From Polyangiales bacterium (GTDB lineage: Bacteria; Myxococcota_A; Polyangia; Polyangiales; Ga0077539), in NCBI GenBank assembly GCA_044229975.1, contig JBGARZ010000018.1, positions 96,001 through 160,000 of the forward strand: DNA of 64,000 bases. The letters are read 5' to 3'. Positions 1 through 64,000 of this stretch are shown piece by piece; positions within the stretch are counted from its first letter, which is position 1, and every line of letters begins with the position of its first letter. The notes beneath the pieces were generated by a model. That model was given only the letters and a program-made list of their open reading frames with translations, did not search any database and had not been told where the DNA came from. Both the position numbers and the translations under genes were made by a program.

Positions 1-1173
1 GGCGACATCAACGGCGACGGGTTCCCCGACGTCGTGACGCTTGAGCGGTACTGGTACGCCAACCCGCAGACGCTGCTGCTCCTGCGCGGCGGCCCGACCA
101 CCTTCACGGCCGCGGGCCGACAGCGCTACACGCTCCCCGCCAACGGCGTGGTCGCAGACCTCATGGGCGTCGGTGACGTCGACGGCGACGGCTACGCCGA
201 CCTCGGCGTGGCGCAGATGGAGTCGTCGGTCGGCGGCGGCGGCGAGCGCGCGATGTCGGTGGTGTACGGCAGCGCCGCAGGCCTCAGCGCGCGCACCACG
301 CGCATCCCCTACCCCCGCGACGGCGTAGCCTCCGGGGCGTCCCTCTTCGTGGTGGGCCTCGGCGACGTGGACGGCGACGGCTACGACGACGTCGCGCAGA
401 GCCACTACAACGGCGTCTCGATCCGGCGGCTCATCGTGTTCCGCGGCGGGCCGATGGGACTGTCGACGACGCCCGCAGTGACCCTCACGGGGATGCTCAA
501 CCCCATCGCGCGGGGCGACGTGGACGGCGACGGCTACACCGACGCCGCTGCGACGGTGGATTTCCCTTGGGCGCCCATGACCCCGGGCGTGCCCTTCGGG
601 CGGCAGGTGGTGGTCTACTGGGGCAGCGCGACGGGCCTCTCGGCCGAGCGGGTCAGCTACGTGCAGGGGCCCTGGCGCGTCGAGGCTGAACTGATCACCT
701 GCTTCAGCAGCTGCCAGCGCGTCGACGGCCGTTACGTCGACCCGTACATCCTCTCGATCGCCGCCGCGGGCGACGTCACGGGCGACGGCGGCAACGACCT
801 GTGGCTGAGCGGAACCCTGACCGCGCGGACGACCGAGCGGGCGCTCTTCCTGGTCACGGCTGGTCCGGGGCGCGTGTTGTCCGTGCGCGAGACGCCGTTC
901 GAGACCCCCGGCACCGACCCGCTGCGCGGGCGGCAGGTGCCGTACACCAACCTCGCCTGCCCCGGCGACTGGAACGGCGACGGCTTCGACGACATCGCCA
1001 CGCACACCAGCGTGCTGCACCCGATCACCCGAACCCGCTCGGACTACCCCGTGACGGTGAGCTTGTTCCCCGGCTCCCGCACGGCCGCCTCGGCCCCCGC
1101 CCTGTTGACGCTCAGCAACGGCGGAGGCCCCTCCAACAGCGGTTACGGGGAGCGCATCCTCGGAATCTGGTGA
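1..1173 (+). CDS. FG-GAP/VCBS repeat protein (5'-partial)
   Basis: Frame is open from base 1 (GDINGDGFPDV). Repeated GDVDGDGYxD Ca-binding motifs and V-Y/F-x-G-S/G motifs. Confidence 0.85.
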   Translation, partial: GDINGDGFPDVVTLERYWYANPQTLLLLRGGPTTFTAAGRQRYTLPANGVVADLMGVGDVDGDGYADLGVAQMESSVGGGGERAMSVVYGSAAGLSARTTRIPYPRDGVASGASLFVVGLGDVDGDGYDDVAQSHYNGVSIRRLIVFRGGPMGLSTTPAVTLTGMLNPIARGDVDGDGYTDAAATVDFPWAPMTPGVPFGRQVVVYWGSATGLSAERVSYVQGPWRVEAELITCFSSCQRVDGRYVDPYILSIAAAGDVTGDGGNDLWLSGTLTARTTERALFLVTAGPGRVLSVRETPFETPGTDPLRGRQVPYTNLACPGDWNGDGFDDIATHTSVLHPITRTRSDYPVTVSLFPGSRTAASAPALLTLSNGGGPSNSGYGERILGIW

Positions 1174-1698
1174 GCGATGCTCGCCCGAGGGTCGTGCGTG
1201 GCGCGCCTGGTCGTCGAGGCTTAGGAGGAGCCCGACCACCTTCCGTCCGTGCGTCCGTCCCCGGACCAGTGCTCCCGCTTGTCCGGACCTCGGCTCAATA
1301 CGGCGCACCCTGACTCGTTCGAAGCAATCTCGCCGAGCGAGACGTGCACCTTCATCAAGGGTCGGTTCGTTGGCGTCCGAACCAACCTGAAGCGGGGTCG
1401 ACGTCGTTTGGGCCCGGCTGTTCGGGTACCGTTTACCCCATTTCGCGCACCAATTTGAAGCGCCGTCGCCCGACCGGCACGGTGTGGACCTCCAAAGTCT
1501 CTCATATCATCGCCAATTTCGGTCGCGTCAGTGATATGAAGTACGGCCAGCAAACAAGGTGGATAAATTGGGCTACTTCAAATTCCCTCGCCCGCTGCAA
1601 CAAACCCCCTCGTTGCCGCTGGTCGGCCCCACCCGCGCCTCCTGCTCCCGCAGTCGATCCCTCCAACCCCCTCGGCGGACCCCACCTTGAAAGCGCCC

Positions 1699-2676
1699 AT
1701 GAACCTCACGCCCAGCGAGACCACTGTGCCAGGCCCCGCCACGCTCCCGACGCCCCCCGAGGGGACGGCGCTACTGACGATCGGCAGGATCCGACTCGGC
1801 TCCCATCGGCGCGGGGGCAAGCGCGAACACGTCGCCCGAGTGGCTCCGGCGGACCTTCGCGCCGCGTTGCTGTCGCAAGCCCCCGGGCGGTACCGGGTGG
1901 CGTGTCTCAACCGTCGCGGACACTTCGTTGCGGGTGGTTCGTTCGTCGTCGAGGTGTCGGGCGGGACCCACGAGCCGGTGAAGGTCCAGGCCAGAACCCC
2001 CGGCGACTACCCCCGTCGGCCGGTGTCGGCCGAGCACGGAATCAGGCGGGGGACGCAGCGGATCGAGCAGCGGAACCAGGTGCTCCAGGCCGATCTGCGC
2101 GAGGCGTACACCGCTCGCGCACGCGCGGAGCGTGTCGCGGCCACGCAGCGGGAGCAGCACTCAAGGGAGTCGCTCCACCTCCACGCAACCGTCGAGACGC
2201 TGGTGGAGCAGGTCGAACGCCTCGTCGATCGGGTGAAGGAGCTGGAGGCCCAGCAAGACGAGCGGCAGAGGAAGGGTCGCGCCGACCTGACCAGGGTGCG
2301 CGAGGAGCTCGCGAACGAGCGGCGACAGCGGGAGGACGTCGTCGCCCGGTTGGCCGCGGACATCGTCTCCCTGCGCGGGGCATCTCCCGTGATCGACCGG
2401 GAACCACGATGGTCAACCCCGGGTGTCGTCGGATCGGGGTCCGCGTCGGTCGATCACGGGCCAGCGCCTATCGCGGCGTCGCCCGCGCCCCCTGTGCCGG
2501 GACCTCCACCCCGGACCGTGGCGCCCGGCTTCGCGGCCCTGGCCAACGTGCGGGCGGTCGTCCAGCAGCCCGGGACGCCCGGTGAAAGGTCGTCGACATC
2601 CGCTGGAGTCAGGTCGCCCGACTACGTCGAAGGTCTCGACGACTTCTTCCGCCTGCGACCCCCGCGCCCGAAGTAG
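1699..2676 (+). CDS. hypothetical protein with central coiled coil
   Basis: GC3-rich ORF. Heptad E/R/Q-rich helix (IEQRNQVLQADLRE...LVEQVERLVDRVKELEA) and Pro-rich tail. ATG at 1699. Confidence 0.6.
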   Translation: MNLTPSETTVPGPATLPTPPEGTALLTIGRIRLGSHRRGGKREHVARVAPADLRAALLSQAPGRYRVACLNRRGHFVAGGSFVVEVSGGTHEPVKVQARTPGDYPRRPVSAEHGIRRGTQRIEQRNQVLQADLREAYTARARAERVAATQREQHSRESLHLHATVETLVEQVERLVDRVKELEAQQDERQRKGRADLTRVREELANERRQREDVVARLAADIVSLRGASPVIDREPRWSTPGVVGSGSASVDHGPAPIAASPAPPVPGPPPRTVAPGFAALANVRAVVQQPGTPGERSSTSAGVRSPDYVEGLDDFFRLRPPRPK

Positions 2677-3182
2677 GGCCGGTCGGACACCGCGCTGCGC
2701 CCACCGGGACCCCAACGGCGACGAGCGCCCGGCGTCACGACAGGCGCATTGGCCGCGATCCGCTCGCGCCCGGGAAGTGCCGTCTGGCGCGCAAATAGCT
2801 GGAGCTCAGGGCGATTCTTGCGGAGGTACGCCCGCTCTCCTTCCGCACGGTGGACGAGCCTCCAGGCCCAGCGGGACGTGAAGTTCGCATGGATTCCCGA
2901 CATTCTCAGTGTCTTTCGCGGCGAGGCGGGGCGTGGCCAACGGGTCGATCGCGGAGTGTGCCGGACCCGTCCATCGGTCCGCTCGGGGCTCCTACCGCCC
3001 CCTTTCACCCCACCAAGTGACCCGTCTTAGCAAAAAGCAGAAAAGTCATGCCACGCCTGAGTGCTGTCCGGGCCTCGACGACGAATTTTCTTCACGTCGG
3101 CGGACCGGCGGCGCGTGCTGGAGAAACAGCCCTCGCGTCATCACGCAGGGGCGGCCTCTCCCCCATCCAAGGAGCCTCCACC

Positions 3183-4574
3183 ATGAACTACCCGATCCAC
3201 TGCGACTGGGCCTCCTTCCCCCAAAGCGATGTCATCCCGCGACCGCTCCGCCCCCTGGTGCTCGACCGACCGGCCCCCGTAGCGGTGCCGTCGCTGGTGG
3301 GGTGCGCCATCGCCGCCCTCATCGAGCGGGGGCGGGAGCTCGCCCGGGCGATCGCCCGCGGCATCATCAAGTTCGTCGAGCTCTGCCAGCAGTTCTTGGT
3401 CAACCTCGGGCTTCTGCCCGCCGCGCCGACCCCCATCGCGCCCACGGCGGTCGTCGCCCCGTCGCTTGATGTCGCCGCGCAGAGGTGGGCGATGACGGCC
3501 GCGGCGGAGTGGGCCGACTTCGGTTGCGCGCCGCCGACCGCCGCGACGGGAGTGCCCCCGCTCCCCGCCCCAATGAACGTCGTGCCGTGCTCGCCCCCTG
3601 ACGCACCGCCGATCAGCTCGACGGCCGGGCCCATCGACCCGGTACGCGTCGAGGTCCACCAGGATGCGCCGATGATCGACGAGCCCGCGCCGAGCCTCGA
3701 TCTTTCCCGCGCGTGGCTCAAGGCCACCAACCCGCTAAGGGACGACGAGCCTTCGACCGAAGGGGTCGCGTGGGACGAGCTCCCCGTCGACGAGGTGCAG
3801 GGGATCCTCAGCATCGCGGTGTCCTCGCGGGCCCGCACCGTCCACGGCGTCCGTCCCGGGTGCGAGCGCGATGTGCTCCACCACTGGCTCGGCACCGTCT
3901 CCAGGATCGCGTACGACGACCCCGGCCAGCGGCTCCACTGGATGGCCACCCTCGCGCCCTCGCTGGCGCGCAACGGGATCGCCGACGACCGCAGGGTAGA
4001 GCTGATCGAGGCCGTCGTCGGATGGCTCGACGACGTGGACCGCGGGGATCCGCAGGCCGTGCTCGGCGCTCTGCGAGCTGTGGAGCGGATCGCAGCCTCG
4101 GGGATCGACCCGGACGGCAACCTGCTCGAGCAGACCGGCTCGGTGTGGTTCAAGCGCGCATGGCCGAGGATGTGTGGGGGCGACGCCGGAGAGCTGCTCC
4201 GGGTCGGCGTGACGCAGATGACCGCGGCCCTCGCCCGACGCGAAGGATCACGCGCCCGGATGTTCGCGCACATGATCCTGGCACTCGCCCCGGCCTGCTA
4301 CGTCGACGTCGCCGAGCGACTCACGTGGTTCGCCCGCGCCGTAGCGCGGCCCATCGGCCTGGCCGGCCTCGACGGTGCGCCGGTGCGCGACGTCCTGACC
4401 GGGGGACTGGGCCGCTGGTTCGAGACGCTTAAGAGAGGGTCGACGTGCGGGGCCGTCGACGTCGTCCTCGAGTGGTGGAGCTCACCCATGGGAGCCTGCA
4501 CACACGAGGCGTCGATCGCTGGATGCCTCTCAGCGGCACGACCCGGCCCCAGCGACCACGTCTTGAACGAGTGA
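3183..4574 (+). CDS. hypothetical protein with tandem duplicated helical domain
   Basis: AAGGAG RBS upstream of ATG 3183. Internal repeat YDDPGQRLHWMA / YVDVAERLTWFA, 129 aa apart. Confidence 0.6.
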   Translation: MNYPIHCDWASFPQSDVIPRPLRPLVLDRPAPVAVPSLVGCAIAALIERGRELARAIARGIIKFVELCQQFLVNLGLLPAAPTPIAPTAVVAPSLDVAAQRWAMTAAAEWADFGCAPPTAATGVPPLPAPMNVVPCSPPDAPPISSTAGPIDPVRVEVHQDAPMIDEPAPSLDLSRAWLKATNPLRDDEPSTEGVAWDELPVDEVQGILSIAVSSRARTVHGVRPGCERDVLHHWLGTVSRIAYDDPGQRLHWMATLAPSLARNGIADDRRVELIEAVVGWLDDVDRGDPQAVLGALRAVERIAASGIDPDGNLLEQTGSVWFKRAWPRMCGGDAGELLRVGVTQMTAALARREGSRARMFAHMILALAPACYVDVAERLTWFARAVARPIGLAGLDGAPVRDVLTGGLGRWFETLKRGSTCGAVDVVLEWWSSPMGACTHEASIAGCLSAARPGPSDHVLNE

Positions 4575-5176
4575 GTGCAGGTCACGGCGTGGGCTGCTGA
4601 GAGGACGACTGTCCTGTTCGAAGATGAAGAGCGGCCGCCGCGAGACGGTGGTCGCGAAGGTCGGCCCGCGCGCCGACAGGTGCCGACGCGATCGAGCACC
4701 TGGTGGAGCTGGTCCACCACCGCGCGCACGGTCGTGAGGTCGGCTTCGCGGATCGGCTTCGCGTGCGCGTCCTCACGGTGCGCGTTCAGCACCTCGAGCA
4801 GCGCCACGCACTGCGCCCGGCTCAGGCGCTCGCCGGCGTCGGCGACGCCTTCGTCTACCCGCGCACGCGCATCGACGGCCTCGGCACGTGGCTGCTGGGC
4901 ACGCCGGGCTGCATCGTCATCGCGCCGCTCTGGGCCGCGCCAGCGGACGACACCTTACGTGCAGAACGGCGACGGAACGCTCGGGGCGGGCCCCCGCCGG
5001 GCCTGACTCGCGTCCCCTCTGAAGGCCTCTGCGACCTGGTGCGCGGGTACCTTGACGGCTCGCTGACGCGGGACGGCGTCGAGGTGTCGGAGCCCGCGCG
5101 CGTCGAGCTCTTCCCGGCGACGCTCGACCCGGACAACGTTGACATCCAGCCTGCGGCCGTCGTGCCCGTCACCGTC

Positions 5177-5539
5177 CGCGTGCGGCTCCCGGCCGAGCGT
5201 GGTGCTCGGCTGCTTGCGCGTGATGGCGATCACCGCGCGCAGACCCGGCCGCGCCCGCTCGGCCGCCTTCACGAGCTCGAGCGTGTCGCGCAGCGCGAAG
5301 AGGTCCAGGCCCGAGGGAACCGAGGGCAGCACGATCAGGTCGGCGACCATCACGGCCGCGCGCTGCACGTCGCCGCGCCGGGGGCAGTCGATCACCGTGA
5401 TGTCGTAGGCGGAGGCCAGGTGCGGCACCTGCGTGTGCGACTGCGCCCCGAGCGCCATCGCGGCGACGGCGGGGATGCGCGTGCCGAGCGCCGCGGCGAC
5501 GTCGGCCCAGGCGCGCCCGCTGCCCTGCGGGTCACCGTC
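5177..5539 (-). pseudogene. ParA-family ATPase internal fragment (no Walker A, no C-terminus)
   Basis: DGDPQGS..W, YDITVIDCP, ADLIVLP and LDLFAL motifs are present. No KGGxGKT upstream. Confidence 0.75.
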
Positions 5540-5638
5540 GCGCGCTTCATCGACTTCGGCTGCACGCCCGACAACGCCGCGCGGCTCTTGCGGGCGCGTA
5601 CGACTACCCACGACCGCCGGGCGGCCTGAGCCCGCGTG

Positions 5639-5869
5639 CTACCGCGGCCGTCGCACGGGCGGGAACACGTCGGCACGGGAGAGCGCCGCGGCCGCCTCGT
5701 CGAGCCCCGTCCAGTCGATCGCGTCGGCCTCGACGCCGACCGTGAACCAGGTCGCCGCGCGGTCGCGCCGGTACTGCTCCATCATCACGACGCGCGCGGG
5801 CACGTCCGCCCCCGGCGGGACGACGGCGGGCTCGATCTGCGCCAGGGGAACGACCGTCCAAAGGATCAC
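5639..5869 (-). CDS. small hypothetical protein
   Basis: GC3-biased 76-aa ORF with protein-like composition. Start uncertain. Confidence 0.35.
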   Translation of the reverse strand: MILWTVVPLAQIEPAVVPPGADVPARVVMMEQYRRDRAATWFTVGVEADAIDWTGLDEAAAALSRADVFPPVRRPR

Positions 5870-6007
5870 GGCGCGCGTCGCTACGCCGGTGCGGGAAGCG
5901 GGCGCACGCCTTTCGACGTTGGTCCGTCATGCCCCGCCCGCGCCCCCGCTGCCGCGCGTCGCGCCGCCGTCGCTGCACGGGCGTCCCCGCGTCGACGTGC
6001 GACCCGA

Positions 6008-6357
6008 TGCACGGGCCGATCGACCTCTTCGCCACGCCGCGAGTGTCGTGCGAGGGCGGCTTCGCGGCGTTCGACCGGCGGCGCGCGGCCGAGGCGATCA
6101 CCTACGACGCGAGTGACTCGCCGTGGATGCAGAGTCGCCTACGGGGCCTCGCGCGCTCGTACGAGTGGCTGCTCGCGCAGGAGCGGGAGGAGTCCTCAGC
6201 GCGGTGCGCCGCGGGCGTCGGGATGCTCGTGCCCCTCGGCGCGCGCCGGCGCCCGCGGCCGCTCGTGCGCACGGGCCTGGTGCCCGCGGTGCTGCCCGCC
6301 GCGTTCGGGCTCGCGTGGTGCCGCGTGGGGCTTGCGACGCGCAGCGCTCGCCGATGA
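6008..6357 (+). CDS. small hypothetical protein
   Basis: GC3-biased ORF starting MHGPIDLF. No recognisable domain. Confidence 0.35.
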
Positions 6358-6374
6358 CGCTCACGCCGCCCGAC

Positions 6375-6607
6375 TCAACCCACGCGGCGCTGCAAGTACA
6401 CCACCGCGGTCCGCGTCTCGCGCGGCCAGAGATGCACGAGCGCTTCGAGCGTCTCGTTGCGCACCGTCGCGGTCGCGCACACCGCGCGGATCACCCACTG
6501 CCCGAGATCCTGGCTCGCGCGCTCGACCCGCACGCCGGCAGCGCGTCGAGTTGCTCGACGAGGCGGGCGACCTGGGCGGCGATGAGCGGGGCGAGGCGGT
6601 CCGTCAT
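6375..6607 (-). pseudogene. small frameshifted ORF coupled to the GGDEF gene
   Basis: ATG overlaps the GGDEF stop (ATGA). The coding-like frame switches near 6536, from MTDRLAPLIAAQVARLVEQLDALP to GVRVERASQDLGQW... Confidence 0.45.
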
Positions 6608-7458
6608 GCATCCCGCGAAGTTGTCACGACCTCAGCCGGCGCTCCGTCCCATGCGAGGCAACTCGGGCATCCCGGCGAGCTCCGCGCCAAGGTCTTTGCC
6701 TCGGACTGCCGGCCGTCCGCACGCGACTTGAGCGCATCGACGCCGCCCGTACGCTCGGCCGCTGTGACCACACCGGCAGCAGTGCGCAGCGTGATCGTCT
6801 CCACCTCCTGCTCGCTCAGGGTGACGAGGAATCGGCGAACGCGCGCGACGCCCACCTCGAGCGGCGTCTGCGGCATGAGGACAATGACCTCGTCGGCCCC
6901 ACCGGAGAGACGATAAGCTTCGCCGACCCCCTCGAAGCACACCGCGACGTGGCTGAGGTACGAGCGGATGGCCTGGTCACCTACGTCGTGGCCCTTCTCG
7001 TTGAACCGCTTCACTTCGTTCAGATCGAAGAACGCGACGCACAGCGGGTGCTCGGCGTCGACGTCCAGCAAGGCGACCTCAGCGTCTCGACGGAAGTGAC
7101 GCCCATCCCAGATCAACCCCATCGGCTCGCGGATGCGCCCCGACGCAAGTTGGTCTCGCAATTCGGCAGCGCGCACCAAGCCCTCGTGCGTGATCGTGAG
7201 CGTCAACTTGCGCCCCTCAAGCGCGCCCCCGACGGCCGTCCACTTGCGACTCCGCATCTGGACGGGAACTTCGTCCCAGCTCATCCGGGCAAGGACGGAC
7301 CCGCTCAGGCCAACCGGCACGGCGTAGTCTCGGAACAAGAGGTGGACCAAGGCACGGCCCTCGTCGCTGTCTGCCTCGTGGCCATCGAAGTCCAAACTCG
7401 ACACATTTGAGAGGGCCGTGAGGAGTCTCAGTTCGGTGACGCGGGGATCGGTTCGCAT
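6604..7458 (-). CDS. GGDEF-domain protein with variant active site and possible N-terminal winged helix
   Basis: FFDLNEVKRFNEKGHDVGDQAI matches the GGDEF N-terminal motif. YRLSGGADEVIVL replaces RxGGDEF. Confidence 0.8.
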   Translation of the reverse strand: MRTDPRVTELRLLTALSNVSSLDFDGHEADSDEGRALVHLLFRDYAVPVGLSGSVLARMSWDEVPVQMRSRKWTAVGGALEGRKLTLTITHEGLVRAAELRDQLASGRIREPMGLIWDGRHFRRDAEVALLDVDAEHPLCVAFFDLNEVKRFNEKGHDVGDQAIRSYLSHVAVCFEGVGEAYRLSGGADEVIVLMPQTPLEVGVARVRRFLVTLSEQEVETITLRTAAGVVTAAERTGGVDALKSRADGRQSEAKTLARSSPGCPSCLAWDGAPAEVVTTSRDA

Positions 7459-7621
7459 GGTGTTCTCAATTGGTTTCGGAGGTTGCGAGTACGGAAACGT
7501 GGGGCTGGCTACGACGCGAGGGCGCACGGCGGGAAGCTCGGTCCCCGCGGATCGCCTCCCAACTCGTCCCAGTGTGCGAGCTCGACGACGCGGTGCGCTC
7601 AAGAAGGATCGCAGCGGGCCT

Positions 7622-8245
7622 CTACTCCACCACGCGGAGGTTCCGCAGCTCGCGCCAGTCGCCACCCTCCAGGGCCTGCTCGAAGCCCGCTGCGATCGCC
7701 TGCGCCCGCAGGCCGCCAGTCGGGTGGGTACACGAGGGTTCCGCGGAGAGCTCGCGCAGGACCACCGTGAGGTAGTCGGGCGGGAAGCCGGTCCTGGCCA
7801 ACACCCACCCGGCGACCGCGTCGGCGCGAAGCTCCTGGAGCTGATTTGGCGAGCAAGACGCGAGGTCGTCCGGCGGGAGGCCGACGTGCTGGAAGCTCAG
7901 GTGCGCGACCTCATGCGCGAGGATGCCGACCAGGATCGCCGCGCGGCACTCGGCGCTGCGGCAGTAGCGCTGGAGCAAGTCCTCCACCCAGCCGCGGTTG
8001 CAGAGGACGGTGAACCCGCGCGGATCGGCGACGAAGGCCGGCTCACCCGGACCGACGGACAGGCCTGGCCAGACGTCGAGGCGCATCACCCGGCAGACGC
8101 GGTCGAGCTCGCCCAGCACCAGGTTGAAGGTGTGGTCGACAGTCGGCGCGTTCGACCCGGGCGCAAGCGCATTGAGGAGCACCGCGCCAAAGATCCCCAG
8201 CGCCACCGCCTCGCCCGCGTTCAACCCGCCGCCGCTCTTCGCCAT
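7622..8245 (-). CDS. M48-like zinc metallopeptidase
   Basis: GILAHEVAH (HEXXH), ELRADAVAG and THP...R motifs. GGAAGGAG RBS. Hydrophobic N-terminal segment. Confidence 0.8.
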   Translation of the reverse strand: MAKSGGGLNAGEAVALGIFGAVLLNALAPGSNAPTVDHTFNLVLGELDRVCRVMRLDVWPGLSVGPGEPAFVADPRGFTVLCNRGWVEDLLQRYCRSAECRAAILVGILAHEVAHLSFQHVGLPPDDLASCSPNQLQELRADAVAGWVLARTGFPPDYLTVVLRELSAEPSCTHPTGGLRAQAIAAGFEQALEGGDWRELRNLRVVE

Positions 8246-8463
8246 GACCGCTCCTTCCATCGAGAGATTCCTTCAGGGTCCCTTCAGGGTATCGCGGGTG
8301 GATCAACGCCCGTGAAGCGCGGGATCCGCGGCAAACCCAGGCGTCGCGGCCAAAATCGACGCGGCACGCGTGCTGAGTCCACGATCGCGGGGCGTCAATC
8401 CTCTGACACTCCTCACGCCCCTTCGAGGTCCGCGGCGAGCGCGGCCTCGACGACAGCACGTAC

Positions 8464-11400
8464 ATGACGCCCGAGCAGCTCGCGCCACGTCGTCGGCGCC
8501 CCCTCGTGCCGGGCGCTCCTGTACCGTCGGCGCTTATGCCCGCCATCCTGCCCCGCGCGCTCGACCTCCTCGAAGTCCACGAGATCCCGGCGGAGTACTC
8601 CGCGACGCGCATGAGGGCGTTCGTCGAGCGGACGCGTGGCGCCCAAGGGGCCGAGCTGGCCAACGCGCAGACGGTCTTCAACCTCCTGTGCGAAGCCTTG
8701 CAGGTGCCACCGCCGTCTCTCAAGGACGCCGGCGCCCACACCCCCTACTGCTTCGAGGCCGACGTACTCGACGGCGCCGCGCACCGCCGGATGGACGTCT
8801 ACAAGCGCGGGCACTTCATCTTCGAGGCGAAGCAGGGCGCCGATCTGGTCGACACCGCGGGCGCCCTCCAGGCCTCCTCCAAGGGCCACGCGAAGACGCC
8901 CAAGGGGACCGGTGTGCGCGGCACGAAGGTGTGGCGCGACGCGATGAGCAGCGGCCGGGTGCAGGTTGGCCGCTACGCCGCCGCCGTCACGCGCCGCGGC
9001 GACCCGAAGCCGCCCTTCCTCCTCCTCGCCGACCTCGGGCACCGGCTATGGGTCTGGTCGAGCTTCTCCCCGGACGCCGTGGACGACTACGGCGACTTGG
9101 AAGAGCTCGCTGCCTTCGCCTGGGAGGAGCTCGCCGACCCGCGCGTTTTCCGCTTTCTGCGAACGGTCTTCACCGACCCGCGGTCGCTCGATGAGGACGC
9201 CATCGGTCAGCGCATCACGGCGGAAGTCGCCGACCTCGTGGGCGCCCTCGCCGTGCAGCTCGAGAAGCGGGAGCCGGGCGACGTCGTCGGCGACTTCCTG
9301 ATGAAGTGCGTCTTCACGATGTTCGCCGAGGACGTGGGCCTACTGCCGCGCGGGCTCTTCACCGAGCGCCTCGACAAGTGGATCGCGGACAAACAGTCGG
9401 GGCGCGAGGGGACGTTCGTCCGCGGGCTGCGCGCACTCTGGGCGCGCATGGACGCCGGCGGCGACCTCGACTCCGGCGAGCGGCTGCGGCAGTTCAACGG
9501 CTACCTCTTCAAGCAGCACGAGCCCATCGACCTCACGCTCGGAGAACTGGAGGCGCTGCGCCGCGCCGCCGCGGCCGACTGGCGACGAGTGTCGCCCGCG
9601 ATCTTCGGCACGTTACTCGAACGAGCGCTCACCCCGGCCGACCGCCACCGGCTCGGCGCCCACTACACCCCGGAGCCGTACATCCGCCGCCTCGTCGACC
9701 GCACGATGATGGGGCCGCTGCGCGCCGAGTGGACGCTCGTGCGCGCCGAGATGGAGCTCGCCGAGCGCACGGCGAAGTCCCCGGCGGCCGGACGGAAGAG
9801 GGCCGCGGCGCTTGGGGCGGCGTTCCGCAAGCGCCTCGCCGGCGTGCGCGTGCTCGACCCCGCGTGCGGGAGTGGGAACTTCCTCTACGTCGCACTCAAG
9901 GAGCTCAAGCGCCTCGAAGGCGAGGTCGAGCGCGCCCTCGAGGCGGCGGGCGGATACCAGGCGCCGATGGACTACCAGGGCGAGTCGGTGCACCCGGTGC
10001 AGTTCCACGGCCTCGAGGTGAAGCCCTGGGCGGCGAAGATCGCGGAGCTCGTCCTCTGGATCGGCTACCTCCAGTGGCAGACCTCCGCGGGCCGCCTCGG
10101 GCGCATGCCCGACCCGCTCATCCAGGACCTGCACCACATCGAGGCCCGCGATGCGCTCATCACCTGGCGCGCGAAGGAGCCGGTGCTCGATGAGCACGGC
10201 AAGCCCGTGCTGCGCGCCGTGGGCGTGACGGACAAGAAAGCCGTGCGGCGCATGGCGCCGATCGAGCGGTACCTCGGCGTGCAACGCGCCGCGTGGCCCC
10301 AGGTCGACTTCGTGGTGGGCAACCCGCCCTTCATCGGCAACAAGCGACTGATGGACCTGTTGGGGAGCGGCTACACCGAGGCCATCAAGGTGGCGTACCC
10401 CGAGGTCCCGGGGACGGCGGACCTCGTGATGTGGTGGTGGTGGCGCGCCGCCGACCTCGTCGCGCAAGGGAAGCTGCGGGCCTTCGGTTTCGTCACGACC
10501 AACAGCATCACTGGGAGCTTCAACCGCGGGGTGGTGGCCGAGGCCGTCGACCGGAAGAAGCTCCGCCTCGGGTACGCGATCGCGGACCACCCCTGGTACG
10601 AGGAGGGCGCGGCCGTTCGCATCGCGATGACCATGGCGACGAAGGCCGCGGGCCCGTCGGTGAAGGGGACCGTCGTCGACGAACGGAAGACGAAGGCCGC
10701 GGAGCTCGAGAGCGTTCGCGTCGAGGAGCGCGAGGTGCCTGCGATCCACCCGGACCTCTCGGCCGGCGCGCGGGTCACTGAGGCGGTGCCGCTGCGCGCC
10801 AACGAGGGCCTGTGCTTCCAGGGGATGAACCTCGTTGGCGAGGGGTTCCGACTGACCAGGGAGGAGGTCGCCGGGCACGGCTACGATCCTGACGCGCTAC
10901 CAGCGGTGCTCCGCCCCTATCTGATCGGGCGCGACCTCGTGCAGAAGCGGCAGGAGCGCTACGTCATCGACTTCTATGGGTTGGAGCCGGACGACGCTCG
11001 CAGGGCCCATCCCACACTTTGGGAGCACCTCGTCAAGCACGTGAAGCCTGAGCGGGAGAAGAACAACCGCGAGATCCGCAGGCGCAAGTGGTGGTTGTTC
11101 GGGGAGACGGTGGGCAGGCTCCGGCGAGCGGCGACGGGCGTGAGCCAGTATTGCGCGACCTGCCGGACAGCCCGACACCGACTGTTCTCGACCATTCCCA
11201 CCGAGGTACTGCCGGACACCAAGCTCGTTGCGATCACGCTCGAAGGAGCGGAGTTCTTTGCTGTGCTCTCCAGCCGCGTCCACCTCGTGTGGGCCCACAG
11301 CAAGAGCGGCTTCCTCGGCGTCGGCAACGACCCGACTTACAACCACAGCGACATCTTCGAGTCGTTCCCCTTCCCCGACATGCCTCCCGCTGTCCGTGTC

Positions 11401-12033
11401 CGCATTCGCGCCCGCGGCGAGGCCGTGGAGCATCACCGTCGCGAGCGCCAGCGGGAGAACCCTGACCTCGGCCTCACGGACATTTACAACGTCGTCGAGA
11501 AGCTGCGACGGAGGGAGATGCTCGCGGACCCGGAGAAGGCGGTCGCGACGCGCGCGCAGATCCACACACTCGTGCAGCTCCACGACGAACTCGACCGTGC
11601 GGTGCTCGACGCCTACGGCTGGCCCAACGACGCAGCCGACGACGACCTGCTCACGCGCCTCGTCGCGCTCAACCAACAGCGCGCCGCAGAGGAGGTCCGC
11701 GGAGTGGTCCGTTGGCTGCGGCCCGAGTTCCAAGCGCCCGAAGCAGACGCGCAAACCGCACTCCCCGAGGCCGGCGGAGCGAAGCCCTCGCGTACACGCA
11801 CCAAGGCGCCAAGTGCCAACCGATGGCCCGCGGACCTGCCCGGCCAGATCGCCGCCGTGCTCGCCGCGCTCGACGTCTTCGGCGGCGAGGCGCCGCTGGC
11901 GGCACTGGCGGACGGCCTCGGCGGCGCTCCGACCGAGAGCGTGAGCATGGTGTTGGAGTGCCTACTCGTCGCGCAGAGGGTCGCGCGCACAAGCGACGAG
12001 GACGGCGCCGAGCGCTGGGTGCTGCGCGCGTAG
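8464..12033 (+). CDS. MmeI-like Type IIL restriction-modification enzyme (REase-MTase-TRD)
   Basis: N-terminal D...EAK nuclease motif (MDVYKRGHFIFEAKQG), FNGYLF, IFGTLLE, GAHYTP, LDPACGSGNFL (motif I), GNPPF (motif IV), and C-terminal FPFP/H..LD.AV..AYGW. Alternative ATG at 8536. Confidence 0.92.
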   Translation: MTPEQLAPRRRRPLVPGAPVPSALMPAILPRALDLLEVHEIPAEYSATRMRAFVERTRGAQGAELANAQTVFNLLCEALQVPPPSLKDAGAHTPYCFEADVLDGAAHRRMDVYKRGHFIFEAKQGADLVDTAGALQASSKGHAKTPKGTGVRGTKVWRDAMSSGRVQVGRYAAAVTRRGDPKPPFLLLADLGHRLWVWSSFSPDAVDDYGDLEELAAFAWEELADPRVFRFLRTVFTDPRSLDEDAIGQRITAEVADLVGALAVQLEKREPGDVVGDFLMKCVFTMFAEDVGLLPRGLFTERLDKWIADKQSGREGTFVRGLRALWARMDAGGDLDSGERLRQFNGYLFKQHEPIDLTLGELEALRRAAAADWRRVSPAIFGTLLERALTPADRHRLGAHYTPEPYIRRLVDRTMMGPLRAEWTLVRAEMELAERTAKSPAAGRKRAAALGAAFRKRLAGVRVLDPACGSGNFLYVALKELKRLEGEVERALEAAGGYQAPMDYQGESVHPVQFHGLEVKPWAAKIAELVLWIGYLQWQTSAGRLGRMPDPLIQDLHHIEARDALITWRAKEPVLDEHGKPVLRAVGVTDKKAVRRMAPIERYLGVQRAAWPQVDFVVGNPPFIGNKRLMDLLGSGYTEAIKVAYPEVPGTADLVMWWWWRAADLVAQGKLRAFGFVTTNSITGSFNRGVVAEAVDRKKLRLGYAIADHPWYEEGAAVRIAMTMATKAAGPSVKGTVVDERKTKAAELESVRVEEREVPAIHPDLSAGARVTEAVPLRANEGLCFQGMNLVGEGFRLTREEVAGHGYDPDALPAVLRPYLIGRDLVQKRQERYVIDFYGLEPDDARRAHPTLWEHLVKHVKPEREKNNREIRRRKWWLFGETVGRLRRAATGVSQYCATCRTARHRLFSTIPTEVLPDTKLVAITLEGAEFFAVLSSRVHLVWAHSKSGFLGVGNDPTYNHSDIFESFPFPDMPPAVRVRIRARGEAVEHHRRERQRENPDLGLTDIYNVVEKLRRREMLADPEKAVATRAQIHTLVQLHDELDRAVLDAYGWPNDAADDDLLTRLVALNQQRAAEEVRGVVRWLRPEFQAPEADAQTALPEAGGAKPSRTRTKAPSANRWPADLPGQIAAVLAALDVFGGEAPLAALADGLGGAPTESVSMVLECLLVAQRVARTSDEDGAERWVLRA

Positions 12034-12045
12034 AGTCCGTGCCTT

Positions 12046-12303
12046 CTACGAATTCTCTGGTGCGACCGCCGAGGCAAGGAGCCCCCGCAGTCCTGTCAGA
12101 AACTGCGCGCGCTCTTCGCGGTCATCGTCGGAGCTATCGAGCAGGCTCTCCAATTCTTCGATCGCTGCCTCGACATCCGCACGTTGCACGGGTCCCCCTC
12201 GGATGAGCGCCGATCCGACGACGTTGAAGTGATCGTCATCGCCGTAGCCGTGAAGTTGGCATAGCGCTGCCCCGAACTCCCTCGGGTCACGGACGTCAAT
12301 CAA
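12046..12303 (-). CDS. small acidic hypothetical protein
   Basis: GGAGG RBS before TTG at 12303. About 85 aa, acidic and helical. Confidence 0.5.
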   Translation of the reverse strand: MIDVRDPREFGAALCQLHGYGDDDHFNVVGSALIRGGPVQRADVEAAIEELESLLDSSDDDREERAQFLTGLRGLLASAVAPENS

Positions 12304-12450
12304 GGCGTCCTCCCGTCTCGCAGATCGCGCCGCGAGTCGGCGCGCTGCTTTGGCAGAGCGCGGGCCTCGGACGTCCAATGCTTGTGCGCGGGCCTCGGCC
12401 CGTGCTGTTCTACGACCATCTTCATCGAACTGATCCTTCGGTGAGGGGAG

Positions 12451-12485
12451 AAGCCCCGGGCGCGTGCTAGGCGTTCCGGGGCTTT
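12451..12485. terminator. GC stem-loop (AAGCCCCGG...CCGGGGCTT), terminator-like or leader hairpin
   Basis: 9-bp perfect inverted repeat with short T runs. Confidence 0.4.
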
Positions 12486-12737
12486 CGATTGGGCGCAGCG
12501 CGCCACCGGAGGCACCTCAACAGAAGGGGCGGGCAAACGCCACTACCCGTCGGACATACCCTGTCACCGCGAAATCACGGAAAAATCAGGCATTCCAAGA
12601 GCGGGTGTCCGCAGCAGAGTAGGCAGCCGACGAGCGGTTGTTCGCGCTTTAATGGGGTCGACGCAGTGCAGCGGCCAGCGACGAGGTGAGTGCTCGGCAA
12701 TGGGTTGCTGGGCGAGGTCCGAGGTGCTGCGGCAGAT

Positions 12738-13604
12738 TCAGCGACCGATCACTTTGGCGAATCGCTGCAGGTTGACCCATTGAACCTCCAGCAGGTCGCC
12801 CCCCATCCCGGTAGTCGCCTCGGAGAGTCGGTGCAGCACGAGACCGGCGTCTGGCACTTCGGCCACGGTGTGTCCTCGCGCCGGATTGTGGGGCTGGCCG
12901 CCGGCGAATCCGAGCGTTCCTCGGGTTATGCCAATGGTGCGGTCGCCATGGTCGGACTGCCCTCGAAAGGTGAAGTACTCGTCCGCCGTTGGGGGGTCCT
13001 CAACCAACACCACACCAAGACCGTCGAAGATGCGGTGCATCCCTTCGACGTCGCGCGCATCCATCCGCCGCAGCGTCTCGGCGCAGGAGCGGAAGAACCG
13101 ATCGGGCCCGCGCCCCTCCCGGGCGTAAAGGCACCCGAGGCGGGCTAGGCAGTTGGTGACCTCCCGGTCGGTGACGTCCAGCGCCGCGGTGAGCGAGCGC
13201 CGAAGGCTCTCTCGAGACCCGGGGCTCTGCGCCTGGCGGAGGAACTCCTCGAAGGCCGCGTCGGCGCCGACCGTCGCGACCACCGCTTCGCCCCACGCCC
13301 CGACCTGCCGCGCCCTCGGCTCGTCGCTCGACCGGAGTTGGCCGAACGCCGCGCCGGCCGCTGCGGCCGACGGAACGCTCAGCAGCAACCACGCGAGCGC
13401 AAAGACAGGACCGGACTCGGCGGGCAGTCCCAGCAAGAGCAGCGACTGCACCACCGCGGGCCCCACCGCCCCCAAGCCCTTGCCGGCGAGGTCCTTCACC
13501 AGCGCCTCGCCGCCCTTCTCGTTGGCCCGCTTGCGGGCGCGCTGGAGCCAGTCCGCAAGCGCTTGACGCCGATGGAGCGCCCGACCGTCCGATCCCTTCG
13601 ACAT
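12738..13604 (-). CDS. hypothetical protein, N-terminal hydrophobic Gly/Ala helices (possibly Abi-alpha/DUF4393-like)
   Basis: 288-aa ORF. The family guess rests on architecture only. Confidence 0.55.
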   Translation of the reverse strand: MSKGSDGRALHRRQALADWLQRARKRANEKGGEALVKDLAGKGLGAVGPAVVQSLLLLGLPAESGPVFALAWLLLSVPSAAAAGAAFGQLRSSDEPRARQVGAWGEAVVATVGADAAFEEFLRQAQSPGSRESLRRSLTAALDVTDREVTNCLARLGCLYAREGRGPDRFFRSCAETLRRMDARDVEGMHRIFDGLGVVLVEDPPTADEYFTFRGQSDHGDRTIGITRGTLGFAGGQPHNPARGHTVAEVPDAGLVLHRLSEATTGMGGDLLEVQWVNLQRFAKVIGR

Positions 13605-13894
13605 GAGCCCAACCCTCGGGGTGCGACACTACCTCGACCGACGGGGTGACGGGGGCCTCAGACCGAAGCTACCAACGATGGCCGGGATGGGGCGGAGAAT
13701 GGCAGCGCGGTCCGCAACAGCGCCCCCGAACGGCAAGCGACAGCAGACCGCGTGGCCCGGTGGAACCCAAGCGGGCCCGGAGGCGCGTCACCTCGGAGTG
13801 AGGTCGCGGACAGTTGCTGTCGATGGGGTCGAACGAGTGGCGAAACGTCGACTGCGCGCGATGGCGCTCGGAGTGGAGGAACCGACGCCGCTCG

Positions 13895-14773
13895 CTACGA
13901 GCAGTACCCGTATGAGCCGTCGCCGTAGCGGGAGCACGCCAGCCCGTAGGGGCACTGCCCAGGCCCGCCGCACCGGAGATAGCAGCGGCTGGTGTTCGTA
14001 TCGCACACGCGCACGCTCGGCGAGTCCGACGGCGGCGAGGGGCAGTCCGCATCCGCCGTGCAACCCCGGGCGCAGAAGCGGCGCCCGTCGCCGAAGGCCA
14101 TACACACTGCGAAGGGCCCGCACTCGGAGGGCATCGCCGACGCGGCGCTCGTGCAGATGTTGTACGCCGCAACCGCGGGGCACCGCACCCCGCCGACGAC
14201 CGCGCACGAGGTCACGGACGCCGAGTAGCACGACCGGGCGCCGTCGCACCGACGCTGCCCGCAGCGGAAGCCGCTCGGGCAGTCGACGTCCTGCGCGCAG
14301 GCCATGCACATCGTCTCGCACGCCCCGCAGTCGTCCGAGCAGCTCGTGCACGTCTCGCTGCCGTTGCAGGTCCCGTCTCCGCAGCGCGCCGCGCACGCAC
14401 CGCAATCGTCGGAGCAGGTCGTGCAGGTCTCCGCCCCGTTGCACGTCCCATCCCCGCACCTCGCCGACGCGCATGCGCCGCAGTCTGCACCGCACGAAGA
14501 ACACGTCTCGGTCCCGTTGCAGGTCCCGTCCCCGCACCGCGCCGAAGTCCCGGCGTCTCTCGCTGCACAGACGCAGGCGTCGAAGCCCGCGCCGCTCGCG
14601 TTGCACGACTGCGCTCCCATCGCTCCGCTCGCGCACACGCAAGCCTGCGTCGCCCCCGGAGTGCAGCCGCCGATCGGGATCGACTCCCCACCGCACCCCA
14701 GCACAAGGCTCACCACCGTCACCGCCCACACGACCATGCGTGCGGCGATCCGCCGTCCATCTCGTCGTCTCAT
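13895..14773 (-). CDS. Cys-rich repeat lipoprotein
   Basis: Lipobox LVLGC. Three CGDGTCNGxETCxxCxxDCGAC repeats. GGAGG RBS. Confidence 0.8.
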   Translation of the reverse strand: MRRRDGRRIAARMVVWAVTVVSLVLGCGGESIPIGGCTPGATQACVCASGAMGAQSCNASGAGFDACVCAARDAGTSARCGDGTCNGTETCSSCGADCGACASARCGDGTCNGAETCTTCSDDCGACAARCGDGTCNGSETCTSCSDDCGACETMCMACAQDVDCPSGFRCGQRRCDGARSCYSASVTSCAVVGGVRCPAVAAYNICTSAASAMPSECGPFAVCMAFGDGRRFCARGCTADADCPSPPSDSPSVRVCDTNTSRCYLRCGGPGQCPYGLACSRYGDGSYGYCS

Positions 14774-14806
14774 CGAAACCTCCCTCTGCGTTCCGGTGCC
14801 GACCCT

Positions 14807-14836
14807 TAATCTCGACGCACATTGCAGACAAGATTA
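14807..14836. promoter_or_regulatory. AT-rich imperfect inverted repeat, candidate XRE operator in divergent promoter
   Basis: TAATCTCGACGCA-CAT-TGCAGACAAGATTA lies between the divergent lipoprotein and XRE genes. Confidence 0.4.
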
Positions 14837-14893
14837 TTAGGCAGTCTTGAGTGAGTAAATTGATCTCCGTCGGGCCCCGACAGTGGGCCCCTG

Positions 14894-15250
14894 ATGGATC
14901 CCCCCGAAACCCCAGCCGATGTCCTCCGCGACGTCGGACGGCGCATCGCAGAGTTGCGGGTGGCCCAGGGCTGGACCCAGGAGCAGATGGCAGAAGCGCT
15001 CGACGTGAACCTCCCCTACCTCCAGCGGATCGAAGGGGGCCGGGAGAACCTCACGGTCCGCTCGCTCGCGAGGCTCGCCCACGTTCTGGGCGTCAGGGTC
15101 GGGGCCCTCTTCGAGGCGCCGACGGATCGGACGGTGCGCGGGCCCGGTCGACCCCGCCGACCCAGGTCCACCGCGGTCGCACCGACCGAAGGGCATCCCT
15201 CCCCCGAAGAAGACGCGGCTGCGACCGCCTCCCAGAAGCCAGCCAAGTAG
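14894..15250 (+). CDS. XRE-family HTH transcriptional regulator
   Basis: VGRRIAELRVAQGWTQEQMAEAL...YLQRIEGGRENLT...LAHVLGV. Confidence 0.92.
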   Translation: MDPPETPADVLRDVGRRIAELRVAQGWTQEQMAEALDVNLPYLQRIEGGRENLTVRSLARLAHVLGVRVGALFEAPTDRTVRGPGRPRRPRSTAVAPTEGHPSPEEDAAATASQKPAK

Positions 15251-15305
15251 GGGGCGACTGTCGCTCGCTGGATCTCTTCATACCGAAACGATATGGTTTA
15301 CCGCC

Positions 15306-16268
15306 ATGTCACCCCCCACACGGACCAACCTGCGCAAGGTCCAGCCCTTCCTGCTGCCCCACGGGATCGCCCAGGCCCTGGAAGCAACCGCCCGCGCGAT
15401 GGCGTCGCCCATGATGCCGCACGTCAGCCTGGCGGCGGCTGCGCGTGAGCTCATCGACAAGGGCCTCGTCTCGCTCGACGCGCTGCTGCAGTCCGGTCGG
15501 GAGGTGGTCTGGGAGGCCGTCGACCCGCCGCGCGGTGCACGTCGGCGCGAGGCTGCATCGTCGAGCGACACGCGGGTGCGCGACGACACCTACGTCCAGG
15601 TCTCGCCGCTCGCGCTCTCGGAGGAGATCATCGAGCGCCTGGAAGACGTGCGACGACGCCTCTCCGCGGCGAAGGGCACGAAGGTCTCGACGGTGAAGGC
15701 GCTGCGCGAGTCGCTGGTCCGGGGCCTCGCCGCGCGGGAGCAGGCCCACGCGGGCGTCGAGGCTCTGCTCCTGAAGTACCCGCGGGAGTTCGGCGCGCTC
15801 GGCTTCGGCTCGGCGGCACAGGTCACCGTGGTCGCATCGGGCGTGACTCAGCGCTACGCCCAGCCCGCGGGGAAGGCCAATCCGTGGGGCCGCCCAACTC
15901 GCGCGGCTTCCAAGCGCAAGGCGACCCCTGCCCCCAAGGTCGCCACGAGGTCGACGACGACGGCGCGCCCCCGGTCACGCGGTCATCACCAACAAGCCGC
16001 CGTCCGCAAGGTGCCGTCTGGAGACGATGACGATGGCGGAGGCGACGGTGAACCACCACCCGCGCGGCGACCGCCCGCACAGGCCCCCACAACTGAGACA
16101 GCGAGCATCGCGAGCGCGACGCCGCCCGCGCGAGAGCCTCGGCTGGCGGATCTGGCGTGGCGGGCGAAGGCCCAGAGCGCCCTGGCTCGGCTCTTCCTGG
16201 CCACTGTCGGCCGACCGCAGCAACAGCCTCTTCGAGGCCCCGTGACCCCAGACCGAGGCAGGCAATGA
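15306..16268 (+). CDS. putative tandem ribbon-helix-helix DNA-binding protein
   Basis: Two CopG-like units (PFLLPHGIAQALE...VSLAAAARELIDKGL; PLALSEEIIERLE...VSTVKALRESLVRGL). Stop overlaps the recombinase ATG. Confidence 0.55.
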   Translation: MSPPTRTNLRKVQPFLLPHGIAQALEATARAMASPMMPHVSLAAAARELIDKGLVSLDALLQSGREVVWEAVDPPRGARRREAASSSDTRVRDDTYVQVSPLALSEEIIERLEDVRRRLSAAKGTKVSTVKALRESLVRGLAAREQAHAGVEALLLKYPREFGALGFGSAAQVTVVASGVTQRYAQPAGKANPWGRPTRAASKRKATPAPKVATRSTTTARPRSRGHHQQAAVRKVPSGDDDDGGGDGEPPPARRPPAQAPTTETASIASATPPAREPRLADLAWRAKAQSALARLFLATVGRPQQQPLRGPVTPDRGRQ

Positions 16269-17863
16269 AGGTGGCGATCTACGTCCGCGTCTCGACCGAC
16301 GAGCAGGCCCACAGCGCGGGGGCCCAGGAGGCCGGCGCGAGGGCCTGGGCCGAGGCACGTAGGCACACCGTCGTCGCCGTGTACCGCGACATCGGCCAGT
16401 CGGGCGCCGAGTGGGTGCGCCGACGCGGCATCCTCGACGTGCAGCTCGACGTCACCCGTACGCCGCGACCGTGGGACGCGCTCGTCGTCCGCGATCTCGA
16501 CCGCCTCGGACGCGACCAGGTCCGACTGCCCCTGCTGCTCTCCACCCTGGGTGACCACGATGCGAAGGTCATCGAGTGGTCCGTCGATCGCGTCGTCGAG
16601 CTCGACGCGGTGGGAATGATGATCGCGTCCATGCGCTCGGGCATCGCGGCGATCGAGCGGGAGAACATCGCCCACCGCACGCGCACCGCGCTCCGCCAGA
16701 AGGCCGAGCGCGGCCTGAACGTCGGCGGCATCGCCTACGGCTACCGCCACGTCCGGTCCCCAGACGGGGTGCGCGACGTCATCGACGAGGTCGAGGCCGG
16801 GGTGGTGCGCGAGGTGTTCGAGCGCGCCGCGAGCGGCCAGAGCGTACGCGTCATCGCCCACGACCTGAACCTTCGGGGCGTCCCCTCCCCTCGCGCCGGC
16901 AAGCGCGGCACCGGCACCTGGGCGCCGTCGGCGCTCTGGGTGATCGTACGCAACCCGCGCTACCGGGGGTTGATCGTGTGGGGCGCGGTCGGGTCGAAGT
17001 ACAAGGGTGGCTCTCGAGTCACGATCGACCGGCCGGACGCCGTGGAAAGGGTCGATCCCTCCCTCGCCATCGTGAGCACCGACCTGTGGCAGCGAGCGCA
17101 GTCGGAGGCTGACCCTGCACGGGTCGCCGCCGGGCGAGCGATCAAGCGCGGCGCCACGCCGAGGCATCTGCTGATTGGGCTCGCCGTCTGTGATCGGTGC
17201 GGCGGCCCCATTGGAAGCGCGCGACAACTGGCTGGCGGCGTGAGCGTTCCGGCGTACTGCTGCCTCTGGCACCGCGACCGCGGCGACGCGGTCTGCCCGG
17301 TGGGCTTCTGCCGCGTCGCGGAGCGGCTCGACCGGGTTCTGCTCGACTGGCTCGTCACGGAGGTACTGGACGCCGAGCTGATCGCCGGAGCGGTCGCCGA
17401 AGCCCGCCGGATGGCGCTTGCGACGGAGCCCGATACTCGCCTCGAACAACTGCGCGCCGAGGAGCGGGAGCACGTGCTGGCAGTGTCGCGCCTCACGACC
17501 GCCATCGAGATCGGGGCGGGCGAGGTATCGGAGATCGCCACCCGGCTGGCCCAGCGCTCGAAGCAGTTGGCAGAGGTGCGGTCAGCCCTGGCCCGTGAGA
17601 CCATGACGTCGTCGGAGATTCCGATCGACCTCGAGGCCCGGTTGGGCGCGGCAGCTAGAAATGTGAGGGAGGTGATGACGGCTGAGCCCGCCCAGGCGCG
17701 TGGAGTCCTGGAAGCCGTTCTCGTCGGCCGCGTGCGAGTGTCGCAGCCGGTGAAGCGCGGTCCCGTATGGCTGACTGCCGAAGCAGTCCCCGGGATGCTG
17801 CTCGCCTCTCAGGAGCAGCACCCCGGGCATACGGGGTATGTGGGTGACCCTAACGGGATTTGA
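16265..17863 (+). CDS. large serine recombinase (integrase)
   Basis: IYVRVST catalytic Ser, DLDRLGR, ERENI..RT, recombinase domain, Zn ribbon CDRCG...YCC...C, and coiled coil. Confidence 0.95.
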   Translation: MKVAIYVRVSTDEQAHSAGAQEAGARAWAEARRHTVVAVYRDIGQSGAEWVRRRGILDVQLDVTRTPRPWDALVVRDLDRLGRDQVRLPLLLSTLGDHDAKVIEWSVDRVVELDAVGMMIASMRSGIAAIERENIAHRTRTALRQKAERGLNVGGIAYGYRHVRSPDGVRDVIDEVEAGVVREVFERAASGQSVRVIAHDLNLRGVPSPRAGKRGTGTWAPSALWVIVRNPRYRGLIVWGAVGSKYKGGSRVTIDRPDAVERVDPSLAIVSTDLWQRAQSEADPARVAAGRAIKRGATPRHLLIGLAVCDRCGGPIGSARQLAGGVSVPAYCCLWHRDRGDAVCPVGFCRVAERLDRVLLDWLVTEVLDAELIAGAVAEARRMALATEPDTRLEQLRAEEREHVLAVSRLTTAIEIGAGEVSEIATRLAQRSKQLAEVRSALARETMTSSEIPIDLEARLGAAARNVREVMTAEPAQARGVLEAVLVGRVRVSQPVKRGPVWLTAEAVPGMLLASQEQHPGHTGYVGDPNGI

Positions 17864-17916
17864 ACCCGTATTACCGACGTGAGAGGCCGATGTCCTAACC
17901 GTTAGACGATAGGGCC
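17845..17916 (-). tRNA. tRNA-Glu(CTC), CCA not encoded
   Basis: GGCCCTATCGTCTAACGGTTAGGACATCGGCCT-CTC-ACGTCGGTAATACGGGTTCAAATCCCGTTAGGGTCA folds as a cloverleaf. Confidence 0.95.
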
Positions 17917-17924
17917 GAGAGAAC

Positions 17925-17998
<74 letters not shown>

Positions 17999-18027
17999 AG
18001 AGTGCATCTCGCCGGAGCGGGACTGGC

Positions 18028-18056
18028 GATGTACTCGGGTCCTTCTTCGACGTCAA
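18028..18056 (-). promoter_or_regulatory. sigma70-like promoter of the tRNA pair
   Basis: TTGACG-17 bp-TACATC, followed by a GC-rich discriminator. Confidence 0.6.
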
Positions 18057-18075
18057 CAACCTTTTCCAACATTTC

Positions 18076-18972
18076 TCAATGCGGCGCGGCGGCGGCTCTT
18101 CGCGGCGCACCGACGGCCGTACGGATGTAGCGCTCCAGCGCATCCAAGCGCGGGTGGGGGTCGCCCGGTCGTCGCGCTGGCTCGTTGAGCAGCGCCACCC
18201 CGTGCGCGTCGCTGCCCGCGATCCGCAGGCGCTCGATGGCGATGGTCGGCGCGCCGGTGGTCAGCGCGGTCGGAGACGTGGTGGCCAGCGTCGTCAGCGC
18301 CTGCGCGCTCTCCACGTCGCCCTCCCCTGCCATCATCCACAACGTCCGCGGCGGAAAGGTCCGGAGCGCCACGTACCGGTCCATCGGGTCGCGAATGTCG
18401 ACGCCGTGGTAGTCGACGCCCGGCGAGATCATCGCGAGCCCCACGACCCTCGCTTCGTCGGCGAGCCCCGCCACCGCGGCCGACGCCCCGATGCTCGACC
18501 CCACCACCACCAGCGAGCGCACGCGGCCCTGCTCGAAGAGGTACTGCGCCGCCGCCTGCGCATCCCGCGCGAGTCCGTTCCAGAGCGCCTGATCTTCGCC
18601 GAAGCTCTCCCAGGTCTGCCGCGTCGACTCCGGGCCGTGCGTCACGCTCTCGCCGTGCCCCCGCAGGTCGATGGCCAGCACGGTGACGGCGGGCGGCTGC
18701 TGCAACCGCTCCACGAGCATGCCCCACTCCGACCGGTTGGAGCCGAGCTGATGCAGCAGCAGCACGGCTCCCTGCGATCCGGAGGCGCCCAGCCAGAGGG
18801 TCCCGACCCCACGCCAGCCGTCGGAGGTCTGCGGCATCGGCGTCGTCACCGGGCGGGGCGGCACCGCGGCGACCACGCCGGCGTCCGGGGCGCGCTTGCG
18901 AAAACGATCGCATCCACTGAGCAGCACCGCGGCGACCATCACCCCCGCCAGGACCCGCACCGCGCTTCGCAT
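18076..18972 (-). CDS. alpha/beta hydrolase lipoprotein
   Basis: Lipobox LLSGC, LLHQLG, DLRGHGES, GSSIG nucleophile elbow, and HG. Confidence 0.85.
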   Translation of the reverse strand: MRSAVRVLAGVMVAAVLLSGCDRFRKRAPDAGVVAAVPPRPVTTPMPQTSDGWRGVGTLWLGASGSQGAVLLLHQLGSNRSEWGMLVERLQQPPAVTVLAIDLRGHGESVTHGPESTRQTWESFGEDQALWNGLARDAQAAAQYLFEQGRVRSLVVVGSSIGASAAVAGLADEARVVGLAMISPGVDYHGVDIRDPMDRYVALRTFPPRTLWMMAGEGDVESAQALTTLATTSPTALTTGAPTIAIERLRIAGSDAHGVALLNEPARRPGDPHPRLDALERYIRTAVGAPRRAAAAPH

Positions 18973-19040
18973 GGCGCGCACTCTACCCTCGCGACCGATG
19001 GCTTGCGACCGCGCGTTCGGCGGCCCTATCGTTCGCCGCG

Positions 19041-19775
19041 ATGAACCGTACCGCCGCGGCCCTGGTGATCGGCAACGAGATCCTCAGCGGCAAGGTGCAC
19101 GAAAGCAACACGCTCACCCTCGCCCGCGCGCTGCGCCCGCTCGGCATCGAGCTGCGGCGCATCGTGGTGATCCCCGACGAGGTCGAGCTCATCGCCGCGG
19201 AGGTCAACCAGCTCCGCCTCGCGCACGACTTCCTCTTCACCTCCGGCGGCGTCGGCCCCACCCACGACGACGTCACCGTCGAGGGCATCGCGCTCGGTCT
19301 CGGCCGCCGCGTCGTGCGCAGCCCGGTGGTGGAGGCGCTCCTGCGCGAGCACTACGGCGAGCGGCTCACCGAAGGTCACCTCCACATGGCCGACGTCGTC
19401 GAAGGCACCGAGCTCTACCCGGGCTCCTCCCCCGCGTGGCCGACGATGGTGGTGGGCAACATCTTCGTGCTGCCCGGCGTGCCGCAGATCTTCGCGCACA
19501 AGCTGGAGGGCCTGCTCCCGCGCCTGCGCGGAGCCGATGCGCCCTTCGTCCTCCACAGCGTCTACTGCGGCATCGACGAGGGCCCGCTCAAGCCGTACCT
19601 CGACGCGGTGGTCGCGCGCTTCGCGGACATCTCCGTCGGCAGCTACCCCCGCTGGGACGAAGGCGATCATCGCGTGCGCGTCACCTTCGACGGGCGCGAC
19701 GCCGAGCGCGTCGTGGCGGCGCAGTCCTTCTTCGCGACGAGCCTGCCCCCCGAGTGGCTCCTCCGCAGCGAGTGA
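19041..19775 (+). CDS. CinA-N/molybdopterin-binding (MoCF) domain protein
   Basis: IGNEILSG, TSGGVGPTHDDVT and LPGVP motifs. Confidence 0.9.
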   Translation: MNRTAAALVIGNEILSGKVHESNTLTLARALRPLGIELRRIVVIPDEVELIAAEVNQLRLAHDFLFTSGGVGPTHDDVTVEGIALGLGRRVVRSPVVEALLREHYGERLTEGHLHMADVVEGTELYPGSSPAWPTMVVGNIFVLPGVPQIFAHKLEGLLPRLRGADAPFVLHSVYCGIDEGPLKPYLDAVVARFADISVGSYPRWDEGDHRVRVTFDGRDAERVVAAQSFFATSLPPEWLLRSE

Positions 19776-19830
19776 CACCCGTCGGCGACCGCGGCTGACG
19801 ACCCGTGAAGTTGTGGTAGGAGTCTCGCCC

Positions 19831-20352
19831 ATGAAGCGAGCCGTCCTCGTCTCCCTCCTCGCCGTCGTCGGTTGCATCCGTCAGCCCCCGCAGAACAGCG
19901 CCGCGCCGCAGGTGCAGCCCGAGGCGCACGCCGCGCACGACCCGCACTCCACCAACGCGCCCCTCGCCGCGCCGCTGCCCTCGACCGCCGCTGCCGCCGC
20001 GTCGCACTTCGGCGCGCCGCTCACGGTGACGCAGCCCACGTCGCTCGCGGCCATCGTCGCGACGCCGCAGCCCTACAACGGCCAGACCGTCCGCGTCGAC
20101 GGAACGGTCGCCGCCGTCTGCCAGGCCCGCGGCTGCTGGATGCAGCTCACCGACGCCGATCAGCGCGTGCACATCCGCATGCACGGTCACTCGTTCTTCA
20201 TCCCGCGCAACGCAACGGGTCACCACGCTCGCGTGCAGGGCACGGTCATCGCGGCCAACGCCGAGGGTCACTGCGAGTCCGAGGCGGCCGAGCAGACGGG
20301 TCAGCCGGTCGCGCGCCTGGAGCTCGACGCGACCGGCATCGAGCTCGACTGA
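19831..20352 (+). CDS. DUF4920-like OB-fold lipoprotein
   Basis: Lipobox VVGC. VxGxVxxVCQARGCWM motif and FFIP. Confidence 0.8.
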   Translation: MKRAVLVSLLAVVGCIRQPPQNSAAPQVQPEAHAAHDPHSTNAPLAAPLPSTAAAAASHFGAPLTVTQPTSLAAIVATPQPYNGQTVRVDGTVAAVCQARGCWMQLTDADQRVHIRMHGHSFFIPRNATGHHARVQGTVIAANAEGHCESEAAEQTGQPVARLELDATGIELD

Positions 20353-20353
20353 A

Positions 20354-21739
20354 TCAGCGCAGCGGGTTCCATCCACCGACGCCGGCCACGAGGTTGTCGG
20401 CCTCGGTCGGGCCCCACGAACCCGGCTCGTACTCGTACACCGGCCCCGTCGGGTGCAGCACCGGCTCGACGATCGACCACGCCGCCTCGACCACATCCTG
20501 CCGCGCGAAGAGCGTCGCCTCGCCCGCCATCGCGTCGCCCAACAATCGCTCGTAGGCGTCCATGCGACCGCCCGCTCCCTGCGCGGGCTCCTCGACCATG
20601 GCGAGCTCGACGTTTTCGCCGACCATCTCCTCGCCGTGCTTCTTCACCCTCGCCCCGATGGCGATGGAGACGTTGGGACTCAACCGGAAGCGCACGACGT
20701 TGCCCATGCTCGGCGCCTTCTCGTTGAAGACCACCTGCGGCGGGTTCTTGAGCTCCACGGTGACCTCGGTGCAGTTGGCCGCGAGCCCCTTGCCCGCGCG
20801 CACATAGAAGGGAACGCCGTCCCATCGCCACGAGTCCACGAAGAGCTGGAGCACCGCGTAGGTGGGCACCTGCGAGTCGGGCGCGACGCCGGGCTCGTCG
20901 CGGTAGCCCTTGAACTGCCCGCGAACGATGTGGTCCTCGGACATCGGGCGCACCGTGCGGAGCACCTTGGCCTGCTCGTCGCGGATGGCCTCGGAGTACG
21001 TCGACGACGGCGCCTCCATGGTCAGGTAGCTGACGATCTGGAGCAGGTGGTTCTGCATCACGTCGCGGATGACGCCGGTCTCCTCGTAGAACTTCCCGCG
21101 CCCCTTCACGCCGAAGCTCTCGGCCATGGTGATCTGCACGTTCTCGACGTACTGGCGGTTCCAGACGGGTTCTAGGAAGGCGTTGGCGAAGCGGAAGTAC
21201 AAGATGTTCTGCACCGCCTCTTTGCCCAGGTAGTGGTCGATGCGGAAGATCGACGACTCGGGAAACACCTTCCGCAGCGTCTCGTTGAGGCTGCGCGCCG
21301 ACGCGAGGTCACGACCGAAGGGCTTCTCCACGATCACGCGCCCGTGGTCGGCGCACCCGGCGGCGGCGAGGTTCTCCACCACCAGCGGAAACATGCTCGG
21401 CGGGATGGCGAGGTAGTGGGCCGGTCGCAGCGCACCGCCCATGGCTGCGCGCAGTCGCGCGAAGGTGTCGGGGTCCGCGTAGTCACCGTCGACGTAGCGC
21501 AAGAGCGACACGAGCCTGGGGAAGGCTTCGGGGTCGAGGCCGCCGTACTCGGTGACGCTGGCCCTTGCGCGCTCGATGAACTGTTCGAGGTTCCACCCCG
21601 ACTTGGCGACGCCGACGATGGGCACATCGAGCCGGCCGCGGCGCACCATCGACTGGAGCGCGGGGAAGATCTTCTTGTAGGCGAGGTCACCCGTCGCCCC
21701 GAAGAAGATCAGGGCGTCCGAGCGGTGCTTGTCACTCAC
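20354..21739 (-). CDS. zwf: glucose-6-phosphate 1-dehydrogenase
   Basis: [27 protein letters not shown] and RWDGVPFY motifs. Confidence 0.97.
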
Positions 21740-21813
21740 GTTGCTGGGCTCCTCGTCACGCGGGCGTTGTCACCCGACGGGACCGCGCGCGACGAGGAAG
21801 AGGGTCGCGGCGT

Positions 21814-23703
21814 CTACGCCTTGATGTCGCGCTTAATGTGCAGCTCCGCAAGCTGCGAGTCGGCGACGGCGTTGGGCGCGTCGGTCATGAGGTCGACCGC
21901 GCGCTGGGTCTTCGGGAAGGCCACCACGTCGCGGATGCTCTCGGCCCCGGAGAACAACATACAGACCCGGTCCCACCCGATGGCGATGCCGCCGTGCGGG
22001 GGCGCGCCGAACTTCAGCGCGTCGAGCAGGAACCCGAACTTCGTCCGGGCTTCGTCGTCGGCGATGCCGAGCGCGCGGAAGACCTTGGCCTGCACCTCGG
22101 GGTCGTGGAGGCGCACCGATCCGCCCGCGATCTCGAAGCCGTTGAGCACGAGGTCGTAGCGGTGGCAGAGCACCTTGCCCTGGTCGTTTTCCAGGTACTG
22201 CACGCAGTCGTCGTGGGGGCGCGTGAAGGCGTGGTGCGCGGCGGCCCACTTCCCGGTGTCCTCATCGAACTCGAAGAGGGGCGGGTCGACGACCCAGAGG
22301 AAGTTCCAGTCGTTGTTGGTGCCGTACTCGGGGATGAGCTTGAGCTTGCGCCCGAGGTGCAGGCGAAGGTTCGCCATCACCGTGTGCACCATGGAGGTCG
22401 CGCCCGACTGGAAGAGCAGCAGGTCGCCCGGCTTCGCTCCCGTCGCCGCGTGCACCGCCGCGCGGAACTCCGGCGTCGCCACCTTCGCCCACGCCGACTG
22501 CGCCCACGTCCCGTCCTCGGCGACGCGCGCGCGAGCCAGGCCACCAGCGCCCATGCCCTTGCAGAACTCTTCGAGCTTGTCGACGTCGGCGCGCGACAGC
22601 GTGGCGCTCGCCGGCACCACCATCGCCTTCACGATGCGGCGCGGAACGTCCCGGCGGTCTTCACCCTTCGCATAGGCCTCGGCAATCTCGGCGAGCATGG
22701 GTACGCCGCCACCGTTCTGCTCGATGACGAGCCCGGTGAGATCGGTGTGTGGCAGACCGAAGCGGAGGTCGGGCTTGTCGTTGCCGTACTTCTCCATGGC
22801 TTCGTCGAAGCGCATGCGGGGAAACTTCCCCTCGGTGTAGCGGTCGCGCAGGTCGGTGCCGAAGACGGCCTTCCACACCGAGAACAGCAGTCCCTCCACG
22901 ATGGTGAAGATGTCGTCCTGCGTGACGAACGACATCTCGATGTCCACCTGTGTGAACTCGAGCTGCCGGTCGACGCGGAGGTCTTCGTCGCGGAAGCAGC
23001 GGGTGATCTGGAAGTACCGATCGAAGCCCGCGACCATGTAGAGCTGCTTGAAGAGCTGCGGGCTCTCGGCGAGCGCGTAGAACTTCCCCGGGTGCACGCG
23101 CGACGGCACGAGGAAGTTGCGCGCCCCACCCGGCGTGTACTTCACGAGCACCGGCGTCTCGAGTTCGAGGAAGCCGTTGTCGTCGAGGAAGCGACGCGCG
23201 GTCTGGTTCATCTTCGAGCGCGTGCGGAGCGTGCGCTGGAGCTTCGGGCGGCGCAGGTCGAGGTAGCGATACGCGAGCCGCTTCTCCTCGTTGGTGTTGA
23301 CGTCGTCCTCGATCTCGAAGGGCGGCGTCTCGGACTTGTTGAACACCACGACCTCGTGCACGAGCACCTCGACCTCGCCCGTCGCCATCGACGGGTTGTG
23401 CATCGAGATGTCCTTGCCGAGCTTCTTGGAGAACTGCATCCCGCGGTCGCGCACGACGCCGCGGATGCCGACGACCCACTCGCTCTTGAGCGTCGACGCG
23501 ACGGCGGTCGCCTCGGGGTGCGCCTCGGGGTTGAAGACAAGCTGCGTGATGCCGTCGCGGTCGCGGAGATCGACGAAACGGAAGGCCCCGAAGTCTCGGG
23601 AGGTCTGCACCCACCCGAACAACACCACCTCGCTGCCGATGTCCTTCGCGCGGATTCCTCCGCACGAATGCGTACGCTTCAACTCGTCGATGAACCTGGC
23701 CAC
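21814..23703 (-). CDS. aspS: aspartate--tRNA ligase
   Basis: YRYLDLRR, SPQLFKQ, CFRDED and PPHGGIA.G.DR motifs. AAGGAGA RBS before GTG 23703. Confidence 0.97.
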   Translation of the reverse strand: MARFIDELKRTHSCGGIRAKDIGSEVVLFGWVQTSRDFGAFRFVDLRDRDGITQLVFNPEAHPEATAVASTLKSEWVVGIRGVVRDRGMQFSKKLGKDISMHNPSMATGEVEVLVHEVVVFNKSETPPFEIEDDVNTNEEKRLAYRYLDLRRPKLQRTLRTRSKMNQTARRFLDDNGFLELETPVLVKYTPGGARNFLVPSRVHPGKFYALAESPQLFKQLYMVAGFDRYFQITRCFRDEDLRVDRQLEFTQVDIEMSFVTQDDIFTIVEGLLFSVWKAVFGTDLRDRYTEGKFPRMRFDEAMEKYGNDKPDLRFGLPHTDLTGLVIEQNGGGVPMLAEIAEAYAKGEDRRDVPRRIVKAMVVPASATLSRADVDKLEEFCKGMGAGGLARARVAEDGTWAQSAWAKVATPEFRAAVHAATGAKPGDLLLFQSGATSMVHTVMANLRLHLGRKLKLIPEYGTNNDWNFLWVVDPPLFEFDEDTGKWAAAHHAFTRPHDDCVQYLENDQGKVLCHRYDLVLNGFEIAGGSVRLHDPEVQAKVFRALGIADDEARTKFGFLLDALKFGAPPHGGIAIGWDRVCMLFSGAESIRDVVAFPKTQRAVDLMTDAPNAVADSQLAELHIKRDIKA

Positions 23704-23760
23704 AACGGTCTCCTTCAGCCCGCCGCAGCCGTGCGGCGGGGGCCGCGGACCATACACCAT

Positions 23761-24819
23761 TCAACCGAGGGTCGAGTCACCCAGGGTCAGCACCGGTCCC
23801 GCGAGCGGCAGCTCCAGGGTGAAGCGCGTGCCCTCCGCGCCCGTGTCGACGGTCATCGTTCCCTGGTGTTCGGTGACGATGCGGTACGCGATGGCGAGCC
23901 CGAGGCCGGTACCCCCGCGGCCCTGTCGCGTCGTCACGTAGGGCTCGTAGAGCCGCGCCATCACCGACTCCGCGATGCCCGCACCGTTGTCGGCGACGGT
24001 GATCTTGATGGTGCGCTCGCCGGGATACTGCGCTGCGACCTTCACCCACCCGGCGCCTCGCGAAGGGTCGTGGGTCGCGCGCTCCTCGGCGGCGAAGACC
24101 GCGTTGCCCACGAGGTTGATGAGCACCTGCGTGATCTGGTCTCGATCGGCGCGAAGCGACGGCAGATCGTCGGGCGCGTCGCACGTCACGGTCGCCGACG
24201 ACGATCGGTGGAGGTCCGTCGCGTGGTGCAGCAGCTCGGCGACGTCGACGGGCTCGGGTCGCGGCCGGGGCATGCGTGCAAACTGCGAAAACGCGTCGAG
24301 CAACCGACGCAGCCGCTCGACCTCTTCGAGCACGATGCCTGTCTCCTCGTCGAACAGTCGTTCGAAGAGGTCGCGGTCGCGGGCGCGAGCCTTGCGAAGG
24401 TTCTCGACGCCGAGGCGGATGGGCGTGAGCGGGTTCTTGATCTCGTGGGCCATCTGCCGCGCGATGTCCCTCCAGGCCGCGAGGCGCTCGGCGCGGCGCG
24501 AACGCTTCTCCGCGACAGCGAGCGCGTCGGTCATGCGGTTGAAGGCGACCACGAGGCGTTGTGAGTCGGCGTCGCCGTCGTCGTCGAGGGCGACGTGCAC
24601 GCGCCGCTCGCCCTGGGCCACGCGCTCGGCGGCCTCGGCGAAGGGCGCGAGCGCGGAGGGTCGGCGACGGAAGAGCACCCACGCGAGGGCGAGCACGCAG
24701 ACGAGCGAACCCGCGAAGGCGGGCAGCACGTAGCCGCCCTCCAGCGTCGCGATGAACACCGCCCCCACCGCCGGCAGGATGGCGATGGCCAGCGCGAGGG
24801 CGCGTCCGCTCGCCGTCAC
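23761..24819 (-). CDS. membrane sensor histidine kinase (HAMP-HisKA-HATPase, NtrY-like core)
   Basis: Two TM segments, AHEIKNPLTPI, NLVGNA, DNGAG and GTGLGL motifs. Confidence 0.92.
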   Translation of the reverse strand: MTASGRALALAIAILPAVGAVFIATLEGGYVLPAFAGSLVCVLALAWVLFRRRPSALAPFAEAAERVAQGERRVHVALDDDGDADSQRLVVAFNRMTDALAVAEKRSRRAERLAAWRDIARQMAHEIKNPLTPIRLGVENLRKARARDRDLFERLFDEETGIVLEEVERLRRLLDAFSQFARMPRPRPEPVDVAELLHHATDLHRSSSATVTCDAPDDLPSLRADRDQITQVLINLVGNAVFAAEERATHDPSRGAGWVKVAAQYPGERTIKITVADNGAGIAESVMARLYEPYVTTRQGRGGTGLGLAIAYRIVTEHQGTMTVDTGAEGTRFTLELPLAGPVLTLGDSTLG

Positions 24820-26306
24820 TTCTTGTAGAGGACTTCGAGGATGGCGGTGCGGCGCGAGGCGTTCTCGTCGAAGGTTACGACCTCGTCGTTGGCGAGCGAC
24901 TCGTGGCCGTGGGCGCGCGCGTAGATGTAGTCGTTGCCCGGGTCGGGCTCGGGCTTGTTCCAGCAGACCTTGAGCGCGAGCTCGGGCACGCCGAGGGCGA
25001 GCTCTTCGAGAATGATGTACCCGCGGTCGGCGGTGTTGTTGTGGTGGTAGTAGGCGCCGCGCAGGGAGGAGTAGTTCATGCTCTTGAGCGCGCCGTTGTG
25101 GCGGGTGAACTTCTTGCCCTTCTCGTCGACCGCGGTGTTGTCACCGGAGTCCGCCCAGCACGGCGTGTGATAGATGCCCAGGCCGAAGGTGCGGCCCGTG
25201 ACGTGAACGCCCTTGGGGAGGTTCTTCGGCAGCACGAGGCCCGACTTGAGGACGCCCATGAGGTTCTCGGTCCGGGTGCCGTGCCAGCCCCAGGTGATGC
25301 CGGTGGCCTTCGGCTTCTTGGTGATGGTCGCGGCGTAGTTGTCGAAGAGCGACTTGCGTCCCTGCTGCTCGACCTTCCAGATGCGGCCGACCTTGAGCAG
25401 GTTGTAGAAGTTGGAGTTCTTCGGCGACTGGCCCTTGGAGAAGAGCTTCTCGATGAGCTTGTACTCGTCGCTCTTCGGGTCGATGTGCCCGATGTCGCAT
25501 TTGAGACCGTCGTACCAGACCTCCGTCGGGTCATCGACCTCGGCGGCCTTCGAGAACACGTCGCGCTGGAGGAAGGCGTCCCTCAGCAGCGTGATGAACT
25601 TCCGCTGCTCGTTGATGCGCTCTTCGGAGTTGATGACGATGGCGTCGAGGTCGAGCTTCCCCTTCTTGCGCGCGCCGTCGATGTTGCGCGGGATGTTGGA
25701 GAGGTACTCGTTGGTGAGCTCGATGTAGTCGTTCTTGGTGGCCTTGGTGGTGCCCTTCACCATCGACTCGGCCTGCTGGAGAAGGTCGGCGCCCTTGTCC
25801 AACTGGCGGTCGGAGAGGTTGCCCAGCGGCGACTCCTTGGTCGCGCCCGCCGACGACGAGAGACCCGCCGCGACGGCCTGCCCGGTCGCCCCGTAGAGGA
25901 GCTTCAGCAGCGACTCCACCTCGGGGTGAAACTCCCTCGTCCGCACGGTCTTCGCCTTCGGCTGCGATGGGTCCGCGGCGGGCTCGGCGGTCTTCGCGGA
26001 GGTCTTGGCCTTCTCCTCGTCGAGCGACCGCATGTCGAGCTTCGTGTAGCCCTTGGCGACCTTCTCGTTGACCTTCTTGTTGAGGGCAGACTTCGCGGCC
26101 ACGAGCGTCGACGCCGTGACCTCCTGGGTCTGCCCGGCCTGCCCCACGCGCCCGTAGGTGAAGATCACCCGGAAGGTGCCGCCCTCGTCGAAGATCTGCG
26201 CCTTGTAGAACTTGTTGGACCCCAGGGACGTCGCCCCGGTCTTCTTCCCGGTGAGGTCGGTCCAGTTGAGGGTGACCTCTTCGACCAGTGTTCCTGTGCT
26301 GCTCAT
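24816..26306 (-). CDS. WGR-domain poly(ADP-ribose) polymerase (WGR + PARP regulatory + catalytic)
   Basis: NKFY..Q/YGRVG (WGR), PLGNLS (regulatory), WHGTRTEN..GVL..GL, FGLGIY, KSMNY, ELALG and NDEVV.FD. Confidence 0.9.
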   Translation of the reverse strand: MSSTGTLVEEVTLNWTDLTGKKTGATSLGSNKFYKAQIFDEGGTFRVIFTYGRVGQAGQTQEVTASTLVAAKSALNKKVNEKVAKGYTKLDMRSLDEEKAKTSAKTAEPAADPSQPKAKTVRTREFHPEVESLLKLLYGATGQAVAAGLSSSAGATKESPLGNLSDRQLDKGADLLQQAESMVKGTTKATKNDYIELTNEYLSNIPRNIDGARKKGKLDLDAIVINSEERINEQRKFITLLRDAFLQRDVFSKAAEVDDPTEVWYDGLKCDIGHIDPKSDEYKLIEKLFSKGQSPKNSNFYNLLKVGRIWKVEQQGRKSLFDNYAATITKKPKATGITWGWHGTRTENLMGVLKSGLVLPKNLPKGVHVTGRTFGLGIYHTPCWADSGDNTAVDEKGKKFTRHNGALKSMNYSSLRGAYYHHNNTADRGYIILEELALGVPELALKVCWNKPEPDPGNDYIYARAHGHESLANDEVVTFDENASRRTAILEVLYKK

Positions 26307-26395
26307 CCGATGGCGCTCCGACGTAGAGGGTTTCAGGGAAAGGGGCTGAGTTGAGGCGGACGGGGATACCACCGGGACGGCATCGGATGCGAGGC

Positions 26396-26465
26396 GGGGA
26401 CGGTCTCAGCTTTTCACCCTTGGACGTTGCCTGACCCCTGAAGGTGAAAAGCTGAGTCCGTCCCC
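26396..26465. repeat. REP-like inverted repeat
   Basis: GGGGACGGTCTCAGCTTTTCACC ... GGTGAAAAGCTGAGTCCGTCCCC: 23-bp arms with one mismatch. Confidence 0.8.
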
Positions 26466-26668
26466 ACCCGCCTGCGCCGACGCGTCGGCGTAGGCCCGGG
26501 AGGACATCGCGCCAGAGCGGGGAAAGTGCCGCGACCGTCGCGCTTCGTTGACACCGGCCGGTGAAGTTGGAGAGACTCCCGTCCGAAGAAACCACCGTAA
26601 TTCCTGCGGCGGTATCGAAGTCTTCGCGGGCGCTCCAAGGGGCGGGCCCGCGGAGGGGTTGAAGGGCG

Positions 26669-28267
26669 ATGCTGAAGCTCGTGATCTCCGACGACGAGGG
26701 CAAGACGATGGTCATCCCGCTCACCCGGGATGAGCTCACCATCGGTCGCAAGGACGGAAACTCCATCCGCCTCACCGAGCGCAACGTCTCCCGACGCCAC
26801 GCGCGCATCGTGAAGCGTTCGGAGGGCTTCTTCCTCGAAGACCTCGCCAGCTACAACGGCATCGTCATCAACGGCGCACGCCTCGCCGAGCCGAAGCCGA
26901 TGCGCGGCGGCGACCAGATCCTCATCGGCGACTACAAGCTCCAGGTCGTCGAAGAGGCGGGTGCCCAGCCCACGCCTCCGCCGCCTGCGCCGCCGCCCGT
27001 CGCCTCCGAACACGCGGCCCCGCTCCTCGCCGCCACGCCGAGCACCAACCCGGGCAGCGCGCCGGGCCTCGCCGCCCTCAATGACCCGCTCGCGCCTGCG
27101 TCGACTGCCAGCGCGCCGGTGCCCGAGAGCATCAAGGGCATGCGCGTGGTGTTTCTCGCGCCCGCCGGCGTGCCCGCCCCGGTGTTGCTCGACCGCCTCC
27201 CGATGATCCTCGGGCGCAGCGAGTCGGCCGACATCGCGCTCGCGTTCAGCTCCATCTCGCGTGAGCACGCGCGGCTCTTCTGCGAGGACGACAAGCTCTT
27301 CATCGAGGACATGGGGAGCTCCAACGGCATCCAGATCAACGGCGAGAAGTGCCGCAAGGGGGAGCTCTCCCCCGGCGACATGGTGCAGCTCGGGGTCGTG
27401 GAGTTCCGCGTCGCTCGCCGCGGTGACAGCACCGTGGTCATCCAGCGCGCGGCCGCCGACGAGCGCGCCGCCGCGGGCCGATCGAACAAGGGCCTCATCG
27501 CGGGCGTGGTGTTCGGCGGCGTGTGCCTCGGGCTCCTGGTGCTCTTCATCGCGACGCACCGCACGGGTCCGTCGCCGGTCAATCCGCAGCCCGATCCCCC
27601 GACGGCCTCGGCCGCCGCGACGCCCACCGCCCCGACGCCTCCAACGACGCCGGTTGCTCCCCCACCGACCCCGGTCGCGCCCGCCGCCACCCCCGAGTCT
27701 GTGCCCGCCGTGGTCGCTGCTGCGGCTCCCGAAGCGGGTGTTGCGCCTGCGCCCGCCGCAGCTGTTGTTGCGCCGCCCACCGCACCGACCCCGGAGGTCG
27801 TTCCTGCCGCGCCTGCGGTGGTGCCTGCGCCGCCCGCTGTCGTCGAGCCCACGCCCCCGGTGAACCAGGTCGTCGAGACGGCCCACGATCGCCGCGATCA
27901 CCGCCACCCGACCACCACCCCCGCCGCGACCCCACGCGCCGCGGCGACGCCTCGCCCCGTCACCGCACCGGCCCCCGCGCCCGCGCCAACCCCGGCGCCC
28001 GCGGGTGACCCCGGCGCTTCGCCGATGGACCAGGCGCGCGCCTGCCTCCGCTCTTCGGAGAACATGAACGCCGGCAACCAGTGCGTTGTCAACGTGCTGC
28101 GCGGCCGCGCCAACAGCGAGTCCGAGGTGGGCCTGCTCTGCACGACCTACCGCACCATGAGCCGCACGAGCGACGCGGTGCGCTGCATGCGCAACTACAT
28201 CCAGCGCTTCCCCTCCGGCGCGCGCGTCCCGTCCTTCCAGCAGTACATCGACGGCAACAGCCAGTAG
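26669..28267 (+). CDS. double-FHA domain membrane protein with Pro/Ala-rich periplasmic part
   Basis: Two FHA domains (IGR...VSRRHA...SYNG; LGR...ISREHA...SSNG), one TM segment and a Cys-containing helical C-terminus. Confidence 0.9.
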   Translation: MLKLVISDDEGKTMVIPLTRDELTIGRKDGNSIRLTERNVSRRHARIVKRSEGFFLEDLASYNGIVINGARLAEPKPMRGGDQILIGDYKLQVVEEAGAQPTPPPPAPPPVASEHAAPLLAATPSTNPGSAPGLAALNDPLAPASTASAPVPESIKGMRVVFLAPAGVPAPVLLDRLPMILGRSESADIALAFSSISREHARLFCEDDKLFIEDMGSSNGIQINGEKCRKGELSPGDMVQLGVVEFRVARRGDSTVVIQRAAADERAAAGRSNKGLIAGVVFGGVCLGLLVLFIATHRTGPSPVNPQPDPPTASAAATPTAPTPPTTPVAPPPTPVAPAATPESVPAVVAAAAPEAGVAPAPAAAVVAPPTAPTPEVVPAAPAVVPAPPAVVEPTPPVNQVVETAHDRRDHRHPTTTPAATPRAAATPRPVTAPAPAPAPTPAPAGDPGASPMDQARACLRSSENMNAGNQCVVNVLRGRANSESEVGLLCTTYRTMSRTSDAVRCMRNYIQRFPSGARVPSFQQYIDGNSQ

Positions 28268-28291
28268 TCGTCGCCCCGCCGCAACGATGGC

Positions 28292-28319
28292 TTGACACCC
28301 CATACCGATCGGGTAGTTG
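28292..28319 (+). promoter_or_regulatory. possible sigma70 promoter for rpmI-rplT
   Basis: TTGACA-16 bp-TAGTTG. Confidence 0.4.
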
Positions 28320-28444
28320 TCGCCGCCCTGCGTATCCATCGTCCCCGCACGGATGGTCCGTGTTTACCGCCCGCCTCCAACGGGCGAAGCGCCGAGAGGG
28401 TCCTCTGACCCGTCGAAGCGTGGGGCGCGCAGTCGAGGCAAACG

Positions 28445-28648
28445 ATGCCGAAGATGAAGACCAACCGCGCCGCGGCCAAGCGATTCAAGATCACTGGCTC
28501 CGGTCGCATCCGCCGCTCCAAGTGTGGCGGCAACCACTTCATGGGAAACAAGGGCTCGCGCCAACTGCGCCGCCTGCGTAAGAACGACATGGTGCATCCC
28601 TCCTTCGAGGGGCGCATCGGTCAGCTCTTCCCCTACGGGCTCCCCTGA
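28445..28648 (+). CDS. rpmI: 50S ribosomal protein L35
   Basis: MPKMKTNRAAAKRFKITGSG. Confidence 0.97.
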   Translation: MPKMKTNRAAAKRFKITGSGRIRRSKCGGNHFMGNKGSRQLRRLRKNDMVHPSFEGRIGQLFPYGLP

Positions 28649-28665
28649 AAGCGAGCTGAGTACCA

Positions 28666-29043
28666 ATGCCCAGAGCAAAGCGTGGATTCAAGGCGCGTCG
28701 TCGCCGCAACCGGGTGTTCCAGTGGGCGCAGGGTTTCTCTGCGGGCCGCGGTCGCCTCTATGGTCCGGCCCGCGAGGCCGTGCACAAGGCGTGGTCGTAC
28801 GCGTACGTGGGCCGCAAGCTCCGCAAGCGTGACTTCCGCCGCCTGTGGATCGCCCGCATCTCCGCGGGTGCCCGCTCCCTCGGCGTGAACTACTCGCGCC
28901 TCATCTCCGCCCTCAAGACCGCCAACATCGGTCTCGACCGGAAGATCCTGGCCGACCTCGCGGTGCGCGACTTCGCCGGCTTCAAGGCCGTCCTGTCCGC
29001 CGCCGGCGTCGAGCTCAAGCCCAACGCCTTCGCCCCCGCCTGA
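28666..29043 (+). CDS. rplT: 50S ribosomal protein L20
   Basis: RKRDFRRLWIARI...LDRKILADLA. Confidence 0.97.
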   Translation: MPRAKRGFKARRRRNRVFQWAQGFSAGRGRLYGPAREAVHKAWSYAYVGRKLRKRDFRRLWIARISAGARSLGVNYSRLISALKTANIGLDRKILADLAVRDFAGFKAVLSAAGVELKPNAFAPA

Positions 29044-29146
29044 TCTCCCACTCCTCACCACGCTGAGACCCCTGCACGGACGCGTTGCGCCCGGTGGGGG
29101 TCGTGTGTTTTCATCGCCCTCCGACACCGGGAGGCTGAGGGTATCC

Positions 29147-29428
29147 ATGACGAAGGCCGAGATCGTCGAGAGCATCTATGCGACCGTGGGCGGCTTCTCC
29201 AAGAAGGAGGCCGCCGACCTCGTCGACGCCGTCTTCGACGTGATGAAGCAGACCCTCGCCGAGGGCGACAAGGTGAAGATCTCCTCCTTCGGCAACTTCC
29301 TCGTGCGCGACAAGCACGAGCGCCCCGGGCTCAACCCCCGCACGCTCAAGCCCATCACCCTCGCCGCGCGGCGTGTGGTGCGCTTCCGCCCCTCGCCCGT
29401 TCTCAAAGCCCAGGTCAACGGGCGCTGA
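29147..29428 (+). CDS. ihfA: integration host factor alpha
   Basis: MTKAEIVE...VKISSFGNF..RDK..RPG.NP.T; synteny with merR. Confidence 0.9.
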   Translation: MTKAEIVESIYATVGGFSKKEAADLVDAVFDVMKQTLAEGDKVKISSFGNFLVRDKHERPGLNPRTLKPITLAARRVVRFRPSPVLKAQVNGR

Positions 29429-29457
29429 CCGTTGCACCGCCGGGTGAGCCCCGCGAC

Positions 29458-29916
29458 GTGACCACACCCCTCCCCCCGAAGAAGTACTTCCGCATCGGCG
29501 AGGTCGCGCGCCTCCTCGAAGTCCCCGCCCATGTGCTGCGGTACTGGGAGACGGAGTTTCGCGCCGTCCGCCCGATGAAGTCGCCCAGCGGGCAGCGCAT
29601 CTACAGCCGCCGCGACGTCGAGCGCCTCGCCCTCATCAAGCGCCTGCTCCGCGAGGAGCGCTACACCCTCGAAGGCGCCCGCCGCGCCCTGAAGGAGCGC
29701 GGCCTCGACGACGACGCCAACACCCCCGCGCGACCTGAGCTCCTGCGCGGCGCCCTGCTGCGCGCACGAGAGAGGCTCACCGCCCTGTCCTCCGCCCTCG
29801 ACGCCCTCACGCTGGTCGAAGCCGACGAGGCCGTGGAGGTCGAGGAGGCCCCGGCGCCCGAGATTCGCGTGACCGAAACCACCATCGAGAGCGACCTCGC
29901 CGAGCGCAACGGCTGA
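29458..29916 (+). CDS. MerR-family regulator (ihfA-linked)
   Basis: KYFRIGEVA...HVLRYWETEF. Confidence 0.92.
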   Translation: MTTPLPPKKYFRIGEVARLLEVPAHVLRYWETEFRAVRPMKSPSGQRIYSRRDVERLALIKRLLREERYTLEGARRALKERGLDDDANTPARPELLRGALLRARERLTALSSALDALTLVEADEAVEVEEAPAPEIRVTETTIESDLAERNG

Positions 29917-29932
29917 GGGTCGCCGAGACGGC

Positions 29933-29960
29933 TTGACTCCCTAGTTCGCCCCCGTACCAT
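29933..29960 (+). promoter_or_regulatory. possible sigma70 promoter for rimK-like gene
   Basis: TTGACT-16 bp-TACCAT. Confidence 0.45.
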
Positions 29961-30002
29961 CCGCGGCCCCTGTCTCGCCGCGATGCCCTGCGGAGGCCGC
30001 TG

Positions 30003-30956
30003 ATGTGGATCCTGATCTTGTCCCGCAAGGCGTCGATCTACTCGACGCGACGACTCACCGAGGCCGCCATCGCGCGGGGCCACCAGGTGAGCGTGGTCGA
30101 CCCGCTGGAGTTCTCCCTCGTCGCCTCGCGGGGGCGGCCGTCGCTCTTCCATCGCGGCGTCGAGGTCGGCGGCTACGACCTCGTCATCCCACGCATCGGC
30201 GCGTCCATCACCAGCTACGGGCTCGCGGTGGTGCGGCAGTTCGACATGCTCGGCGTGCCGGTGCTCAACTCCGCGCTCGCCATCGCCCGCTCGCGCGACA
30301 AGCTCCGCGCGATGCAACTCCTCACCAAGCGTGACCTCGACATCCCGACGACGGTCTGCACCAAGACCGCGTCGCACATCGACGCCGCGCTCGCCCTCGT
30401 CGGGGGCCCGCCCGCCATCGTGAAGCTGCACCAGGGCACGCAGGGAATTGGTGTGATGCTCGCGGAGACCCGGCAGGCGGTGGAGAGCACCTTGGAGGCG
30501 TTCTGGACGCTGGGGCAGGACATCATCCTCCAGGAGTTCATCGCCGAGTCGCGCGGCAAGGACGTGCGCGCCATCGTGGTGGGCCGTCGCGTGGTCGCGG
30601 CGATGCGCCGGCGCGCGCAGAAGGGTGAGTTTCGCTCCAACCTGCACCGCGGCGCGGAGCCCGAGGCCATTCCCCTCGACGAGCTCGACCCGCGCTACGC
30701 CAAGGCCGCCGTCGAGGCGTGCAAGGTCATGTCGCTGGAGGTCGCCGGCGTCGACATGCTGGAGACCCGCGGCGGGCCGAAGATTCTCGAGATCAACAGC
30801 TCGCCCGGCCTCGAAGGCATCGAGCGCGCGACGGGGCAAAACGTCGCCGCCGCCGTGATGCGCCACGCCGAGCGCTTCGTGAAGCGCCGCATGGCGAAGA
30901 ACGCCAATCCCCTCATCGAGGACGAGCGCTCGCGCCGTCGACGCAAGGGCTCATGA
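30003..30956 (+). CDS. rimK: RimK-family ATP-grasp alpha-L-glutamate ligase
   Basis: YSTRRL, IPRIGASIT, SRDKL, GTQGIGV, FRSNLH and EINSSPGLEGIE motifs. Confidence 0.9.
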   Translation: MWILILSRKASIYSTRRLTEAAIARGHQVSVVDPLEFSLVASRGRPSLFHRGVEVGGYDLVIPRIGASITSYGLAVVRQFDMLGVPVLNSALAIARSRDKLRAMQLLTKRDLDIPTTVCTKTASHIDAALALVGGPPAIVKLHQGTQGIGVMLAETRQAVESTLEAFWTLGQDIILQEFIAESRGKDVRAIVVGRRVVAAMRRRAQKGEFRSNLHRGAEPEAIPLDELDPRYAKAAVEACKVMSLEVAGVDMLETRGGPKILEINSSPGLEGIERATGQNVAAAVMRHAERFVKRRMAKNANPLIEDERSRRRRKGS

Positions 30957-31714
30957 GCGGCGTCGAGCGCCTCGACGAAGGGGCCGTGCAGGTGCTGCGG
31001 GTCAACCGCCCCGAGCGCAAGAACGCCCTCGACCCGGAGGCCCTCAAGGCGCTGCTCGGACACGCCGAGGCGATGCGGAGCATGCCCGCCGTGCGCGGCG
31101 TGATCCTGGCGGGTGAGACGTCGTGCGGGGTCTTCGTGAGCGGCGGTGACCTGCAGGCGCTGAAGGGTGTTCGCACGGCGCGGGGCGCGCGAGACCTGGC
31201 GCGCAAGGCCCACGCGGCGGTCGACGCGCTGCGGGCGCTGGGCGTGCCGCTGGTGGCGGCCGTGGAGGGCGATGCGTTTGGCGGGGGCTGCGAGCTCGCG
31301 GCGGCGTGCGACTACCGCGTGGCCGAGCGGCACGTGCGCTTCCATTGGGTGCAGGCGCGCATGGGCGTCACCACGGGCTGGGGCGGCGCGGCCAACCTGC
31401 TCGACCTGGTGAGCCGCGGCACCGCGATGCGATGGCTGCTGACCGCGGAGCCCGTGTGGGCCGACGAGGCGCACGCGGCGGGCTTCGTCGACGAGGTGGC
31501 GGAGGCGGGCGGCGCCCTCGACGCGGCGCGGGCGCTCATCGGGCGCGTCGCGCGGCAGCCGAAGGCCGGAACGCGACGGATGGTGTTTCTCCTGCGAGAG
31601 ACCACGCGGATGGACGCGCGGCGGGCGCGGGTGCTGGAGCTCGATCACTTCGGGCGATCGTGGGCGACGACCGACCACCACGAGGCCGTAGCGAGGTTTC
31701 TCCGCAAGGCATAG
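30953..31714 (+). CDS. enoyl-CoA hydratase/isomerase family protein
   Basis: NRPERKNAL, FVSGGDL and AFGGGCELA motifs. ATGA overlap with rimK. Confidence 0.9.
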   Translation: MSGVERLDEGAVQVLRVNRPERKNALDPEALKALLGHAEAMRSMPAVRGVILAGETSCGVFVSGGDLQALKGVRTARGARDLARKAHAAVDALRALGVPLVAAVEGDAFGGGCELAAACDYRVAERHVRFHWVQARMGVTTGWGGAANLLDLVSRGTAMRWLLTAEPVWADEAHAAGFVDEVAEAGGALDAARALIGRVARQPKAGTRRMVFLLRETTRMDARRARVLELDHFGRSWATTDHHEAVARFLRKA

Positions 31715-31729
31715 CGTCACCCTTCGGAG

Positions 31730-34177
31730 GTGACGAGCATGACGAGTCGGTGGTGGTCGGTGGGGCTCGCGGGCGCGCTGGCGCTGGGCTGTAGCAACGG
31801 GTCGTCGGTGGTGGGCGGCCCCGACGACGCGGCGACCGTCGACGTCGCGCTCGACCTGGGCGCAACGGACGTCTCGACCATGGACCTCGTCGACGTGCAG
31901 ACCACGGACGTCGTCACCGTGGACGCCGTCGATGCGGCCGACGTGGCCGATATGCCGGCGGTGGATGTTCCGTTTCGCTGCACCGACAACGCGTCGTGCA
32001 TGGGCAACGCGGGCGGCGCCGTCTGCGACACGACGACGGGGCGCTGCGTGCAGTGCGTGGCGAGCGCCGACACCTGCCCCGCGGGCCAGTACTGCGTCGC
32101 CGCGTCGAACGCCTGCACCGCGGGTTGCCGCAACGACGAGGGCTGCGCGTCGGGCGCGGGCGACGCGGGCACCGGGGTCTCGCGCCACTGCGACGTGACG
32201 ACCCGCGCGTGCGTGGCCTGCGTCACCGACGACCACTGCCCCGCGGGCAACCTCTGCGTGGGCAACCTCTGCGTCGTCGGCTGCAACGCCTCGCGCGCCT
32301 GCCCGTCGGGTCAGACGTGCTGCTCGGGCGGGTGCGTCGACACGCAGTCCAACACCGCCGCGTGCGGGGTCTGCGACAACCGCTGCGCGGTCGCCAACGC
32401 CGTCCCCGCGTGCCTCAACGGGATGTGCGCCGTCGGAACCTGCACGGCTCCCTTCGCGGACTGCAACGGCTCCGCCGCCGACGGCTGCGAGGTCAACACG
32501 CAGTCCGACGTCACCCACTGCGGGAGCTGCGCGACGGCCTGCGCCGCGCGCGCCAACAGCACCGCGCGCTGCGCCGCGGCGACCTGCGCGTACGAGTGCA
32601 CCACCGGGTTTGCCGACTGCGACGGCGACGCGACCAACGGCTGCGAGACCGACACCCGCACCACCCTCGCCCACTGCGGTCGCTGCGGGATGGCGTGCTC
32701 GCTCGCCAACGCCGCGGCCGCCTGCGTCGCGAGCACCTGCACCGTCGCGAGCTGCGCCACGGGCTTCGGCGACTGCGACGGCAACGCCCCCAACGGCTGC
32801 GAGACCGACCTGCGCTCCAGCGCCACCCACTGCGGCGCCTGCGGGACCACGTGCGCGACGCGGCCCAACGCCGTCCCCGCGTGCACGAGCGGCGGGTGCA
32901 ACAACGTGTGCGTCGCGGGCTACGGCGAGTGCAATGGCGTCACCGACGACGGCTGCGAGACCAACCTCGCGACGAGCGCCGCGCACTGCGGGGCATGCGG
33001 TCGGAGCTGCGTGACGAGCAACGTGGCGACGGCGACCTGCGCGGGCAGCACCTGCACCATCGGGACGTGCGCCGCGGGCTTCGCGGACTGCGACGCGATG
33101 GCCGTCAACGGCTGCGAGGTCGACACGCGCAGCACCGTCGCCCACTGCGGCGGCTGCGGGATGGCGTGCTCGCTCGCCAACGCCACGGCGGGGTGCGCGG
33201 CGGGTGCGTGCACCATCGCGAGCTGCGCGGCGGGCTTCGCCGACTGCGACGGCGTGGCGGCCAACGGGTGCGAGGTCGACACGCGCACCACGGTGACGAG
33301 CTGCGGGATGTGCGGGCGGACGTGCTCGCTGGCCAACGCGACGGCCGGGTGCGCGACAGGCACGTGCACCGTGGCGGCGTGCGCGGCGGGCTACGGCAAC
33401 TGCGACCTGAACCCGGCCAACGGCTGCGAGGTGGACACGCAGACGAGCGTCACGAACTGCGGGCGGTGCGGGATGGCGTGCGCTTCGGCGTATAGCTGCC
33501 AGGCGGGCGCGTGCGTGATGCCGAGGAGCTGCCTGGACATCAAGACGAGGGTTCCGGCGTCAGCGACGGGGGTGTTCGAGATCGACCCCGACGGCCCGGG
33601 CGGCCTCGCATCGATGTCGGTGTACTGCGACATGACCAGCAGCGGCGGCGGATGGACCCTGGTGCTCATGGCGGGCAACGACACCGCCGGAACGCTCGGC
33701 TACAGCAGCGCGCTCTGGACGGGGACGGGCGTGCTCAACGCCGACGTGGTGGACGTCGCGCGCAACGTGTCGATGAAGAACCAGGCGTTCAACACGCTCG
33801 ACTTCACGGCGATGCGGATGTGCGTCAACTCGCTGTCGGCGTGCCTGGAGGAGCCCGTCGTGGCGACCAACGCGCGGACGCTCTTCTCGGGCGCGGAGCG
33901 GCTCGGCGCGCGCACCATCGCGGACTTCGCGACCTGGGGCTACGCGGGCAACCTCGGGTGCAACCGGCGGGGCTTCAATGTGTTCGATGCGACCGGCGGC
34001 GCGACGGCGCGCTGCCGCTACGGGATCCTCCTCAACAACGAGTCGGCCTGCGAGGGCTCGGTGGACGGGGCGCGCGGCATCGGATGCCGCGGGTACTACG
34101 GCACCGAGGTGAGCGCGGGGCGCGGAGACGGCATCGTGGGCACCTCCCACGAGCGCGGGTGGATGTTCGTTCGCTGA
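31730..34177 (+). CDS. Cys-rich repeat lipoprotein with C-terminal fibrinogen-like domain
   Basis: Lipobox ALGC. About 7.5 repeats of ~52 aa (GCE.D.....HCG.CG.AC). SC.DI...G...IDPDG...YCDM...GGGWTLV motif. Confidence 0.88.
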   Translation: MTSMTSRWWSVGLAGALALGCSNGSSVVGGPDDAATVDVALDLGATDVSTMDLVDVQTTDVVTVDAVDAADVADMPAVDVPFRCTDNASCMGNAGGAVCDTTTGRCVQCVASADTCPAGQYCVAASNACTAGCRNDEGCASGAGDAGTGVSRHCDVTTRACVACVTDDHCPAGNLCVGNLCVVGCNASRACPSGQTCCSGGCVDTQSNTAACGVCDNRCAVANAVPACLNGMCAVGTCTAPFADCNGSAADGCEVNTQSDVTHCGSCATACAARANSTARCAAATCAYECTTGFADCDGDATNGCETDTRTTLAHCGRCGMACSLANAAAACVASTCTVASCATGFGDCDGNAPNGCETDLRSSATHCGACGTTCATRPNAVPACTSGGCNNVCVAGYGECNGVTDDGCETNLATSAAHCGACGRSCVTSNVATATCAGSTCTIGTCAAGFADCDAMAVNGCEVDTRSTVAHCGGCGMACSLANATAGCAAGACTIASCAAGFADCDGVAANGCEVDTRTTVTSCGMCGRTCSLANATAGCATGTCTVAACAAGYGNCDLNPANGCEVDTQTSVTNCGRCGMACASAYSCQAGACVMPRSCLDIKTRVPASATGVFEIDPDGPGGLASMSVYCDMTSSGGGWTLVLMAGNDTAGTLGYSSALWTGTGVLNADVVDVARNVSMKNQAFNTLDFTAMRMCVNSLSACLEEPVVATNARTLFSGAERLGARTIADFATWGYAGNLGCNRRGFNVFDATGGATARCRYGILLNNESACEGSVDGARGIGCRGYYGTEVSAGRGDGIVGTSHERGWMFVR

Positions 34178-34180
34178 GCG

Positions 34181-35083
34181 CTACCAGCCGAAGTCGCGGG
34201 CGATGATGCCGGTCGTGCCGTCGCAGGTCGCGCGCACGGTGCAGTACTGCTCGCGCATGTACGAGCCGTCGTTGCAGCGCAGCGTGCCGCAGTGGAAGAC
34301 GCCGCTGCCGCAGCCGCCCGATGGCGTGGTGGTGCAGGTTGTCCCCGAGCAGTAGCCGGTGCCCTCGCAGTAGCCGCCGCCGCGGGTGATGCACTCGGGG
34401 CCACCGACGGTTCCTGCGGGGATGTCCCAGCGCACGTAGGACGGATCACACGCGCCCGTGACGACACCCACGTCGCGACCCGCGTCCACGCCTGCATCGA
34501 CCCCGGCATCGACGCCAACGTCCACGCCAACGTCGACCCCGGCGTCACGACCCGCGTCCACGCCCGCATCGACGCGCCCACAGGCGTCGGCCGGGCCCAT
34601 GCGCGCAGGATCGTTGTCGTCGCAATCGGGGCCGCGACAGCCGACGCCCTGACCGTACTCGTCGCCGTCCGCGTCGATGCAACACGTGCCGCCAATGGGG
34701 GCGCAGACCGCCACGTCGGCGAGCGCAACGTCGCGCACGCAGCGCAGCCGACCCGGGCACAGCGGGACGTCGGGGTTGCACCGCGGGAGACACGCGCGCG
34801 ACCCGCTGGCCACCTGCACGCAGACCCGGTCGGGGCCGCAGTCGTCGGCGCCCGCGCACGCCCCGCAGACGGCGGTGAACGCTCCGCTGTCGACGGTCAC
34901 CGCGGCCTCGGAGGAGGAGGCGTCGCGCACATCGACGGTCGGCGCGTCGACGGCGAGGCGCACGTCGGTGGGCACATCCACGGCGGTCTGCGAGGCGTCC
35001 TTCTCGGGGACGAAGACCGTCGCGTCGTCGGTGCACGAGGCGATCAACAGGGCGGAGGAGAGGAACCAACGGCGCGAGTTCAT
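34181..35083 (-). CDS. Cys-rich lipoprotein with DAGV tetrapeptide repeats
   Basis: Lipobox IASC. DADGDEYG...DCDD metal-binding motif. About 9 (D-A/V-G-V/R) repeats. Confidence 0.75.
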   Translation of the reverse strand: MNSRRWFLSSALLIASCTDDATVFVPEKDASQTAVDVPTDVRLAVDAPTVDVRDASSSEAAVTVDSGAFTAVCGACAGADDCGPDRVCVQVASGSRACLPRCNPDVPLCPGRLRCVRDVALADVAVCAPIGGTCCIDADGDEYGQGVGCRGPDCDDNDPARMGPADACGRVDAGVDAGRDAGVDVGVDVGVDAGVDAGVDAGRDVGVVTGACDPSYVRWDIPAGTVGGPECITRGGGYCEGTGYCSGTTCTTTPSGGCGSGVFHCGTLRCNDGSYMREQYCTVRATCDGTTGIIARDFGW

Positions 35084-35160
35084 GGCCGCGGAGGGTGCGC
35101 GAGGCGCGCGTGGTGTCAATGGATGCGTCGCGCGAGGCGACGATGCGGAGGGAGCCGAGA

Positions 35161-36408
35161 CTACGCGGTCGCGAGCTCGCGGAGCATGTCGATGTTGGCT
35201 ACCGACGGGCCCGAGAGGTCGTACTGGTCCATCGAGCTCAGGCCGACGCCCGAGGCGAGCGCGCGGCTCATCTGACGGTTGGCGCGGGCCGTCCCGGTCA
35301 TGATGGCCTCGTACGAGGGCGACAGCGTCTTGAGCAGCGCGACGCCGGTGAGGTCGGCCGCCACACGGTCGCGCGAGATGATGACCACGCGGGGGTCGCT
35401 CACCTGCGCGACCCAGCCGGCGGGCGCGCGCGGCGGGGCGTTGCTCGGGAGCGGACCGCCCGAGACCAGCGACTGCCAGCCGTCGAGGACGACGAGCGAC
35501 ACGTTGGGGCCCGCCTTGTTCATGAACGCCACCTGCCGATAGAGCTTGTCGGAGGCGGTGGAGTGGTTGCCGAGGTTGCCCGCGAGCGAGCGGTCTTGCG
35601 GGTTGATGATGCCGATCTGGTTCTTCATCGACATGGTGTAGGTCGCGATGAAGTGGGTCTTCACACAGGGCATCGCCACGATGTGGTCGGCCGTCGCGAC
35701 CATCGCGGGGATGCGCATGGTGCCGGTCCAGTAGGCGCTGCGGGCGCCGAGGCCCTCGATCTCGCCCGGGAGGTCCATCCAGTCGACGCTGCTCGCGGCG
35801 CTGTCGGTCGCGGGGTCGCCGAAGACGGTGAGCTCGACGCCGAGCTCTTCGCACACGGCGGCGAGGCCGTTGTCGCGGAAGTTGCGGGCGGTGTTGCGGT
35901 CACCGAAGAACGATCGGTCGCCGACAAACGCCTCGCCGCCGCGCTCGCGGATCTTGCCGACCACCCAACGAATCATGTCGGGCGACGTCGAGTACGGGAA
36001 CTCATCGCCCGAGTTGGTGTTGACCTTGAGGTACACGCGCTGGCCGCTCTGCACGAAGTCGAAGCCCGCGGTCTCCTGGAGCGCGAGCTCGGCCGCCATG
36101 ATGTGGTCGTCGTGCTGCCCGGCGCCCACGAGGTGGTGCACTCGCGCGGGCGGAACATCCACCGCCTTGGGCACATCGACGGCGGGCGTTCCGGCGTCGG
36201 GGGTGGTGCCAGCGTCGAGCGGGTTGTTGGTGCCCGGCGTGGCGGGGTCGGAGCAGCCCGTCGCGACCGCGGCGGCGGCGAGCGAGCCCAGCAGGAGCTG
36301 ACGACGCGAGAGGTCCTTCTCGACGTACTCCTGGAGGAGGTCGCGGGACTCGATGGTGCGGCCGCCGGTCTTGCGCGACGTCACGTGGGGCTTGTTGGAT
36401 GCGGACAT
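35161..36408 (-). CDS. DUF362-domain Tat lipoprotein
   Basis: SRRQLL twin-Arg and ATGC lipobox. VYLKVN, KTH....T.SMKN.IG, DG...GGP and DRVAAD motifs. Confidence 0.85.
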   Translation of the reverse strand: MSASNKPHVTSRKTGGRTIESRDLLQEYVEKDLSRRQLLLGSLAAAAVATGCSDPATPGTNNPLDAGTTPDAGTPAVDVPKAVDVPPARVHHLVGAGQHDDHIMAAELALQETAGFDFVQSGQRVYLKVNTNSGDEFPYSTSPDMIRWVVGKIRERGGEAFVGDRSFFGDRNTARNFRDNGLAAVCEELGVELTVFGDPATDSAASSVDWMDLPGEIEGLGARSAYWTGTMRIPAMVATADHIVAMPCVKTHFIATYTMSMKNQIGIINPQDRSLAGNLGNHSTASDKLYRQVAFMNKAGPNVSLVVLDGWQSLVSGGPLPSNAPPRAPAGWVAQVSDPRVVIISRDRVAADLTGVALLKTLSPSYEAIMTGTARANRQMSRALASGVGLSSMDQYDLSGPSVANIDMLRELATA

Positions 36409-36553
36409 GATGGGGACTCCTCCAGAGGGGTATTCGAGAGGGCGCATCGAAGCACAATCACCGCGGCGCGGAAAGTGACCGACGGGCCACGAAGAGCAGA
36501 CGGTCATCGGTTCTTGCCTCGGCGGGCGGGCGTCGGCACCCTCGCGCCCCATC

Positions 36554-37558
36554 GTGACGACCTCCACCATTCGCGCCTACGCGCAGCGGTCACCCCGCGC
36601 CGCCCTCGAAGCCATCGACCTTCCCGCCTATGCCGCTCCTACGGGGCGCGACGTGGACATCGAGGTGCACCACTGCTCGGTCTGCCACAGCGACGTTCAC
36701 CTGCTCGACGGCGACTGGGGTGAGGTCGCGCGTCCGCTCATCCCTGGACACGAGGTCGTCGGTCGCGTGGTGTCGGCCGGACCCGACGCGACGCTCGCCG
36801 TGGGCGCCCTCGTGGGCGTTGGTTGGCAGTGCGGCGCGTGCGGCGCGTGCCCGGCGTGCATGTCGGGGCGAGAGCACCTGTGCACGGGCGGCAAGAAGCG
36901 CACGTGCGTTGGTCGGCAGGGTGGGTTCGCGACGAGGGTGAGGGTCGATGCGGACTTCGCCTTCGAGTTGCCCAAGGCGCTCGACCCGGCGACGGCGGCG
37001 CCGCTGCTGTGCGCGGGGCTGACGGTGTTTTCGCCCTTGGAGCGACTCGGGACGAAGGCGGGGATGCGCGTCGGGGTCGTCGGGGTCGGAGGATTGGGGC
37101 ACATGGCGGTGCGCTTCGCGTCGGCGCTCGGCGCGGAGGTGATCGCGTTTGATCCAGACGCGAGCAAGCGAGCGTTGGCGACGTCATTGGGAGCGCGCGA
37201 GCTCGTCGATGCGCGAGGAGCGCTGCCGAGCAACGCGGTGGACGTGCTGCTGGTGACCACGCACGCGACGCTCGACTGGGACGCGTGGATGAAGGTGGTC
37301 GACCTCGAAGGGACGCTCTGCCTGGTGGGGGTTCCGAGTGAGCCGCTGCGGCTGGGGGTGGACCCGCTGCTCGACGAGCAGAAGAAGATCACCGGGAGCG
37401 TCATCGGCAGCCGCGCGACGATGCGGAAGATGCTGGCCTTCGCGGCGGAGCACGGCATCGCGCCGATCACCGAGCGGATGCCGCTGGAGCGCGCCAACGA
37501 GGCCGTGGCGAGCGTGCGCGAAGGCCGCGCGCGGATGCGGATCGTGCTCGACGTCTAG
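36554..37558 (+). CDS. Zn-dependent NADP alcohol/aldehyde dehydrogenase (CAD/Ahr-like)
   Basis: CHSD, GHEVVG, CGACPAC...C, APLLCAG and GVGGLG motifs. Confidence 0.93.
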   Translation: MTTSTIRAYAQRSPRAALEAIDLPAYAAPTGRDVDIEVHHCSVCHSDVHLLDGDWGEVARPLIPGHEVVGRVVSAGPDATLAVGALVGVGWQCGACGACPACMSGREHLCTGGKKRTCVGRQGGFATRVRVDADFAFELPKALDPATAAPLLCAGLTVFSPLERLGTKAGMRVGVVGVGGLGHMAVRFASALGAEVIAFDPDASKRALATSLGARELVDARGALPSNAVDVLLVTTHATLDWDAWMKVVDLEGTLCLVGVPSEPLRLGVDPLLDEQKKITGSVIGSRATMRKMLAFAAEHGIAPITERMPLERANEAVASVREGRARMRIVLDV

Positions 37559-37594
37559 CGACGGACGGAAGCGCGGGGCTACGATGCGGACGCG

Positions 37595-38752
37595 ATGGCG
37601 CGCGACCAAGAGCCAGTGCGAGGGGATCGTGGGTGGTCCCTATCGACGGTCGTCGTCGCACTCGGGCTGGTCTTCATCGCTGGCTTCTCCATCGCGGAGT
37701 CGGCAGCGCATGATCCGGTCGTCGTCCCCGTCGATGCCGCGCTTACGCTGGTCGCCCTTGTCGTCGGCGCGGTGACCTGGCGTGGCTCGGCGCGCCGTGC
37801 AGTGGTGCGCGTCCTCGGCTTCGCAGCGGCGCCGCCGGTGGTCTTCGCCTGCACGTGGATCTGGTTCGCGGGTGGGGTGACGGTTGTCGGCGAGACCTAC
37901 GGGGACACCGTCATGTCGGTGTTCCTCTATGTGTGCGGGTTCATCGGGTTGATCGTGATGCTGACGGCGGGCAACCTCATCGCCGACACGGCCACGCGTG
38001 GGTCGGCTCGCACCGTCGCACGGCGAGTGCGACGCGTGGCGCAAACGTCTCTCGCGCTGCTGGTGATCGTCACCCTCCTGGGAACCCACGCGGCGCTACG
38101 GCGACCGGCCTACGAGCGATGGTTGACCTCGCTGCCACTGCGCGCTGACTTCGGGCCTCCTGCGACGTGGCCCACCGAAGCGTGGTCGACCATCGCCTCG
38201 CCTGGCAGTCGTGGGGCGACGCACTATCGCGAACTTCGCGTCGATGGGCAGCACCTGCGGGTGTACCGACACGGCAATCAGATCAATGTCTGCTGGCCGG
38301 GCGTGTCCGGCCGGGAAGGGACGGACGAAGGAGCGAGCAACTATCACCGCTGCACGCGACCCGACTTCGTGCTCGAACAGGCCGTCCGGGTGCGTCGTGA
38401 CGACGCTCGTGGTCTGTGGGTCGTCGACCTCGGCAATCGCTACTCCAGTGGGGCCTTCACGGATCGCGGCGCTCGGGTCGGGCCGACGTACGCACGCATC
38501 CTCTGGTCCGCCGCGCCGCCAGCCTCGTGGGTGGTTAGCGCGTGGGTCGCGCTCTTGCTCGCGGTCGCGCTGCTGCGATGGCCTCGCCGAAGCGGTGGAC
38601 CCTCGGCATCAGCGACGACGCCGTACCGCCCGCTACCGATCGCGACCGAAGTGGCGGACCCGGCCATGCTCCGCGGTGCGTTCGCGGTCACGATCTGCGC
38701 GGTACATGCGGCACCGCTCGCGGCGTACTTCCTGAGGGCTGCCCTGGGGTAG
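37595..38752 (+). CDS. hypothetical multi-pass membrane protein
   Basis: About 5 N-terminal TM segments, a soluble loop and C-terminal TM segments. Confidence 0.6.
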   Translation: MARDQEPVRGDRGWSLSTVVVALGLVFIAGFSIAESAAHDPVVVPVDAALTLVALVVGAVTWRGSARRAVVRVLGFAAAPPVVFACTWIWFAGGVTVVGETYGDTVMSVFLYVCGFIGLIVMLTAGNLIADTATRGSARTVARRVRRVAQTSLALLVIVTLLGTHAALRRPAYERWLTSLPLRADFGPPATWPTEAWSTIASPGSRGATHYRELRVDGQHLRVYRHGNQINVCWPGVSGREGTDEGASNYHRCTRPDFVLEQAVRVRRDDARGLWVVDLGNRYSSGAFTDRGARVGPTYARILWSAAPPASWVVSAWVALLLAVALLRWPRRSGGPSASATTPYRPLPIATEVADPAMLRGAFAVTICAVHAAPLAAYFLRAALG

Positions 38753-38770
38753 CGCACGCCGGACGGAAAT

Positions 38771-38926
38771 GGCCGCAAGGACGCAAGGGTCGCAAGGCGG
38801 ATGAGTTGTCACGGCGAGCAGCACCCAGATCGGGCGAGCGGCTGAGGAGAGCGATTTCACACGACGCGAGCGCTCGACTTCCTGCCCATCCCCTCTCTCC
38901 CTTGCGACCCTCGCGCCCTTGCGGCC
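38771..38926. repeat. REP/MITE-like element with 27-bp terminal inverted repeats
   Basis: GGCCGCAAGGACGCAAGGGTCGCAAGG ... CCTTGCGACCCTCGCGCCCTTGCGGCC (2 mismatches), between convergent genes. Confidence 0.8.
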
Positions 38927-38949
38927 CATCATCCGCTACCGCAGCACCA

Positions 38950-39330
38950 TCACAGCCGAAGCAGCATCACGGCCCGCGCGAACAGCAACCACCCCACCAG
39001 AAACCCGATGCCCCCGAGCGGCGTCACCATGCCGAGCTTCGTCACGCCCGTCAGCGCCATCACGTAGAGGCTCCCGCTGAACAACACGATGCCCACCAGC
39101 ATCGCCCAACCCGCCCCGTCGGCCGTCGCCTCGCGCTGTGACGCCAGCCACGCCACCGCCAGCAACCCCAGCGCGTGGAACATCTGGTACCGCGCCCCAG
39201 TCTCGAAGACCTCCAGCATCCGCGGCGTCACCCTCGCCCGCAGCCCGTGCGCCCCGAACGCGCCCGCCGCCACCGCCAGGAAGGCGTTGATCGCCCCCGC
39301 CATCGCCCACATCCGCGCGCTCTCGTTCAT
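38950..39330 (-). CDS. DUF423 (YgdD/TMEM256) membrane protein
   Basis: GAFGAHGL, YQMFHAL, LFSGSLY and TPLGG motifs. Confidence 0.93.
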   Translation of the reverse strand: MNESARMWAMAGAINAFLAVAAGAFGAHGLRARVTPRMLEVFETGARYQMFHALGLLAVAWLASQREATADGAGWAMLVGIVLFSGSLYVMALTGVTKLGMVTPLGGIGFLVGWLLFARAVMLLRL

Positions 39331-39342
39331 CGTGGAATCACC

Positions 39343-40599
39343 TCACTGGGGGCGTTGGTCGACGTGCTCCAACTGCGCCAACAACTGCACCGCCACGCGA
39401 TCACCCGGATACCCCCGCAACAGCACCTCCAGGTGATGCCGCGCCTCGTCCGTCGCCCCCGCGTCCTTGGTCAACACGGCAAGATTCAGCCGCGCCGCGT
39501 AGTTGCGCGGGTCGCTCCGTAGCGTTCGCAGGTACGCCTCGCGCGCCTCGTTGTAGCGCCCCTCGCGCTGCGCCACGACGCCCACGTTGTACGTCGCCCG
39601 CGCGTCGTCGGGACGCAGCGTCGCCGCCGCCCGCGCCGCAGTGCGCGCCGCCGCCACGTCGCCCGCCCGCAACGCCACGCTCGTCTCCAACAAGCGCCCG
39701 TCCAGGGTCGGGGCTCGACGAAGCGAGCGTCGCAGCGCGTCCATCGCCCCCGCAGCGTCGCCCTTCGCGTCCAGGGCCAAGGCCAACGCCAGCGTCGCCT
39801 GGGCGTCGTCGGGCGACAGCTCCACCGCGCGCCGCGCCGCGGCTTCAGCCTCCGCCGGAATCGGCTGCAAGCGCGTCAGCGCCGACGCCCGCAGCACCGC
39901 CGAGCGCGCGTCGTCGTCGTCGATCGCCAACGCCCGCTGCGCGTCCTGCGACGCACCGCCGAAATCCCGCGCGTCCATCCTTCGCTGCGCGCGCTCGGTC
40001 CAGCACGGGCGCGACCGCGGGCTCAGCCGCACGCAGCGATCGAGCGTCGCCGTCGCCTGCGCCACACCGCCCGCACCGCGCCCCACGATGCGCGACAGCA
40101 CCACCTGCGCCTCGGCGTGATCGGGACGGCTCGCCACCACCGAACGCCACATCGCTTCGGGGGTTCGCAGCCGTGCGAAGGAGAGCGCTCCCGTCACCGC
40201 CGCGAGCATGGCGAGGCCGAGGGTGGCGGCGTTCTTCCACGACGCGGGCGCGAGACGGCGCGCGGCCAGCAGCAGCGTCGCCCAGAGCAGCGGCCCGACC
40301 CACCGGACGCCGTACCCGAGCGGCAGCTCACCCGTCGGGAGACGCCACGCCGTGACGGCGGCCGCGAGCAGCGTGAGCGTCGCCAGGACGGCGAGCGGTG
40401 AGCGCAGGCGCGAGCGCTCCAGCGCGCGGAACGCGAGCACCACGAGCAGCGTGAGGCCCAGCCACCCGACGAGGAGCTGGGCCATCGCCGCGTCGCCGAC
40501 GGGGCGCGGAACGTCGAGCGGAGCCGCCCACGGGGCGAGCGACTCCAGCAGCAACACCAGCGTGCGCCAGGCGAGAAACCAGCTCTGCGAGGGGTTCAT
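39343..40599 (-). CDS. membrane-anchored TPR protein
   Basis: N-terminal TM segments followed by TPRs (YNVGVV...GRYNEA..AY...L...P). Confidence 0.8.
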   Translation of the reverse strand: MNPSQSWFLAWRTLVLLLESLAPWAAPLDVPRPVGDAAMAQLLVGWLGLTLLVVLAFRALERSRLRSPLAVLATLTLLAAAVTAWRLPTGELPLGYGVRWVGPLLWATLLLAARRLAPASWKNAATLGLAMLAAVTGALSFARLRTPEAMWRSVVASRPDHAEAQVVLSRIVGRGAGGVAQATATLDRCVRLSPRSRPCWTERAQRRMDARDFGGASQDAQRALAIDDDDARSAVLRASALTRLQPIPAEAEAAARRAVELSPDDAQATLALALALDAKGDAAGAMDALRRSLRRAPTLDGRLLETSVALRAGDVAAARTAARAAATLRPDDARATYNVGVVAQREGRYNEAREAYLRTLRSDPRNYAARLNLAVLTKDAGATDEARHHLEVLLRGYPGDRVAVQLLAQLEHVDQRPQ

Positions 40600-40647
40600 G
40601 GGAGGGGAGGAGCGGGCCCGATGGTGGGGCCCCGCGAGGCGGTTGTA

Positions 40648-41574
40648 TCAGCCCGCGTTCTTGAACACGGCCATCACGTCGGCGAGGAGCTTGAGCGCCT
40701 CGGGCCGCGGCCGCTGGAAGGCGTTGCGGCCCATGATGGATCCGAACCCGCCGCCCGCGGCGATCTCCTTCACCTCGGCCAGCACGGCGTCGGTGCCCTT
40801 CGCCTCGCCGCCGGAGAAGATCACGATGCGCTTGCCGTTGAAGGCCGACTGCACGACGTGGCGGATGCGCTCGGTGAGCGTCGCCGTCGGGATCGCGTAC
40901 TTCTCGTAGACCTTCTTGGCCTCGGCCTGCTCCAGGAAGTCCTTCGGCGGCTTCACCTTGATGATGTGCGCGCCGAGCTGCGCCGAGATCTGCGCGGCGT
41001 AGGCCACCACGTCGATGGCGGTCTCGCCGTCCTTGGAGACGCCCTCGCCGCGCGGGTACGCCCAGAGCACCGTCGCGAGGCCCTTGGCCTTGGCCTCGGC
41101 CGTGATCGATCGGAAGTCGTAATACTGGTCGTTACGCGCCGACGAGCCGGGGTAGATCGTGTACCCGACGGCCGAGCAGCCGAGGCGGATGGCGTCGTCG
41201 ACGCAGCCGGTGACGGCCGACTCCGGGGCGTGGCCCTTGGAGAGCGAGTCGCTGTTGTTGAGCTTGAGGATGAGCGGAAGCTCGCCCGCGTACTTGTCGG
41301 CGACGGCCTCGATGAAGCCGAGCGGGGCCGCGTAGGCGTTGCACCCGGCGTCGACGGCGAGCTGCGCGTGGTACTCGGGGTCGTAGCCGCCGGGGTTGGG
41401 GGCGAAGGACCGCGCCGGCCCGTGCTCGAAGCCCTGGTCGACGGGGAGGATGACGAGCCGCCCGGTGCCCGCGAGGGTGCCGTGGTTGAGCAGCCGCGCG
41501 AGGTTGGCGCGGGTGCCGGGGTTGTCACTGCCGTACCAGGAAAGGATCTGTCGAACGCGATCGGTGAGTGCCAT
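40648..41574 (-). CDS. fbaB: class I fructose-bisphosphate aldolase (DhnA type)
   Basis: ILPVDQGFEHGP, WAYPRG, IIKVK, FSGG and IMGRN motifs. Confidence 0.93.
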   Translation of the reverse strand: MALTDRVRQILSWYGSDNPGTRANLARLLNHGTLAGTGRLVILPVDQGFEHGPARSFAPNPGGYDPEYHAQLAVDAGCNAYAAPLGFIEAVADKYAGELPLILKLNNSDSLSKGHAPESAVTGCVDDAIRLGCSAVGYTIYPGSSARNDQYYDFRSITAEAKAKGLATVLWAYPRGEGVSKDGETAIDVVAYAAQISAQLGAHIIKVKPPKDFLEQAEAKKVYEKYAIPTATLTERIRHVVQSAFNGKRIVIFSGGEAKGTDAVLAEVKEIAAGGGFGSIMGRNAFQRPRPEALKLLADVMAVFKNAG

Positions 41575-41767
41575 GGTGGGCCTTCGTCTCCTGAGCGAAA
41601 CCGGTGGGTGGGTGATGTGGGCGGGACCGTACCCGAAGCGCCCGCGGGTGATCAATCCTGACGCACCGCCCCTACGGCCCGAACACCGCGGTTGCGGTGG
41701 CCCGCGGGTTGGAGCAAGAGTGGAGGAGACACACGGCGCCATGCGCCGGAGAGGAGTCGAGGCGTCG

Positions 41768-42442
41768 ATGACCTACCGAGATCCCCGTGAGGCGTTGCAG
41801 GCAGAAAACGATTGCCTGCGACAAGAGCTGAGAGAGACCCAGGAGGAGCTCGCTTCGGCGCGCAGCCTTCCTGCGGGTCAGGAGTACGAGCGTCGTCGGT
41901 GGGCCCTGGGCATGCGCTGCCTCGGCAGCCTCGCCATGGTCGCTCCCTTCCTCGCGATGATGACCCTGTGCGAGCACCGCGCGATGCGCCGTCCCGCCTG
42001 GCACTCGTCCATGGGCGTGGTGCCCGCGCAGCACGTCGCGGGTCGCGGCGGCTGCCCGATGGCGGGTCCCGCGTTGGGCTTCGAGCGTTTCACGCAGGCC
42101 GTCGAGCGGCCCGCGCGGATGACCGAGTCGACGGACGCGGCCCTCCCCGCCGGCACCGCGTGCATCGTCCGCATCGCGCCGGTGTCGATGTTGCAGTTCA
42201 ACTGCCACGTCTCGGTGATGTGCGACGGCAACGAGATCTACGGCACGATGCCCACGGGCTACGCACACTGCGACGTCAACCAGGGCCGCGTCGTCGGCGC
42301 GGTCGACCCCGATGCGACGCACCTCGACGGCGACCCGGCCATCGAGGCAAACCTCGATACGGGTCGCGTGGTCATCGCAGACGACAACCCCGCCAACTCG
42401 TCCCGCTTCGTGCTCGCCATCAGCCGGCCCGCCACGCGCTGA
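41768..42442 (+). CDS. hypothetical membrane-anchored protein
   Basis: AGGAG RBS. MTYRD coiled coil, one TM segment and a Cys-containing beta domain. Confidence 0.7.
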   Translation: MTYRDPREALQAENDCLRQELRETQEELASARSLPAGQEYERRRWALGMRCLGSLAMVAPFLAMMTLCEHRAMRRPAWHSSMGVVPAQHVAGRGGCPMAGPALGFERFTQAVERPARMTESTDAALPAGTACIVRIAPVSMLQFNCHVSVMCDGNEIYGTMPTGYAHCDVNQGRVVGAVDPDATHLDGDPAIEANLDTGRVVIADDNPANSSRFVLAISRPATR

Positions 42443-42497
42443 CGCTCCCCCCAGGTTGACGCCCTCGCGGCGCTCGCGATAGTCGGGTTGACCACCG

Positions 42498-43958
42498 ATG
42501 CCCAGGATCGCGACGACCCTCGAAGACGCGGCTGACCTGTTCGATCAGATGCAGGACCAGGGCGTCACCTCCGGGGACGTCGCGGACTTCTACGTCGAAC
42601 CGCCCGGCGCGCGACCCGACCCCAACCTCCCTCCCAACGCGCCGGTCCGGGAGAAGATCACCCGTCACCTCATCCGTCGGCGCAAGCACGCCGAGAAGGT
42701 CTTCGTCACCGGCCAGAAGGGCGCCGGCAAGACCATGACCCTCGCGCGCATCGTCCGCGACGCGGCCATCACCGAGCACTTCGTCCCGCTCGTGGTGCGC
42801 GCGACGCGGCACATCCCCGCGGGCTCGGCCGACATCCGGCTGCTGCTGGTGATGGTCATCGCGCAGCTGAGCCAGTTCATCGGCGAGCGCGCGCTCGATC
42901 AGCGGGTCGACCTCGGGGGCCTCAAGGTCGGCGGCATCAGCAAGGTGCTGAGCGGGTGGACGAAGCTCTTCGGCGACATCGGCGCCCCGACCGCCCCGGA
43001 GACCTTCCAGAACGCCCGCACCCGCCTCAACGCGCAGTTTCTGGAGCTGAGCGAGGAGATCGTGCGCGACCCGCAGCGCCGCGCCCAGGTGCTCGCCGAC
43101 GCGCGCTACAGCGTCACCGAGCTGCACCGCGTGGCGTCGGCGCTCATCGAGTTCGCGCAGCAGGCGCTGGAGCTGCGGGTCGAGGGCCCGCAGTACCTGC
43201 TGCTGGTGATCGACGACCTCGACAAGTACGCGGTGCCCGCCGAGGTGAAGTCCATCTTCCACGACGGCATGGAGGCGCTGCGCTCGCTCCCCTGCCCCGC
43301 GGTGCTCACGTACCCGTACTTCCTCAACTTCACCGACTCGTTCGTGCAGCGGGAGGGCGAGGCGTCGGCCATCCTCAACGTGAAGGTGGCCGAGCGCGTG
43401 GGCCAGTCGCGGGCGCTGCTCCCGCTCGACCGTCGCCCGTTGCTGGAGCCCGCGCGGGCCTTCTTCAACGGCGTGTACGACAAGCTGGCCGATCGCTCGC
43501 TCGTGCTCGATCAGGCGGTCATCGACCGCGCCGCGCTGCTCTCGGCGGGCATCCCGCGAGAGTTTCTCCGGTTGCTCTCGGCGGGCTTCGAGCTGTGCCT
43601 CGACCACGGCAAACAGCGCCTCGACCTGCCGACGCTCAACGTCGCGCGCATCGGGCTGCAACAGACCATGGGGCGCACCGCCAACGAGCCGTGGCGACAG
43701 GCGGGCCTGAAGCTGGTGCAATCACGCGGCGACATCGAGGGCTTCAGCGAGATGCTCGATACCGTGCACGTCGTCGAGTACGTGAACAGCGCCGTCTGGT
43801 ACGGCGTTCACCCGGCGATGGAAGAGCTCGTCGAGACGTGGATTCGCCAGGACCGCAGCCTGCTGATCGAGAAGGGCGTGGACGCGTCCGTGGTCGACCG
43901 CGAGCTCGAAGAGATCTGGCGCAAGGCGGCGTCCCGGCGCGCGCGGTCCGCCGACTGA
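42498..43958 (+). CDS. P-loop ATPase (STAND/KAP-like)
   Basis: Walker A GQKGAGKT, Walker B LLLVIDDLDK, SAGIPRE (GxP-like), and C-terminal EY.N...WYGVHP. Confidence 0.88.
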   Translation: MPRIATTLEDAADLFDQMQDQGVTSGDVADFYVEPPGARPDPNLPPNAPVREKITRHLIRRRKHAEKVFVTGQKGAGKTMTLARIVRDAAITEHFVPLVVRATRHIPAGSADIRLLLVMVIAQLSQFIGERALDQRVDLGGLKVGGISKVLSGWTKLFGDIGAPTAPETFQNARTRLNAQFLELSEEIVRDPQRRAQVLADARYSVTELHRVASALIEFAQQALELRVEGPQYLLLVIDDLDKYAVPAEVKSIFHDGMEALRSLPCPAVLTYPYFLNFTDSFVQREGEASAILNVKVAERVGQSRALLPLDRRPLLEPARAFFNGVYDKLADRSLVLDQAVIDRAALLSAGIPREFLRLLSAGFELCLDHGKQRLDLPTLNVARIGLQQTMGRTANEPWRQAGLKLVQSRGDIEGFSEMLDTVHVVEYVNSAVWYGVHPAMEELVETWIRQDRSLLIEKGVDASVVDRELEEIWRKAASRRARSAD

Positions 43959-45736
43959 TGATGGACGACGGGGCGCTCGCGTTTCCGCACGAGCGCGAGG
44001 TGGCCAGGCTCGCGCGACGCTTTCGGGCGGGACGTCGCCGGGGCTTCGTGGTGTGCGTGGGCGCCAGCGAGACGCTCCGCCAGCGGGTCGAGGCGGCGCT
44101 CACCGAGCGGCTCGACGCACCCATCGCGACGACCGCGATACGCAAGGGGACGGACGACCCGTGGGGCGCGCTGCTCGGGGCGCGATCGGGCGACGCGCAG
44201 GTGGTGTCGGCGCGGCTCGACGCGGACGTCGAAGAGCGGGTGTTGCGCGCGCTGGATGTGCGGCGCGAGCTGCTGCAGGGCGAAGGGCTCTCGCTCCTCT
44301 TGTGGACGTCGCTCGGGGCGATGGAGCGGGTCGCGAGCCTCGCGCCCAACCTCTGGAGCTATCGGAGCGACGTGGTGTGGTTTCTCTCGCACGCCGACAT
44401 CGCGACGAGCATCGGCGCGGCGGCCGACGAGGCCCCGCTGGGAACACCGATCGAGGAGCAGCTCCAGCGCATCGAGGAGGAGCTCACCTGGAAGCGCGGG
44501 CAGCGCACCCGGCTCCTCAACGACAAGGCGTGGCTGCTGAGTCGGTTCGGGCGCCACGAAGAGGCGATGGCGGTGCTCGACCTGGCGAAGCCGTCGTCGA
44601 AGGCCGGGATTCCGGGCGAAGAGCAGTGGCGGACGACGATGCTCACGGTGCTCCAGCGGCAGGGGCGCATCGACGACGCGCGCGCCTTCGTGAAGGAAGG
44701 AAGGCGCGCCAACGCCCCGAAGGAGCGGGTGCTGGAGCGGGTGGACATCGCGCTCTTCTCCACCGAGTGGCGCGCGGCGTTTTCCGGCCTCGAACAGACC
44801 CTCGGCAACGCCTTCCGCTGGGAGGTCCACCTCACCGAGAACCTCCTCGGGCCGACCTGCGTCCGTGCCGCGCAGGCGCTGCTCGACCTCGGGCAACTGG
44901 CCGCGGCCGAACGCTGGTTGCAGGAAGCCACGAAGACCATCCGGCGCCGGGCCACCGAGTGGTGGCCGATCGTCGCGGCCCAGGTCGAAGATCAGCGGGC
45001 CGACATCGCATGGGAGCGCCTCGATACCGTCGCGGCGTTCCAGCACCACCAGCGCGCGCTGCGCCTTGGCGAGCGCTCCGGCGCGCTCGACGTGCAGGTC
45101 GACGTGCTGGAGAAGGTCGCGCGGCGCTACGCCGAGCTCGGCCTCTCGCAAGACACCCAGGTGTTTCGTGACCGCGCGACGGAGACGAGCGCGCGCCTGC
45201 ACGCCGACCCGACGCCCGCTGCGGCAACCGACCAGCTCCCCGAGCGTCCCGTCGACACGGCCTTCGCTCGCCTGGAGCGCGCCGTCCACGACGCCGAGAC
45301 TCTCCCTGCCGCCGACGTGATGCCCGCGCTCGACGCCTGCGCCGCCGCCTGGGCCGACGAAGACCCGCGCTACCGCTCGTGGCCGCTCTTCGACCGTTGG
45401 CAGCAGGCGCTCGCCCGTCACCTCGTCGCGCGCGGCGACGACGAGCGCGCCGTCGCCACCCTCCGCGACGCCGCCGAGGCGCTCGTCGATCTGCCGCGCA
45501 CCCGCCTCGGGACGCTGCTCGCGCTGGCGACGCTCACGACGGGCGCGGCCTACGCCGACGCGCGTGAAGCCGCCGCGCAGGAGGTGCTCTCCCGCGCTCT
45601 CGTCGCCGGCGCACTCGCGCTCGAACGTGACGCCCGCGTCGCCCTCGGGCCCATCGCTCGCGAGCGCGGTGACGTCGCCGAAGCCGACTTCCACGAGGCC
45701 GAGGCCGCTCGCATCACCGCCGCGCTCGCGCCCTGA
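43958..45736 (+). CDS. inactive-NTPase-like N-terminal domain + TPR/helical repeat protein
   Basis: TGATG coupling to the ATPase. LDVRRE...LLLW...APNLWSYRS motif, then TPR-like helices. Confidence 0.75.
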   Translation: MMDDGALAFPHEREVARLARRFRAGRRRGFVVCVGASETLRQRVEAALTERLDAPIATTAIRKGTDDPWGALLGARSGDAQVVSARLDADVEERVLRALDVRRELLQGEGLSLLLWTSLGAMERVASLAPNLWSYRSDVVWFLSHADIATSIGAAADEAPLGTPIEEQLQRIEEELTWKRGQRTRLLNDKAWLLSRFGRHEEAMAVLDLAKPSSKAGIPGEEQWRTTMLTVLQRQGRIDDARAFVKEGRRANAPKERVLERVDIALFSTEWRAAFSGLEQTLGNAFRWEVHLTENLLGPTCVRAAQALLDLGQLAAAERWLQEATKTIRRRATEWWPIVAAQVEDQRADIAWERLDTVAAFQHHQRALRLGERSGALDVQVDVLEKVARRYAELGLSQDTQVFRDRATETSARLHADPTPAAATDQLPERPVDTAFARLERAVHDAETLPAADVMPALDACAAAWADEDPRYRSWPLFDRWQQALARHLVARGDDERAVATLRDAAEALVDLPRTRLGTLLALATLTTGAAYADAREAAAQEVLSRALVAGALALERDARVALGPIARERGDVAEADFHEAEAARITAALAP

Positions 45737-45750
45737 TCGACGCCGCGCCG

Positions 45751-47061
45751 CTACTCCGCCATCGCCGCGGCGATCTCCTCCGAGAGCCGCTGCCGACGGG
45801 CCACCAGCGCCGCCGCCACGTCGGCCCGCTGCCACCGCAGCCACGCCATCCGCAGCGCCTCCATCGACGCGCCCCAACGCTCCTCCCACCGCAGCGCCGC
45901 GTAGCCGCCCGCCGGTCCCAGCACGGCCACGGCCAACACCGCGAGCCACCCGAAGTGCGCCCCCAGCACCGCCGCCGCGATGATCCACCCGATCGGGACG
46001 AAGAGCATCCCGCCGAGCATCTTGAAGGTGCCGAGCACGTCCTCGGCGCCCGCGACGCGGCCCGCGACCTCGCCCGCCAGCCGATACATCGGCCAGCCCA
46101 GCGCCACACCCGCGACCGCCAGTGGTGCCAGCACCAACAAGCGCGTGGTCGCCCGTAACACGGCCACCCAGGTCACCCGCTCGACCTCCAGCGCCCACGG
46201 GTCGCGCACCCCCATCGCCTCCACGGCCGCGAGGTACGACCGACCGGACTCCACCAGCGCGTCGGCCTTCGCCGCGTCGCGCTCCTTCAACAGACGCCAC
46301 GCCGCCAGCAGCTCGCCCGCCCGCCGCCGCGAGGCCGCGAGGTCGTCCCGCGCGTCGGGGTCGTGCACCGTCCAGCGCGCCACGCGGGCGATGCCCTCGA
46401 TGAGTTCGCCCGCGTCGGCCTGCAACACCACCGTGTCCATCGCCGCGCGGATGTCGTCGGTGAGCGCGTCGACGGTCGCCCGCTCGTCGGCGTCATACCG
46501 GGCCATGTACTCGCGCGCCGAGAGGGCCGCGCCCACGGTGAGCACCGCCCGCGAGCGAAACACCGCCTTCGCTTCGTAGAAGAGCCCCACCGGAACGATG
46601 CGCAGACCGTTGTCGTTCTCCTTCTCCGACGAGAGGGCGATGCGCGCCGCGCCCGTCTTGAAGGGCTTCATGATGGGGTCGGAGTGGGAGGTTCCTTCGG
46701 GGAAGAGGGCCATCCATTCGCCGCGTCCGAGGGCCGCGCGGCAGAGCGCGAAGGTCTCCTCGTTGCGGCTGGTGTCCCCTCCGCCGCTCCCTACGTCGCG
46801 GTGGCGAAACACGGGGATGCCGCCGAAGGCTTCCATGGTGATGCGACCGATGGGATTGCCGAAGAGGGTGCTCTTGCCGAGGAAGCGCACCGGCCGGTCG
46901 AGCCCCAGTCGAAGGAGCATCGGGTCCAGCAGGCCGTTGGGGTGGTTGAGCACGAAGAGGCAGGGTTCGTCCCACAGGACACGCTCACGGCCCTCCACCG
47001 CGATGACCGGGTAGTAGAGCCGGACGAGGCTTTCGAGGACGGCGCGGATGACGCGCTTCAC
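45751..47061 (-). CDS. PlsC-family lysophospholipid/glycerol-phosphate acyltransferase
   Basis: NHPNGLLD, FPEGTS and FKTGAAR motifs, plus C-terminal TM segments. GTG overlaps the MFS stop. Confidence 0.9.
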   Translation of the reverse strand: MKRVIRAVLESLVRLYYPVIAVEGRERVLWDEPCLFVLNHPNGLLDPMLLRLGLDRPVRFLGKSTLFGNPIGRITMEAFGGIPVFRHRDVGSGGGDTSRNEETFALCRAALGRGEWMALFPEGTSHSDPIMKPFKTGAARIALSSEKENDNGLRIVPVGLFYEAKAVFRSRAVLTVGAALSAREYMARYDADERATVDALTDDIRAAMDTVVLQADAGELIEGIARVARWTVHDPDARDDLAASRRRAGELLAAWRLLKERDAAKADALVESGRSYLAAVEAMGVRDPWALEVERVTWVAVLRATTRLLVLAPLAVAGVALGWPMYRLAGEVAGRVAGAEDVLGTFKMLGGMLFVPIGWIIAAAVLGAHFGWLAVLAVAVLGPAGGYAALRWEERWGASMEALRMAWLRWQRADVAAALVARRQRLSEEIAAAMAE

Positions 47062-48296
47062 GACGCGACCTCGGACGACGGAAGCCGACGGGAGCCGACG
47101 ACCCAGACGATGCCTCCGAGGGCGAAGGCCAGGGGCACGAGCATCACGGCGGACTGGAGCGAGCTGCCGTCGCTGACGCGCCCGATGATGTACGGCGAGA
47201 TGGCGTCGCCGAGGACGTGCATCGCGAGGATGGACACCGCGAAGCCCATGGCGCGCATGGTGGACGGCACGCAGTCGACGAGCACCGTGTTGGCGGGCCC
47301 CGTGCACAGGAACACCAACGTCTCGGCCACGAAGACCGCGACCCAGCGCTGCGTCGGGTCGACGAGCACGAAGGACATCACCGCGAAGGGCACCGCGAGC
47401 GCGGTGGAGACGCCCGAGATGAGCAGGTAGTGGTGACGCACGCGGCCGCGGAGGACGTCGCCGAGCCAGCCGCCGACGCCCGTTCCGAGGAGGCCGGAGA
47501 GCACGGTGATGGCGCCGAAGACGGTGTTGGCGGACGAGCCGTCCATGTGGCGCACGCGGATGAGGTAGGTGGGCATCCACTGCGCGAGCCCGCCGAGGGC
47601 GAAGGTGTAGGCGACGCTCCCGACGACGGTGACGACGTACTCGCGGTTGCGGGCGAGCGCGCGGAGCGTGTCGGCGACGGGGAGCTGGGGAGCAGGCGGG
47701 CCATCGAACTGACCGCGTCGAGGTTCTTTGATGGAGAGCGCCGCGGCGGCGAGGAGGAGCCCGGGGAGGCCGACGGCCATGAACGCCGCGCGCCACCCGG
47801 CGGCGTGGTCGATGCGGCCGCCGAGGATGTACCCGAGGGCGCTGCCGACGGGGATGGCCAGGTAGAACACCGCCATGGCGCGACCGCGCTTCTCCGGCGG
47901 GAAGTAGTCGCCGATGAGGGTGGGCGCGATGGTGGCGTAGGCGGCCTCGCCGATGCCGACAGCGGCGCGCGCGGCGACGAGGCCCGCGAAGGTGGTGGCG
48001 TAGGCCGCGGCGGCGGTGGCGATGGACCAGAGCGCGACGCCGAAGCCGAGGAGGTGCGGGCGCGAGCGGGTGTCGCCGAGGCGCCCGAAGACCGGCGACG
48101 CGAGCATGTAGACCCAGATGAACGCCGTGAGCGCGGTGCCCTGCTGCGCGTCGGTCATCGGGATGTCGCGGCGCACCGACGTAACGATCGCCGGGAGAAC
48201 GAAGCGGTCGATGTAGTTGAGGAGGTTCATGCCCCCCAACAGCACCATGGCCCACGCGGTGGCCGCCCGGGAGACCGCGCTCGTCGTTTCGCCCAT
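47058..48296 (-). CDS. Spinster-like MFS transporter
   Basis: NLLNYIDR, FGRLGD..SR, GIGEAAY...AP..I.D.FP...R and GD..SP motifs. Confidence 0.92.
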   Translation of the reverse strand: MGETTSAVSRAATAWAMVLLGGMNLLNYIDRFVLPAIVTSVRRDIPMTDAQQGTALTAFIWVYMLASPVFGRLGDTRSRPHLLGFGVALWSIATAAAAYATTFAGLVAARAAVGIGEAAYATIAPTLIGDYFPPEKRGRAMAVFYLAIPVGSALGYILGGRIDHAAGWRAAFMAVGLPGLLLAAAALSIKEPRRGQFDGPPAPQLPVADTLRALARNREYVVTVVGSVAYTFALGGLAQWMPTYLIRVRHMDGSSANTVFGAITVLSGLLGTGVGGWLGDVLRGRVRHHYLLISGVSTALAVPFAVMSFVLVDPTQRWVAVFVAETLVFLCTGPANTVLVDCVPSTMRAMGFAVSILAMHVLGDAISPYIIGRVSDGSSLQSAVMLVPLAFALGGIVWVVGSRRLPSSEVAS

Positions 48297-48361
48297 CAGC
48301 GTGGACGGTACCGCAAGCGACGATGGTACGGTGCAGCCCCGACAGGAGGTCATCGACTCGC

Positions 48362-48994
48362 GTGAAGCACCAGGGACGTTGGACAGTCGCCACCACCGTG
48401 TTCTCGCTCGCCGCTGGGTGGCAGGCGTGGGCCCAGCCCGCGCCGACGGGCATCACCCCCACCAGCATCGTGCGCCGCTCGTCCGCGGGCGTCTCCAACC
48501 TCGGGGAGTTTCCCGCCGACGCGGGCCCCGCCCCGGCGCGCCCCACGACGCCGCGCGCGGTGGGCGAGGTCGGCGGCACCGGCATCGTCTCCCAGGAGCG
48601 CGGCCCGCAAGGCACCATGCGCGGCAGCGGCCAGCCGCCGCCCGGTGAGATCGACTACAGCCGTCCCATCGGCGCGGCCGACGTCGCGCGCCTGCTGCGT
48701 ACCCAGGAGCCGCGCCTTCGCACCTGCTACGACCAGGCCCGCGCGACGCGACCGCGGCTCGCGGGGCGCGTGTCCATCCGCCTCGTGGTGAGCCGCACCG
48801 GAGAGCTGACCAACGTCGAAGCGACGGGCTTCCCCGACGCCCCGGCCGTCGCGCCGTGCATGGCCCATGAACTTCGACAGGTGCGCTTTCCCCGACCCGA
48901 GAGCGGTGTGCTGCCGTTCAACTACGCGATGAACTTCGCGCCGCCGGCGTCGGCGCCACCGTCGCGACCGACCGCGCGCCCGCGCTCGCGCTGA
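48362..48994 (+). CDS. AgmX/PglI (TonB-C-like) domain secreted protein
   Basis: Signal peptide. RLRTCY...P.LAGRV...C.......RFP motif. Confidence 0.75.
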   Translation: MKHQGRWTVATTVFSLAAGWQAWAQPAPTGITPTSIVRRSSAGVSNLGEFPADAGPAPARPTTPRAVGEVGGTGIVSQERGPQGTMRGSGQPPPGEIDYSRPIGAADVARLLRTQEPRLRTCYDQARATRPRLAGRVSIRLVVSRTGELTNVEATGFPDAPAVAPCMAHELRQVRFPRPESGVLPFNYAMNFAPPASAPPSRPTARPRSR

Positions 48995-49991
48995 CCTGCA
49001 CGGCACCACCGGGCGCCACCGTCACGGGGACGCCCGCGATGTTCCAGGTGAGCGTCTCGGCGCCCAGGTTGGTGAGCCAGGTGCGACCCGAGCGGTCGAT
49101 GCGCGCGACGCTCGCCTCCAGCGCGGCGCCGTCGTCGGCCAACGCCACGACGGCGCGCATCGATCCGGCGGGGTCGTTCCACGCGAGCTCGACGGCGACG
49201 CCGGTGCGGTCGGTCCACGGCGCGGCCGTCTCGTGGACGGTGCACGGCTCGGCGGACGGCGCCGCGAAGCTCGCGACCGACGGGTATGCGTCACCGAGTC
49301 GACGCGTGGTCACCCGGCAGAGCGCCGCGACGTCGATCTCGGCGGTGATCAGCGCGTTGAGGAGCAGCCAGCGCCCTGGCTCGCGAGACACGGTCGCGAC
49401 GGTGGTCTGGGCGGTAGCCGCGATGCGGGTCAACGATCGTGGGGGATCGTACGATCCGCCGACGCTGGTCGGAGGCGCCGCGCACGCATCGGGGAAGACC
49501 GCGCAGGGGTCGCCCGACGCACCAGCCGGGACCGCGCCCACGGAGAAGAACCGCGACGCCGAGGGGCGAAGGATGCGGCCGCGGCGAAAGCGCCAGGAGC
49601 GGTTGTACGAGTTGCCGTACGAGTGTGAGCGGTAGCTCCAGCGGTAGTCGCCCATCTCGACGGAGCCCGACTCGTCATCGAACTCCTCGGTCACGGAGAC
49701 CTCGTGGTCGGTGCTGACGGAGAGGCCCGACGAGGCGATCGAGGTGGGCTCGGAGTCGGGGTCGGGTGACTCGACAGGAGCATCGACGACAGGGTCCACC
49801 GCGGGCCCAGCGGCCGGGCGGCGCGGCGTGGGCGGGCGGCGCGGCGGAGCAACGGGGACGAACGGAACCCGCGTGACCGCGGTGGGACGGAGCGGCGGCG
49901 GGCGCAGGCGAGCGGCGGCAAGGATGAGCGCCGAAGCGGCCAGCCAGAGGGCGAGGAGGGCGATCGACTCGTGGCGCCATGACCTGGTCAC
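48918..49991 (-). CDS. hypothetical membrane-anchored protein
   Basis: N-terminal TM segment, Pro linker, GC3 bias. The 3' end overlaps the convergent gene by 77 bp. Confidence 0.5.
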   Translation of the reverse strand: MTRSWRHESIALLALWLAASALILAAARLRPPPLRPTAVTRVPFVPVAPPRRPPTPRRPAAGPAVDPVVDAPVESPDPDSEPTSIASSGLSVSTDHEVSVTEEFDDESGSVEMGDYRWSYRSHSYGNSYNRSWRFRRGRILRPSASRFFSVGAVPAGASGDPCAVFPDACAAPPTSVGGSYDPPRSLTRIAATAQTTVATVSREPGRWLLLNALITAEIDVAALCRVTTRRLGDAYPSVASFAAPSAEPCTVHETAAPWTDRTGVAVELAWNDPAGSMRAVVALADDGAALEASVARIDRSGRTWLTNLGAETLTWNIAGVPVTVAPGGAVQVSASAGARSVATVAPTPAARSSSRS

Positions 49992-50110
49992 GGCGAGTTC
50001 TGACGCCCGAGGTGGGGAGAAGTTCCACCCGCGGCGCGAACGTTTCTTGAGGCGAGCGCGGTCGACGGTGGCGTAGCGTCCATCGTCGTTCGTTGCGGGA
50101 GAGGATCAAC

Positions 50111-51991
50111 GTGGGACGCCTGCGCTACATCACGGCACTGTCGGCACTTTCGGTGGGCGTCGTCGCGGGCCCGGTGGCCGCCCAGCCCCGCACCCCGCGG
50201 CACCCCGAAGGCATGCTGATGACCCGGGTTCGCCCCGGCGAGGACTGCGCCGCCGTCGCGCTTCGCGTCTACCACTCGGCCACGCTCACCAACGTGATCC
50301 ACCGCTTCAACCCGACGGTGTGCCCGGGTCGCGCCCTCACGCCCAACATGGAGCTCGCCCTCCCCCGCTGGCTCGGTCGGCGTCCCGTCGTGTCGCCCGT
50401 CGCCTTCCTCACCCGGCTCAACAACCGGGTGCTCGTGCAGACCCGCGGCGACACCGAGCCCCGCGCCGGACGCGCCAACGAGCCGCTCTTCCGCGCGGCG
50501 CGTGTGAGCACCGCCATCCGGTCGTCGGCCGAGCTCTCGTTCTCCAACCGCTCGCTGGTGCGTCTCTACGAGTCGTCCCTGCTCGTCGTGCTCGGCGACG
50601 GCAACCCGCGCGTGCGCCGCGCGGCCACGGCGCAGGACACCACCCTCGTCACCGGGACGCTGCGCTCGTTTCTCACGACGCTCGCTGCGCCCACGCCACG
50701 CGCTGCGCCTGCGCGGCCCGTGACCATCCAGACGGCCGGTGGTCAGGTCACGCTACGCCCCGGCGAGTCGCAGATCACCATCGAGCCCACGGCGCGCCCC
50801 ACCACCACGCTCGCCGTCTACCGCGGCTCGTCGCAGCTTCGTTCGGGCGCGCAGGTCATGCCGGTGCCGCAGGGCTTCGGCGCGAGGGCCATCCAGGGGC
50901 AGCGCATCGCCCCGCCGCGTCCGCTCCCTCCGCCGCCGGGGTGGGAGGTGCGACCGCCCGCGATTCTCTTCACGGGCCCCGACGTCGCGCTCGGGGCGCG
51001 GGCCAGCGGCGGTGAGCACGTCGACGTCGCCGAGTGGCACGTCGAGCTCGCCCGCGACGCGCAGTTTCAAGACATGATCGAAGAGCGCCACGTCGCCGCC
51101 GCAGACGACGTCGTACACGTCCCCTCGGTGAGCCCCGGCGTCTACTTCGTGCGCGTCGCCACCATCGACCGCGAACGTTACGAGGGCCCCGCGGGCGACG
51201 TCGTTCGCACCCTCGTCGTGACGCCGCGCCTCGAACCCGCGAACGACGCCGCGCACGACACCCTCACTCCCCCGGCCGACCTCGTCTGCACCCTCGACGG
51301 CGCACCCTTCACCGCGCCGGTGGTCATCGACCGCACCCGCGCCCACGTCCTCCGCTGTGCGACCGACGCCACCGGCGCGGCCTTCGGCGAGACCACCTTC
51401 CCGGCCACGCAGACGCAGACGCCACCGCCCGCGCCACCGCCACCACCCGCACCTCCTCCTCCGCCGCCGCCACCGCGGAGGGAGGGCTTCGCGCAGCGGT
51501 TGTCGTTCCGCGTCGAAGGCCAGTACGTGACCACCGTGTCGACGCCGCCGCCGGGCGTGTCGCTCGATCACGGAGCGGGCGCGTCGCTGCGCGTCGGCGT
51601 CGACCTGCGACGGCCGCCCATCGGCAGCGCGGGGCTGGTGTTCGGCGTCGAGGTGTTCGGCGGGGGAATGATCTTCCCACAACCCGGCGGACTGCGCGCG
51701 TCGTCGTGGCCGGTCGGGGCGGCGCTGCGGCTCACGCCCTTCACGGGTCGGGTGCAGCCGTGGGTGTCGGCGGGCGGCGCGGCGGTGTTCACGGGGCAGC
51801 TCGTTCGGCCGGGTGTCGAGGCGGGCCTCGGGCTCGACGTGCGGCTCACCCGCGCGCTGCTGCTGGGCGCGGTGGTGCGGTACACGCAGGTCGTCGAGAC
51901 CGACTCAGCGTCGGTGACCAGCGACGCGCGCATGCTGCACGCGGGCCTCGCGCTGACGGTGCGGCTGCCCTACTCGGCGGGCAGGCCGTAG
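50111..51991 (+). CDS. LysM-like + FecR + Ig/FN3 + C-terminal beta-barrel protein
   Basis: Signal peptide. VRPGE....A..VY.....I...NP (LysM-like), T...S.AEL.F....VRL (FecR), VELARD..F/GVYFVRV (FN3), poly-Pro, and amphipathic beta strands. Confidence 0.7.
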   Translation: MGRLRYITALSALSVGVVAGPVAAQPRTPRHPEGMLMTRVRPGEDCAAVALRVYHSATLTNVIHRFNPTVCPGRALTPNMELALPRWLGRRPVVSPVAFLTRLNNRVLVQTRGDTEPRAGRANEPLFRAARVSTAIRSSAELSFSNRSLVRLYESSLLVVLGDGNPRVRRAATAQDTTLVTGTLRSFLTTLAAPTPRAAPARPVTIQTAGGQVTLRPGESQITIEPTARPTTTLAVYRGSSQLRSGAQVMPVPQGFGARAIQGQRIAPPRPLPPPPGWEVRPPAILFTGPDVALGARASGGEHVDVAEWHVELARDAQFQDMIEERHVAAADDVVHVPSVSPGVYFVRVATIDRERYEGPAGDVVRTLVVTPRLEPANDAAHDTLTPPADLVCTLDGAPFTAPVVIDRTRAHVLRCATDATGAAFGETTFPATQTQTPPPAPPPPPAPPPPPPPPRREGFAQRLSFRVEGQYVTTVSTPPPGVSLDHGAGASLRVGVDLRRPPIGSAGLVFGVEVFGGGMIFPQPGGLRASSWPVGAALRLTPFTGRVQPWVSAGGAAVFTGQLVRPGVEAGLGLDVRLTRALLLGAVVRYTQVVETDSASVTSDARMLHAGLALTVRLPYSAGRP

Positions 51992-53259
51992 GCCGCGGCC
52001 CAGGCGAGCAGCGACAGCACCGCGACGGCGACGGTCACCATCCACCAGCGCGACCTGCGCGGCGCGGCGGCGGGAGGCTCGACGACGGGCGCGGGCGCCA
52101 CCTCCCGGACGGGCGGGCGAACGTCGTCCGGCGCGGGCGCGGGGAGCGGGTCGAGCGCGGGGGGCGTGGCGGCCGACTCGGCGTCGAACAGCGCCGGATC
52201 AGGCGGCGTCAGGTCATCGAAGCGCAACGGCGGAGGCGCAGGGGCGTTCGGCTGCGCGGCAGGACCGTCGGAGGGGCGCAGGCTCGTGGGCGGCGCCTCG
52301 ATGGGCAGGCTGTCCGGCCGCGCGGAGGGTGGAGCGGTGGTGGCGCGGATCGTGGTGAGTGCAGTGATGAGCGCGCGTGCGCTGGCGGGGCGGTGCCGTG
52401 GGTCCTTCTCCAGGCACTGCATGACGATGTTGGCGAGCCCGGAGCTCATCCACGGGGCGCGGCGGCGCACCGGGACCGGCAGCTCCGAGCTGATGGCGAT
52501 GACGAAGGTGCCGACGTTGTCGGACTGGAACGGCAGCACCCCGGTGATCATCTCGTAGAGCATGACGCCCACCGACCAGAGGTCGGCGCGGGGCGTGAGG
52601 TTGCGCGGGTCGCGGATCTGCTCCGGAGACATGTACGCGGGCGTGCCGAGGGTGACGTCGGAGGCCGTGATGCGCGGCAGCTCGATAAAGCCCGTGAGGC
52701 TCGCGAGGCCGAAGTCGAGGAGCCGAGGCGTCCAGCCGTCGCCGTCCTTCACAAGGAAGATGTTGGCGGGCTTGAGGTCGCGATGGATGATCCCGGCCTC
52801 GTGGAAGGTGGCGAGCGCGTCGAGCACCGGAACCATCCACGCGACGAGCTGGTCGGGCGGGATCATCCCCCGCTGCGTCGCCGCGTAGTCCCAGAGGTCC
52901 ATCCCCGACAGGAACTCCTGCACCAGGTAGGGTGCGTCGTTGGCGTCGATGCCGATGTCCTCGACGCGCACCACGTTGGGGTGGCTCACGGCGTTGGCGG
53001 CCCTGCCCTCGCGCAGCACACGCCGCGCGTAGAGGGCGCTCGACGCCAGCTCGGGGAGCAGCAGCTTGATGGCGACGATGCGCCCCTCGGTGACGTGCTC
53101 GGCGCGGTAGACGTTGCTCATGCCGCCGCTGCCGAGGAGTTCGAGCAGGCGCCAGCGACCGTCGAGCACCTCGCCCACGCGCGTCGCGGGGCGGTGCGGG
53201 CGGACGGGCTCCTCGACGACGGCATCGACGGGATCACCGTGCGTGGGCCGATCCTCCAT
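51970..53259 (-). CDS. Ser/Thr protein kinase with C-terminal TM
   Basis: LGSGGMSNVY, VAIK, HRDLKPAN, DFG, GTPAYMSPEQ and DLWSVG motifs. Start uncertain. Confidence 0.93.
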   Translation of the reverse strand: MEDRPTHGDPVDAVVEEPVRPHRPATRVGEVLDGRWRLLELLGSGGMSNVYRAEHVTEGRIVAIKLLLPELASSALYARRVLREGRAANAVSHPNVVRVEDIGIDANDAPYLVQEFLSGMDLWDYAATQRGMIPPDQLVAWMVPVLDALATFHEAGIIHRDLKPANIFLVKDGDGWTPRLLDFGLASLTGFIELPRITASDVTLGTPAYMSPEQIRDPRNLTPRADLWSVGVMLYEMITGVLPFQSDNVGTFVIAISSELPVPVRRRAPWMSSGLANIVMQCLEKDPRHRPASARALITALTTIRATTAPPSARPDSLPIEAPPTSLRPSDGPAAQPNAPAPPPLRFDDLTPPDPALFDAESAATPPALDPLPAPAPDDVRPPVREVAPAPVVEPPAAAPRRSRWWMVTVAVAVLSLLAWAAAYGLPAE

Positions 53260-53458
53260 CGGGATCCTGGAGGGGGAGAGAAGGGCCGGTTCTTCGTCGG
53301 GTCCGCCCGCCATGAGGGGAAAAGGTTGCCACGACGGATGGGCCGCCGTCTCGCCCGCCGGTGCAAACGCCGCCCGCGAGGGCCTCGGCGGTACTGCCTT
53401 GCGCGCGGTCGCGTTTGTCCCAACACAGGCCAACGATCCCCGAGCCAGGAGACTCCCG

Positions 53459-53749
53459 ATGGTCCATCCCTACCGCAGCGGCAACGACGGCAACGATCCC
53501 AACAAGGAGCCGGTGATCGAGCCGACAGATCCCATCGAGCCCGACCCGGTTGTACCCCCGGAACCGACCGAGCCCGCGCCCCAACCGCCGCCGATGATCG
53601 AGCCCTTCCCGCCTCACCCCGGCGTCATCGACGAGCCGCCGTCGCACCCCGGCGTCATCCCCGGCCCGACGCCGCAGCCCATCCACGAGCCCGTGCCCTT
53701 CGAGATTCCGGGGCCCATCCCGCAGCCCATCCACGAGCCCATCACCTGA
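53459..53749 (+). CDS. small Pro/Glu/Ile-rich repetitive protein
   Basis: AGGAGA RBS. HPGVI x2 and IPGPxPQPIHEP x2. Confidence 0.6.
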   Translation: MVHPYRSGNDGNDPNKEPVIEPTDPIEPDPVVPPEPTEPAPQPPPMIEPFPPHPGVIDEPPSHPGVIPGPTPQPIHEPVPFEIPGPIPQPIHEPIT

Positions 53750-53752
53750 GGG

Positions 53753-54949
53753 CTACGCCTCTTCGCTGCGCGCGAGGTCGACCGCGCGCCAGAGGTACCA
53801 GCTCGCGATCGTGCGCCACGGCTTCCACTTCGCGCCGCGCCTCTCCACCTCGTCGGGCGTCGGCATGTCGAGCAGCCCGTAGGTCACCTTCACGCCGTTG
53901 CGAACGCCGAAGTCACCCACCGGCAGCACGTCCGGCCTCCCCAGGGTGAACATCAACAGCATCTCGGCGCTCCACCGACCGATGCCGCGCACGGTGGTGA
54001 GGCGCTCGATGATCTCCTCCTCGTCCATGGAGGTCATCTCGTCGAGGGTCGGGACGGCGCCCGCCTTCACCTTCGTCGCGAGGTCACGCAGCGCCGCGAC
54101 CTTGCTCGCCGAGAGCCCCGCCCCGCGCAACGACTCGTCGGAGAGCGCGAGCAGCGCCGACGGTTCGGGGAAGCGCTCCCCTCCCCCGAGGGCGACCACG
54201 CGACCGAAGATGGTCGCGGCGGCCTTGCCCGTGAGCTGCTGGTAGACGACGGCCCGCGCGAGGGAGAGGTAGGTGCTCTCGGTGTGCGATCGCGTGAGCG
54301 CGAAGTCACCGACGCGCGCGATGAGCCGACCCATCGCCCGGTCGCGCGCCGACAAGGCAGCGAGGGCGCGCGGCGCGTCGAAGGTGGGTTCGCCGATGCG
54401 GGTGACGAGCGCGAGGAGGTCATCGGGGAGCGCGGCGCCTTCGCGCGCGAGCAGGCGAGCCTTGGTGCGGAGGCCACCATGGGTGGAGAAGCCGCCGGCG
54501 GAGTTGTTCGCGCCCATCACGCGGTGACAGGGGACGACGATGACGAAGGGGTTGCGAGCCATCGCCTGACCGACCGCGCGGGCGTGGGAGGGGTTGCCGA
54601 GGTCGGTCGCGACGGCGCCGTAGCTCAGGGTGGTGCCGATGGGGACGCGGCGCGTGCGGTCGTAGATGGTGCGGTGGAAGGCGGGCACCGCGCGCATGTC
54701 GAGCTCGATGGCGGTGAGGTCTTCGCGGCCGTGCTCCAGATGACGGCGGATCTTGTCGACCGCGCCCTGCACCGCGGGCGGCGGGGCGGACTCGACGATG
54801 GGCCCCGGCGCGTGCGCGTGGAGGCGCTCGACGGTGCGCTCGTCGCTGGCCTCAGGGAACTGGAGCGCCGTGATGCCGCGGTCGCTCCAGGCGACGCCCG
54901 CGCGACCGAAGGCAGTGTCGAAGAGGGCGTAGCCGCTGGGGTCGCGCAT
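53753..54949 (-). CDS. fused O6-methylguanine methyltransferase (Ogt) + DNA-3-methyladenine glycosylase (AlkA-like)
   Basis: ARAVG..NP...VPCHRV (Ogt). LTTVRGIGRWSAEM...LPVGD (HhH-GPD). Confidence 0.9.
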   Translation of the reverse strand: MRDPSGYALFDTAFGRAGVAWSDRGITALQFPEASDERTVERLHAHAPGPIVESAPPPAVQGAVDKIRRHLEHGREDLTAIELDMRAVPAFHRTIYDRTRRVPIGTTLSYGAVATDLGNPSHARAVGQAMARNPFVIVVPCHRVMGANNSAGGFSTHGGLRTKARLLAREGAALPDDLLALVTRIGEPTFDAPRALAALSARDRAMGRLIARVGDFALTRSHTESTYLSLARAVVYQQLTGKAAATIFGRVVALGGGERFPEPSALLALSDESLRGAGLSASKVAALRDLATKVKAGAVPTLDEMTSMDEEEIIERLTTVRGIGRWSAEMLLMFTLGRPDVLPVGDFGVRNGVKVTYGLLDMPTPDEVERRGAKWKPWRTIASWYLWRAVDLARSEEA

Positions 54950-54952
54950 CGT

Positions 54953-55468
54953 TCAGGGCGTGTTGCGACCGCGCTGCGCAGCCTGCTGGACCTCGGTGTG
55001 ACTGAGCGGTCGGCAGGGCGTTCCGGGCGGGTGGTTGTGAACGATGTACATGCCGGGCGCGAGGCCGGACGGAGCGGGCGCCGCGGCCATTGGTGCAGCG
55101 GCGGCAGCGGGCGCGGGAGCGGGCGCGGGGGCAGCGGGCGGGGGTGAGCGACCGGGCGCACGCGACGGAGCGGGAGCAGGCGGGGTCTCCTGCACGGGCA
55201 CGCCCGGAATGGGCGACACCATCATCGGCGCGCCCGCAAGCGGAACGGGCGGGAGCATCGCCGGGTCGACGCGCATGGGTTCGAGCGACGTCGGAGTGCC
55301 GGCGTCCTGCACGGGGGGCGGTGGGGGGGGGGGCGGGGGATTGGGCGGCGGGTTGATGGAGTAGTGCGGCGCCGACGGCTGACACGCTGCGAGGAAGGTG
55401 GCGAGCGCTGGCAGCGTGGTGGTCACCACGGACGGTCGTGGGCGTCGCTTCATCGGGGCATCGGACAC
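54953..55468 (-). CDS. Pro/Ala-rich lipoprotein
   Basis: Lipobox LAAC and low-complexity body. Confidence 0.6.
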   Translation of the reverse strand: MSDAPMKRRPRPSVVTTTLPALATFLAACQPSAPHYSINPPPNPPPPPPPPPVQDAGTPTSLEPMRVDPAMLPPVPLAGAPMMVSPIPGVPVQETPPAPAPSRAPGRSPPPAAPAPAPAPAAAAAPMAAAPAPSGLAPGMYIVHNHPPGTPCRPLSHTEVQQAAQRGRNTP

Positions 55469-55543
55469 GCCGTCGACGGCGCTGTCAACGCGTGCACGGG
55501 TGCTGTTGACGCGCGGCCGTCGGGCGGGCGATCACTCGCGGCG

Positions 55544-56014
55544 ATGCACCCCAACGCGAAGCTGATCCAGGAGTTCTACGAGGCGTTTCAGCGCAAGGAC
55601 GCCGACGCGATGGCGGCCTGCTACCACCCGGATGTCCACTTCACCGACGCCGCGTTTGGCGACCTGCACGGGTCACGCGCCGGGTCGATGTGGAAGATGC
55701 TCGTCAGCCGCGGCAAGGACCTCGTGCTGACCTTCTCCGACGTCCACGCCGACGACACGGAGGGCCGCGCCCACTGGGAGGCCGACTACACCTTCGGCGC
55801 CACCGGCAACAAGGTGCACAACGTCATCGACGCGCGCTTCACCTTCAAGGACGGCAAGATCATCCGCCACGTCGACACCTTCGACTTCGCGACGTGGGCC
55901 GGTCAGGCGCTCGGGGTGATGGGCCGACTCTTCGGCGGCTTCGGCTTCCTCCAGCGCGGCGTGCAGAAGAAGGCGCTCGCGGGCCTCGACGCGTTCATCG
56001 CCAGGAAGGCGTAG
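55544..56014 (+). CDS. NTF2/SnoaL-like protein
   Basis: FYEAF...DADAMAACYHPD..F.D, W.A.Y.F..TG..V.N and I..H.D.F motifs. Confidence 0.9.
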   Translation: MHPNAKLIQEFYEAFQRKDADAMAACYHPDVHFTDAAFGDLHGSRAGSMWKMLVSRGKDLVLTFSDVHADDTEGRAHWEADYTFGATGNKVHNVIDARFTFKDGKIIRHVDTFDFATWAGQALGVMGRLFGGFGFLQRGVQKKALAGLDAFIARKA

Positions 56015-56081
56015 GCGTCGCGCGTCAACACCCGCAGCCGATGGCCCGCTGCGGCCGTCCAACGCTGGTACCATCGCCCTC

Positions 56082-57005
56082 ATGCGACACGTCGTCTCGA
56101 CCTTCGGCCTCGCCGCGACGCTCTGCGCCTGCGGTTCATCCGTCAACACGGGCCTCCTCGACTACGACGCCGGAGTCCGCGCTGACGTGGGTGCGGCGAG
56201 CGACGCCCCGGCGACCAGCGACACTGCGCCTGCGGTCGACGTCCCGCTCGCGATCGATGTGTCCACCGCGGTCGATGTGCCTGCCGCGGTCGATGTCCCT
56301 GCCGCGGTCGATGTCCCTGCCGCGGTCGATGCCCCGCCCGCCATGGACGTCCCAGCCGCCGTCGATGTCCCCGCCGTTGCGACCGATGTCGGCTCCATCC
56401 TCCCGCCGCGTGACGCCGGTCCGCTGCCCTTCGACGGAGGAACGCTCGGCGACCCCGCCTGGGTGCCGCTCGACGTCCGCGCCAACGGAGGCTGCACGCC
56501 GGTCGCAGCGTGCGGCGGCGCCGTGCTCGGTACCTGGGACGTCTCTGGCGGCTGCATCGAGCTCCCCGCGTTGCCCTCGCAGTTGATGCTGTGCCCCGGC
56601 GCACGGGTCAGCCGCATGGCGGGGCGCGCCCGGGGGCGGGTGATCTTCGCGCCGACCATCGCCTACCGCGCGTCGCAGTGGGAGGTCGAGGCCGAGCTCT
56701 TCGTCCCGCAGATCTGCGCCGCCCTGGTGGGCGGCTGCGCCACCATCGAAGGCTACGTCCGTCCCTACTTCCCCGACTCGCGCTGCGTGAGCGAGGGCGC
56801 GGGCAACTGCCGCTGCGCGGTCCGCCAGTCGGGGGCGATCAACGACGGCGACGCGTACACCACCACCAGCACGCAGATCGTGTCGACGCTCTCGGGACGC
56901 CGCTGGGACTACTGCGTGAGCGGCGAGCGCATACGCTACAACGACACCTCGGCGGGTACCCTCCGCGAGCCCGGCCCCATCGAGCTCACGCGCCGCTCGC
57001 TCTGA
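56082..57005 (+). CDS. lipoprotein with AVDVPA hexapeptide repeats and Cys-containing domain
   Basis: Lipobox LCAC. About 8 x 18-bp repeats at 56232-56375. CGG...GTW and YCV.G motifs. Confidence 0.75.
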   Translation: MRHVVSTFGLAATLCACGSSVNTGLLDYDAGVRADVGAASDAPATSDTAPAVDVPLAIDVSTAVDVPAAVDVPAAVDVPAAVDAPPAMDVPAAVDVPAVATDVGSILPPRDAGPLPFDGGTLGDPAWVPLDVRANGGCTPVAACGGAVLGTWDVSGGCIELPALPSQLMLCPGARVSRMAGRARGRVIFAPTIAYRASQWEVEAELFVPQICAALVGGCATIEGYVRPYFPDSRCVSEGAGNCRCAVRQSGAINDGDAYTTTSTQIVSTLSGRRWDYCVSGERIRYNDTSAGTLREPGPIELTRRSL

Positions 57006-57029
57006 CGGACGTCGCTCGTCGGCAGCGAG

Positions 57030-58463
57030 TCAGCTCTCCAGCAGGAGCGCGTCGGGGTCTTGCAGCAGGCGGATGATCTCGTAGGCGAAGGCCGCGCCCA
57101 CGTGACCGTCGACGACGCGGTGGTCGAAGCTGAGCGAGAGCAGCATCACCTCGCCGATGACGATCTGTCCGTCGCGCACCACGGGCTTCTGCTTGATCTG
57201 GTGCACGCCGAGGATCGCCACCTCGGGGAAGTTGATGATGGGCGTCGCGAAGAGGCCGCCCTGCGCGCCGAGCGAGGTGATGGTGAAGGTGCTGCCCTGG
57301 AGGTCGTCGACCTTCATCTTGCCGCTCTTCACGTCGGTGCCGAGCCGATCGATCTCGCGGGCGAGGTCGAGCAGGCTGCGGCGGTCGGCGTTCTTCACCA
57401 CCGGAACCACGAGCCCGGCCTCGGACGAGGCCGCGATGCCGAGGTTGTAGTACTTGCGGTAGACGAGCTCGTTGGTCGACTCGTCGATGGCCGTGTTGAG
57501 GATGGGAAACTTCTTCAGCGCCAACACCGCCGCCTTGGCGATGAACGGCAGGAAGGTGAGCTTCACGCCCTGCGACTGCGCCCGCGGGCGCATCCGGTCG
57601 CGCACGTCCTTGAGCGCCGAGACGTCGCACTCCTCCACGAAGGTGAAGTGTGCCGCCGTGTGCACCGACTGCGACATGCGCTCGGCGATCTTCCGGCGCA
57701 GCCCCGCGAACGGGACCCGCTCCTCCAGCACTTCGCCGCCCTTCGCCGCAGGCGACGCGATGGACACCGGCGCGCGCGTCGTGATCGCAGCGGGAGCCGC
57801 CGCGGGCTTGCTCGCCACCACCGGAGTCGTCGGCTCGCTCGCCGCCCTCGGAGCTTCGACCGCTGCCGCGGGCGCAGTGCCCCGATCGGCAAACGCCCGC
57901 ACGTCGTCCTTCGTCACGCGCCCCTGCGGACCGCTCGGTCGCACACGGTTCAGGTCGACGTCGAGGTCGCGCGCCAGCTTGCGCGTCGCTGGGGTCGCGA
58001 GCGCCCGCCCGTTGGGTGCCCGGTAGTCGTCCGCCGCGGGCACTGCCGTCGCCTTCGCGGGCGCCGTGGCAGCCGCCGCGAGGGCCGCGGGCGTCGCGGT
58101 CACGGTCATCGTCCCCATGCCCGGCAGCGACTCCTTGATGTCGCCCACCGCCGTGGCCGCGGGGCCCTGCTCCTTCTTGGGCGCTTCAACCACCGCAGCG
58201 GGCGCCGCAGGGGCTGCACCACCAGACAGGTCGAACACCACCAGCACCGAGTGGACCTTCACGATCTCGCCGGGCTTGCCGTTGAGCTCGGCGATGCGGC
58301 CCGCCTTCGGCGACGTGATGGTCACCGAGGCCTTGTCGGTCATCACGTCGACGATGGGCTGATCTTCCTTCACCACGTCGCCCGTCTTCACGTGCCACGC
58401 GACGACCTCACCCTCGGTCACGCCCTCGCCGATGTCCGGCAGCTTGAACTCATAGCGGCTCAT
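57030..58463 (-). CDS. 2-oxoacid dehydrogenase E2 dihydrolipoamide acyltransferase
   Basis: Lipoyl domain (MTDKA), ATP..RKLAR and FDHRVVDG motifs. Confidence 0.95.
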   Translation of the reverse strand: MSRYEFKLPDIGEGVTEGEVVAWHVKTGDVVKEDQPIVDVMTDKASVTITSPKAGRIAELNGKPGEIVKVHSVLVVFDLSGGAAPAAPAAVVEAPKKEQGPAATAVGDIKESLPGMGTMTVTATPAALAAAATAPAKATAVPAADDYRAPNGRALATPATRKLARDLDVDLNRVRPSGPQGRVTKDDVRAFADRGTAPAAAVEAPRAASEPTTPVVASKPAAAPAAITTRAPVSIASPAAKGGEVLEERVPFAGLRRKIAERMSQSVHTAAHFTFVEECDVSALKDVRDRMRPRAQSQGVKLTFLPFIAKAAVLALKKFPILNTAIDESTNELVYRKYYNLGIAASSEAGLVVPVVKNADRRSLLDLAREIDRLGTDVKSGKMKVDDLQGSTFTITSLGAQGGLFATPIINFPEVAILGVHQIKQKPVVRDGQIVIGEVMLLSLSFDHRVVDGHVGAAFAYEIIRLLQDPDALLLES

Positions 58464-58476
58464 CGATCGTGTCCTC

Positions 58477-59451
58477 TCAGAACCGGGCGGTCTCGACGAT
58501 GGCCGGGAGGATGCGACCCGCCAGCGGCAGGTAATCCATCTCCAGCGTGTACGGGAACGGCGTGTCGTACCCGGTCACGCGCACCGGCGGCGCCTCCAGG
58601 TGAAGGAAGGCCTTCTCGTTGATGAGCGCGATGAGCTCCGCGCCGAACCCGCAGGTCTTCGGCGCCTCGTGCACCACCACCACGCGGCCGGTCTTCTTCA
58701 CGCTCGCGACGATGGTGTCGATGTCCACCGGCCAGAGCGTTCGGAGGTCGATGACCTCGGTGTCGATGCCCTGCGACGCCGCCTGGTTGGCCGCCTCGAT
58801 GGCCTCGTAGAGCATCGCGCCCCACGCCAGCACCGTGACCTGCGTGCCCGGCCGCACCACCTTCGCCTGCGACAACGGAACCGTGTAGTCGCCTTCGGGC
58901 ACTTCACTCCGCGCCGCGCGGTACACGCGCTTCGGCTCGAAGAAGAGCACCGGGTCTTCGTCACGCAGCGACGAGAGCAGCAGGCCCTTGGCGTCGTACG
59001 GGTTGGACGGGCAGACGACCTTCAGGCCCGGCGTGTGGATGAAGTACGCCTCGGGGGATTGCGAGTGGTAGTGCCCGCCGCGGATGCCGCCGCCCACGGG
59101 CGTGCGGATGACCATCTTGGCCGGGTACTCGCCGCCCGACCGGTAGCGGAACTTCGCGAGCTCCGAGACGATCTGGTCGAAGGCCGGGAAGATGAAGTCC
59201 GAGAACTGGATCTCCGGGACCGGGCGCATCCCGTAGAGGGCCATGCCGATGGCCGCGCCGATGATGCCCCCTTCGGAGAGCGGGGTGTCGATCACGCGGT
59301 CGGCGCCGAACTCCTTCTGGAGTTCTTGCGTGACGCGGAAGACGCCGCCGACCTTGCCAATGTCCTCGCCCAGCAGGACCACTCGCGGGTCGCGCTTCAG
59401 CTCCAGCCGGAGCGCGTCGTTGATCGCCTGCACCATGTTCATCTGCGGCAT
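58477..59451 (-). CDS. 2-oxoacid dehydrogenase E1 beta
   Basis: GEDIG..GGVFR, DTPLSE, EIQF.DF and HSQS motifs. Confidence 0.95.
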   Translation of the reverse strand: MPQMNMVQAINDALRLELKRDPRVVLLGEDIGKVGGVFRVTQELQKEFGADRVIDTPLSEGGIIGAAIGMALYGMRPVPEIQFSDFIFPAFDQIVSELAKFRYRSGGEYPAKMVIRTPVGGGIRGGHYHSQSPEAYFIHTPGLKVVCPSNPYDAKGLLLSSLRDEDPVLFFEPKRVYRAARSEVPEGDYTVPLSQAKVVRPGTQVTVLAWGAMLYEAIEAANQAASQGIDTEVIDLRTLWPVDIDTIVASVKKTGRVVVVHEAPKTCGFGAELIALINEKAFLHLEAPPVRVTGYDTPFPYTLEMDYLPLAGRILPAIVETARF

Positions 59452-59521
59452 CGGAACTCTCCTCAAACCCTCTGCGAAAGACTCTTCGTGACTCTCGTCG
59501 ATGCGTGTCGCGGACGTGCGG

Positions 59522-60640
59522 TCAGTGCCCGCCGCCGCCGCCGTGGCCCGCCGGACGGGGCGCGCGCTCGGCCTCCGCCTGCTGCTCCACGAGGTTCCAG
59601 GGCCTGGTCGCGTAGACGTCCTCGAACATCGTGTTGAGCGCCGGCGCGGCGGCCTTCTCGGCGGCCTCGACCGTGCGCTTGATCTCCGCCTCGACCTGCT
59701 CGGTCCAGGCCTTCTCCTGCGCGTCGTCCCAGAGCCCGAGGCCCTTCACGTGGGCGCGCAGACGCGGCACCGGGTCCTTCTCGCGCTCGGCCTTCATCTC
59801 CGCCTCGACGCGGTACGCCTTCGGATCATCCGAGGTGCTGTGCCCCGACAGCCGGTGCGTGAGCGCCTCGATGAGCGTCGGCCCCTCGCCGCGTCGACCG
59901 CGCTCGATGGCGTCGCGCGTCACCTTGATCATCGCGAGCAGGTCGTTGCCGTCGGCCCGCACGGCCTTCACGCCGTACGCAAAGGCCTTCTGCGCGAAGG
60001 TCTCGCTGCCCGTCTGCTGATCGACCGGCACCGAGATGGCCCAGCCGTTGTTGCGGCACAGGAACACCGTCGGGGTCTTGTAGACGCCCGCGAAGTTCAT
60101 CCCGTTGTGAAACTCCGAGCTCGACGTCGCGCCGTCGCCGAAGAACACCAGCGACACGCTCTTGTCGCCCTTGAGCTTGCCCGCCCAGGAGAAGCCCACG
60201 GCCTGGGTGATCTGCGTTCCGATGGGCGAGCTCACCGAGCCGAACTTGTACGGCCGCCCCGAGTAGTGGTCGGGCATCTGGCGCCCCTTCACCGGGTCGT
60301 TGGCGTTGCCGTACATGTTGTCGAGGTACGTCTGCATGGGCATGCCGCGGAGCAGCAGCGCGCCGAACTCGCGGTAGCAGGGCCACAGCCAGTCGTCGTC
60401 GCCGAGCGCCGCGGCCGGGCCGAGGATGCACGCCTCTTCGCCGAGGCTGCCGATGTGGAAGCCGATGCGCCCCTGCCGCTGGAGGAGCACGAGGCGCTCG
60501 TCGAGCAGGCGGGTGAGCAGCATGTGCTTGAAGAGCTTCACCACCGTCTCGCCCGGGAGCTTCGGGTCGGTTGCCGGGTCGGCCTTCCCGTCGGGGCCGA
60601 GCACCGTCACCACGTCGTCGAGCACGAACTGCGTATCCAT
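59522..60640 (-). CDS. 2-oxoacid dehydrogenase E1 alpha (pyruvate/branched-chain)
   Basis: QRQGRIGF, GDGATS...NN.WAIS and HSTSDD motifs. Confidence 0.95.
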   Translation of the reverse strand: MDTQFVLDDVVTVLGPDGKADPATDPKLPGETVVKLFKHMLLTRLLDERLVLLQRQGRIGFHIGSLGEEACILGPAAALGDDDWLWPCYREFGALLLRGMPMQTYLDNMYGNANDPVKGRQMPDHYSGRPYKFGSVSSPIGTQITQAVGFSWAGKLKGDKSVSLVFFGDGATSSSEFHNGMNFAGVYKTPTVFLCRNNGWAISVPVDQQTGSETFAQKAFAYGVKAVRADGNDLLAMIKVTRDAIERGRRGEGPTLIEALTHRLSGHSTSDDPKAYRVEAEMKAEREKDPVPRLRAHVKGLGLWDDAQEKAWTEQVEAEIKRTVEAAEKAAAPALNTMFEDVYATRPWNLVEQQAEAERAPRPAGHGGGGGH

Positions 60641-60658
60641 CCCTCTATCGCTCCTCGA

Positions 60659-61597
60659 TCAAGGAACCACCGGCAGCGACCGATGCGGCTTCTGCGCGGG
60701 GGGTTCCGGGGTGTCCGTCGTCTTCTTCAGCAGCCCGTGGAGGAAGGCCTCCGCGGCCTTGTAGCTCGATCGCACCAGCGGCCCCGACGCCACGTAACGG
60801 AAGCCCATGGCCAGGCCCTCGTCACGCAGCACCGCGAACTCCTCCGGCGTCACGAAGCGCACCACCTCGTGGTGCTTCGGCGTGGGCCGGAGGTACTGCC
60901 CCAGGGTCAGCACGTCAACGCCCACCGCGCGCAGCGCCCGCATGGTCTCCAGGAGCTCCTCATGCGTCTCCCCGAGGCCCACCATGATCGAGCTCTTGGT
61001 GTACGTCTCGGGCGACACCTTCTTGGCGTGGCGCAGCACCGCGAGCGACTTCTCCAGCGAGCACCGCGCGTCGCGCACCGTGCGCTGGAGGCGCGCGACG
61101 GTCTCCACGTTGTGGGCGAACACGTCGGGCTTCCCCTCCGTGACGGCCGTGGCGACGTCGTCGAGGCTGCCCTGGAAGTCCCCGAGCAGCGCCTCGATGA
61201 GGATGCTGGGCGAGTGGGTGCGGATGGCCCGCAGCGTCTCGGCGACGTGGGCCGCGCCGCCGTCGAGCATGTCGTCGCGGTCGACCATCGTGATGACCAC
61301 GTATTCGAGGCCCATCGCGGCGATGGTGCGGCCGGTGTGCTCTGGCTCGCGCGGGTCGTACGCGCCCATCGGGTTGCCCGTGGTGACGGCGCAGAAGCGG
61401 CAGCCGCGGGTGCACACGTCGCCGAGGATCATGATGGTCGCGGTGCCGGCACCCCAGCACTCGCCGACGTTGGGGCAGCGGGCTTCCTCGCAGACGGTGT
61501 GCAGCTCGTAGCGCCGGAGGGTGTCCTTGATGTGCGTGTAGCGCTCTCCGCCCGGGGCGCGGACCTTGAGCCACTCGGGTTTGCGCTCCATTGCCAT
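60659..61597 (-). CDS. lipA: lipoyl synthase
   Basis: CEEARCPNVGEC, CTRGCRFC, HNVETV and RSSY motifs. Confidence 0.97.
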   Translation of the reverse strand: MAMERKPEWLKVRAPGGERYTHIKDTLRRYELHTVCEEARCPNVGECWGAGTATIMILGDVCTRGCRFCAVTTGNPMGAYDPREPEHTGRTIAAMGLEYVVITMVDRDDMLDGGAAHVAETLRAIRTHSPSILIEALLGDFQGSLDDVATAVTEGKPDVFAHNVETVARLQRTVRDARCSLEKSLAVLRHAKKVSPETYTKSSIMVGLGETHEELLETMRALRAVGVDVLTLGQYLRPTPKHHEVVRFVTPEEFAVLRDEGLAMGFRYVASGPLVRSSYKAAEAFLHGLLKKTTDTPEPPAQKPHRSLPVVP

Positions 61598-61683
61598 CGC
61601 GACACCTCTCGGGCCTTGGCGGTGGGCCTCGGCGGGCGCGGAAGCTAGGGCACGGCAGGGAGGCGAGTCAATCGGAGTGCGCT

Positions 61684-64000
61684 CTACTCCGCCGACACGA
61701 AGCGCCACTGCTCGATGCCCTCGCCGAAGCGAACGCCGGGCCCGTTGTCCCAGCCCTTGAGCGCGGGCACCACGACGTAGCGGTCCGACCCGAAGGCCAG
61801 CGAAAGCAGCGGCAGTCGCTCGGTGAAGAGCACCAGCAGCCTCGTGCGGAGCTGGAGCTGTCGCTCGGGGAAGAGCGCCCGCTCCTCGCGCTCGGCGAGC
61901 GAAGCGACCGCGTCGTCGAAGGCCGCCGTGCGCGCAGTGAGCGACGTGCGCGCACCATCACGAGGCAGATTCCAGAGGCGACGGGACTCGGTGTCGCGCT
62001 CGGCCATGAGCGTGTGCAGCAGCATGCCGCCGTGGTCGCGGCTGCGGACCAGCGCGTTGACCGTCGGCACCTCGTGGTCTTCCACCACCACTCCCACCGC
62101 CGTCCACGCCTGCGCGATGAGCCGCGCGGCCTGCCGCTCGACGGCGCCCGCTCCGTGCGTGAGCCGCAGCGTCTGGCCCGCCACCCCGGCGGCGGTGAGC
62201 GCCTCGCGCGCGGCGTCCTGATCGAAGGGCGTCCGCTGGATGCCCGCGGGCTCATCCCCCGGCATCGGAACCACCGCGGGACGCCCCACCGGCCCGAAGA
62301 GCGCCTCGGCGAGCGCGTCGCGATCGATGGCCTGGAGCAGCGCCGTCCGCACGGCGACGTCCTGGACGAAGGGCGCCGCGGGGTCGGGCTGCAACACGAA
62401 GAGCTGGTTGGACGCGCGCTGCGACACCGCCTGCGGGCTGCGCGTCCGCAGCGCCTCGGCCTCGGCGGTGGTGAGCGCGCTCGGCGCGAGGAGGTCGAGC
62501 TCGCCGCGCTCGAAGGCCTGCGCGAGGGCGGCGTGGTCGGCGATGCAGCGCACCTCGACGCGCGCGATGGCGGGCGGGCGCCCGAGGAAGTAGCGGTTGG
62601 CCTCCATGACGAGCCCCTGCCCCGCGGTGAACGACACCACCCGGTACGGACCGGCGCTCGGCATCACCTGGGTACGGCGCGCCTCGGTGACGGCCTCGTA
62701 GCCGCCGCGGCGCATCACGTCGCCGAGGCGGTGGCGCGGCAGCGGGTTGAGGCCGTCGAGCGCGCTCGCGAGCACGGCGCGGTAGGTGATGCGGATGGTG
62801 CGCGCGTCGGGCGTCTGCACCGAGACCACGCGCGGGTCGGGCGATGCTTCGAGCGCGAAGCGGACGTCGTCGCTGGTGAGGGCGTGGCCGTCGCTCCAGT
62901 GCAGGTTGGGTCGCAGGTGCCAGCGCACCTCGAAGCGCCCGTCGGGGTGAACCTCCAGGCCGTCGTTGCCCACCGAGGGCAGGCCGTCCGCGAGGAAGGC
63001 CACGCGCGAGTCGTCGGGCGCGACGTGCACGAGACCGCGGCGCGCGCCGTAGGTGACGAGGCTGTTCATCAGGGTCGGGAGGTCCGACACGCCGACGCGG
63101 ACCAGGGCGCGCGCGGAGGGAGAGCGCGGGGCGGCGACGAGCGCGGGCACCGGCAGAGCGGGCTGCGGGCGGGGCGCACGCACGAGGACGGCGGTGACCA
63201 CGACGGCGCCGAGCGGGAGCGCGAAGCGGGCGAGGCCGTCGATGCGACGCGCGGCGGGCTCGTGGCCGTTGCGGTGCAGCCAGTACACCGCGACGCTGAT
63301 GAGGAGCGCGAGCGCGGTGACGGCGTAGGCGACGAGGAAGAGGGCGTCGGCGATGGTGAGGTAGGCGACGTCGGGGATGGTGCTCGCCACGCTGAACTGA
63401 AACGCAAAGCACGCGAGCAGGGCGGTGACGCCGATGCCCGAGCGGGCGTCGATGAGCTCGGCCGGGAGCAGCAGCGCGAGCAGCGCCACGAGGAGGATGA
63501 GCACCAGCGGGAGGAAGAGCTTGAGCGCGACGGTGATGACCGGGCGGCGCAGCGTGACCTCGAAGCGAACGCGGTGGACGATGGTGTCCCGGCCCTCGTG
63601 CTGGAGGCTCCCGAGGTCGGAGGGGTATTCGAGCCGGGCGGTGCGGGGGCGGAAGTGGGGGGAGTAGTTCCAGCCGGTGATGCTGAAGTGGGACTCCATG
63701 CCGCTGCCGGTGAGGTCGGGGATGAGCGTGCCGTCGCGCTCGGGCAGCTCGAACTCCACCCCGAGCGCCTGGTCGTCGAAGGGGAAGCGCTGGAGGGGAA
63801 ACTCACCGCGGAGGGTTCCGCGCAGGCGCCACCGCCGGACGTGCCAGCCGTGGTCGTCCTCGGTGCCGAGGTCGTCGCGGTTGAGGTCGCTCTCGTTGGC
63901 GATGCGGAGAATGCCCGGGTCGAAGTCCCCGAGCCATTTCACCCACGCCTCCATGTCGACGTCGAAGGTCCCGTTGCGCTGGTCGAAGCGCGTGACGTCG
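61684..64000 (-). CDS. pentameric ligand-gated ion channel fused to C-terminal family-5 solute-binding domain (5'-partial)
   Basis: FPFDDQ Pro-loop, ITGW, LRR before M1, M1-M4 including P.V.YLT..D. Then LRPNLHWSDG..LT..DV.F, GPY.V, N..F and VR.AL..AIDR of the SBP family 5. Confidence 0.85.
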   Translation of the reverse strand, partial: DVTRFDQRNGTFDVDMEAWVKWLGDFDPGILRIANESDLNRDDLGTEDDHGWHVRRWRLRGTLRGEFPLQRFPFDDQALGVEFELPERDGTLIPDLTGSGMESHFSITGWNYSPHFRPRTARLEYPSDLGSLQHEGRDTIVHRVRFEVTLRRPVITVALKLFLPLVLILLVALLALLLPAELIDARSGIGVTALLACFAFQFSVASTIPDVAYLTIADALFLVAYAVTALALLISVAVYWLHRNGHEPAARRIDGLARFALPLGAVVVTAVLVRAPRPQPALPVPALVAAPRSPSARALVRVGVSDLPTLMNSLVTYGARRGLVHVAPDDSRVAFLADGLPSVGNDGLEVHPDGRFEVRWHLRPNLHWSDGHALTSDDVRFALEASPDPRVVSVQTPDARTIRITYRAVLASALDGLNPLPRHRLGDVMRRGGYEAVTEARRTQVMPSAGPYRVVSFTAGQGLVMEANRYFLGRPPAIARVEVRCIADHAALAQAFERGELDLLAPSALTTAEAEALRTRSPQAVSQRASNQLFVLQPDPAAPFVQDVAVRTALLQAIDRDALAEALFGPVGRPAVVPMPGDEPAGIQRTPFDQDAAREALTAAGVAGQTLRLTHGAGAVERQAARLIAQAWTAVGVVVEDHEVPTVNALVRSRDHGGMLLHTLMAERDTESRRLWNLPRDGARTSLTARTAAFDDAVASLAEREERALFPERQLQLRTRLLVLFTERLPLLSLAFGSDRYVVVPALKGWDNGPGVRFGEGIEQWRFVSAE

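Follow-up and report, generated by a model that had tools for sequence, protein, structure and literature searches.

A Myxococcota PARP lineage with a remodelled acceptor site and a co-inherited candidate partner protein

The window analysed here, a stretch of 64,000 nucleotides from a Polyangiales bacterium (contig JBGARZ010000018.1, positions 96,001 to 160,000), encodes a PARP, here called PARP-A, that is inherited across its relatives together with an unannotated protein of ~220 residues combining a winged helix with an MraZ-like part. Our preferred reading, to which we give a probability of roughly 45%, is that PARP-A is activated by DNA breaks, transfers single ADP-ribose units and tags this co-inherited partner within a predicted LexA-independent damage response. 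Bacterial PARPs built from WGR, helical and ART domains are already known as a class, to which the lineage of PARP-A, clade A, adds a rebuilt acceptor site and a candidate partner.

Gene, domains and fold

The gene and its domains lie on the minus strand as follows.

24816..26306, minus strand: PARP-A gene, 496 aa, WGR-helical domain-ART (ORF translation, Pfam, AlphaFold2 model, structure match)
26223..26246, minus strand: clade-specific insert of ~8 residues, nearly invariant, directly ahead of the WGR SNKFY motif (alignments)
26040..26228, minus strand: WGR domain, residues 27-89 (Pfam and alignments; residue roles from PMC6294510)
25542..25928, minus strand: helical (autoinhibitory) regulatory domain, residues 127-255 (Pfam, alignment, structure match)
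24819..25472, minus strand: ART catalytic domain, residues 279-496 (Pfam, structure match, alignment)

Translation of the frame gives 496 residues without internal stops. The original prediction, made from the sequence by eye, had read WGR, helical and catalytic domains in the order of PARP1, PARP2 and PARP3, and profile and structure searches both returned PARP: Pfam matches to WGR (27-89), PARP_reg (127-255) and PARP (279-389) all exceed their curated cut-offs, and the AlphaFold2 model (pLDDT 89.7, pTM 0.85) matches the WGR-CAT portion of PARP1 (4dqy_C) across residues 1-496, with a Foldseek E of 4.5e-24 and TM 0.68, and a VIA Z of 27.5 at 3.0 rmsd over 394 aligned residues. Residues K32, Y34, Y51, R53, Q59, K78, K82 and Y87 of the WGR domain correspond to K130, Y132, W151, R153, Q159, K179, K183 and Y201 of PARP2, the last of them mapped via paralog B, and eight of the nine break contacts of PARP2 (roles from PMC6294510) are kept or conservatively replaced (W151 by Y). 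At the position of PARP2 N127 we find G29, a glycine also present in PARP1, and the WGR arginine is lost in two basal clade-A proteins (P0123, P0124). By analogy with PARP2, PARP-A is probably an ADP-ribosyltransferase switched on by DNA breaks.

The unusual lysine richness pointed out at the outset is real (9.9% against a median of 1.2%, rank 3 among 3369 crudely called long ORFs), though it belongs to the whole clade, with a mean of 10.4% over 120 homologues and H1-like basic tails in basal members. Codon use is native, since GC3 is 0.96. Contigs from RNA libraries of relatives, in four studies, overlap the PARP-A frame, a kind of record that cannot show transcription.

Paralogs and distribution

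The host genome encodes three PARPs, namely PARP-A, a PARP3-like paralog B and a PARP4-like paralog C at the head of a type XIII retron operon, of which PARP-A is the least eukaryote-like. The initial label of a eukaryote-like enzyme therefore holds for domain order only and not for sequence, as best E-values against the PDB are 3.6e-16 for PARP-A versus 3.3e-116 for B (PARP3) and 7.6e-43 for C (PARP4). PARP-A matches PARP2 and PARP1 better than PARP3, and lacks the short SGGRVGKGIY loop and the QSEY motif, both of which are present in paralog B. A search of the host genome for major vault protein repeats returned none, as did its control. In quick trees of non-eukaryotic sequences, clade A forms a separate Myxococcota lineage on a long stem (SH-aLRT 100).

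We found 290 homologues, 120 of which were aligned; among the carriers, Paraliomyxa miuraensis (L034) is available in culture. PARP-A occurs in 20 of 31 genomes of the family, 17 of 401 of the order and 1 of 151 of a further sample, and all three paralogs coincide in 16 of the 31 family genomes; a phylum-level sample with PF00644 in 5 of 301 genomes is of unclear make-up and was excluded from these rates. The description of such PARPs as sporadic in bacteria thus suits the large scale (17/401, 1/151) but not the family (20/31).

Catalytic centre and acceptor site

The positions that matter for catalysis and chain elongation are these.

25281..25283, minus strand: H342 (PARP1 H862), invariant in 120/120 (alignments)
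25170..25172, minus strand: Y379 (PARP1 Y896), invariant in 120/120 (alignments)
24882..24884, minus strand: E475 (PARP1 E988), invariant in 120/120 (alignments)
25086..25169, minus strand: residues 380-407, 28 residues against 6 in PARP1 (22-aa insert), ending at K408 (PARP1 K903) (alignments)
25188..25190, minus strand: T373, at the PARP1 M890 acceptor-site position; A in 100, T in 17 and V in 3 of 120, never M (alignments)
25416..25418, minus strand: N297, at the PARP2 H394/PARP1 H826 acceptor-site position; N in 120/120 (alignments)

The catalytic triad had been placed by eye at exactly these codons, and the NAD-site and triad residues H342, G343, Y379, S409, Y412 and E475 are unchanged in all 120 aligned homologues. 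Equally invariant are the acceptor-site lysine K408 and the catalytic glutamate E475, both of which polymerases require. An intact H-Y-E triad does not, however, imply polymer synthesis, because PARP3 and PARP4 keep it and yet MARylate (PMC10711553), and the equivalents of M890 and H826 are known to matter for chain elongation (PMC10711553, PMC6486540). The insertion of about 20 residues first noticed after GIY measures 22, and the gap between Y379 and K408 spans 27-29 residues in 120/120 homologues versus 6 in PARP1 and the other PARPs aligned. The six named plasmid and phage PARPs (6/6) and one further myxobacterial PARP show the opposite of clade A, with Met at the M890 position and no insert, in a comparison set that left out HaPARP and CdPARP, proven bacterial polymerases. 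The Y986 position, N or H in the clade of PARP-A, was rejected as a diagnostic since other bacterial PARPs carry N or H there too. Absence of the M890 and H826 equivalents together with the insert leads us to regard PARP-A, from its sequence, as probably a mono- rather than a poly-ADP-ribosyltransferase.

A co-inherited partner

The model of the partner (pLDDT 84.9) places a winged helix at the N-terminus and an MraZ-like fold at the C-terminus, with middling fold scores (Z of 7.8 at most, Foldseek E of 0.013 or weaker), and we take it as a predicted DNA-binding protein. Searches against Pfam, NCBIfam and PADLOC gave zero matches, Atlas hits all stayed below 0.9, and among 7989 candidates no longer protein carrying the partner domain, as a fusion to a PARP would, was found, which is weak evidence.

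The partner is present in exactly the same 20/31 family and 17/401 order genomes as PARP-A, counts that are not independent among kin. It adjoins PARP-A in 26 of 50 loci and lies elsewhere in the genome in 19 of 21 further genomes, giving 45 of 47 distinct genomes; in the host it sits on a separate contig (C16, 19932-20585, PARP-A being on C24). Both genes are single-copy and have been retained after separation in 19 genomes. Paralogs B and C overlap with the partner as well (17/19 and 18/20 genomes), but in the six family genomes whose paralog content differs it tracks PARP-A, and not B or C, in 6/6. Over 27 genomes, with AspRS as a single marker and quick trees, tree distances of PARP-A and partner correlate at 0.88, versus 0.48 and 0.57 with AspRS (partial correlation 0.84), and the two trees share 19 of 24 splits, versus 13/24 and 14/24 with AspRS. 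We consider it likely that PARP-A functionally depends on this protein; that the latter is the direct ADP-ribose acceptor is a tentative proposal, somewhat short of an even chance.

Surroundings and a putative damage regulon

Around PARP-A the window holds the following.

23761..24819, minus strand: HisKA/HATPase histidine kinase gene, downstream of PARP-A (gene annotation, Pfam, synteny)
26669..28267, plus strand: double-FHA-domain gene, divergent from PARP-A (Pfam, synteny)
26389..26472, no strand assigned: palindromic dispersed repeat upstream of PARP-A, RNA fold z -8.8 (related copies across the genome)
26421..26437, minus strand: weak match to the damage-type GAC-N7-GTC box in the hairpin loop, 131 nt upstream of the ATG; its score of 12.5 is equalled or exceeded by 148 sites in the genome

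The annotated GTG start of the histidine kinase overlaps the PARP-A stop (GTGA), but it and the FHA gene were rejected as parts of the system because they neighbour PARP-A only in close relatives. The gene is set among housekeeping genes (aspS, rplT), with synteny kept in 6 close relatives. The upstream hairpin was likewise discarded as a conserved regulatory RNA, being a dispersed repeat with no Rfam match that is missing in the 6 close relatives.

Across 50 PARP-A loci the neighbours include PARP-B (12), ARH (7), LigA (4), PARG (2), RT plus SWIM (2) and MacroD (1). In 3 of the 4 genomes concerned, the adjacent LigA is a second genomic copy, and the partner itself adjoins LigA in 6 of 19 unlinked loci; the host genome (G000) gives one LigA match only. 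A genome-wide search, of the kind proposed with the original prediction, found matches to microbial PARG (1), Macro (6) and ARH (4) in the host. All of them lie off the contig of the window, in agreement, as far as the genome-wide search goes, with the earlier remark that no PARG or macrodomain partner occurs in the window.

A strong GAC-N7-GTC box is conserved upstream of the operon of partner and PARP-A in relatives, where in the partner promoter it stands 9-10 nt ahead of a TTGAC hexamer. The same box precedes recQ, ssb, ruvB, recD2 and recA in the host genome and, across the family, PARP-C at 12 of 13 loci, where it is strong too, and its exact pattern occurs in 29/31 family genomes against 0/31 for the reversed control. 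Of 8 matrices with permuted columns, 2 gave no fewer sites scoring above 18, and the 19 downstream genes scanned were picked by hand from the top hits, 10 of them without a Pfam match. At PARP-A itself, 3 of 6 close relatives carry the box with scores of 10-11.5 and the remaining 3 lack it; in all 10 upstream regions of other lineages it stays below 8, a score of 12 being reached by 0.5% of random 300-nt windows. The partner was rejected as the binder of the box, because a genome without partner and PARP-A (G284) has 25 exact sites. A LexA site is also disfavoured, as the score at lexA is 9.4 and another motif, similar to the LexA box of Myxococcus, is found in the lexA promoter. The spacing is that of the DriD site CGAC-N7-GTCG, as quoted in PMC13010146, and the host genome has 5 WYL matches.

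Proposed mechanism

By inference from PARP2, binding of the WGR domain to a 5'-phosphorylated break would unlock the helical domain, and the remodelled acceptor site (M890 to T or A, H826 to N, and the 22-aa insert before K903) may, judging from PARP1, PARP3 and PARP4, keep the products down to single ADP-ribose units or very short chains. The partner could be either the acceptor or a factor loading PARP-A on DNA, and its modification would alter its own binding to DNA. Enzymes of the ARH, macrodomain or PARG type may reverse the mark, whereas a WYL-type activator would induce the genes. A wider and more speculative proposal, which we consider rather unlikely as a whole, makes PARP-A and partner a two-protein DNA-break switch, one arm of a myxobacterial three-PARP network linked to erasing enzymes, a further ligase, a type XIII retron and a damage regulon independent of LexA; the partner would there be a DNA-bound substrate or trans-acting sensor, taking the role of histones or zinc fingers for PARP1.

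Alternative explanations

PARP-A might instead cap DNA ends in the manner of PARP3, by attaching mono-ADP-ribose to terminal phosphates and so protecting the ends or priming them for an extra NAD-dependent ligase, with the partner only recruiting the enzyme or regulating the operon. According to PMC5725667, PARP3 MARylates DNA ends and the mark is reversed by PARG, MACROD2, TARG1 and ARH3, and this fits with the second LigA clustered in 4/50 loci or beside the partner in 6/19, as well as with ARH or PARG close by in 9/50. It is the partner that is obligate, however, and not the ligase, because a single LigA was seen in the host, and the PARP3-like paralog B would be a more obvious candidate for such a task, which leaves end capping an unlikely reading. 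A little less likely still, PARP-A would be a conventional poly(ADP-ribose) polymerase activated by DNA, of the Herpetosiphon and C. difficile CD160 type, mainly automodifying and erased by PARG. Architecture and triad as in those enzymes (PMC5966428, PMC4245714), invariant K408 and E475, the microbial PARG of the genome, adjacent to PARP-A in 2/50 loci, and the many lysines and basic tails all speak for it; against it, the Met890 and His826 equivalents are missing in 120/120 homologues and the insert stands in sequence immediately ahead of the acceptor-site lysine.

The original prediction inferred a DNA-damage- or phage-activated system for ADP-ribosylation or NAD depletion, of which the damage side is strengthened by the box in the promoter and by the neighbouring ligase genes, while NAD depletion and phage defence are less favoured. 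As an anti-phage or abortive-infection module, in which phage DNA ends would trigger NAD+ depletion or a toxic modification and the partner would be antitoxin or autorepressor, the pair seems to us improbable. Such a role would suit the SWIM and RT genes of a type XIII retron that the pair follows in 2/50 loci, the retron operons headed by paralog C in 12/24, the patchy distribution, the similar deviation of both gene trees from AspRS, and the known occurrence of AbrB/MraZ folds in antitoxins. In PADLOC 2.0 with the 2023 library, though, neither the ART part nor the partner has a matching model, the sole hit being a weak WGR_XIII on the WGR part (E 6e-4), and housekeeping surroundings, native codon use, single-copy retention after separation and an autoinhibitory domain within PARP-A itself all point elsewhere. 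Finally, a neutral fragment recently taken up from a eukaryote, or contamination of the MAG, would find support in an assembly of 93% completeness and 3% contamination; this is refuted, with only the slightest residual chance, by bacterial neighbours, codon use, synteny, and 290 homologues with catalytic residues invariant among the 120 aligned and a carrier in culture.

Relation to known systems

The break-activated, partner-tagging enzyme that we prefer has the three domains and the H-Y-E triad in common with the bacterial PARPs of published surveys, and differs from them in the 22-aa ART insert, the 8-aa WGR insert, the absent M890 and H826 equivalents and the strictly co-occurring partner. 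Those surveys already include Myxococcales (Plesiocystis, Enhygromyxa, Sandaracinus) and deltaproteobacterial MAGs, in entries whose paralog type is not distinguishable, and the accessible parts of PMC8565304, PMC11125620, PMC12288472 and PMC7824862 hold nothing on clade A. Target and function of bacterial PARPs are listed as unknown (PMC8120803, Table 1), and reviews treat them as sporadic single acquisitions. One bacterium with two PARPs has been described (PMC4245714) and two per organism is the maximum of another table (PMC5966428); three distinct PARPs, two of them nearest PARP3 and PARP4, kept across a bacterial family were not found in the literature searched, nor was a PARP-macrodomain pair ahead of a type XIII retron.

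Type XIII retrons are described in PMC7736814, a paper whose main text mentions neither 'PARP' nor 'ADP-ribos'. In the retron operons that it heads, paralog C stands with a macrodomain gene directly upstream of the HEAT/WGR, SWIM and RT_XIII genes, and PARP-A follows SWIM and RT genes in the two loci mentioned, whereas PARP-A of the window lies outside a retron locus, next to FHA, histidine kinase and aspS. As for the WYL-activator regulons (DriD, DdaA, PafBC), the box shares the DriD spacing and precedes recA and ssb in the host, but the host lexA scores only 9.4; the WYL proteins of the genome are candidate regulators.

Compared with human PARP2, PARP3 and the WGR-HD-ART half of PARP1, PARP-A shares domain order, fold (Z 26-28) and the WGR break-contact residues, including the Y201 equivalent, and basal clade-A members have a counterpart of the basic N-terminal tail of PARP2. 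Identity is only ~20-27%, however, and PARP-A lacks the PARP1/3 hairpin ahead of the catalytic Glu and the N127 of PARP2. It is not an orthologue of PARP3, a likeness that belongs to paralog B. Human PARP3 and PARP4 resemble it in combining an intact triad with altered M890 and H826 positions (PMC10711553), yet PARP4 has Thr at K903 where PARP-A keeps Lys, with substitutions other than those of PARP3 and PARP4 and with the insert. Within the literature searched, this is the first candidate partner for a bacterial PARP, and since clade A comes with such a candidate, with candidate erasers, a candidate inducing signal and a cultured carrier, the role of a bacterial PARP in the cell becomes directly testable through two small soluble proteins. 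The three-PARP network, if true, would also bear on the origin of eukaryotic PARP3 and PARP4.

The PARP-A gene and its clade

The original prediction of a bacterial PARP, eukaryote-like in its domain order, was borne out by profile searches, in which the WGR, PARP_reg and PARP domains of the product of 24816-26306(-), here PARP-A (496 aa), all exceeded the Pfam cut-offs, and by a structural model (pLDDT 89.7) that can be overlaid on PARP1 WGR-CAT with Z 27.5 and an rmsd of 3.0 across 394 residues. The catalytic triad had been placed correctly by eye (H342, Y379 and E475) and does not vary across the best 120 of the 290 homologues. The insertion judged to be of some 20 residues is one of 22, leaving 28 residues instead of 6 between the triad tyrosine and the K903 equivalent, and the unusual richness in lysine also held (this residue makes up 9.9% of the protein, and the median for 3369 crude ORFs is 1.2%). 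The gene, with a GC3 of 0.96, is native and intact.

The host genome (10.0 Mb, 93% complete) has its nearest PARP-A loci, at 88-91% identity, in MAGs labelled Myxococcaceae, Myxococcales or delta-proteobacterium. A scan of GTDB genomes with two clade-specific peptide patterns, which therefore detects clade A alone, gave 50 loci, only one of them from a cultured strain and all but four labelled as Myxococcota taxa or Deltaproteobacteria; the exceptions were two 'Proteobacteria', which the tree places among Kofleriaceae, and two 'uncultured bacterium'. Among 1.84 billion representatives there were five long matches at E 1e-99 or better (one a 313-aa fragment) plus some short fragments, the next full-length PARPs following at about 1e-46. 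Quick trees, built from 104 and 32 proteins, separate clade A from six named plasmid and phage PARPs by a long branch with full support. The distribution of clade A is patchy, in that 20 of the 31 genomes of the family have it, as do 17 of 401 in an order sample and 1 of 151 in a second one. In one genome, PARP-A survives only as a stop-containing remnant, without the partner described below. Basal clade-A proteins (L028, L030, L032, L034, L041, L044, L047) carry histone-H1-like N-terminal tails of 48-122 aa, rich in Lys, Ala and Thr, which the window protein lacks; the deepest relatives, the metagenomic P0123 and P0124, keep insert and triad and have lost the WGR arginine.

The window neighbours of PARP-A (an FHA gene, a histidine kinase and aspS) are common to close relatives only. 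In the host genome only, the PARP-A promoter region contains a REP/MITE-like palindrome (26389-26472), related copies of which occur on several contigs; it may have altered expression. Elsewhere in the window, 14837-17998 probably marks one end of an integrated element, where an HTH gene and an ORF resembling serine recombinases (16157-17863, family assigned by eye) abut two tRNA genes:
17845-17916, tRNA gene
17928-17998, tRNA gene

A co-inherited partner protein

Clustering of the gene neighbours of the 50 loci revealed an unannotated protein of about 220 aa, encoded in the host genome at:
Contig C16, 19932-20585, partner gene

At 26 of the 50 loci this partner lies beside PARP-A or within its cluster, with gene order and orientation differing between loci, and in 19 of 21 other genomes tested it is encoded elsewhere, the three further loci being second pieces of MAGs already counted; in total, 45 of 47 genomes hold both genes. 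Within the family it occurs in exactly the 20 PARP-A genomes and in none of the 11 others, and in the order samples in the same 17 of 401 and the same 1 of 151. Six discordant family genomes show that it tracks PARP-A and not paralogs B or C. Of 30 genomes chosen for tree comparison, 27 were used (two had no AspRS match and one had only a partial match); tree distances of PARP-A and partner correlated at 0.88, the corresponding values with AspRS being 0.48 and 0.57, and 19 of 24 splits were shared, against 13 and 14, values to be read knowing that kin are not independent and that AspRS, as one marker, is a thin control. A search for longer proteins with the partner domain (7989 candidates) gave no PARP-partner fusion. 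The partner model (pLDDT 84.9) predicts a winged helix at residues 4-101, with many middling structure matches (Z 6-7.5), followed at the C-terminus by a barrel like that of MraZ, also a middling match (1n0e, Z 7.8, 97 residues). AbrB folds are found in antitoxins.

Three PARPs, candidate erasers and a retron

Three full WGR-HD-ART genes occur in the host genome, PARP-A and paralogs B and C, all together in 16 of 31 family genomes:
Contig C11, ~407.0-408.6 kb (L051:1492-3045(-)), paralog B
Contig C38, ~252.5-260.8 kb (L098:6550-14762(+)), paralog C, then macrodomain, HEAT/WGR_XIII, SWIM_XIII and RT_XIII genes (profile matches)

Paralog B, present in 19 of the 31, matches the human PARP3 catalytic fragment at E 3.3e-116 and paralog C matches PARP4 at 7.6e-43, PARP-A being the furthest of the three from eukaryotic PARPs (3.6e-16). 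The original prediction had noted no PARG or macrodomain partner in the window and proposed a genome search, which found one microbial PARG and six Macro matches, plus four ARH matches.

The paralog C operon is a type XIII retron operon headed by a PARP-macro pair, its full gene order being present at 12 of the 24 paralog C loci analysed, and the gap at L098 13068-13377 may hold the retron ncRNA. Type XIII retrons were defined in PMC7736814, whose main text makes no mention of PARP. Around PARP-A, at least one of PARP-B (directly upstream in 12), ARH (7), NAD-dependent ligase (4), PARG (2), SWIM plus RT (2) and MacroD (1) is found in 18 of 50 loci. Loci L041 and L043 each contain the entire network, with SWIM, RT, ARH, LigA, PARP-A and partner in a row on one strand, and their genomes have no PF00644 match beyond PARP-A. 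In one Kofleriaceae genome, a fourth type of WGR-HD-ART PARP (L166:1-1434(+)), with the M890 methionine kept, immediately precedes the partner gene.

A shared promoter box

In the family, a dyad G(A/T)CA-N5-TGTC precedes the partner gene, 9-10 nt before TTGAC. A matrix trained on 10 loci, all outside the host genus, found 13 host sites above 18, a count equalled by a column-permuted null in 2 of 8 runs, and 42 above 15; searching the 31 family genomes for an exact pattern gave sites in 29 of them, and the reversed control gave sites in none. Examples in the host genome are:
Contig C11, 417059, box site
Contig C11, 672209, box site
Contig C38, 307350, box site
Contig C27, 24805, box site
Contig C32, 173464, box site

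Nineteen ORFs hand-picked downstream of top sites gave Pfam matches to RecQ, SSB, RuvB, RecD2, RecA, topoisomerase VI B, a SWIM protein, HsdM and a desaturase, with no match for 10. The box precedes PARP-C (15.0 in the host; 12 of 13 family loci), PARP-B (3 of 7 loci) and the host partner gene (13.9). At the window PARP-A gene it is weak (12.5, inside a repeat loop); the matrix scan found none upstream of PARP-A in 3 of 6 close relatives, and all 10 regions from other lineages scored under 8. A strong box (17.1) at window 12551-12567(-) lies upstream of a gene region ending near a large opposite-strand DNA-methyltransferase-like ORF.

We regard the box as marking a candidate LexA-independent damage regulon, with a possibly WYL-type regulator. 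The host lexA promoter carries a different motif, similar to the Myxococcus LexA box. The box would likely be read by a WYL-type activator, since the DriD site has the same GAC-N7-GTC spacing (PMC13010146), the host has five WYL matches and the matrix scan found no good site upstream of lexA. One WYL gene (C38:2906) has a box site upstream, scoring 13.8. The partner was ruled out as reader because another genome, G284, has 25 exact sites and no partner.

Probable break sensing, chemistry and mechanism

PARP2 contacts 5'-phosphorylated breaks through K130, Y132, W151, R153, Q159, K179, K183, Y201 and N127 (PMC6294510), which align in PARP-A with K32, Y34, Y51, R53, Q59, K78, K82, Y87 and G29 (Y87 mapped via paralog B). 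Since these contacts are largely matched in the WGR domain, DNA breaks likely activate PARP-A.

PARP1 requires M890, H826, K903 and E988 to elongate chains, and an alteration of this site makes PARP3 and PARP4 mono-transferases although they have the H-Y-E triad (PMC10711553, PMC6486540). That PARP-A is an ordinary polymerase would fit the retention in clade A of K408 (K903 equivalent) and E475 (E988 equivalent). In all 120 homologues the M890 position is occupied by A, T or V and the H826 position by N, and the methionine is present in 6 of 6 named plasmid and phage PARPs compared. Because of these changes mono-ADP-ribosylation appears the better guess, and polymerase activity improbable. A role in capping DNA ends for an extra ligase, to be set beside a second LigA in 3 of the 4 genomes with a neighbouring ligase and a partner adjoining LigA in 6 of 19 unlinked loci, is also unlikely, though the least so of the alternatives; phage defence, to be set beside the retron operon, is the most doubtful of the three.

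Anatomy, co-inheritance, neighbours and box were observed directly, and activation, product, acceptor and induction are deduced. The most likely mechanism is one in which DNA damage would induce the PARP-A and partner pair, the WGR domain would bind a phosphorylated break, this binding would release the helical domain, and PARP-A would then transfer single ADP-ribose units onto the DNA-bound partner and itself, a mark that ARH, macro or PARG enzymes would reset.

Comparison with known systems

Bacterial WGR-PARP_reg-PARP enzymes, some of them from Myxococcales, were already reported (PMC4245714, PMC5966428, PMC8120803), and HaPARP was used in bioRxiv 10.64898/2026.10.17.759577; PARP3 is described as adding mono-ADP-ribose to DNA ends, a change undone by PARG, MACROD2, TARG1 and ARH3 (PMC5725667), and nothing on clade A came from PMC11125620, PMC12288472, PMC8565304 and PMC7824862. 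Across the literature searched (bacterial PARP/WGR, retron, myxobacteria and anti-phage, most subscription papers being outside coverage) there was no description of the clade-A partner, the three-paralog set or the PARP-retron link. PARP-A is a real gene for an already known kind of enzyme, and what is novel is its distinct clade, its remodelled acceptor site, its strictly co-inherited unnamed partner and its setting in a multi-PARP network.
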